From positions 96,104-157,407 of the forward strand of contig JAWQFM010000010.1 in NCBI GenBank assembly GCA_033442325.1: a stretch of 61,304 bases of DNA, read 5' to 3'. The notes beneath the pieces are model-generated. The model was not told the origin of the DNA and ran no database searches. It saw nothing but the letters and a program-made list of their open reading frames with translations. This DNA is from Salpingoeca rosetta (lineage: Eukaryota; Protista; Choanoflagellata). Below are positions 1 through 61,304 of this stretch, piece after piece. Positions within the stretch are counted from its first letter, which is position 1. The number at the start of each line of letters is the position of its first letter. The position numbers and the translations under genes are program-made.

Positions 1-467
1 ACAAACAGCACACACACACACAAACAGCACACACACACACACAAAGCACACACACACAAAGCACACACACACACACACACACAACGCACACACAACGCAC
101 ACACCAAGCACACACCAAGCACACACACACACACACACACACACACAACGCACACACCAAGCAACCAACCACCGCACCCCACCAATCACAACCAACCGCA
201 ACCAACCGCAACCAACCGCAATCACACCAACACATGCGCAAGGCAGCGCAGCGCCAGCTTAGCTTACTTCATGGAGACGCGAAACACGGCCGTTGTCTCT
301 GGCATGGGCTTTGATGGCCGCACCAGCGCCATGGCAAAGTTGGGCAGGAACACACGCACCCCACGCACCGCCGACAAGCTCATATCCGTGGTTGCAGCGT
401 GTTGTTGGCGATTTGTTGAAAATGCCCAACAATTTTCAGCAGCAGCGCAGGACCACTGACAACAAAG

Positions 468-3481
<3,014 letters not shown>

Positions 3482-3823
3482 TGCGATGGCGTTTGTCGCT
3501 GTCAACAATCATGGCGCAAACGCGATTGCTGTTACAACGATCTGGGGGCATGGGCGCTCTACTGTGTTTTGTTTCTTTCGCTCTCCGTCATCGAAAGTGC
3601 CGCGCTTCTTGCTCGCTGCTTGAGTTATTCGCTTTGTCGTTTTGTTTTGTGCCACAGCTTGCACAATGTTATGTACTGCGTTGATTGAATAAGATGTCAC
3701 ACGCACATCAACAAGAACGAGCAGAAGTTAAACCACATGACACGAATGCAGTGAATGAAGCAAACACACATACACACACGCAACACAAGCGCAAAACCAG
3801 GCCATAATTGCACCAATATCACA

Positions 3824-9264
<5,441 letters not shown>

Positions 9265-9610
9265 CGTGACCACCAGCAGAGACAACAGAGACAACAGATG
9301 AAGAGGTAGGTGTGTGGTGGGAGGTGTGTTGTCTTTGGTGTTCTTCTTTGTTGTTCGGCTGCGCGGTGGTGTATGCGCTGATTGTTGCTAACAGACGCCA
9401 ATGTCAAAATTGACTTTGCGAAATGGTCGGAACAAAGGCAAAATTTCCTTGAGAAGAACCACAGCAGAGAGAAACAGACAGACACACACACACACACAGA
9501 CACGCACACACACACAGACACACACACACGCACAACAACACAGCAACGCAAGCACACACGCACACGCACACACGCACAACAACACAGCAACGCAAGCACT
9601 GGCACGGGCA

Positions 9611-16353
<6,743 letters not shown>

Positions 16354-16867
16354 CTTTGTCCTCACAACAACAGCCAACTGTGTGTGTGTGTGTGTGTGAC
16401 GTGATATGTGACGATAGCTTGTCCTGCACAGCAAGCGAGATACAGCAACGGCTGATAAAATGAGCACCAAGCACGCCAAGCAAAAGCAACCACAAGCACA
16501 AGCAACCACAAGCAACCACAAGCAGGGCCTCCTCTGACTTGCACACACACACACACACACACATATTCAGAGAGGACAGGTGGCCAGCGATCTCTGCTGC
16601 CACCGCACGTCACACACCTCTCACACAAACAAACCAAACACACACAACCAACCAACCCACCAACAACCAACCGTCGCAGCAAGAATATGTGCTGCTACAC
16701 TTTGTGGTGTCGCTTATCAGGCCTCGCGACGGTCGCCGCGTCCTTCTTTCTCCACACAACACAACAACACAACCAACACAACACCTCCATCCGGCAAGCT
16801 GGACCCTTCCATCGGCGGGCCTTCCCGTGTACATCTTCGACGGCGCTCGAGCCGGCTATCACACTTC

Positions 16868-19289
16868 ATGTCATCGCTGACGCCATGCTGCTCCTCAACC
16901 AGCACAACCGCGATGGATGACGGCGACGGTGACACCGCGGATGATGGCTGGCCGCACCAGCACGGGCACCACCGAAGCTCGCAGGACGAGCCGAAGCACC
17001 ACCATATACCGTGGTGCCACACTCATCCCCACCACAAGAAGCACAGGCGAGGCGTGTCCCGTGAACAGCTACAAACCATCACGGGCTTGCAGCACTTGTT
17101 TGAAAGCAGCAGTAGCTCCGCAACTAGCAGCCACGACCTGCGCGCCAAGGCCATCAGCAAGCAGCAGTTCCTCGCCGCTTGGCCCATGACAGGGCTGCTG
17201 CCCGCCCGCCTGTTCACGTCCCTCGCAACATCCGACTTGGTGTCGATTCAAGACGTGTTTGGTGCCGTCCGCTGTCTCCTCGGTCGAGCACTCCACCCAA
17301 AGCTGAAGCTGCTGTACAAAATCTGTGACCTCGACGACAAAGGCGCCGTATCGTTGGAGAACCTGCACCATGTTCTGACTGCATGCATGTTACCAGACAC
17401 CAGCCCGCAGCACACCGTGGGCGATTTGCTGATCTCCGCGGAGGCCCTTGCACGCCTGCAGCGGCAGCCGCATGCCTGCGACCATGCAGCCAGGCCAGAC
17501 CGTGCGTCCGTGTCCAGCGAAGAGTTTGGGTGGCGCCACGACCAGGCCAGCACTGACGCCAACACAACCGGCCACGATCACGATGCCCAAAGTGAAGCTG
17601 CTCCAGTCGCTGAAACACAGCACCAGCACCAGCACCAGCACCAGCACCAGCACCAGCACCAGCGCAAGGACCACAGTGAAGTCCACCGCCTTCACCCTCT
17701 TGGCCACGGACGCCGGCAGCGAACTCGTAACGCTGATGATGGTGGTCGCACCGGCCCACCGCGATCACCATTCGTTGGTGACGACGATGGTGACGACGAC
17801 GGCGCAGATGATGGAAACAGCGATACGCATATGGAGTCGTTGTGCGGCGCTGAAACGGTGCCGGGAAGCGTGTTCTTCCCACGTGCACCAGCAGCCCAGA
17901 GCGGCAACAGCGACCACGATCATGATGCTGGTGCTCATGCTCATACTGAGCACGATGACATGAAGCGCGGTGGGACTGCCGGTACAGGTGGTGGTGGTGG
18001 TGCTGATAGCGGTGATGTGGAGGAACATCGGCGCTGGCGAGAGTACGTGTTGGACCGGCGCGGGTTTGCAGCGTGGGTGCAGACGAATCCACAGGTTGTG
18101 GATATGCTGGTGGCTGCCCTCTTGTGCCCCGACAGGCCAAGTCAGTTTTCTCGTGCAGAACGTCATGGTAGAGGCGATGATGGCGAGCATCGCTGTGAAG
18201 ACGCTCATCTCCTGAGCACAAACGAATCGACCACAGCAGGGACGACATTAACTACAAGGCATCAGCACGCACAAGACAGCATCTCCGCCCAACTCACTCA
18301 ACCACCATCGACCAACCGCGGACCTGGCGGTGATACCGCTCGTGATGCTGATAACCACCACCACCACCTCCACCATGGTGAGCCCTCGAGGAATCCAAGC
18401 GCCTCACTCTTCATCCGCATCACCAACGTGTCCGAGCCAGCGAGCCCATCTTCCTCCCCAGTCTCCACCGCACGTCACCACCACCACCAACACCACCACC
18501 AACGACAATCACAGCAGCAGCTCGGCCTTGCGAAGGCTGTGAGTGATTCAAGGCTGTCTGCGCACAACACCGTGCACAGCACGAACAGCACCGCAGCAAC
18601 GTCCCACCTGCCACCACTGCACGTTGCGTCGCGCCACCGCGGTCATCAGACCGCCGCATCGGCGCCGTCATCACCACGTCGTGTCTCGCCAGCCAACGCC
18701 CACCACCACGCCCACATCACCACCTCGTCACCACTGCTAGCAGAGCCAGTGTCACCACCACTACCACCATCCTCGGCAGCGCGCAGTCGCTCGCGCTCTC
18801 CATTTGGCGGAAGTCTCTTCAGCAAGTTGAGGGGGCGGGGTGATGTGGGCGTGGCTGATGGTGGATTGCATCATGCAGAGCGGACGCGCGTGGAGGTGGG
18901 GCAGCACAGGCGCGGCCGTGCCATGGGTGGTGAGGCATCGCAACAGCACCACGCCGCTGATGGCTCGCAAAGTGACTCCTACCCTGATGAGGCAATGCCG
19001 TCCCCGCAGCAGGGGGCTGCTGCTCGTGTGTTCAGGCCGGTCGCTCCCGCCACCGGTCAGCACTCGTCCGCAACATCAGCACCCACCACAACGCACAGCA
19101 GCAATAGCAACAGCGTCAGTAGCAGCAGCACCAGCGGCAGTATGAAGAGCGAGAAGGGGCCACGGTACCGGTGGGAGTGTCTGAGCAGCACGCTTGATGG
19201 TCGTGGGCCGCCACCAATCACAGACACAGCGTGCTGCTGCGTTGCAGACAGATCAGTCTACATCTTCGGCGGCCAAGTCGGGTACGCAG

Positions 19290-19360
<71 letters not shown>

Positions 19361-21370
19361 TGTTGCGTGCGTGTGTGTGTGTGTGTGTGTGCGAGTGGAT
19401 GTGCTGATGCACTTTTTCATCTCCACATCCCACTTCTCATCCTGCCCTCGTGTCCTCCCCTCTTCCTCCTCCAATCAACACCACGCCATCGACACGCCCC
19501 CCCACCCTCCACAAACACCAGTCGGCAGCTGAGCAACACGCTGTGGCAGTATGACCTGATTACGGAGATGTGGCTCAACATGGGGCCACGCGGTCCACGC
19601 TCATCATCAACGCTGTCATCCTCATCGTCAACACAAGCATTCCGCGCGCAGAGCGCTCACAGTCGTACAGACACACACGCACAGCGGCGCGTCGCACCAC
19701 ACCACAGCAGACACACCCCAACAACAGCAGTAACAGCAACATCAACAGCAGCAACAACAACAGCAACAACAACAACAGCAGCAACAGCAGCTCCGACGAT
19801 GACGACGACGACGACGACGAGAGGTGGGGAGCGCCGACGGAGCACGCCTGCCATCGTCGGTGGAATGAGAACGGAGGTGAAGAAGACACTCTGGCCCGGC
19901 CCGTCCCGCGAACACACACTCACAGCCATCGGCCAGCAGATGTACGCAGCACTCCTGTGTATGTGTGTATGTGTGCGCGTGTGCCTGTGTGTGTATGTTC
20001 ATGGACGTGTGTGTGTGTTCATGTGTGTGTCTGTGCGTCTGTGTTTGTGTCTGTTTGTGTCTTGTGTGTCTGTGTGTGTGTGTCTGTGTGTGTGTCTGTG
20101 TGCGTGCGTAGAGAAACGCGTGTGTGTACGTGCGTCGCCCTTGCCCTCCGTCACACTCAGTCTCCTTCTGCGTGTGTATGCATTGCTAACTCCCTCTGCC
20201 CTGTCACCATTCGTGGCGCAGGCTGGTGCTGTTTGGCGGGTACACCTCGCTGAGGTCGGGGGTAACGTGGCTGTTTGACATCCCGGACGAGCGCTGGTCA
20301 TGCCTCACGTGCGTCACAGTTGCACAGCACGAGACACCCACTGCACATGCCCACGCCCTCCTGCTGTTTGATGCACCTGCACATGTCCTGATCTCTGCCC
20401 AGCACTGGGCTGAAGTCGTCTTCAACCACACTCATGTACCCACCTTCACACACACACACACATGTACACATCTTCACACACGCACACGCACACACATGGA
20501 CACGCGCATGTGTACAGTGGGAAGCGATCGTCGCCCTCTGGACAGCGTGAAGTGGTGGATGTGGAATCCACTTCCGCATCTCAGTCGCAGTGGCCGCTGG
20601 CCCGCTGCTCACACTCCGCATGTGTTTGGCAGCGCGAGCACATGATTGTCTTTGGAGGACACATTCACGAATCATCTCAAGTCACCGACCAGGTGTATGT
20701 GTGTGTGTGTGTGTGTGCGTGCGTGTGTGTGCGTGTGTGTGTGTGTGTGTGCTCGGGAGGTTGCTCGCACTCTCTTCGTTTCTCTCAGTGCTTGTGCAAC
20801 AGTGCTGCGTTCACACCATCAAGCAAAGCCACTCATACTCTTTGTGTTGCATCATGTTGACAGCTGTGGATGTTTTCGCCACACGATGGCGAGTGGAAAC
20901 AACTCCAGCCTGCGGATTCGAGCAGCAGCAGCAGCAGCAATCGTCCTTCTCCGCGCATGCAGCACGCCGCATGCACCATCGGGGACCTCATGTACATATA
21001 TGGCGGTGTTGATCGACACAACCACCTGCTCGGTGCGTACGTTGCTGCACGCTACTAATAGTGTTGTTGACATGTCTTCTCATCCTCCTCCTCCTTTTCA
21101 CCCCTGCTGCAGCACGGGAACACTCACTCCGTCACTCCCTCATTCACTCGCCCTCCTCTCTTTGGTTGTTCCCGCAGGTGACTTGTGGCGCCTGGATTTG
21201 CGTTCGCTGCGCTGGTCACTGCTGTCGCCCTCTGCCCGCCCGTCCCCGGCTCCGCGCACCAAGCACACTCTCGTCACAGATGATGCCTTCCTCTTCCTCT
21301 TTGGCGGCTCTTCAAAGTACGCACTTGCTTGCCATGTGTGTGTGTGTGTTTGTGTGCGCGCGCGTGTGTA

Positions 21371-21445
<75 letters not shown>

Positions 21446-22085
21446 CCCACCACACGTTGTCAAACCCCTCCCCCTTTCTCTCCCTGTCTGATGTGCATGT
21501 GCTTGCTGGCCTTGTCACGATCTGCCTCTCCCCAACTCAATTTCCACCGCACTTCATCACCGCCACCGCCACCTCGTTAATCCGCACAGGCACGCGGTGT
21601 CTGCCCATGTGTGGGTGTACAACGTTGAGCAGAATGTATGGACGAAGATGAAGGTGTCTGGAAAATCGGGCAATTGGCCCAAGACTCGCGAGGCACACTG
21701 TTGCTGCGTTGCTTCCTACCACAACGTGAGCTCGCTGTTCCACGTCTTGAGCAAATGGCTGCCATGCTGTGCTTTGCTGTGTGCACTCACTTGTACTCAT
21801 TGACCCGTTGACTCACCCACATACACACACGTACGCTAACACACGCACTCCCTTGCCCTCACTGGCTCATCCGCCCACTCACTTGCGTTCACTCACTTGC
21901 GTTCACTGACGTCCTTGCATTCACCCACACGCTCGCTCACACACCCGCCCACTCCACTTCACTGCGTGCATTGCCAGCGCGTGCCGCATCTGCTCGTGCT
22001 ATTTGGGCGCCACCCCCACGGCGGTCGTTACAGTGATCTCTGGTCCCTCAACTTGCGCCCTTCAACCAGGTGGGAGTTGCACTGA
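16868..22085 (+). CDS. EF-hand-like N-terminus, long His/Ser-rich disordered linker and six-bladed Kelch beta-propeller
   Basis: NCS/calcineurin-B-like KLKLLYKICDLDDKGAVSLENL. Kelch blades YIFGG, PGPSREHT..LVLFGG, PLARCSHS..IVFGG, PSPRMQHA..YIYGG, PAPRTKHT..FLFGG and WPKTREAH..LVLFG..SDLWSLNL, linked across GT-AG introns starting at 19282, 19942, 20309, 20693, 21033, 21317 and 21727. The start could be 16868 or 16913. Confidence 0.8.
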
Positions 22086-22161
22086 CAAGCGTCCATTTCT
22101 CACAGCGGTGTCATGTCTCGCTTTCACCATCACGGTTGCTCACCCTCAACATCCCTAACAC

Positions 22162-22225
<64 letters not shown>

Positions 22226-22542
22226 TTGCAGACGCGCGACAACGTTGCTTGTTCCCGTCAAGTGACATCATTTCATGTCACCACATACTTCAACGCCACA
22301 CAAGTTGCTGCTATCATGTTCCCATTGCCCTCACTCCTTTGAGTGAATTGTATGCGACCATTTGTTATTTGTTATTCGCCCTGTCTTCACTGTATTGGTC
22401 CCCTTCTGTGTCTCCGTCCGTCCTTCCTCCCTGCATGATTGTTTCTTCTTGTATCTGTTCATTCGTTCATGCATTCGTTCATGCATTCGTTTGTTCATTC
22501 TAGGAGCAGCAACCAACACAGCGCACTCAAACAAGATCAGCT

Positions 22543-22548
22543 AATAAA
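22543..22548 (+). terminator. Candidate AATAAA polyadenylation signal of the Kelch gene
   Basis: AATAAA ~460 nt after the stop, in the convergent intergenic region. Confidence 0.4.
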
Positions 22549-22766
22549 CGTGCACACATCTTGTCAAACAAGCGTCAGCCTCCACTCAACAAGGCAAGGG
22601 GCAAGTGAGCAAGAACATGGTACAGAAAGAGGGTAATGTAACAACAACAAGATGGCGCGCCGCAATGTAACAACAATCAACGCAAAACCATCAATGAAAG
22701 ACACACTCCCTAGCACGACAAGAACGGACATTCCAACTCAAAGAACCCCCACAACCCCACACTACG

Positions 22767-22768
<2 letters not shown>

Positions 22769-22819
<51 letters not shown>
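22769..22819 (-). repeat. (TGA)17 microsatellite whose first unit is the channel stop codon
   Basis: Plus strand reads (TCA)17 ending at 22819. Confidence 0.9.
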
Positions 22820-25800
22820 CCGCATGCGTCCAGTCTTGAGCGCAGAGAGCTGCGCGAGAATGTTCTGAAGCGCCTTCTCTGTGGACGCAGCAAATTGGTT
22901 GAAGGCAAACGCCAATTGCTGAACATCTGCTTCCACGTGCACGTCGTCCGTGTCAAAGCAGAGCGCCTTGTTCACGGGCATCATGGGCCCAATGGTGTTG
23001 GTCGTGTCCCACTGGCGCGCAATCTCAATCTCCACGCCCGTCAGCGGTTTGTGCGTCCGCCGCTTCTCCAACACGCGCAGGATGAGCCAGATGTAGTTCC
23101 AGACATTGTGGTCCTTGATCACGTGGCCCTCAAAACCCGTGTCGTCCGATGCCTGGATCTGGTCGCGGTTGAAGTTGCACACGAAGCACCGGCTCTCCTT
23201 CTCCGCAGCGATGGCCTCCGTCTCGGCACGGTACTCGCCAAACGAGTCAATGATGATACCGGAAACAATCGCAGCCATCACCAGCACAATCACCAGGAAG
23301 TAGAACAGCGCATACACAAACTCCCACGTGGACGCCTCCGAGCCAAACACGGGCGAGGAGTAGAAGCCGTAGTACAGGTGGTCCTTCAGGCACTCAGACA
23401 GCGGCTGGTCCCTCCTGCACGCAGCAGCAGAATCAGGAAACTCATACTTGCCAGCAAACGCCTCCCGCCCAATGAGGGTGAGGGCATAGATGATGAAGAA
23501 GGTCAGGACGAACGTGCCAATCAGCTTGGACAGGTTGACGCGAACCGCTCGCAGCACAAGCGTCATCACCTCAACGCGCAGCACCACATCAAAGAGATGG
23601 AAGCAGAAGAACTGAAAGTGTGAAATCCCCACAGCGCTCAGAATCAGGTACAGCACATAGTAGGTGTAGCTTGCGTGGAACACCCAGTGGATGGGGAAAA
23701 GCAGAATCTTCCTCGTCAGCGACAAGCCCTCGCTTGCCTCGTGCCACCGCTGTATGTCCACGCGCAGCGGCGCCAGCGACTGCCCAGCAATAATGAGCGC
23801 AGCCAGCGCGGTGTGCACGGTGGCGGCGGTGCGTGGTATGGCCTGGTCTTCTGGACGCTTGGGTGGCGGTCCAAACACAACCCAGCCGTTGATGAACAAG
23901 GCGAGGAGGAAGCAGCACAGCAGCAACACGCGCTGGTGCGACACAATGCGAGACAGCCAGTAGCTGCCGGCCTTGTTCTCAAACTCCATGACTCGAATCA
24001 GCAGTGGCGCCTCGTCAAAGAAGGTGTGCAGCCGCTGTTCGGGCGTCAGCAGCACGCTGTTGTTGATCATGGCACTCCGCAGCTGCCGCACCTGCAAACG
24101 GTCCTTGGTCTGGCGAACAACGTCCGGGACCTGCATGTACACGGGCTGCAAGCTGCCGTTGTGCACCAGCTCCACCCGCGCCACGCGCTGCCGGATTGAG
24201 GGCGCCGCCTTGTCCTCCCACGCCATGAGCAACCGCGCCACTCGCGAGCCCTGTGCATCTGCCAGCTCGCTCAGCATGCGCATCATCATGTAGTACAGCA
24301 GCGCCACATCTTCATCGTGGAATTGCGCCTGTTTTGGTACGAGCGACACGGCCTCAAACGCTTGGTTTCGCTCATTCTTGTTCTTGCGGCGCTGCTGGCG
24401 TGCGCTCACGTAGTGCTCGTTCAGCATCCGGAACATGGCACACTGCTTGAAATCGGTGCCCTGCGCTCCCGCGTTCTCCGGGAACAGCTGCACACACAGC
24501 ACGTCCAGCACAGAGTCCTTCTTCAGCCGCCCTTCAAGCACGCTCAAGAGAAACTGCAGCACGGCCGCCTCGCACTGCTCGTCCAACACGTCGAGCGCCT
24601 CGGCCAGCTGCCGCGCCCCGCGTGCAGCCATCAGGTGCTCGCTTGTCAGCAAAGCACGCGCCTGTGCGATGTCATCCTCATCGTCGCCATTATTGTCGCG
24701 TCCTGCGCCTGAAACAGCGCGGATGCCACTGGCAAACGCAGCGCCAAAGCCAAGACCAGCAGCAAAGCTGCCCTGCCGCTTAGGCTTCTTTTCCTCGGCG
24801 GCCGCGCTGTTTCCGTCGGCACTGGTGTTGTTGCCATCCGCGCCATCACCGTAGTCATAGTCTACCTCCTCGTCCTCCTCCCCGCCCTCTTCTCCACCGC
24901 CAGCATTGTCGACGTCGCTATCACCCTCATCATCGAGCAGGCTGTCGTCGTGTGCGTCTTCCAGTTCAAGCTCCTCCACGCCCTCGTTCTCCGCCATCAC
25001 GCTGGGGCCGCGAATCAGCGTGGAAAGCTTGCTGCTGCGCTTGCGCTGCGTTTGCGGGCCACCGCCCAAGCCAAACATGCCTCGTTTCTGCTCGGAGTCA
25101 TCAAACAAGGCATTCCGATCAATGCCAAAGTGGTCGCACCACGAGTCCAGCGTCTCCAGCGCTTCGTCGCACTGCGCGTTGAGCGTGAAGAGGTTCACAT
25201 TCTCATTGCGATGAATCGTGCTGCTGCGCTTCAGGCCCGAGTGCGACTCTGCGTGTGACGGCACAGACCGGCGCGGCGCGTGCTGGGCGTCCGGGTCGTT
25301 GAGATACTGCAGGAACAGCAGCACGGACTTGGTCGCCTTGTGCTGCAGAATCAATGTCTGGTTGTCCCTGTTTGGTCCACTGGCCAGCGCGCCGAGTGCC
25401 CCAAACAGCTGCTGCATGAACGTGATGTCGTTTGCTTCGCGCCTCAGGTCATTGTGCAGGTGCAGCACAGCGTCGGGCTTGCCCTCCTCGCACGAGCTTC
25501 CAATGGGCGCGCTGCTCTTGGCGCGAACAATGTGGTCCATGCCCTGCACCAGGCGACCAACCTCGGAGACAACGGCCGTGCCCTGGCCCTCCGCAGACCG
25601 CAGCAGGTTCTGCATGTCACGGTAGCAGCCGTCGCACGTGGCCTCGATGAAGCCGAGCACGCGCGTGCCAATCGCCATGTCCAGGTCCTCGGAGTCCTGG
25701 TTTCGCTTTAGCCGCTGCAGCGGGCCCTCACGCTCGCGCTCCGCCAAATCCGTCACCATGCCCTGCAGGTGCCGGTGCAGCGCTGCCATGCCCCTGGCCG

Positions 25801-28800
25801 CCTTTGGACCAGACTCAAGCGCGCGATAGAACACCTCCTGCGCACAGAGGCTGCGGTTCCCGCTCACGCCGCTGGGGCCCTGGCGGTCGGCAGCAGCGTC
25901 GGGCTCGTCGTTCACTTCAAACACGCGCGGGGTTGCCTTGAGCAGCTGCCAGCCGAGCTGGCACGCCATCAGCACCAGGCGGCGGTCGTCGGAGTCAAGC
26001 AGGTGCAGCACCATGTCTGCTGCGCCCATGCTCAGCAGGCACGATGCAATGGAGGTGGCCTCCTCGTTGCTGGCCGCCGTCTTCTTGGGCGACGTCAGCA
26101 GGCTGCACAGCATGCCCAAGAAGCCAAGCATCACATCCTCCACCTCTTCCTCATCCACATTTTGGAACCCGTCACCGCCACCGCCACCAGCACTACCGTG
26201 CTCCTGGCTATCCTCGGGCGCGTCAATCGTGTTTGGGTCATCACCAAACGCGATAATGCGTGACAGGCACTGCTGTACATCCACGGTCACGTCCTTCACG
26301 GTGGGGCGGGCAAGCGTGTCCAAGAACCCAGCAGCGAGCGATCGGCTGGAAACGTTGCCCTGTTGCCGGCGCGATTGCCGTTCCTCAGCCCTCAGGGCGT
26401 CCAACAGACCCTGTGTTGGCATCTCGCCACGCTCGTCGCGCAGCTTTTCTTCCAGTGCCTCCAACTCTTCCTGGTCCTCTTCGATTTCGCCCAGCAGGCC
26501 TGACCTTACAACATCAATCAGGCCCCACATGCCGCCGAAGCTGAGCTCAACTTGCATGAACCGCATCCAGGGCAGGGTGGGCCGCTTGCTTGACTTGGCC
26601 AGCAGACGACGCACGCGCCCACGGAAACGGTCGAGGCGCGCTGTCTCTGCGTTTGCCTTCCACGCAGCGCGCGTTTGCCCTGGCCCGCTGCTGGACAAAC
26701 CGTATGTGTTTGGCTGAGAGAAGAAGCGCTGCTCTGTGATAATGCATGCGGGGATGTCCGCATCCGCCTCAAGCACGGCCAGTTCTAGTGTTTGATCGAG
26801 CACATGCACGGCAAGCATGCGGTGGCCTTGAACAACAGCACACGACATGTCTGCCTCCACCACGTTGCGCCGCTGCCGCAGGGCGTCGAGCATGGCGGTG
26901 AGCAGGCGTGAACAGGGCCCGGCGAGCGCCTGCATGGACGGGTCGTTGAGGACGTGGCGCGAGAGGGCGCGGCACACGTTGAGTGCGGTGGGCAGCAGCG
27001 ACTCAAACAGGTACTTGTCCAGCTTGGTGATGCTGCAATGCACGGAGGCGAGCGATTGAAGCTCAGTTGCCAGCGGTATGCACAGCATCTCCCACGTGTC
27101 GACGTTGTCGTTCCCGCCGTCACCACTGCCATGGGCACTTTCTGCGCCCACCTCATCGCTGGGCTCCAGCTCGGCCTCCAGAGACTCCTCAGTCAGGTAC
27201 ACGTCACGCATCAGGGTGAGCAGGCGGGCCTTGAGCGTGACGGGCAGCGCCGCCCCATTCACAAACGGCTGCACCAGCACTGGCAGGGGCACAAGCTTGG
27301 ACACGAGCGTGCCAATCTTCGAGTTGGCGCGGGCGAGGGTGGCCAGCAGCGACAACAGCTGCTCAAAGTACGCGCACAGCCGCTCTTCCTTGCGAGAGAG
27401 CACAGAGCCAATGGTGTTGAGCGTTGGGATCGAGCCGTGCAGGTCCTGGCCAGCCTTGGTGTACGTGGCGACCAAATACGCAACAAAGTGCACCCCGGCA
27501 GTATGTGCCGGGTAGAGGTATGCCTTGTCCTCCTCGGCGCCCAGCAGCTTCTCGCCAATGGCCTCCTGCATGTCGCGCGACGGCGTGCCCGCGGGCGCAA
27601 CCAGCGTCTCCAGCAGCTGCACAAAGGCCACGGTGCGGCAGCGGGGCTCCTGCATGAAGCAGGTGAGCAGCGGGTCGACGTTGCCCTCGCCAACGACGTG
27701 CTCCTCAATCAGCTCGGGCTGCCCATCGAAGATGCGGTGCAGCACGCGCTCGGCGTGGATGCCGTATGTGCACGCCTCGACGAAGAAGGCGATGTTGCGC
27801 GGGTGGCTCAGCAGCTCCTGGTTGTTTCTGTTGTCCCAGCAGAAGAAGGCAAGGAACTCAAAGCACGAGCCAAAGAACTCCTGCACGCGCTCGCTCTCCA
27901 GGGCCTTCTTGAAGGTGGCACCCGACAGCCGCTGCTGCACCAGGTTCAGCACGGCCTTGTATGCGCTGGCGTTACGCATCATCTCCTGCCGCCCATGCTG
28001 TGGCTCCACCACCACATCTGGCTGGTTCCAGGGCAGCGCTCCACGCCGGCCACCACCGCGTGTTGCTCCTGGTGCTGCTGCTCGTGCTGCTGTTGTTGTT
28101 GTTGTTGCTCCTGGTGCTGCTGCTGCTGCTGCTGCTGTTGTTGTTGCTGCTGTTGCTGCTGTTATTGCTGCGGGGTTGTTGAGGAAGTCTGAGGCTGGCT
28201 TGTCGTTGACGGTGACACACTCTGCGCACATCCATTGGATGTCCTTGGTCAGGTTTCTGGCGACAGTGGGCAGGTCGTCGTTGTCCTGCTGCTTGAGGAT
28301 GAGCATGAGCTCCTCCAAATGCTCCAGCGTGGCCTCGTCTCTGCTGTCGGAGATGACCACCACATTTGAGAGGCGCGCCAGCAGGCACCCCTTGATGTTG
28401 AAGTTGCGGAGGAGGAGGTTGAGCGCCGCAACGCGCAGGCCGTCGCTCGGGTACACGGTCAGGGCCAGTAGCAGGTGCGCGGCCTGCTTGCGGGTGAAGC
28501 CCTGGTACTCGAGGAAGTGGTGGTTGTCGCCCGTCTGCTTGATGATGTCAATGTCAAGCAGGGAGCGAGTGCTCTGCTGCTGTTGCAGGTCTGCTCCACC
28601 TTCATCTCCCTGCTGCTGCTGCTGCTGCTGTTGCTGCTCTTGTTGTTGCTGGCGGCGCTTGCGCCCCTTGCGCTTGTTCTGCTCGCACTCCTTCTTGTAG
28701 GCGTGCAGGAGTTGGGTGACAATGTCGTCCAGGTGCACGTCAACGCACGCATCGAGAATGCGGCAGAGCACCGTCTTTGCGCGCACGACGACGTCAAGGG

Positions 28801-31536
28801 CCGCGGTGGGCGTGAGGTCGTCCGTGTCACTCGGGTGCGAGCGCATCAGCAGCACCACCAGCCTGCGCGTCAGCTGCTGCCTTGCCTCGACGTCGTTGTA
28901 CAGCCCCCTGTTCACCATGGCCAGGCACAGTCGCAGCACCTGTTCCGTGAGCATGTTGGCTTGCACCTCTGCCTGCTTGAGCTCGGCAATCTCGGGGCGC
29001 TTGCTGTCTGCACCGGAGTAGTAGCCTGTCGTGTACGAGAGCAGACCCTTCTGCGAGAGGTAGGCCTCCACCCAGTTGACCACCTCGTCCACGCGGAAGA
29101 GACGATCTGCAACGGCCCTGAGCTTGGCGTGCGACTTGTGGTTGGCCAGGTCGTTCCAGCGCCGGTTGGAGTGGTCCACCTCGGGCAGGTCGTCGCCGTC
29201 AATGTACAGGTTGACAAGGAGCGTGCAGAAGCGCGCCTTGATGTGTGCTGGCAGGCTGGACTGCAGCACACCCATGATCATGGGGTAGGGCGCCCGCCGC
29301 GCGTCACGCAGCTCGTCCTGGCAGTTGCCCTCCAGGCACAGCTGGGCGTAGAGCTGGAGCATGGAGTCAAAGTACTCGAGGTGGTCCTGGTCCTTGAGGT
29401 ACTCCTGCAGCGGCATGGTGACGACGCGCCACTGGTGGAAGGGCTTGCCTCGCGTGGGCACGCGCGTGGAGATGGTCATGTTTCCATCGCTGTCGATGGT
29501 GGTGACGGGCAGGATGTCCGCTGCGGGCGCGTCTGGGGCAAGGGTGAGCTCACGGATGATGTTCTGGATGGAGGGGATGGCCGAGCCGTCGACGGAGCAG
29601 AGGGAGGCGAGGAGGCCGAGGTACTGCTCGAGGTCGCTCATGGTGTGTGCTTCGTGGATGAGGGAGATGTAGAGGTTGACGGACCGCTTCGTGACGCGGT
29701 TGAGCAGGATGTGGTTGTTGCGCACAATGTTGTCCAGGGTGTCAGCAATGTGCCAGTGGATGTTGTCGATGCAGCTGATGAGCCGGCACTGGTTGACCAT
29801 GTCGGTGAGGTAGGCGTCCGCCATGACCAGGCCCACGTGCACGTTGCCGTGGCACAGGTAGCTGATGAGGCGGTAGATGTCGCGGCACAGCTTGTTGAAG
29901 CGGCGGCACTTTGGCTGCGCCAGGCGCGTGCGCCAGCCCTTGCCCCAGTCCGCGCAGTGTGCGCCCTGGAACGGCACGCTGACCACGGTCATGAGGGGCG
30001 TGTGCACCTGCAGGTCAAAGAGGATGTTTTGGTGCAGGGTGTTGGTACGGCCCACCTCGTCCTGCCCGTCCTCAATCTTGTCCTCGGAGCAGAACTGGAT
30101 GAGCGCCTGGATGCTGTTTCGCGCGCGCTTGAAGAGCTCGCCGTGCCGTGGGCTGCACACGTCCGAGAGCACCCGCTCCTCTGCCAGCTGGGCCAGGATC
30201 TTGGCGTGGCCGAGCGCAAAGTAGAAGTCGCGGATGTCCTGCTGGTGGACGCTGTGCAGGGAGAATGCGTCCTCATCCCGGCGCTGCTGCACGAGCACGG
30301 AGCGCACAAAGGTTGTGTCGTCGCCCTGCTGGTTCTCGTCCACGGCTGCCTCGTCCGTGTTCACGTGCAGGTACTGGCCGGACCCGCGTACGTAGAAGAA
30401 GGCGCTGTATGGGATGCGGAGGTCCTCTTGGCGCGACATGATGGCGACGGCGGCGGCGGTGGCGCTGTCCTCGCTCTCCTGCTCCGCCGCGTGTGTAGAC
30501 TCAAGCAGGGAGAAGAGGCCTGATGTCTGCCGTGTCTGAGCCGGTGCCATGACACCAGTGGAGGTGATGGCGCTTGCGTCGAGGTACTGGTCTGTGAGGA
30601 CGTTCTTGAGCCGCACGTGGTCGGTCCACAGCACGGGCCTGCCGCCGCGGCGCTGGGTGTCCTCGAGCTCCACCTGCCAGATGGAGCTTGCGTCGTGGTA
30701 GTCGCCCGGTTGGTTGCCTGCCCCGATGGCGCGGAGACAGACGGTGTTGTCGTGGCCAAGGAAGTCATCCTCGTCGCCGTCGCCAATCTGCCGCGCAACG
30801 ACGAGGAACCCGTTGGCCTCGTGGTGGTACAGGCGCACAAAGTCGCCGCCCTTGAGCACGTGGATGAAGGCCTCCCCAGAGACGTTGTAGGGGGCGAAGA
30901 GGCGGATGCGTATGCCGGATGTCTCGGACGGCCCGCAGGCGAGGAGGACCTTGGACTGGTCGAGGCTTGAGGAGGAGGTGAGGAAGGTGCGGTTTCCGTC
31001 GAGGATGAGCTCGTTCTGGAAGACGACCTGGTCGTTGAGGAGGACCGGGTCGCCGATGGCCCTGATCTTGAAGCGCGGCAGGAGGCGAAAGTGGCTGGCG
31101 CCGGCGCTGGTGGCATCGAGAGCCACGGAGTACACGCCGCCAACGGCGCGGGTCTGGCGCGTGATGCTGCGCTGGGTGCTGCGGTGGATGATGCGCACGA
31201 CGTCGCCGTACTTGAGGCTGGCGCCCTCCGGCAGGTCCGTCACCGCCTTGATCTGGAAGATGCATGCCTGCTCAAAGTTTGGGATGGTGGTGGGTGCCGT
31301 GTCTGCCTTGGTAGAGGTGGCGTCAGCGGTGGAGGAGGAGGAGTAGGTTGCATTGGTGCTGTCGCCTTGCTGCTGTGTTGCTTTCTGGTGCTCTTGCTGT
31401 AGTTTGGTGGGTTGGAAGACGGAGATCTCCTTTGACGAGAGCAAGTCCACGCTCGCCACACCACCCGCACTCTGCACAAACAGTGACACAAAGTCACCGT
31501 TGCTCAGCGTGCTGCGGTCGACAATGTCGTCCGCCA

Positions 31537-31537
<1 letters not shown>
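22817..31537 (-). CDS. Divergent inositol-trisphosphate/ryanodine receptor family channel, intronless, 2906 aa
   Basis: Single ORF. Suppressor/beta-trefoil (LSNGDFVSL, FEQACIFQI, LKYGDVVRIIH, FRLLPRFKIRAIGDPV), MIR (LKGGDFVRLYHHEANGFL, SIWQVE, VRLKNVLTDQYL), RIH (FCWDNRNNQELL), RIH-associated (CDGCYRDMQNLLR, SGPNRDNQ), six TMs, GIIIDSFGEYR and C2H2 CFVC..H..H. Confidence 0.95.
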
Positions 31538-31538
<1 letters not shown>

Positions 31539-31605
<67 letters not shown>

Positions 31606-31616
31606 TGTGTGTGTGT
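31539..31616 (+). repeat. (GT)n microsatellite; (CA)n on the coding strand directly before the channel ATG
   Basis: Direct reading. Confidence 0.95.
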
Positions 31617-32910
31617 TAAATTAAATGGAAAGGCTCAGTGGTAGACAAGTGGGGGGGGGTCGTGCTGCTTTGGTGTGTCCTTGTTCGTCCCCTTGCTTGC
31701 TTGCTTGCTTGCTGGCGGGCTTCTTGGAAACCAACACTGATGCTGCGAACCCACCCTGCGAGGGGGAGTGAGTGAGTGAGCAGGGTAGGGTGTGGTGCGT
31801 TGTTGTTCCCCTTTCCTCGTGAAGGGGGGGTCGCGTTGAGACAGAGAGAGAAGGAAAAAACAAAAAAGGAGAGGAGGGCAGCGTGAAAAGGACGCGTTGA
31901 GACAGCTGCGCGTGTGGCTTGCTTGTTGCTTGCTTGCTTGGTGCTTAGCGACGGGTGGCCAGCTGAAGGAAGGAAGGAAGTAGGCTCAACCAGTGGTCAA
32001 AAAGGCGTGGGAACCGTTGGTGGGGGACCAACGGCAGTGTCAACGGTCTTCATCGGTGTCATGTCGTTACCGCCTCGTCACGACCACAGCACCGAAGTCC
32101 AAAAAGTGCATCAAATCATTGTGGCTTGTGCAATGATTTGTCAGATGTGTGTGGTTTGATGCTGTTTTAGGGGGTTTGTTTGGGTTTCGCCTCTGTCACA
32201 GTCATCGACGAACCGTTGGCGTCATTACTCATCGCGATCTCCAAGCAAGCAAGAAGCAAGACAACGGCACACACCCACACACGCAAGACGCACACCAACC
32301 CCCACCCCAAGATAGAAAAGACGCGGGCTGGTTGGTTGCATCGCTGTCATCATCACTATCACACTCCTCCAGTAAGCAACACCGAGCTTGGTGCCACACC
32401 ACAGATAGCCCTGAGCCAACCCAAACGAAGACAAGACGCAAGAAGCACAAACTTGGAAGCAAACAAACGCCAGAACCACAAACCAGAACCAGCCTAGCCG
32501 TGCAGCACGACGCAAGACCACATTCATCTGCCTCCATCGTTGACACTGTCATCAAGCAAGCGACCAAGCAAGCAAACACAGGAGAAGCAAGGAAGAAGCA
32601 AAGGGTTGCAGGTGCTCTGCAGCAGGTGAGTCGTGTCAAAGCAAGGAAGTTCGTGTGCTTGTGGTGTGTGTGGTGCAGGCAGGCGGAGATGTGGCTACAA
32701 ATACACACACAAAAAGAGAAGACACCGTGCGTACCTGTCTGCCGAAAGCTGTCATTGCCATTTTCGTCGTTCACCCCTCCGAACACGCACCTGCACACTC
32801 ACCTGCTCCGTCGAGCCTACATTATACACACACACACACACATCTCACCTGCAAGCGCACCTAACTTCTTCTTCTGCTGCTTGTTCTGCTTCTCTTCGGA
32901 TAGAGCAAAG

Positions 32911-33357
32911 ATGGCAGCCGTTCACGCTCGCCTTTGTGGCCTTGGCCTGGGGTTCGCTTGCATCGCGGTCATGGTCTTCATGATGGCGCGCTCAGCCTCA
33001 CCTCGGCCCGTGGCTGGAACCCAGACACGCCATCACCACCGCAAACCCAATTTTATCGTTCTCTTCGCCGATGGTGCGTGTGTGTGGTTGTTGGTTGGTG
33101 GCACGGTGCGGTTGGGGTGCTGTCATGCATGTTGCAGTTGACTCCTGTTACAGCGCAGTTGGGTAGTTTGTGTTGCCTTGTCCTCACAACCATTCACATC
33201 ACATCACCATTGGGCAGATCTTGGAGTCAACGAGATTCGTCTGGACAACGTGCCAAATGGCTACACAGGCAACAACCACACGTGAGTTTGGCGCGCTTGC
33301 AGTGCTGCGCTTTCCTCCGCGCCTTGCAAAGCACTGCCCCCCGTCCGACCTGCATTG

Positions 33358-33393
<36 letters not shown>

Positions 33394-33697
33394 ACACACA
33401 CTCACTCACTCACTCACTCACACACACACACACACGCACACACTCCCCCCCCCCCTCTCTCTCCCAACTCACACTTGCACGCACTCTGGTCTTGCCTTGT
33501 GCATGATAGCATCGCCACGCCAAACCTGCAGCGCCTGGCAAATGAGGGCATGGTGTTCCACAACTGGTACAGCGCCTTCCATGTGTGCTCGCCCTCCCGT
33601 GCCAGCATGATGACGGGCCGCTACAGCATTCGCAGTGGCATTGGCAGCTCTCCTCTCAAGTATGCACCAGATGCCCCAGGTACGCAGCTGCGTGTGT

Positions 33698-33736
<39 letters not shown>

Positions 33737-33817
33737 TGCGTGTGTGTGTGTGTTGTGTGTGAGTTTGTGTGTCTGTCTGCCTGCCTGCCTGCCTGCCTGC
33801 TTGCTTGCCTGCTTGCC

Positions 33818-33892
<75 letters not shown>

Positions 33893-35860
33893 GTGACTCA
33901 AATTCTCTCTCACGCACCCTATCCATCTGCTTCCTTTCGCTTGCCCCTCTCTATCACACTCGTGCATCGCACACCGCCGTCCATTCTCCAGGAGGACCAC
34001 TACCAAGTCAGGTGTTCTCTGCAGAGGCCGTGGGCGGCCTTCCGCTGAACGAAACAACAATCGCAGAGGCACTGCTGCCGCAGGGATACGCTACCATGGC
34101 CATCGGCAAGGTGCGTCATGCCTGTCGCGTGCTTGTTGTCCTTGCATCGCTTGCAGCTGACACGCTGTGGTCTCTTGTGATTCGTCGATTGGTGCACGCG
34201 TGTACGCACGCACACGCACACACACACACACTCACACACTCACTCACTCACTCACTCACTCACTCACTCACATATTCACGTGGCCGTCACGCATTCCATG
34301 ATGCCATTGCGCGTTGCAGTGGCACCTGGGCCAGCGAGACATCTACCTGCCCACAGCACGCGGCTTTGAGGAATACTATGGCATCCCCTTTTCACAAGGT
34401 CAGCAGCGCCGTGAATATGTGTTTGGATTGTTATCTGAAGCGCACGGCTCTCCGATTCGAGGCACAGGCAACCGCTAGCTCAAGTGGACACACAAACGAA
34501 CTCTCTCCCTTGACTGTTCAATCACACACACACACAACTCACACACACAACTCGCGCACACACACACACACAACCCACTCACTCACTCACACACACACAC
34601 ACACACACACATGCACACACACACACACACAACTCGCGCTCTCACTCACTCACTCACTCACGCGCTTGTGCGCAGATATGGGGATGAGCTTCTGGCTGCC
34701 GTTTGACTACAATGGCATTGCACCGATGGAGCCCACGCCCATTCCCAAGCTGAAAGGCAATGCAGTCGTGGAACAGCCGGCCGCACTGGACAAGCTCGCA
34801 GACGAGTACGCGCAAGTTGCAAAGGAGTTTGTCATGCGCAACGCGCAGAAGGACCGGCCGTTCTTCCTCTACCTTCCGTTCAACCACGTGCACACGCCCA
34901 ACTCGTGCTCGCCGCGCTTCTGCAGCACCAGCAAGTCAGGCCCCGTCGGCGACGCCGTACAGGAGATGGACTGGGTCATTGGCGAAGTGATGGACGCCCT
35001 CAAGCACGCGGGTGTCGACGACAACACGCTTGTGCTGTTCACCAGCGACAACGGCGCGCCACTTGCCAACGACGAGCAAGGAAACCTCCCGCTGCGTGAT
35101 GGCAAGGCGAGCACGTGGGAGGGCGGCTTCAAGGCACCGGGCATTGCGTGGTGGCCAAACCGCATCCCTGCAGGCTCCCAGTCCAAGGCACTCGTCTCCA
35201 CCCTCGACGTCTTCACCACAGTCATCACCATGGCAGGCGTACGTTGTGCGGCGTGTGTGTGTGAGTGCGTTGCTATGTTTGTGTGTGTGTGTGTGTGTCT
35301 GTGTGTCTGTGTGTCTGTGTGTCTGTGTGTCTGTGTCTGTGTCTGTGTCTGTGTCTGTGTGTCTGTGTGTGCGTGCATTGTGCTGTGTTTGTGTGTCTGT
35401 GTCAATGCGTGTGTGTCAATGACGGCTCTGCGAACTCAGTATCACACCTTTAACGCCTTTCTGTTCATGTGTGTGTGCGTGTGTGTGTGTCTGTGTGTGT
35501 CTGTGTGTCTGTGTGTCTGTGTGTCTGTGTGCGTCTGTGTGCGTCTGTGTGCGTGTGGTGCAGGGCGACGTGCCAACAGATCGCATCATCGATGGCATTG
35601 ACCTGAGCCCCATTCTCTTCAACGGATCCAAGCAGGGTCATGATTGCATCATGTTCTACCACAACGCCGCTGCAGTTAATGCAAGTGGCGAGCTGTATGC
35701 TATGCGTTGCGGCGATCACAAGATCTACTGGGCTACACAGTCCACGACCACGCAGCCCTGGCCCGATGGTCCACAGGACCCGCCCCTCCTCTTCGACCTC
35801 GAAGCAGGTGTGTGTAAGTGTGAATGTGCCTGTGTGTGTGTGTGTGTGTGTGTGACTGTG

Positions 35861-35936
<76 letters not shown>

Positions 35937-36569
35937 GTNNNNNNNNNNNNNNNNNNNNNNNNNNNNNNNNNNNNNNNNNNNNNNNNNNNNNNNNNNNNNN
36001 NNNNNNNNNNNNNNNNNNNNNNNNNNNNNNNNNNNNNNCCTTTCGTATGTACGTCTGCATCACTCGACACGTACGGACGCCATCCCAAATCCCTCACTAG
36101 CTTCCTCACCGAAGTCTGAGCGTCCGCTAAAATACCGCTGGCTAAGGTAAATATCCCCCGCATGCTGCTGACTCTACTCGTCTAGCTATCGCATCACCTG
36201 TATGCACTTACTTCTAATCCTGGTCAATGTACCCTCTCATCGATTGCTTCCTCCTCGCATCTTGACCTACACCCCTTCAACTTCCACGAGCTCTAAGTGG
36301 GATCATGATGCTCCATGTTTCCGCGATACGGCGGTGTCAGTGGCTGCAGTCGCGAGCCGTTTTACTTTGGGGGTCTGACACTACCAACATCTGCTCGTCA
36401 TCAAGTACACGATGTAAGCACGACCGATTTCTCGCGTTTCACTTGCCCCGGACCCTGTTTTTTTTCCTAGTACACACAAAAAAAAAAAAAAAAAAAATCA
36501 AAAAAAAAAGTAGAGAGGTGAGTGTATCTAACCATTTGTCTGAGAGCCAGTGTGTGTGTGTGTGTGTGG

Positions 36570-36609
<40 letters not shown>

Positions 36610-37998
36610 CTGTATGTCTACCTGCCTGTGCGTCTATGTGCAGCAAACGCCTCTGTTCATGTGCTTTGGCTGTCAATGCACTTTTCAAACACCACAGACC
36701 CGGCAGAAACAAAGCCCATCCACCCCAAGAGCACCGAGTATGGATTGATTCGTCTTCGCTTGGAGGAAGCACGGCTCAAACACCTGTCCACCATCTCCAT
36801 CGTGCCAGACCAGGTGTGTGTGTGTGTTGTGTTGTGTTGTGTTGTGTTGTGTTGTGTTGTTGGCGGTTTCTTGTTCTGCCTTGTCCGTGCATACAAGTCA
36901 TCGCCGTGCCCTCCTCAAGCACATGCATGCCCAACGGACCCATGCACACACTCTTTCTTCTCTCACCAAAACTCACCCGCCTCTCCACCGCCTCATGCAC
37001 GCGTCACAGATGGCACGAGGGTCCAAGAGCGAGTTTGCCATCTGCGCGGCACCCGACAGCAAGGCAACGTCGCCAGCATGGCCCAACTGCACACTCACCC
37101 CGGAGAACTGGCAGCCAGCGGGCGTATGCAACTCGACCCGCTGCCTTCAGACCAACCCGCACTTTCGCACGCGGTGTGGCCCGCGCCTGTGCCCGGGACC
37201 CCGCTGTCCACCTGTTCCCCAGCAGAACTTTGTCGGCTGCTTCCACAACCATATCCTAGGCAAATGCGACTTGCCCATCGTCATCACAGGTCTGTGTGTG
37301 TGTGTGTGTCTGTGTGTCTGTCTGTGTGTCTGTCTGTGTGTCTGTCTGTGTGTCTGTGTGTCTGTGTGTCTGTGTGTGTGTCTGTCTGTCTGTCTGTGTG
37401 TCTCCATGCTCCATGATGACACGTCCTCCTGCTACTCTCTTCATTTTCCTCACAACTACTACACACACGATGTTCTGCCTTGCTTTCTTTGGTGATCACA
37501 GGCACGTGCAGCAATGTAAGCAAACCCTTGTTTGGGAACATGGACGTGGACGTGTGCAACGCCCTTTGTCAAGGGTACGTTCTCGAGGCTTTCTGTTAAT
37601 TGTGTGTCTGCATGTGTAGGTGTGTGCGCGCGTGGGTGTTGCAATCGTCTTCAAGGCCGCTTGTTGTGAGTGTGCTGCCGTTGTTGTGATGGTGACGCCG
37701 TTGTTGTGATGGTGACGCCTTTTGCTCGCTCACAGCGTCAATACTAACACGTCTGCTTCCGCTGTTCTCTGTTTTGCTTGCCTGCAGGCATAATTTCTTC
37801 GGCGTGGGCGATGGCGGTGTAGGGTGCTACTGCGGGTCAACCTACGGCAGCCAGGGCGCTGCGCCGGCATCGAATTGCAGCTGGCCCTGTGTCGGTAACC
37901 CCTTGCAGACGTGTGGTGGTAAAGACCTCAACAGCATCTACCGCGTCGCGCCCGTCGACCAACCCAGCACCCCATGGCAGCATCTTGAAAGCGTGTAA
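32911..37998 (+). CDS. Formylglycine-dependent arylsulfatase (ARSA/ARSG-like) with N-terminal signal/anchor and C-terminal WSC domain
   Basis: [10 protein letters not shown]|[29 protein letters not shown]|[54 protein letters not shown]|DPAE. WSC: FVGCF...[21 protein letters not shown]...[16 protein letters not shown]. One intron crosses gap 35939-36038. Confidence 0.9.
35939..36038. other. Assembly gap (100 N)
   Basis: Run of n. Confidence 1.
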
Positions 37999-38681
37999 TC
38001 CACTCCAAGTCCAATGGCTGGAACTCTGCTGCTTTTGCTGTGTGATGGGTGGGGTGTGAGTTATGCGTTCGCAGCTGAGCGGAAGAGTTGGTTTGAGGGT
38101 GACGCGTGTATGCTTGCTGGCAAGCTGGGCGCAGCTGGACCCCTGGACTCTTGGATGTGGGTGCGTGATGGATGCAGTGACGAATGATGAATGTGTAATG
38201 TAACCGTGTGTGTGTCTGTAAGTCTGTATGCGCTGCAAATCGTGGTGGTGGATGGATTGATTGTATTGATTGGACTATTGGACCTTGAAAACACAATGAA
38301 ATGTAAACAGAGAGTAAACAGAGACCACGATGTGGTGGAATGTCATCTTTATCCTTCTTCGTACTGTGTCAGTGCATACTCGCATGTAGGCATGTGCTCA
38401 TGTGCGACGGCCGGCGGGAAGAGGGAAGGCTGCGCTGCTGGCTGGCTGGTGGAAGCACGGGCAGAAGGGAAGGCAACTCACGACAGACAGCACGAAGTGC
38501 AGCAGCTGCTGCTTTGAAGAACATTGGCGAAAGATGTTGCGCATTTTCGACACGGTGAAATTTGCCGCTCCACCACCACTGTCCGCAGCACGCTCCAAGC
38601 AGCCAACCAAGCAACCAACCACAACACCCCGCAGCCCTTCCTTCCCTTCCTACTTTCTTGCTTGCCTTGCTCGGCCGAGCC

Positions 38682-38889
38682 ATGCAAGGAACAATGATGG
38701 TGGCTGTGGCAACACTGCAAGTGTTGGTGGTTGCCACCATGATCGCCAACGCACATGCACGCTCAACCACTGCAAACGCTTTCGCCCACAACAATCAGGT
38801 GTGGTGTTCTGTTGTCCTTGTTGTCCTGTTGTTTTGTTTGTCGTGTGCATTGGGAGAATGAATACACTCCGTCTCCTCTCCTCGTGCCG

Positions 38890-38960
<71 letters not shown>

Positions 38961-41900
38961 ACACACACACACATATCAACGCGTGCACTTCCACGCTTTC
39001 CCTGTCACTTTCACTCACATGCTTGCATGCACGCATCTTTACCCACCCCACCTCTCTCCTATGTTCGCTAGCTCTGCTCGGATGTACACGGCACACTGGA
39101 CAGCATGGCGCGTGTGCTTGAAGCGCACGACGTCCCGTTCTTCCCCAAGCACCATGTCGACAAGATACACAACGGCAGTCACAATGACACTACGACCGGA
39201 CACAAAACGACACGGGAAAACACGCTACTCTCTTCGCTTGTCGACCTGTCTCCAATTCATCGCATGATGACTGCGTTTGGGTGTGACGATCGAAATGAGG
39301 ACAGCAGCAAAGACAAACAACATCTTGAAGGAGATCACAGGACACCACCGGCTCCACTGTTGACAACCACCACCGCGCACGTGGAAGAGAAGGTGAATGA
39401 CATCCGCCGCAACAACGCAACGACCAAGCTACCGTTCCAACAACAGTCACAACCCCAACACAGCCGAGTGCGACGAAATCAAGACCCTGTTGTACATGCA
39501 GGGCAGTGCACGCTGGCGAGCGTGGTCGATGGCTCGTGTCCTGGTCCGACAATCAACGGCAGCCTTGTAATCTCAGTCGAGGACACCGAGTCGCCCGATG
39601 AAGAAACAGATGCAAGCACATTGCGCAGCATCTCTCCGCGGGTGACCAGGCTTGTATTGAATGGGCACATTGAAGCAGAAGCGCTGGAGTGGGTTGTGAC
39701 CAACGGCAATTGGACGATGTGCCGCTCTTTCTCGGCCATGGGCGTGCAGTTTCCCACGCTTCAGTTGAGCGTGCTCAACCCAATGACAAGCGTCGATACC
39801 ATCAATATCTGCGACAGCAAAGTGCTTCGAGCACTCGGCACCGACGGCTTTGCCCTCTCACACGAGCTCGTCCACATGGACTTGCACAACAATTCCCTCA
39901 CATCTGTCCCAGACGTATCTGGCATGACCTCGCTGTCAACCCTCAGCTTGCACAACAACCGCATCCGTGGCATCGCAAAGGACGATTTCAAGGGCTTGCC
40001 AGTCCTGCAGCAGCTGCTTCTTGGCGAGAACCTCATTTCTGAGATTGAATCACGGGCATTCGATGACCTCACTCAGCTGCAGGTGCTGACCCTGTTTGCC
40101 AACGAAATCAGCACCATCCATTTCGACCTGTTCCATCGTCTCATGAGCCTCACAAAGCTTCAGCTGCATCAGAACCCCATCACAGAGCTTGACGCTCACG
40201 TTTTTGCTGGGCTGCCCAAGCTGGATCATCTGAGTCTCGAGGACATGCTCCTCACCAGCTTGCCAGCAACGCTATTCCGAAAGAACACGCGCCTCACTGT
40301 GTTGAACTTGGCGGGAAACTTCATCACGTCCCTGCCCAAGACCATCTTCTCTGGTCTGTCATATCTGCAGGGGCTGCAAATCTTCAACAACCGCCTGTCT
40401 TCGCTGCCACCAGGCGTACTCGAGGACTTGGCGGCGCTGAAGGTCCTTGACTTGTCGAGGAACGAGCTGACGTCCATGCCTGACGACCTACTTCAGTTCA
40501 ACCGCTTTCTCGACGAGTTCTTCTGTGCAAACAGCCATCTCACCCAGCTTCCACCCAATTTGTTCGCCAACACCCCAGACCTGCGACTGGTGTCTTTCGC
40601 CAACAACGATCTTCACTCCATCGACAATGTGCTTGCAGGAGCGTCCCTGCCTTCCTTGGTTGCCCTTAACCTCAACAACAATCACCTGACGGAGTTGCAT
40701 CTGTCCAAAGAATTGCCTGCCTTTCGCAGGTTTGGCTTGAGCAGCAACCCCATGCAGGAGCTGCCAGACGTCACCCTCGCGCCTGCCCTGAAAACCATGC
40801 GGCTGCAGAACCACGAAATCAAGCACATGGACTTGGCGCCACTTCTTCGTTTGTCCAACCTCGACATCCTTGAGCTCGATGCGTCTCCCCAAGCAGAGTC
40901 CAAGGCAGTGTTGACGGACGCCAACATCGGTAGCGTCGCGCCGTTATCAGTGCTCAGTTTGGAGAATGTCGACGTCACTTCCGTGATCCCATTACTTGAA
41001 CGCCTCCCGTCGCTGAGTCTCGATGCCCTGCATGTGGGCTGGCCGGGCGCCAGCAACGCCACGCTCCCAATCAGCAAGGTGTGCATGCTGCTCGCAAAAA
41101 GCGTGCGAGAGCTTCGCATCGCCAACACGAACTACGAAGCCATTGAGTTGTGTGCTGACAGAACATTCCACTCCATCCTTCTGAACGACAACGAGCACCT
41201 GCGGTCTGTCACCGTCCACAATCCGCTGCGTGAGCTGAATATGTCCGGGTGCACCCACCTCACTTCTATCGACGCTCCTCCGATTGACATCCTCGACATC
41301 AGCAACACCAATTTCCTGCCCGTTGCTGCGCTGTGTACACGCTGGGGCAGACGCATTCTCTTCGCCCGCAACTTGGCCGGAACCATTGACACACGACAAG
41401 CGGCGGCAACTGCACGCAACTGCCTTCAGCGAGCGGATGTGATAGATCTTTCTGGCAACACGTGGTTGGGTCAACTGGAGGAGATCAATCGCGTGACAGA
41501 GAGATCAGTTGTCTTGTCAGAAGAACAAGATTGGACGGCTGACCTGGTCCCTCTTCCAAGCCGGTCCACCCCTCCCATCCTCCAACTCACTGATGCGCCG
41601 ATTGAATGTGCGCTTCAGCTGTCAAACCGGGATCTGCGTCGACAGAGTGATCTCTTCACATTTACGCCGCAGATTGTGTTCTCCTTCCACTGCACGTGCG
41701 CGCGGGGTTTCAAGATGACATCAGATGGACGGTGTGTGTTAGATGAGCCCAACATCGCTGGCGTTGCCGCTGGCTCCGTGATTGGCGGGCTGTTCTTCGG
41801 CCTGTTCGTGGCGTGGCTGTCACGCCACTACCGTGGCCTGACGAAACGCATCGGCCTGCAGGAGCAGTTGCTGGTGGAGATGGACGAGGAGGTGATGGCG

Positions 41901-43338
41901 CTGAAGAAGGCGTGGGAGATTGAGTATGGTGAGCTGAGACTTGTTGAGCGTGTTGCTGCGGGTGCTTTTGGCGTGGTGTTCAAGGCGGAGTGGGACACAG
42001 TCATGGTGGCAGTGAAAGTACTGCAGCAAGGGGTGATGATGTTTGACGAGAACACGGTGCAGGAATTTGAGAAGGAGGTGGAGTTCCTGCAACGGACACG
42101 CCACCCGAATGTGGTGCGGTTCTTTGGGGCGGGCACAGACCCCAACGGCAGCCCGTTCCTTGTGCTGGAGTTTGTTGCTCTGGGATCGCTCAAGGACCTG
42201 CTGGGGAAGGACATGGAGAATGTGTTGAGGGAGGCGGAACAAGGGGAGCGAAGTAGTGAAGATGGTGCAAGGCAGGATGTAACAACATCTGACATCGTGG
42301 GTGAAGAATTGACGTTGGTGAGCACTGAAAGCGATAGAAGGCCTGAGACGATGACTGTGTGGGACTTGAAACTGCGGCTACTGCGCGATGTCGCCAGTGG
42401 CATGGCCTTTACCCACAGCCTCGACCAGATGCACCGGTGGGTTGATTGTATGTGTGTGTGTGTGTGTCTGTAATGTGTTTGTTTGTTTGTTTGTTTGTTT
42501 GTTTGTTTGTTTGTTTGTTTGTGTGCCTGCAAGCATCAAGTCCCTGCTTCACCCAACCCCACGAGCTCCTGCTTCGACTCACCCCACCATGACCACAACC
42601 GTTCACTGCCAACAGAGACTTGAAGAGCGTCAACGTGCTTGTTTCATCATCGCTTCGTGCCAAGATTACGGATTTCGGGTCCATCCGCCGGTGCTTCACC
42701 CGTGACAGGCACCAACGACAGCGCACCCGCCTATCGTCCAGTCGTGATGATGATGGTGATGGCCCCGAATACAACCAGCAAGCTGGACTGCAAACGATGG
42801 CGGGCACGGCGCTGGCAGCTGGCGTGGGCACACCGCTGTACATGGCACCAGAGGCACTGACGGGTGACAAGTGTAGCTTCGAAGCAGACATCTTCAGCTT
42901 TGGCGTGCTCATGTGGGAGGTGGCGACCCAGCGCACCCCCGACTTGATTGAGCAGGAGAAGGGCAGTGACTTCAGAGGGCCACTGCTGACAGCCATTGCG
43001 AAGCTCTTGACGGAGGGGAAGCGCCTCAAGTTTGACGACAGCGAAAAAGCTGGTGAGAAGCTTATTGTGTGAGTGCGTCAGTGCGTGAGTGTGTGTGAGC
43101 TTGTGAGTGTGTGAGTGTGTTTGTATGTAGGTATCTGCATGTGTGTGTGTCTGGGTCGCTTGCGGATTCTTCTCCTCACCCACTCGCCTACCACGCATCT
43201 CTCGCCCACCACACATCACCCCCCCCCCTTCTCTCAGCCATCCCCGAGTGGTTCCAGTCGCTGACGTACAAGTGCATGGCGCAGAACCCGCATGAGCGCC
43301 CGTCGTTTGGAGAATTGAAAGACCACCACTTTGCTTGA
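38682..43338 (+). CDS. Leucine-rich-repeat receptor kinase: signal peptide, LRR ectodomain, Cys/EGF-like module, TM, tyrosine-kinase-like (TKL) kinase
   Basis: Exons 38682-38798, 39072-42436, 42616-43052 and 43238-43338 are in frame. LRRs of the form LxxLxLxxNxIxxI; CTCARGFKMTSDGRC; TM IAGVAAGSVIGGLFFGLFVAWL; kinase motifs AAGAFGVV, VAVK, HR|DLKSVN, DFG, GTPLYMAPE, DIFSFG and ERPSF. Confidence 0.93.
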
Positions 43339-43346
43339 TTGTGCAG

Positions 43347-43384
<38 letters not shown>

Positions 43385-43576
43385 GTTTGTGTAGGTGTGT
43401 CTGTAGAGCTTTGTGCCCGTGTAGCTTTGTGTACGTGTGTCTGTGAGGGTGAGGTCCCTAGGTCCTGAGGTCTGTGCCTCGACGCCTCTAGGCCTCGAGT
43501 CTTCAAAAAAACACACACACAGAAACGTATGCAGGACTTGAACCAGCGCCTTCACATTTTCCCTGTAACGGTCGAG

Positions 43577-44279
43577 ATGGAAGACGTTTCTGTGGTGGAT
43601 GTGCGCTTCTCGTCCGCGTCCTCCTCGTCCTCCACAGGCAGTGGCAGTGGAAAGGGCAGTGGGCGCGAGGGGAAGGGAGGAAGGAAGAGTGCGCGGCGAG
43701 GTGGCAGTGGACGCCGTACTGGGCCCGCAGAGTTGCTGCAGTCACTGGAGCGTGACCTGCAACGGCTGCGGATGTACAACGATATTGAGGATGAGGATGA
43801 GGATGAGGATGGAGATGTGGCAGTGATTGGCAACGAGGTTGCCCTTGACAGTGACAGCCCACAGAAGAGACTCGGCGACTCTCAGTCTGCGCGACGTGCG
43901 CTTGGGTCTCGAGCAGTGCGCACAAGGCCAACATCTACAGTGATGAAGGGCGGTGCCTCCTACGACAGAACAGCAGCTGCGCCCTCCCGCAGGCGAACAG
44001 CACAACATCGCACGCCACTCCACAGCGACAGCGACAGCGACAACGAGGGCGGGGATGACCAGGGTCAGGCGCAGGCAGAGAGTCAGCGGCCTTGGTATCG
44101 ACGCCACGTTGCACGCAGGCTTTCAGAGGCACCCCATCAGCACCCGTGGTACGAGGCTATTCTCAGGTGAGCACAACGCGCGTACGCGTGAATATGTGAG
44201 TGAAGCATATGTGTGGGTGTGAATGTGTGAAGGGGTGTGTGTGTGTGCGCATGTGTGCGTATAAATGTGTGAAGGTGTG

Positions 44280-44327
<48 letters not shown>

Positions 44328-44995
44328 TGTGTGTGTATGTGTGTATGCAAGGTGCAGGGTCCTTTCAAGGTGTACCTGTGCGCACTTGTGATGCTTCGAC
44401 AATCTCGTGTCTGCGACTGCAACCGACGTTCTCACATGTGCAAGCTCATGCCTGCAGCGAGCTGTCCATGGACGACACCGTGTCCAGCTCTGGCCGACAA
44501 TCACCCGGCGGCACCCCGCTTCCAGACCGCGATTCTCTTGCGTATGTGTGTGTGCATCACACCTGCGCATGCCAGCGCTATTGCTCTCCTCTGTTCTTTG
44601 TTGTTGCTCGACAACGACATATGATCCGAGCGTACGCTGCTGTTGAGTCGAGTCATAGCACGATTGTTAATGTCACCCATTCCACTCCACCCCACTCCAC
44701 TGCTTGCTTTGACGCTTGGTTCTGGTCAGGTATCTGTACCGCAACCTGTACACGGACCGCCTTAACTACCGCAACCGCAAGCTGTCGTCGCTGGAGCCAT
44801 ATCACAAGCGCGACGCCAAGAAGACCTCGACAAGCAAGGCAGCATCGGCATCGAGGACAAAGGGGAAAAGCAAGCCACGCAGCGGCAAGGGCCAGACACG
44901 CACACGGAAGCGAACCACGGTGGATGGCTCCATCGTCGTGGAGGGCGAGACGGGCACGCACACTATCAGCGCAGGTACATTAGCTGTGTGCGTGC

Positions 44996-45081
<86 letters not shown>

Positions 45082-46827
45082 ACCGTCAAACACGCTGGTC
45101 TTCAGTTGGCAAACAGCACCACCCGTCCTCCAAACTCACGACTGCACCGAAACCAACTCATGGTGCAGGGAAAGGTGCGGGTGGCGGTGGCCGTGCAGCG
45201 TCATCGTCGGCCATGACACACGCGGAGTGGATCAAGCACAAGGAGCGGCAGCAGAAGAACGAGGCAGCAAAGCAACGCAAGAAGGAGGTGATTTTGTGTG
45301 TCTCTGTGAGTGTGTGTGTGTGTGTGCTTGTTTGTGTGTGCTTGTTTGTGTGTTTGAGCGTGTGTGTGTGTTTGAGCGTGTGTGTGTGTGTGTGTGTGTG
45401 TGTTGAGGCAATTGACCACGTGCTGACGCTACCACCAACATCACCATCATCATCTCACCGCGTCCACCAGGAGGAGCAGCTGGCGAAGGAGTTGGAGGAG
45501 AAGCGGCGGCAACAGGCGCTCAGGGACCGCGGGCACCAGGAGTATGAGCGATGGCTCAACAGGGACAAGCGCGCACGCAGGGCAAGGTGTAGTGCATTTT
45601 TGGGCTGTGGTGTACTTGTGCATGTGTTGTGTTGTGTGTGTGTTGAGTGTTGTGATTGTGTGTGTGTGTGTGTGATTGTGTGTGTGTGTGCTGAGTGTTG
45701 TGGCGTGTGTGTGTGTGTTGTGTACTTGTGAGTATGCCTGAGTTGCTTTGTGGCCTGACTGCGCGCACTACTGGCATCAACCGTTTGGGCAGGAAACGCC
45801 GGGAAGCAGCAAAGAAGAAGAAAGAGGAGCAACGACGCAAGGCGCGGCTCGAGGAACTCATGGTGAGCCGACATGCACATGTACACATGTGTGCGAGGAA
45901 GGTGTTGGTTGGTTGTGATTTGTTCACATCACACTCCTCAGCACTCGCTCAAGTTTTACGACAATGTGTGTGTGTGTGTGCTTACGTGCGTGTGTGGGAG
46001 CAGCACGAAACGGAAGAGAACTACAAGGAATGGCTCTACGACTATCATCTCAGGCGCCGCAAGGCAGACGCAGAAGGTCGGCTCATTGACGTGTGTGTGT
46101 GCGTGTGTGCGTGTGCGTGTGTGTGTTTGACTTGTTTGCACGATGTTCAATGGAAGAAACCACACAGTTCATGCGCAAACCGCCTCTGCCCACCAATCCA
46201 CAACGCTACCACGACGACCACCACCTTCACACGACGCCCACGCGTCAGAGCGGGAGAAGCGGCGGCGGCAGGCTGAGCTGCGGCGGGAGGCGAAACAGCG
46301 CGGCCAGGCCGCATACGACAAGTGGATCAGAGAGGTGCGCTTCCATGCAGGCTCGTCGGCTGTGATATTGCGGGTGGGCGAGTGAGTGCGTGAGCGACAG
46401 CTGTTGCTGCACTTCCCTGCGTTTCCACCACTGCACATCTTGCACGGCATCACCTCCCCCCCCTCTTTACTTCCCCTCATCCCGTCCCACCCCGTCTTCC
46501 CCCACATCTCAAATCACCACCCCGGCCCACGTGTAGATTGAGCTGCGGCCGCGGGCACTGCGCTTCGAGCAGCCCGTGGAGTGGCGAGGCGTGCTCGACG
46601 ATGGCGATGACAGGAACCGCCCAGACGTCTTCTCCTATCGAACACCAGAGGTACGTTGAACAGTGGCGTGCAACGGGGATGATGCTGGTGCTGGTGGAAC
46701 GATGGGTGCTTGATTTTGTCACTTGCAGCTGCGCTATTGCATTTGTTCCCTCCTACTATGACCACCACCACCACCACCACCACCACCACTGCCACCATCC
46801 CGTGATGTGTGCAGGAGGCGACGGTAG
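43577..46827 (+). CDS. Charged coiled-coil protein, CCDC34/CCDC181-like, multi-exon
   Basis: Spliced repeats THAEWIKHKE, QEYERWLNRDK, ENYKEWL and AAYDKWIRE between E/K/R-rich coils; C-terminal FEQPVEW; stop 46825-46827. Alternative start at 43529. Family assignment is tentative. Confidence 0.6.
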
Positions 46828-47164
46828 GCGGGTGCGGGCCATCCCCACCGCTCCTCTTCCGCGACGCGCAGCTGGCGGAGATGTTTGCAGCAAAGCGGCG
46901 ATGACACGAGAGGGACCCACGACATCACGCCCCTTTTCCACACACGCACATAATATGCACACATATGCATGCGCATGCCGGTCTGTGAGGTGGGGGTTGC
47001 CTGATGACTACTTTATATGTACAGACGAAGAATTGGAACGAACCAAACACCAGCTGTGACATGAATGAATGGGTGAATGGACGCGAACGAACGCACAATG
47101 CGAGGCATGATACACAGTCCCCAAGCAATGTGCGCGTGTGTGTGTGTGAATGGTATAGCCCGAG

Positions 47165-47505
47165 CTAGAGGGCGTTTTCATTGCGCAGCTTGATGGACTT
47201 TGCGCCGTCGTTCTGCACGTCAAGCGGGTGAAGGTACTTGACGGTGTTCTCGTTGATGGAGAGCGTGCTTGCGTCCATCTTGTCCGTGTACAGGCACCCG
47301 TTGAGGTGATCGACCTCGTGTTGCACAATGCGCGCTGTCCAGCCGCTCAGCGCCACAGAGACGTCCGTGCCCGTCACAGCACACAGGCCCGTGAGGTGGA
47401 TGTCGACGGGCCGCGTCACGTGCGCGCTGTATCCTGGTATGCTCAGGCAGCTCTCGCGGTGCGTGCTCATCTTCTTGCCATACTTGAGCCGTGGGTTGGC
47501 AATCG

Positions 47506-47571
<66 letters not shown>

Positions 47572-48486
47572 TGGGACACAGTGACATCGAATATGGCTGC
47601 TAGCACGAATGAAGCATTCATTGCACTACGGAGACAGCGATATACAGAGACACACTGACACAGAGACAGACAGAGAGCCAGACAAAACACACAGACACAG
47701 ACACAGGCACAGACACAGACACAGACACAGACACAGACACAGACACACACACACACACACACACACACAGACGCACACAGACGCACACATACACACATAC
47801 ACACACACTCTCTCTCCCTCTCTCTCTCTGTTTACCTGTGAGCGGGACGGGCCGCATGTCCAGCATCTTGATGTCGCGGAAGTTGGTCTCCAGTTCAATC
47901 ATGTCTGGTGTCACCTCCATCACAAACAGCTGCGCAGTGTAGGTGGTAGAGAGGTGGTGAGCGAGGAGACCGGGAGGCTTGCTCAAGCAGATAGACAGAC
48001 ACACAGGCAGACGCACAGATACAGACGGATACGCACACACACATAGAGACAGACAGACAGACACACACACACACACACAGAGGCGCATGCACTGACCTGC
48101 AAGGACTCGCCAATCTGAGGTGCGCAGAGCCCAAAGCCTTTGTCCTCCCGTAACCGGGCTGACAGTGAGTCCACAAGGTTCCGGATGGAGCCATCCTGTG
48201 TGCAAGAGCGTTGCCAGTGGCAGTGGCAGTGCGATCGAGGTGAGGGTCGTCGAAGCGCAGTGAGTGGAGCGGGGAGGGGGGCAAGTGGATGCAGGGGGAC
48301 GGACGGGGAGACCATGGATGCAGAGAGAAGAATGGAGTGGAACGAACAGAAACACACACAGACACAGACACACAGACACACAGACACACACAGACACAGA
48401 CACACACAGACACAGACACACAGACACAGACACAGACACACAGACACAGACTCACACACAGACTCACACGCAGACACACAGACACA

Positions 48487-48571
<85 letters not shown>

Positions 48572-48691
48572 GCTTCCCACCGTGATATCTGAGCGCTGGA
48601 TGGGTGCTGCCTTCTCCCTCAAGACGGGGTGCCCTGCTTCGATGATCTTCGGCAGTGCCCGCCCCCTTCGTATCGCCCGCAGCAGTCGCAT
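47165..48691 (-). CDS. PDF: Peptide deformylase, probably mitochondrial, 4 exons
   Basis: Basic presequence MRLLRAIRRGRA; AGHPVLR; motif I GFGLCAPQIG; ANP; motif II ESCLS; motif III ARIVQHEVDHLNG. Confidence 0.93.
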
Positions 48692-48868
48692 GTCGTGTAT
48701 TTGCTTTCTTGCTTGCTTGCTTGGGAAGTGCACACGTGTCGTCGTCGTCGTTGTTGTCGTTGCGTTGTTGTTGTGCGTGAACTCCACACCCTTCTCTTCC
48801 TTCCTTCCTTGTTGGTTTGTTTGTTTCTTTCTTTCGCGTCAATGCCGAGACGGCTCGAACAAGCGTGG

Positions 48869-49313
48869 CTACTTGTCACCACCACCACCACCACCACCAA
48901 ACATGCGCTGCGCGTTTGTGAACGCGTGTTCTGCAACCACTTCTGGGTCCTCGCCCTTGCACCCGCTTACAATCTGCAGTTGGGTGTGCGTATGTGTGTG
49001 TGTGTGCGCGCGCGCGTATGTGTGTGTGCGATGAGATGCAGGGACAGACACAGACACACACGGACAGACACACACACACACACACACAGACAGACAGACA
49101 CACACAAACACACACACACACACACACAGACACGCACACAGACACAGACACACAGGCAACAGCGCACCTCGAGGACTTGTGTGATGAGGGCGGGCTCATT
49201 GCGGGACTTGACGTACTTGCCATCCTCCCACTTGTCAGCCTTCTTCGCTTGCACCTGCACACGCGTGCATTGGTATGTGATTGTGTGTGAATGAGTTGTC
49301 AACGCCACATGTG

Positions 49314-49361
<48 letters not shown>

Positions 49362-51463
49362 TGCAAGCACACACACACACCTTTGTCTTGACGTATTGGA
49401 AGCCGGCGTGTGATGGGCGAACTTCACACCAGGGGCAGTCCGTCTGGTGTGGAGGCGAGGGATGATGGTTAAGGGAGAACGCGTGCTTCCAGGCAGGAGA
49501 CTGAGGACAAGCCAGATGGCCGCGCATATGCAGAGATGCAAGTGGAGACACACGTACAAACACGTACAAACACGTACAAAGGCACACACACGTACAAAGA
49601 CACACACACACACACACACGTGCATACACACACACACACACACACGTGCATACAAACACACACACACACACACACATGCACACATGCACACACATACACA
49701 TGCAAACGCCCGACTGACCTCGAGCATGAGTTTGTCGGTTGGGAGATGCTTGACGACATCAAGGTTCTCCTCCTTGCGCAAGGAGCAGCCGTTGAGGCCA
49801 ATGTAGAACCCCATCTCAATCAGCCGCAGCGCCACGTCCAGCGGGCCGTCATACGAATGCACAACTCCGCCAACGATCCTGCGTACGGAGAGCAGGGCGG
49901 CGGCGGTGTTGGAGATGGTGACTTTGTTGCTTGTTGTTGTTGGAAAACTCTGCTACATTCAAGTGGCATTCGACAGCCTCACACACTCACACGCACACCA
50001 CACCACACACACACACACACGCACACACACACACACACGCACACACACACACACACATACACACACACACACCACACCACACACACACACACACACACAC
50101 ACACACCACACACATACATGTGTGTGCATTGCCCCACCTGTGGCGGTTTGGCTCCATGATGTGGAGAAAGTCGTCGTGTGCATTGCGCAGGTGGAGGAAC
50201 ATCGGCAGCTGCGTCGCCTCCGCAAGATCAATCTGTCGTTATGGTCATGCACAGCGAAGATATTGTGTGTGTGTGTGTGTGTGTGCGTGTGTGTGTGTGT
50301 GTGTGTGAAGGATGGATCACAACACCTTGCTGCTGCTGCTGCTGCCCACGTGAATACAAACACCAGCGCAAGCGCCGTACACTAATCCGCGCCACACGGC
50401 AGATGGCTACCTGGCGCTTGAAGTACGTTGCCTGCACGTCCTTTGGGCAGAACTGAAGGCGGTCATAGTCAAGCCCCGTCTCACCAACAGCAACCACCAC
50501 CGACCTGTTCTCCTCAATCAGCGCTTGCAGCGACTACACGCAGTTACGCACGCACACACACGTACATGAGGTGGGAGGCGACTTATCACTCACGCGCTGG
50601 TTGAGCACGTGCATTCAACGAGTTTCACGCACACGCGCATGCACATCTGCACACAAACCTTGTAATAAGCCTCTGGATCGTCAAGAAACTCCTTACACCT
50701 TGTAGGGTGACACCCTACAGTGCATGTGATGCCCTCTGCGTGGAGAGGAGTGACGACAGAGGCGACGGAGGCGACACAAGAAGAGACACGGGGACGACAA
50801 GACGCGAGAGCCATGGCATTGGGTGAGGGTGCGCTTGTGCGCGCGAAGAAGAGACAACATGCAGGAGAAGTGGTTCGGCGGATAGCGCACCGTTCTGTTT
50901 TGCCATTTCCACGGCTTCCTTGCTGTCAGCCAAGTTAGTACCCGTCACCATCATCCTCTCAACGCCTGAAGTGGGGTGTGACAGACATGATTTCAGTTCA
51001 GCGCAATTAGTTGAAGCGATGACGTGTGAAGGCTAGCGCAGGCGTGACGAAGAAGGGAAGGGGAAGCGTGACGATGAAGGGAAGTGGAAGTATGCAAAAC
51101 AGACACACAGACAGCCAGACATCACAGACACACACACACAGACACACACACAGACACAGACACAGACACACACACACGCACACAGACAGACACAGACACA
51201 GACACAGACACACACACACACACAGACACACAGACACACAGACACACAGACACAGACACAGACACAGACACACACACAGACACAGACACAGACAGACACA
51301 CACACACACACCAACCAACCAACCAACCTGCATCTCGGGCACGCTGGAGGATCTGTGCAAAGTCGGACGGGTGCTTCTGCTTCCCTCTGTATACCCCTCT
51401 GAACACGGGGTCTGTGAGGTTGGCTCCAATGTCAAAGAACCGCAACCGCGCTGCACTGCTCAT
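48869..51463 (-). CDS. TATDN1: TatD-family nuclease TATDN1, 9 exons
   Basis: [73 protein letters not shown]|TDCPWCE and RNEP. Confidence 0.95.
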
Positions 51464-51618
51464 CGTGCTGATCGTGGTGGCAAGTTGGGAAGAATGGCCA
51501 CAGCATACACATTTTTCGGCACAAAGTGGTTGCATGCACACATCCACACACACACACACACACATCCAGCACACACACGCATCTTCATCTTCCTTGCTCC
51601 TTGTTGGTGTGGTAGGGC
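51464..51618. promoter_or_regulatory. Very compact putative bidirectional promoter (155 bp between divergent ATGs)
   Basis: TATDN1 ATG at 51463 (-) and SMIM4 ATG at 51619 (+). Confidence 0.55.
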
Positions 51619-52073
51619 ATGGGGTTTTGGAAGGTGGCTGCGAAGGTGAGCGCTGCGTCGTTTGTGCTTGGAGTCTCCATCGAGTGGTTTATGCTCCACG
51701 TCCAAGTTGGCGAGGAAACCTTCTGTAAGTTTGTTCGGCGGCGCGGGCGTGTTTGCAATAATGTACAGCGTGTTTGCAGAACTGGCCACACACTTGCCTG
51801 CCATGGAACACATGCACACACTGACACACTGACACGCACACAGCATACGCACACACACTTACTCACACACACACAAGACACACACACTCACTCACACTCA
51901 CACATACACACTCACATTCTCACTCACTCATGCCACTGTCGGTTTGTATTGTAGACGACACGGTGACACGACTGGAGGCAGAGAGGCGAGTCCAAGACAG
52001 TCAGGCACCACCACAAGGCGATAGCGTCGCTCATTCAACACAACAGCAGCAACAAGAGCAGCAAGGGCGGTAA
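51619..52073 (+). CDS. SMIM4: SMIM4/UQCC5 (fly sloth1) complex III assembly microprotein, 74 aa, exons 51619-51724 and 51955-52073
   Basis: [35 protein letters not shown]|[12 protein letters not shown] matches the family pattern FVLGxxxEWxMxxxxVGxETFYD. GTAAGT donor, TAG acceptor. Confidence 0.88.
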
Positions 52074-52095
52074 CGAGTTTGGGCACCGTGACACC

Positions 52096-52512
52096 ATGCC
52101 TGGGCGTTGGTCTGTTGGGCAATACGTGGCCCTGTGCTTCTTCAGCATTTCCTCCATGATGCTCGGAGCATCCATGACACACAACTACTACAAGCCCGAC
52201 TTGGTACGCTCACATAACATGTATGCGTGCGTGCGTGCAGGTGCGCATGTGTGTCCTTGTTTTTTTTTGGGGGGGGGAGGGGCCTGTGTCACACACCTTG
52301 TTGCGTGCTGCTGCGTTTACTGTTCTTCCACTTTGCACTTTTTCTGACCACTGCTGGTATTGGCACTGCTGCTGTTGTTGGTGTTGTTCTTCTTCTGTGC
52401 GCAGACCATTCCGGCCGAGCCCGTCAAGCCCAACAGCGTGCTGAAGAAGCGAACCGTGGCCATTGTGCCGCCACGTGGCGCACGCGACGACGACGAGTCA
52501 TCAAACCATTGA
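52096..52512 (+). CDS. UQCC6: BRAWNIN/UQCC6/C12orf73 (fly sloth2) complex III assembly microprotein, 71 aa, exons 52096-52203 and 52405-52512
   Basis: [36 protein letters not shown]|TIPAEP matches the family pattern MP...Y.......M..GA...H.YY.PDLTIP. Confidence 0.9.
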
Positions 52513-52518
52513 TAGCTC

Positions 52519-52580
<62 letters not shown>

Positions 52581-52584
52581 CGTG

Positions 52585-52615
<31 letters not shown>

Positions 52616-52734
52616 CAGTGTGTGTGTGTGTGTGTCTGTGTGTGTGTGTGTGTCAGTGTGTGTGTGTGTGTCAGTGTGTGTGTGTCTGTGAAGGCGTGTT
52701 CCTTGCTCCGCTAACACACAAGGGCCGAAGAATC

Positions 52735-52740
52735 AATAAA
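52735..52740 (+). terminator. AATAAA polyadenylation signal after BRAWNIN
   Basis: First AATAAA downstream of either microprotein ORF. Confidence 0.55.
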
Positions 52741-52775
52741 GACATTCACAAATCGCAATTGGTGTGTCGGCGAAG

Positions 52776-58885
<6,110 letters not shown>

Positions 58886-58965
58886 ACCCAAACACTCAAA
58901 CAACCTCCTGCTGCTTGTGCTCGTGCATGTAAATTGTTGTGCCTCTTGCACGCTTTTACTGTCTG

Positions 58966-58971
58966 AATAAA
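58966..58971 (+). terminator. AATAAA signal after the ankyrin gene
   Basis: 80 nt after the stop. Confidence 0.5.
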
Positions 58972-59013
58972 CGCTAATTCAACACGCACATCGCAGCCCA
59001 AGATGGACAGACA

Positions 59014-59056
<43 letters not shown>

Positions 59057-59073
59057 CACGACACACACGACAC

Positions 59074-59151
<78 letters not shown>

Positions 59152-59426
59152 CACGTGCCACTCACACATAAATCATATATGGATGTTTAAAGGCGAAGTA
59201 ATGGGACACAGCATCTAAGAGATAGATTAAAGGGTGATGGGGTTGACGAAGGGCTTTGGGGCGTGTGGGTGAAGAAGAGATTCTTGTGTAATATACCCTT
59301 TGACCTCATACAGACATACATAGAGACACATAGACAATATGCACACACATGGACACACAGAGAGACACGCACACATGCACACACACATGCACAAACACAC
59401 AGACACACACACACATACACACACAC

Positions 59427-59486
59427 CTTTGACTTCTTCTGGGCCGCTTTTTGCTGTGCCTGAATCTTTTGCTGTCCACGAGCCAT
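59427..59486 (-). CDS. ZNF706: ZNF706/SERF (4F5) family first exon; downstream exons not resolved
   Basis: MARGQQKIQAQQKAAQKKSK followed by a GT donor; closely resembles the ZNF706 N-terminus MARGQQKIQSQQK. Confidence 0.65.
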
Positions 59487-59768
59487 CCTTGGTTGTCACC
59501 ACCAGATGGGATGGAGGTGGAAGGTGGGAGAGAGAAGGGGGAGGGCGTGGAGAGGGAGGGAGAGCAGCAGCAGCAATGCACAGAGCACAACAAGCGCACC
59601 AAGCACAACAAGCACAACAAGCAAGGCGAGCAGCGTTGTGGAAGAGGCACGGGTCGCGACACCATAAAACATTGAAGCCAATATCAGCACATTCGCCAAC
59701 CAACCACGACAACAACTTGGCATCTGCTCACACCCTACCCCTCCACCAAGCAGCAGCCTACAGCAGCC

Positions 59769-61304
59769 ATGTCTGGCAAGGACGACGACCTGTTCTTTGT
59801 GACCAACGTGCAGAAGGCGGGCATTCTGTTCAAGCGCCCGTTCTTGCACGTCTCTGGCAAATGGCAGCGCCGCTTCTTTGTTCTCAAGGACGGCTTTATG
59901 CTGTAAGTCTGGCAAGCAAGTGTGCTTGTGTTGTGTTGTGTCGTGTTGTGTTGTGTTGGGTCGCGTTGTGTTGTGTTGTGATGTGTGTTGTTGGATCGTA
60001 TTTCGAGGTCACGCAGCGTGTCTTGTGACTTGCTGTTGCTTGTGTTGTTGTGGATTGGCGGTGACAGCAGCGTGTATCCTGATGTGCTCGTGCATCTTGC
60101 TGGTGCTTTCGTTGCAGGTATTATGCGGAGAAGGAGGCCAAGACATTTGCCGAGACTGGAAACTTCAACATCCATCCCAAGGTCGGGCAATAACTCTCTC
60201 TGTGTGTGTGCATGTGTGTGTGTGTGTGCGTGTGTGTGTGTGTGGGTGGGTGGGTGCGTGTGTGGGTGCATGAGTGCATGTGTGTTGACGTTCATGTGTG
60301 TGTGTGCACTTGTTCCGTGTCCATTCACTGACCCAATACTTTCACATTCACAATGACAAACTAGGCGTTGTTGCATTCTCTCACTGCCCCTTGCCTCTGG
60401 TTCCCCTCACCCAACTGACCCAACTGACCTCACTCACTCACCCACACATACTGACGAATGCAGGGCGTCATTCCACTGGGAGGGTGCCTGGTCAATCACA
60501 CGACGGAGACCGACAAGCCATATGCCATCTCCATCAACCACCCAGACTTTGGCGAGTCAAACGTCATCGTCGCCACAGACACAGAGGAATCCTTGAAGGA
60601 TTGGATTGACAAGATCAAGGAGTGCACGCGCATGTACGTACAGCGGGGTCAATCAATGTCATTACGGCCACAGTCAAACGCCTACCCATGTTGGCTGTGT
60701 TGCGCTGTAGAAGTGGGCTCTTGTGGCTGCAGCTTAGCTTGTTCACGCCTTGCATGTACAACTAACTCTCCCTCAACACCCCTCATCTTTTGCACCATGC
60801 GTGTTTCTTCACACCAGCACGTACAAGAACGCCCAAGTTGGCGAGACGATGATCAAGTGTCTCAAGGCCAAATCGGAGGTCATTGAGGAGCAGCGCAAGG
60901 AAAACCAGGAGAAGCTCGAGGTGCCGACAGCGCTCATGCACACATGCAACCAACCACACAGACACATAAAAGGCTTGATGAGCAGGGGGCATGGTGCCCT
61001 GCGGGGTGTTCTGCACATATGTTGTGCTTGGTCCTATCTGCCTTCTTCTCACGCGACCACCGGCACCACCACCATCACGGCGTCGCGTGTTGCCAGGCGG
61101 AGACGCTTGCGCTGCAAGAGGAGCGAGAGCTTCGGGAACAGATTGAGGAACAACTGCGGCAGCTGCAGGCGGAGAAGGAAGCAAAGGAGCAGGAAGCGAT
61201 GCAACTCAAGGAGCGAGAGGCCGAGCAGAGACAGTCAGTTGGCCGTAGGCCGTATTGGCTGTGGTGCACCTGCAGATGATGCGTGTTGTCGTGTGGTCGT
61301 AGGA
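59769..61304 (+). CDS. PLEKHD1: PH-domain + coiled-coil protein PLEKHD1, 3' partial
   Basis: GILFKRPF..KWQRRFFVLKDGFML|YYAEKE..FNIHPK|GVIPLGGCLV..PYAISINHPDF..W..|TYKNAQVGETMIK followed by a coiled coil. Confidence 0.9.

What the first reader, a model, noticed from the sequence alone, without database searches (positions are those of the whole stretch)
23200..23460. IP3R/RyR-family channel without the GGGxGD selectivity filter
Seen: the pore segment reads ECLKDHLYYGFYSSPVFGSEASTWEFVYALFYFLVIVLVMAAIVSGIIIDSFGEYR. Known: IP3Rs and RyRs have GLRxGGG[V/I]GD here and an Asp at the start of TM6 (YDLLFF/FDITFF). Here the filter is replaced by GFYSSPVFG, the filter-to-TM6 loop is shorter and that Asp is Ala. 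TM6 looks more RyR-like (AI..G.IID.FGE.R) and the C2H2 site is intact. Inference: altered ion selectivity or a non-conducting regulatory subunit. The intact 2906-codon ORF argues against decay.
Basis: partly seen in the sequence, partly recalled or inferred. Interest (0 to 1): 0.8.

Follow-up and report, generated by a model that had tools for sequence, protein, structure and literature searches.

The report
RyR/IP3R-like channel with alternative pore
This choanoflagellate gene encodes a giant calcium-release-channel relative whose ion filter is not decayed but swapped for a different short motif, conserved in related channels across many protist groups and never tested functionally.

Summary
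An intact 2906-codon ORF (22817-31537, minus strand) encodes an IP3R/RyR-superfamily protein. Its pore loop reads HLYYGFYSSPVFGSE where RyR1 has HMYVGVRAGGGIGDE.

Contigs from four public runs (four studies) cover the site without indels, and no reading frame gives GGGxGD.

The change is not a one-off loss:
- Two Salpingoeca rosetta paralogues and proteins of S. kvevrii and S. urceolata share HLYYGF...PVF.
- About half of the best channel-domain homologues carry the related consensus H-L-D-Y-G-[FL]-R-x-x-P-V-W. They come from Diphylleia, Rhodelphis, a dinoflagellate, Paulinella and a ciliate.
- With the filter columns removed, a careful tree separates all such rows from all GGxG rows (98/93). 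A sister relation of the choanoflagellate clade to RyR is not rejected (AU p 0.19).

The S6 gate, the luminal cysteines and the zinc finger are kept. The IP3-binding residues and the second Ca2+-sensor glutamate are lost.

Best reading: a conducting cation channel with an alternative filter and an unknown gating signal. No member has been recorded from.

First readers flagged the same kind of gene on other pieces of this genome; no follow-up is on record.

The parts
22817..31537 (-). Single uninterrupted ORF of 2906 codons plus stop: IP3R/RyR-superfamily channel gene
   Evidence: ORF list and translation. Pfam Ins145_P3_rec, MIR, RIH (1.3e-29); RIH_assoc at 28.0 bits, just under its 28.5 cut-off; weak Ion_trans.
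23228..23395 (-).
   Evidence: Exact string located.
23369..23401 (-). Pore helix (aa 2713-2723), ...SECLKDHLYY
   Evidence: AlphaFold2 model helix 233-243, block pLDDT 94-97. H2720, Y2723 and G2724 are conserved in 43, 38 and 47 of 49 PVW-type rows (its labels are one too low).
23330..23368 (-). Filter loop (aa 2724-2736), GFYSSPVFGSEAST, standing in place of GVRAGGGIGDE plus 8 further residues in RyR1
   Evidence: PDB alignment. Non-helical 13-residue stretch at pLDDT 94-97. P2729 in 36/49, V2730 in 28/49 and W/F2731 in 44/49 rows.
23192..23329 (-). S6 pore-lining helix (aa 2737-2782) with G2760-I-I-I2763-D2764-x-F-x-x-x-R2770
   Evidence: AF2 helix 257-302. These columns are 48-49 of 49 in PVW-type rows and align to RyR1 G4934, gate I4937 and D4938.
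23108..23188 (-). C2H2 zinc-finger of the C-terminal domain (C2784, C2787, H2805, H2810)
   Evidence: Invariant columns C304, C307, H325, H330 of A2. They align to RyR1 C4958, C4961, H4978, H4983.
23390..23422 (-). Luminal S5-pore loop with the two cysteines (C2707, C2716)
   Evidence: Both are invariant columns in alignment A1 across canonical and non-canonical proteins.
23184..23287 (-). 104-nt block identical to the S. rosetta paralogue locus L001 (89 nt with L002): probable gene-conversion tract over the C-terminal half of S6 up to the first zinc-finger Cys
   Evidence: Exact-word scan. Synonymous difference falls to 0.05-0.15 here against 0.5-0.7 elsewhere. A separate 104-nt unitig of higher depth sits at exactly these coordinates in run X1.
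25598..25636 (-). First Ca2+-sensor motif: RyR1 C-E3893-G-H3895 reads C-D1969-G-C1971 here
   Evidence: Alignment of 53 central domains. RyR1 motifs identified.
25358..25393 (-). Second Ca2+-sensor motif: RyR1 T-E3967-Y-I-Q3970-G-P reads G-A2050-L-A-S2053-G-P here (Glu lost)
30008..30763 (-). Region homologous to the IP3-binding core, with the ligand-contacting basic residues replaced
   Evidence: Alignment to IP3R2/IP3R1 chains: R265->G, R269->C, R504->T, K508->N, R511->F.
31540..31613 (-). (CA)n dinucleotide repeat directly upstream of the start codon
   Evidence: Seen in the alignment of the 5' flank.

Best explanation
The gene encodes a full-length, selectively maintained member of the IP3R/RyR superfamily. 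It belongs to a branch whose pore loop is not GGGxGD but a shorter proline-containing motif. The family consensus is H-L-D-Y-G-[FL]-R-x-x-P-V-W followed by acidic or polar residues; here it reads H-L-Y-Y-G-F-Y-S-S-P-V-F-G-S-E.

Inferred, not shown: it forms a tetrameric endomembrane cation channel. The narrow part of the pore would be built by the S-S-P-V-F backbone and the Glu2734 ring, which aligns with RyR1 E4900. The RyR-type S6 gate (I2763) and cytosolic acidic rings (D2764, E2767) are kept.

Its permeation properties probably differ from those of RyR and IP3R. It is not gated by IP3, and the canonical cytosolic Ca2+-activation site is degraded, so the opening signal is unknown.

It is one of three S. 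rosetta paralogues. These may co-assemble, because a gene-conversion tract keeps the S6 bundle region identical at the DNA level.
For: Shown:
- Intact ORF and domain set.
- RyR/IP3R channel fold at mean pLDDT 92.9, with the filter loop at 94-97.
- The new motif is shared at 12 of 16 positions with S. kvevrii and S. urceolata proteins that are only about 35% identical in the channel domain.
- A related P-V-W motif occurs in 49 of 105 channel domains, from Diphylleia, Rhodelphis, Polarella, Paulinella and Pseudocohnilembus.
- With the filter columns excluded, one branch separates the 49 non-GGxG rows from the 34 GGxG rows (UFBoot 98 / SH-aLRT 93).
- S6 G-I-I-I-D-x-F-x-x-x-R is 48-49 of 49. The luminal Cys pair and the C2H2 ligands are invariant.
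- dN/dS is 0.42-0.47 against the paralogues.
- No indel or alternative frame restores GGGxGD.
- IP3-site and Ca2+-site substitutions.
- The conversion tract.

Inferred: conduction, cation preference, co-assembly.
Against: - No member of this branch has been recorded from or solved, as far as the searchable literature shows.
- The window protein departs from the family consensus at two conserved positions: pore-helix Asp to Tyr2722, and the Arg of G-x-R to Tyr2726.
- dN/dS near 0.45 is only moderate constraint. Around the filter (aa 2712-2756) pN is 0.23-0.24 against pS 0.29-0.31.
- With IP3 and Ca2+ sites lost, no gating ligand can be named.
- Transcription was not shown: the RNA label of runs X1-X3 is a guess.
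- Phylogenetic placement is not firm. Holding the choanoflagellate clade with RyR costs 10.9 lnL (AU p 0.19), and on the shorter alignment that arrangement was 12 lnL better than the quick tree.
Confidence: 0.55

Rival explanations
1. Non-conducting or modulatory subunit. The protein keeps the IP3R/RyR scaffold but no longer conducts. It acts as a regulatory or structural partner of conducting subunits, or as a scaffold on endomembranes.
For: The canonical filter, the IP3 site and the second Ca2+-sensor Glu are all lost in the same protein. Constraint is moderate, omega 0.42-0.47. From memory of an abstract, not read here: the Capsaspora IP3R-B orthologue neither bound IP3 nor released Ca2+ when expressed (Alzayady 2015, not held). 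S. rosetta also has three ITPR-like proteins and one RyR-like protein as possible partners.
Against: The replacement motif is itself strongly conserved over very long distances, which a dead pore would not require. The S6 gate residues and vestibule acids, which matter only for a gated pore, are nearly invariant. The branch is too divergent from canonical subunits (20-25% identity in the channel domain) for co-assembly to be an obvious expectation.
Confidence: 0.2
2. Classification rival. The choanoflagellate clade is the holozoan sister group of true RyRs (the 'IP3R-B/RyR' lineage). It remodelled its filter independently, so the resemblance to the protist P-V-W channels is convergent or ancestral rather than a sign of close kinship.
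For: PDB sequence scores are better for RyR1 (3.7e-24) than for IP3R1 (1.5e-19). The pore helix H-L-Y-x-G and S6 A-I..G.IID.FGE.R match RyRs. The AU test does not reject the clade (p 0.19), and on 264 columns the constrained tree was 12 lnL better than the quick tree.
Against: The careful tree on 366 columns puts all non-GGxG rows on one side of a 98/93 branch, with RyR nested among GGxG rows. The P-V-[FW] signature, which was left out of the tree, independently links the choanoflagellate proteins to the protist group. The protein has none of the SPRY or RyR-repeat domains, whereas S. rosetta has a 5340-aa RyR-like protein that does. Both clades sit on long branches, so attraction could favour this rival.
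Confidence: 0.25
3. Artefact or decay: a sequencing or assembly frameshift hides a normal filter, or the gene is a pseudogene.
For: None found. The idea comes only from the rarity of non-GGGxGD filters in animal channels.
Against: No indels in contigs of four runs from four studies, and 20 runs in seven studies hold the stretch. No frame encodes the motif. The same motif occurs in two paralogues and in two other species. The ORF is 8.7 kb without a stop. dN/dS is below 1.
Confidence: 0.02

Closest known systems
Salpingoeca rosetta 'cardiac ryanodine receptor' XP_004990026.1 and XP_004992365.1 (automatic names)
   Same: 56-63% identical in the C-terminal region and 70-80% at DNA level. Both carry the same HLYYGFYSSPVF pore loop, the same S6 and the same zinc finger. 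They share a 104/89-nt identical block over S6.
   Different: They lie at different loci, on other scaffolds. After PVF their loop reads APADAD instead of GSEAS. Their published gene models are split over several reading frames and are 270-430 residues shorter. No paper in the searched library cites these accessions, and they are not in the S. rosetta list of Zheng and Mackrill 2020.
Ryanodine receptors (RyR1-3; solved structures such as 5gky, 8xlh)
   Same: Best sequence and fold matches for the channel domain (E 4e-24; TM-score 0.64-0.69). They share the H-[LM]-Y-x-G pore helix, the S6 G-x-I-I-D-x-F-G-E-x-R with the gate Ile, the C2H2 finger and the Thr of the Ca2+ site.
   Different: The window protein has no GGGIGD and a loop to S6 that is 8 residues shorter. 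It has no SPRY, RyR-repeat or RR_TM4-6 domains and is 2906 rather than about 5000 residues. Ca2+-sensor E3967 is Ala and H3895 is Cys.
IP3 receptors (IP3R1-3; for example 3jav, 6dqj)
   Same: Same size class and domain order: suppressor/IP3-binding-like N-terminus, MIR, RIH, RIH_assoc, 6-TM channel, zinc finger.
   Different: IP3-contacting R265, R269, R504, K508 and R511 are all replaced. GGGVGD is absent. The Ca2+-sensor Glu is lost.
Paramecium Ca2+-release channels with aberrant pores (CRC-III, CRC-V, CRC-VI; Ladenburger and Plattner 2011, PMC3213138)
   Same: These are protist IP3R/RyR relatives for which it is already published that the filter region shows variants or 'practically no similarity', and that the pore-to-TMD6 loop is short or elusive. 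Their permeation is unknown. A ciliate protein (Pseudocohnilembus) carries the P-I-W form of the motif.
   Different: Whether those Paramecium groups are the same branch was not tested, because their sequences were not fetched. That paper does not define a conserved alternative motif or report it outside ciliates.
Capsaspora IP3R-B (Alzayady et al. 2015, Mol Biol Evol 32:2236; recalled from its abstract, paper not held)
   Same: A holozoan IP3R-like protein reported not to bind IP3 and not to release Ca2+, from a lineage said to be related to RyR. That functional profile matches what the window protein's residues suggest.
   Different: Its pore sequence could not be checked. Kinship with the window protein is untested.

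Membership tests
IP3R/RyR superfamily | N-terminal Ins145_P3_rec + MIR + RIH domains and the central RIH_assoc domain | tested here: met
   Pfam E-values 4.7e-07, 9.6e-11 and 1.3e-29. RIH_assoc scores 28.0 bits, just under its 28.5 cut-off.
IP3R/RyR superfamily | C-terminal 6-TM channel domain with pore helix, long S6 and C2H2 zinc-finger C-terminal domain | tested here: met
   AF2 model at pLDDT 92.9. Foldseek top 50 are all RyR or IP3R chains, TM-score 0.60-0.69. The Cys/His ligands are invariant.
IP3R/RyR superfamily (canonical animal-type pore) | GGG[VI]GD selectivity filter | tested here: not met
   SSPVFGS stands opposite AGGGIGD. The motif is absent in all six frames.
IP3 receptor proper | Basic IP3-contacting residues (IP3R1 R265, R269, R504, K508, R511) | tested here: not met
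   They read G, C, T, N and F in the HMMER alignment to IP3R2 and IP3R1 chains.
IP3 receptor / RyR | Cytosolic Ca2+-activation site (RyR1 E3893, E3967, T5001 with H3895, Q3970) | tested here: not met
   D1969, A2050 and T2833, with C1971 and S2053. The second Glu is lost. Most non-choanoflagellate PVW-type rows keep E..H and E..Q.
Ryanodine receptor proper | SPRY domains, RyR repeats, RR_TM4-6, about 5000 residues | tested here: not met
   None of these Pfam families is hit, and the length is 2906 aa.
Ryanodine receptor lineage (sister-group relation) | Groups with RyR in a channel-domain phylogeny | tested here: inconclusive
   Not in the best careful tree, but not rejected: AU p 0.19 and p 0.71 on the shorter alignment.
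'P-V-W type' branch of IP3R/RyR-like channels (unnamed; defined here) | Pore loop H-x-[DY]-Y-G-x-x-x-x-P-[VI]-[WF], with a short loop to S6 | tested here: met
   H2720, Y2723, G2724, P2729, V2730 and F2731 are present. Column counts are 43, 38, 47, 36, 28 and 44 of 49.
'P-V-W type' branch of IP3R/RyR-like channels (unnamed; defined here) | Falls on the non-GGxG side of the tree when the filter columns are excluded | tested here: met
   One branch, UFBoot 98 / SH-aLRT 93, found in 98% of bootstrap trees. SH-aLRT 98 on 105 rows. The caveat is the AU tests above.
IP3R-B (Alzayady 2015) | Orthology to Capsaspora or invertebrate IP3R-B | not testable with these tools
   The paper is not held and no IP3R-B sequence was retrieved by name.

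The most novel reading that the evidence does not exclude
The P-V-W channels are a third, ancient branch of the IP3R/RyR superfamily, present before the main eukaryote supergroups split. They would have their own permeation chemistry, built on a proline-stiffened filter with an aromatic residue in place of a glycine carbonyl ladder. In choanoflagellates this branch has shed both IP3 and Ca2+ sensing, so it would answer to a still unknown signal. The three S. rosetta paralogues would form heterotetramers whose S6 bundle is kept compatible by gene conversion.
Probability: 0.3. Interest if true: 0.75.

Novelty: new variant of a known kind. Interest (0 to 1): 0.55.

Why it matters
GGGxGD is usually treated as the hallmark of intracellular Ca2+-release channels. 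This gene shows that the closest living relatives of animals keep at least three large IP3R/RyR-like genes with a different, conserved pore loop, alongside ordinary IP3R-like and RyR-like genes. The same pore type recurs in at least five other eukaryote groups.

If these proteins conduct, they are an uncharacterised class of organellar channel with possibly different ion selectivity and an unknown trigger. If they do not, they are a conserved non-channel use of the largest known channel scaffold.

Either result bears on how IP3R and RyR arose. S. rosetta is genetically tractable, so the question can be tested directly.

Tried and rejected
- **Trypanosomatid origin.** I suspected it from the long intronless GC-rich ORF. 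Rejected: the nearest proteins are S. rosetta's, and trypanosomatid IP3Rs keep GGGXGD (Prole and Taylor 2011).
- **Same locus as the annotated S. rosetta genes.** Rejected: only 70-80% DNA identity.
- **Conserved 5' leader shared with L001.** The 60-nt exact match upstream of the ATG is only a (CA)n repeat.
- **Word-based protein search with the C-terminal piece alone.** It found one fragment.
- **Exact look-up of five other window ORFs to name the organism.** Nothing was found.
- **phmmer of the central domain against PDB.** No hit. The Ca2+-site motifs were mapped through a RyR1 fragment and a multiple alignment instead.
- **Numbering RyR1 residues by a fixed offset.** This failed upstream of the divergent region.
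- **ESM Atlas feature search.** It gave only generic Ion_trans clusters, after three busy or size errors.
- **Alzayady 2015.** It could not be read, and a guessed PMC id turned out to be an unrelated paper.
- **The quick tree on 264 columns.** It was shown to be suboptimal by the constrained search, so a careful tree on 366 columns was built.
- **A metagenome contig of P0150.** It gave no taxon.
Full report
**Observation.** The window holds one uninterrupted ORF of 2906 codons on the minus strand, 22817..31537, starting at ATG.
- Pfam finds Ins145_P3_rec, MIR and RIH (1.3e-29). RIH_assoc scores 28.0 bits, just under its 28.5 cut-off, and there is a weak Ion_trans match at the C-terminus.
- phmmer of the last 527 residues against all PDB chains gives RyR1 at 3.7e-24 and IP3R1 at 1.5e-19.
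- The printed alignment puts window HLYYGFYSSPVFGSE opposite RyR1 HMYVGVRAGGGIGDE. It opens an 8-residue gap in the loop to S6 and puts Ala2743 opposite the Asp of FDITFF.
- The four zinc-finger ligands are invariant alignment columns.

So every factual element of the finding is correct.

**Artefact test.**
- No reading frame of 22800-24500 encodes a GGGxGD-like motif.
- Twenty public runs from seven studies hold the stretch.
- Contigs of four runs from four studies lie on 22829-25800 with no inserted or deleted letters. No variant letter is listed between 23228 and 23395.
- These are assembled contigs, not raw reads, so they show presence rather than the absence of rare variants.

**Organism and copies.** The nearest proteins are two Salpingoeca rosetta entries that NCBI names 'cardiac ryanodine receptor' (XP_004990026, XP_004992365). 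They are 56% and 63% identical in the C-terminal region.
- Their loci (L001, L002) are only 70-80% identical to the window gene at DNA level, so the window holds a third gene.
- A 104-nt block, window 23184-23287, is identical to L001.
- In run X1 the assembly graph has a separate 104-nt unitig of higher depth at exactly those coordinates (table 8). That is what two genes sharing this block in one organism would produce.
- This agrees with earlier notes of the scan that the genome is S. rosetta.
- Zheng and Mackrill's table of S. rosetta homologues lists three ITPR-like proteins and one 5340-residue RyR-like protein, but not these accessions. No paper in the searched library cites them.

**The filter is replaced, not lost.**
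- Both paralogues read HLYYGFYSSPVF.
- An exhaustive phmmer search with the channel domain found 2648 proteins at E <= 0.001.
- Next-best hits after the paralogue representative (P0002), from S. kvevrii and S. urceolata, are about 35% identical. Both read CLRDHLYYGFMG[PS]PVF, 12 of 16 positions shared with the window.
- Very many further hits lack GGGxGD and carry H-L-D-Y-G-[FL]-R-[GS]-[AP]-P-V-W.
- Named sources of these are Diphylleia rotans, Rhodelphis marinus, the dinoflagellate Polarella glacialis, Paulinella chromatophora and the ciliate Pseudocohnilembus persalinus.

In 49 such rows the conserved columns, in window numbering, are as follows (its printed labels are one too low):

| Position | Count of 49 |
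|---|---|
| H2720 | 43 |
| Y2723 | 38 |
| G2724 | 47 |
| P2729 | 36 |
| V2730 | 28 |
| W/F2731 | 44 |

Acidic or polar residues follow the motif. S6 G2760-I-I-I-D2764-x-F-x-x-x-R2770 is present in 48-49 of 49 rows. The window protein departs from this consensus at Tyr2722 (usually Asp) and Tyr2726 (usually the Arg shared with canonical G-x-R).

**Phylogeny.** The columns from the filter to the start of S6 were removed for all trees.
- A quick tree of 105 channel domains put 49 non-GGxG rows on one side of an SH-aLRT-98 branch.
- A careful IQ-TREE run (LG+C20+F+G4 by PMSF, 83 rows, 366 columns) separated all 49 non-GGxG rows from all 34 GGxG rows by one branch. Support was UFBoot 98 / SH-aLRT 93, found in 98% of bootstrap trees.
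- The window protein sits with its two paralogues (100/100). That trio sits in a 7-row clade with the two other Salpingoeca species and two metagenome proteins (100/100).
- The placement is not beyond doubt. Forcing this clade together with RyR costs 10.9 log-likelihood units and is not rejected (AU p 0.19). On the shorter alignment the forced tree was even 12 units better than the quick tree.
- Both groups have long stems.
- The P-V-[FW] signature was excluded from the tree and so counts as independent support for the best tree. The H-L-Y-x-G pore helix and the RyR-like S6 speak for the rival.

**Structure.** AlphaFold2 with an 83-row alignment gives mean pLDDT 92.9 and pTM 0.79 for residues 2481-2906.
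- The pore helix is 2713-2723, a 13-residue non-helical loop is 2724-2736 (block pLDDT 94-97), and S6 is 2737-2782.
- The Foldseek top 50 are all RyR1/2/3 or IP3R1/3 chains, TM-score 0.60-0.69.
- Only a monomer could be modelled, so pore radius and lining were not assessed.

**Gating sites.**
- *Ca2+-activation site.* In RyR1 this site reads C-E3893-G-H3895 and T-E3967-Y-I-Q3970 (motifs identified; the residue roles come from published RyR/IP3R structures, my knowledge). It is kept in canonical rows and in most non-choanoflagellate P-V-W rows. In the window protein it reads C-D-G-C and G-A-L-A-S, so the second Glu is lost. The C-terminal-domain Thr is kept.
- *IP3 site.* In the alignment to IP3R2 and IP3R1 chains, R265, R269, R504, K508 and R511 are G, C, T, N and F. 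This agrees with the separate first-reader note on this window.

The protein therefore cannot be filed as an IP3 receptor. It also lacks every RyR-specific domain.

**Selection and conversion.**
- Against the paralogues, dN/dS is 0.47 over 587 codons and 0.42 over 236 codons (Nei-Gojobori). pN is lowest (0.14-0.27) across S5 to S6.
- The two annotated paralogues differ by dS 0.10 with omega 0.19.
- Synonymous difference collapses to 0.05-0.15 over residues 2742-2801, against 0.5-0.7 elsewhere. This matches the 104-nt identical block, and a gene-conversion tract over the S6 bundle region is the simplest explanation.

**Literature.**
- GGG[VI]GD is described as the conserved filter of animal IP3R and RyR, with Leu variants in oomycetes and Paramecium (PMC7399828).
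- Trypanosomatid homologues keep GGGXGD (PMC3194816).
- Ladenburger and Plattner reported that several Paramecium channel groups have variant filters. CRC-VI shows practically no similarity there, and the loop to TMD6 is short or elusive in CRC-III and CRC-V. Permeation was left open (PMC3213138).
- I found no paper that defines the P-V-W motif, reports it in choanoflagellates or tests such a channel.
- The most relevant paper, Alzayady 2015, is not held.

**Verdict.** What it shows is a conserved alternative pore type rather than a lost filter. The general idea of protist IP3R/RyR relatives with aberrant filters is published. The specific motif, its breadth, its presence in three copies in a choanoflagellate together with the loss of IP3 and Ca2+ sites, and the S6 conversion tract appear not to be. 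I rate it a new variant of a known kind, of moderate interest. The functional question, conducting or not and with what selectivity, stays open and is experimentally approachable.

Noticed in passing
window 23184-23287 (also lower synonymous divergence at about 22990-23090): A 104-nt stretch is identical between this gene and the S. rosetta paralogue locus L001 (89 nt with L002), inside DNA that is otherwise about 77% identical. Synonymous difference is 0.05-0.15 here. This is probably gene conversion over the S6 bundle and the start of the zinc finger.
   Followed up: partly
window 23397-23486 and 25190-25260: In three DNA-type runs (X4, X5, X8) a second contig form at about half the depth matches 30 nt on each side but not the 90 or 71 nt between. 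It also carries G23528T and A23543T. Run X1 shows only the window's form. This is either a divergent allele or a further near-identical copy. The first site is the luminal S5-pore loop, just upstream of the pore helix.
   Followed up: no
window 31540-31613: A long (CA)n dinucleotide repeat, about 35 units with one interruption, abuts the start codon of the channel gene.
   Followed up: no
L001 3001-11539 and L002 3001-11586 (S. rosetta GL832980.1, GL832971.1): The two annotated paralogues are split over three or four reading frames. Their published models (2637 and 2479 aa) are shorter than the sum of their ORF pieces; L001's three pieces sum to about 2900 aa (L002's were not summed). The P0002 model lacks the S1-S4 region. 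These may be short introns or old assembly frameshifts. The window gene has no interruption at all.
   Followed up: partly
window 25358-25636: The canonical Ca2+-sensor residues of IP3R/RyR are degraded in the whole choanoflagellate clade (first Glu is D, F, A or M; His is C, V or M), while most other P-V-W-type proteins keep them.
   Followed up: partly
window 16580-20278 (+) and 39105-42473 (+): Two further long ORFs (1232 and 1122 aa) lie in the window. The exact sequence of the 39105-42473 ORF (with four shorter window ORFs) is not in the protein collection; the 16580-20278 ORF was not looked up.
   Followed up: no

Follow-up and report, generated by a model that had tools for sequence, protein, structure and literature searches.

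Organisation of the locus

The stretch of Salpingoeca rosetta DNA surveyed here (the window: 61,304 nucleotides of contig JAWQFM010000010.1, assembly GCA_033442325.1) carries a compact forward-strand unit of two short, intron-containing reading frames next to the 5' end of a divergent gene. ORF1 (51619-51724 joined to 51955-52073; intron borders GT at 51725 and AG at 51953-51954) forms a spliced frame of 225 nt that encodes 74 aa, and ORF2 (52096-52203 joined to 52405-52512; GT at 52204 and AG at 52403-52404) encodes 71 aa. The features of the region are as follows.

51400..51486, - strand: 5' end of a divergent TatD-type DNase gene, with its ATG near 51462 (from the end of RNA contig X9 and the NCBI gene call)
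51531..51618, + strand: 5' UTR, with the transcript start within the CA-rich repeat 51531-51594
51619..51724, + strand: first coding part of cistron 1 (UQCC5/SMIM4 orthologue), with a predicted membrane helix and the start of the IEWFM..VGEETF motif
51725..51954, + strand: intron 1, 230 nt, GT..AG, phase 1 within a Tyr codon (T|AC)
51955..52073, + strand: second coding part of cistron 1, ending in TAA (52071-52073); RNA depth 75-97x
52074..52095, + strand: intercistronic spacer, 22 nt, without an ATG and without a splice acceptor in use
52096..52203, + strand: first coding part of cistron 2 (UQCC6/BRAWNIN orthologue, PTSG_12147), with the Pfam DUF4516 domain
52204..52404, + strand: intron 2, 201 nt, GT..AG, phase 0, after KPDL
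52405..52512, + strand: second coding part of cistron 2, ending in TGA (52510-52512)
52513..52760, + strand: presumed 3' UTR (from sequence only), with a (GT)n microsatellite at about 52515-52690 and AATAAA at 52735-52740

The second exon bridges the two cistrons: cistron 1 ends and cistron 2 begins within it, with the spacer in between. No ATG occurs in the 5' UTR within 51560-51618. An earlier note on this DNA, made from the sequence alone, had described a gap of 22 nt between the TAA and the ATG at 52096, and the spliced ORFs bear this distance out; its remark that the first AATAAA follows ORF2 is likewise correct, the one at 52735 being the only copy within 51600-52800. Both frames are split by introns, as it had proposed, and both of these GT..AG introns are exactly removed in the RNA-seq data. 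The expectation that ORF callers would miss both frames holds for ORF1 and fails for ORF2, which is annotated as PTSG_12147.

Identity of the encoded proteins

Both peptides were searched against the Pfam profiles, using the curated cut-off of 27 bits that applies to each of the two families concerned. ORF1 matches UPF0640 (PF15114; SMIM4/UQCC5) with 37.2 bits (E 2.7e-9; residues 15-51 on profile positions 29-65), and ORF2 matches DUF4516 (PF14990; C12orf73/BRAWNIN/UQCC6) with 82.4 bits (E 1.8e-23; profile positions 1-45 of 46). The assignments to SMIM4/UQCC5 and BRAWNIN/UQCC6 made in the earlier note are thereby upheld. ORF1 also fits the UQCC5 class in its length (74 aa, where about 60-80 are expected) and in the presence of the core IE(W/Y/L)FM..V..G.ETFYDT..RLEA, and an alignment of the S. 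rosetta sequence with three environmental relatives and Barroeca monosierra has 18 invariant columns. ORF2 shows the UQCC6 pattern of an N-terminal MP.G, one hydrophobic helix and then H..YKPDLTIP; across an alignment of 12 UQCC6 homologues, M1 and P2 are nearly invariant, and M21, G24, H29, P34, L36 and P39 invariant.

An exhaustive phmmer search of 1.84 billion proteins with ORF2 as the query returned 22 hits, among them Salpingoeca macrocollata, Hartaetosiga gracilis, Didymoeca costata, Barroeca monosierra, the sponge Amphimedon and frogs. A Lithobates protein named by NCBI as 'ubiquinol-cytochrome c reductase complex assembly factor 6' is matched with 36.7 bits (E 3.9e-4). A C-terminal motif, (I/V)A(I/L)V.PRG.R, lies beyond the 46-residue Pfam domain and is common to the choanoflagellate UQCC6 sequences; it is absent from the sponge sequence and from some of the lower-scoring unnamed matches. 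In S. rosetta it is encoded by the second coding part of cistron 2, as AIVxPRGxR. Word-index protein searches, in which these peptides are short queries, returned for each peptide only itself or one near relative, and sequence searches of the PDB revealed no relative of solved structure for either peptide.

The two peptides have been proposed to be distant paralogues (Bosch et al. 2022, eLife 11:e82709, PMC9681215). Comparison of the ORF1 and ORF2 families with hhalign, using small choanoflagellate-centred alignments, gave a probability of 1.7% over 14 columns, which leaves the paralogy unsupported, not refuted. A complex prediction for the exon 1 part of ORF1 (35 aa) with ORF2 residues 1-48 returned a score of 0.07 ('no answer') and carries no weight either way.

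Annotation, copy number and selective constraint

The region 51400-52800 is base-for-base identical to scaffold GL832963.1 of the assembly GCA_000188695.1, and the ORF2 product is 100% identical to the hypothetical protein PTSG_12147 (XP_004995173.1, UniProt F2U737). The NCBI annotation of the region consists of three gene calls: on the - strand a TatD DNase, and in addition the DUF4516 protein of 71 aa and a protein with ankyrin repeats. ORF1 has no call, and its exact protein is absent among about 15 billion public proteins; therefore, ORF1 is an unannotated S. rosetta UQCC5 orthologue. The annotation of S. rosetta is thus corrected by the addition of UQCC5/SMIM4, and PTSG_12147 can be named UQCC6.

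Throughout the 55.4-Mb assembly, UPF0640 and DUF4516 each match this locus only, and neither has a monocistronic back-up copy. The exon-only genome match to UPF0640 reaches 26 bits, just below the cut-off of 27, because the intron splits ORF1. When S. rosetta is compared with an uncultured close relative (L007), dN/dS is 0.15 for ORF1 (0.04 when restricted to codons 1-48) and 0.12 for ORF2, values to be read with the synonymous sites saturated (dS 1.6-1.8). By these low ratios, ORF1 and ORF2 are both maintained as protein-coding sequence by purifying selection. Together with the single-copy status of both families, the ratios bear indirectly on whether both ORFs yield functional peptides, which is probable.

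The same data bear on the idea that ORF1 is merely a regulatory upstream ORF of PTSG_12147 whose peptide has no function. The public annotation, which leaves the region untranslated, and the want of an ORF1 protein in the public collections would agree with it. However, the UPF0640 match lies above threshold, 18 residues are invariant across five relatives, dN/dS falls to 0.04 over the first 48 codons and the intron position is common to animal SMIM4 genes, and we regard the idea as hardly credible.

Transcription of the locus

RNA was placed on 51400-52520, a range that stops short of the long (GT)n repeat, from one stranded raw run (X21, 101-nt reads) and three contig sets (X7, X9 and X14). 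Two splice joints, and no other, are present in the stranded run, from 51724 to 51955 (57 reads) and from 52203 to 52405 (35 reads). RNA of the + strand runs unbroken at 75-97x over 52046-52121, that is, across the stop codon, the spacer and the second start; the depth is 44-73x in exon 1, zero in intron 1, and zero or near zero in the introns overall. Two further studies each supply a contig in which all three exons are joined (X14, 494 nt, 2011; X9, 576 nt, 2023), and the contig set X7 placed nothing on 51400-52520. The stretch is present in 20 S. rosetta runs; runs from five studies contain about 0.34-0.39 of the sampled words, close to an exon-only share of about 0.44.

The bicistronic mRNA that the earlier note had postulated is therefore very probably real, both splices being present in reads, the spacer covered continuously and both ORFs spanned by contigs. 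That note had also named what would speak against it, namely a poly(A) site before 52096 together with a transcription start of its own for ORF2, or a want of joint coverage. These signs were looked for and did not appear: neither a poly(A) loose end nor a cluster of molecule starts occurs before 52096 in the stranded run. The sole molecule-start cluster reported is at 52178, inside ORF2; clusters are reported only from a fifth of the depth upward, and a minor start in exon 2 could lie below that threshold.

Two separate transcription units, with a promoter and start for ORF2 in exon 2 or intron 1 and a continuity produced by overlapping RNAs, would account for the depth of exon 2 being somewhat above that of exon 1, and short reads and assembled contigs, which draw their continuity from other than single cap-to-poly(A) molecules, are no proof of a single molecule. 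Against two units stand the zero depth of intron 1, the empty interval 51955-52096 in which no start cluster falls, the larger number of junction reads for intron 1 than for intron 2, the want of poly(A) loose ends, and a gap of 22 nt that is too small for a terminator plus a promoter. Two units are accordingly judged very improbable.

No + strand RNA covers 51476-51530, and full depth is reached at 51595. Contigs X9 and X14 reach 58 nt and 48 nt upstream of 51595, respectively, that is, to 51537-51547; reads inside the CA repeat 51531-51594 were masked, and the transcript start is located to the repeat, not to the base.

Within intron 2, a few reads (depth 1-6) map at 52350-52388; they show G>T at 52381, and at 52388 a loose end leads from them into unrelated GC-rich sequence. 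Their most likely source is a low-complexity stretch of similar sequence at another place in the genome, rather than an alternative exon.

Linkage in other choanoflagellates and in environmental contigs

Eight environmental contigs extend sufficiently far upstream of a DUF4516 ORF to show what precedes it, and in seven of them a UPF0640 ORF lies just before it on the same strand. Three of these (L007-L009) represent one organism, so that the linked environmental set comprises six distinct arrangements. The spacer measures 24 nt in L002, 59 nt in L003, 71 nt in L016 and about 89 nt in the intron-containing L006. In L007-L009, marine metagenome contigs of an uncultured close relative of S. rosetta, it is 27 nt long, and both ORFs have the same two intron positions as in S. 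rosetta. L004 has an AT-rich spacer of 265 nt (1943-2207) with a scaffold gap; this spacer contains four ATGs in addition to the run of N, and may hold two transcripts. Upstream of the weak DUF4516 ORF of L015, no recognisable UPF0640 was found in 1.2 kb (1-1231).

Among named species, a Barroeca monosierra gene model (P0002; EukProt gene7415-527_t, 111 aa) combines an N-terminal part of UPF0640 type with a C-terminal part of DUF4516 type, skipping the membrane helix of the second protein. A splice that would fuse ORF1 to ORF2 in this manner was considered for S. rosetta and rejected, only the two joints given above being seen; therefore, the fused model is probably an artefact of the gene predictor over a bicistron. 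It still shows the adjacency of both families. An exact-protein contig look-up for four sequences present only in EukProt (P0002, P0003, P0006 and P0007) found no DNA. For linkage in these named species, the evidence at hand comprises the fused Barroeca model and the Didymoeca ORF, which begins at nt 268 of its transcript.

Comparison with known bicistrons

The same bicistron has been reported in S. urceolata, a sea squirt, lamprey and Drosophila (Bosch et al. 2022). The earlier note had mentioned choanoflagellate bicistrons and had allowed that this may be a confirmation rather than a discovery, which the published S. urceolata case makes good; a pre-metazoan origin of the SMIM4-BRAWNIN bicistron was already proposed in 2022 and is not new. 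A literature search pairing Salpingoeca rosetta with the term bicistronic found nothing on this locus. What is added here comprises the S. rosetta instance, the unannotated UQCC5, the six environmental arrangements, the Barroeca fusion model and the lamprey intron match, and the ancient bicistron gains read-level RNA and a genomic gene model in the most-used laboratory choanoflagellate.

Drosophila sloth1-sloth2 (CG32736-CG42308) resembles the S. rosetta unit in having the same families in the same order on one mRNA, in different frames and with a very short spacer. Both units also have an intron in phase 1 that interrupts the Tyr codon following ETF/TNF in cistron 1, and both have A at -3 of the second start. 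However, the fly spacer is 5 nt long as against 22 nt, cistron 2 is intronless in the fly and contains an intron in S. rosetta, and the first AUG of the fly has C at -3 (weak), whereas that of S. rosetta has G at both positions -3 and +4. Leaky scanning is reporter-tested in the fly and proposed for S. rosetta. In the S. urceolata transcriptome (Richter et al. 2018), both ORFs occur in the same order on one assembled transcript, comp15074_c0_seq2. Here the spacer is 84 nt and ORF1 has several internal ATGs, some of them out of frame; the S. urceolata case is known from a transcriptome assembly only, whereas S. rosetta has a genome, introns and read-level RNA.

In the linked SMIM4 and C12orf73 genes of the lamprey (Petromyzon marinus), one intron splits the Tyr codon at ETF|Y (phase 1, T|AC) and the other follows RPDL (phase 0), so that the three-exon layout with a bridging middle exon is the same; the spacer there is about 330 nt. 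The lamprey and Drosophila intron positions were read from Supplementary file 1 of Bosch et al. 2022, the main text of which does not contain the word 'intron'. As the positions and phases are common to S. rosetta and lamprey, the three-exon layout with its bridging middle exon appears to date to the choanoflagellate-animal ancestor. The conserved introns would be a small addition to the published account, in that a linked gene structure, beyond mere adjacency, predates animals.

In jawed vertebrates, SMIM4 and C12orf73 lie on different chromosomes (PMC9681215). Human SMIM4 (UQCC5) and C12orf73/BRAWNIN (UQCC6) belong to the same Pfam families and size class as the S. rosetta products. They differ in being separate monocistronic genes and in having a demonstrated complex III function, which for S. 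rosetta is inferred. For the role of the human proteins in complex III assembly, Bosch et al. 2022 refer to Zhang et al. 2020 and Dennerlein et al. 2021, and they also state that human UQCC5 and UQCC6 levels depend on each other; the Drosophila sloth1 and sloth2 peptides co-immunoprecipitate (PMC9681215). A mitochondrial inner-membrane location and a part in cytochrome b/complex III assembly are known for UQCC5 of human and fly, and a part in complex III assembly for UQCC6 of vertebrates and flies. By analogy with these orthologues, both S. rosetta products would be small inner-membrane proteins acting jointly in early cytochrome b/complex III assembly, and their single mRNA may keep the supply of UQCC5 and UQCC6 coupled.

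Taken together, the locus is best explained as the S. rosetta orthologue of sloth1-sloth2, a single three-exon unit giving a two-cistron mRNA with UQCC5 followed by UQCC6, a reading to which we assign a probability of roughly 0.88.

Start contexts and translation of the second cistron

The ORF1 start, gggcATGg, carries G at both -3 and +4, a point absent from the earlier note, and is not weak by the vertebrate rule, which may not be that of S. rosetta; a literature search found no start-codon consensus for S. rosetta. The ORF2 start, accATGc, has A at -3. Between the two starts the spliced RNA contains one ATG, in frame and in the context tttATGc. The single in-frame internal ATG and the A at -3 of ORF2, both of which had been pointed out in the earlier note, are thus recovered in the spliced RNA. 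A Phe codon invariably precedes this conserved internal Met and places U at -3. Over nine linked loci, A at -3 occurs in none of the nine ORF1 starts and in seven of the nine ORF2 starts (Fisher p = 0.002, the loci not being phylogenetically independent).

A depletion of internal ATGs was considered as a signature of leaky scanning and rejected. The one ATG observed compares with a mean of 1.36 in dinucleotide shuffles (P(<=1) = 0.59) and of 1.85 under synonymous resampling (P = 0.37), neither of which is significant; the count is at chance level, and the S. urceolata ORF1 carries several internal ATGs.

Given a bicistronic mRNA, leaky scanning is on balance favoured as the main route to ORF2. 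In its favour are the Drosophila reporters, the contrast at -3 over the nine linked loci and the U at -3 of the internal Met; the context of the first AUG in S. rosetta, the chance-level ATG count and the internal ATGs of S. urceolata speak against simply carrying the fly model over. In the proposed mechanism, 40S subunits would load at the cap, and part of them would start at the first AUG and produce UQCC5. The others would pass both this AUG and the in-frame internal AUG with its U at -3 and would start at the AUG of cistron 2, with its A at -3. With G at both -3 and +4 of the first AUG in S. rosetta, some re-initiation downstream of ORF1 may contribute as well.

Re-initiation could also be the principal route on the same mRNA, with the 40S subunit retained after the TAA and restarting 22 nt downstream. 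A first AUG with a purine at -3 and G at +4 (gggcAUGg) should capture most of the scanning subunits, the spacer is without an ATG, and the spacers of the relatives are mostly short (22-89 nt), all of which this route would suit. Re-initiation is, however, generally inefficient once an ORF is as long as 74 codons, and a gap of 22 nt gives little time to reacquire a ternary complex. Moreover, neither the sequence nor the length of the spacer is conserved (5 to 265 nt), and in Drosophila, where reporters showed leaky scanning for sloth1-sloth2, a strengthened sloth1 start lowered downstream translation (PMC9681215). Re-initiation as the main route is thus possible but somewhat unlikely. The joint proposal that the layout has been kept since the choanoflagellate-animal ancestor and that cistron 2 of S. 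rosetta is reached largely by re-initiation is doubtful; if true, S. rosetta would be a tractable non-animal model for the decoding and persistence of eukaryotic bicistrons.

Neighbouring genes and repeats

Repeats lie near both ends of the unit: CA-rich repeats occupy part of the 5' UTR (51531-51594) and of intron 1 (51780-51930), and a (GT)n microsatellite of about 180 nt (52515-52690) fills most of the presumed 3' UTR. Both transcript ends are hidden, because the repeats break the RNA contigs and were masked in the placement of reads. The AATAAA at 52735-52740 ends 35 nt before the ATG of the ankyrin-repeat gene (+ strand, 52776). On this spacing the ankyrin-repeat gene would either have an extremely short 5' UTR, or the transcripts would overlap or run on.

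On the other side, an X9 contig (945 nt) of the divergent TatD mRNA ends at 51486, and the 5' ends of the TatD and bicistron RNAs are about 45-60 nt apart, constituting a shared promoter region. The TatD-type DNase Pfam match covers 49299-49862 on the - strand, within 47165-51486. After the TatD gene, on the same strand, follows a peptide deformylase (PF01327, 83.9 bits, 47165-47587), with its N-terminus likely to lie near 48700.
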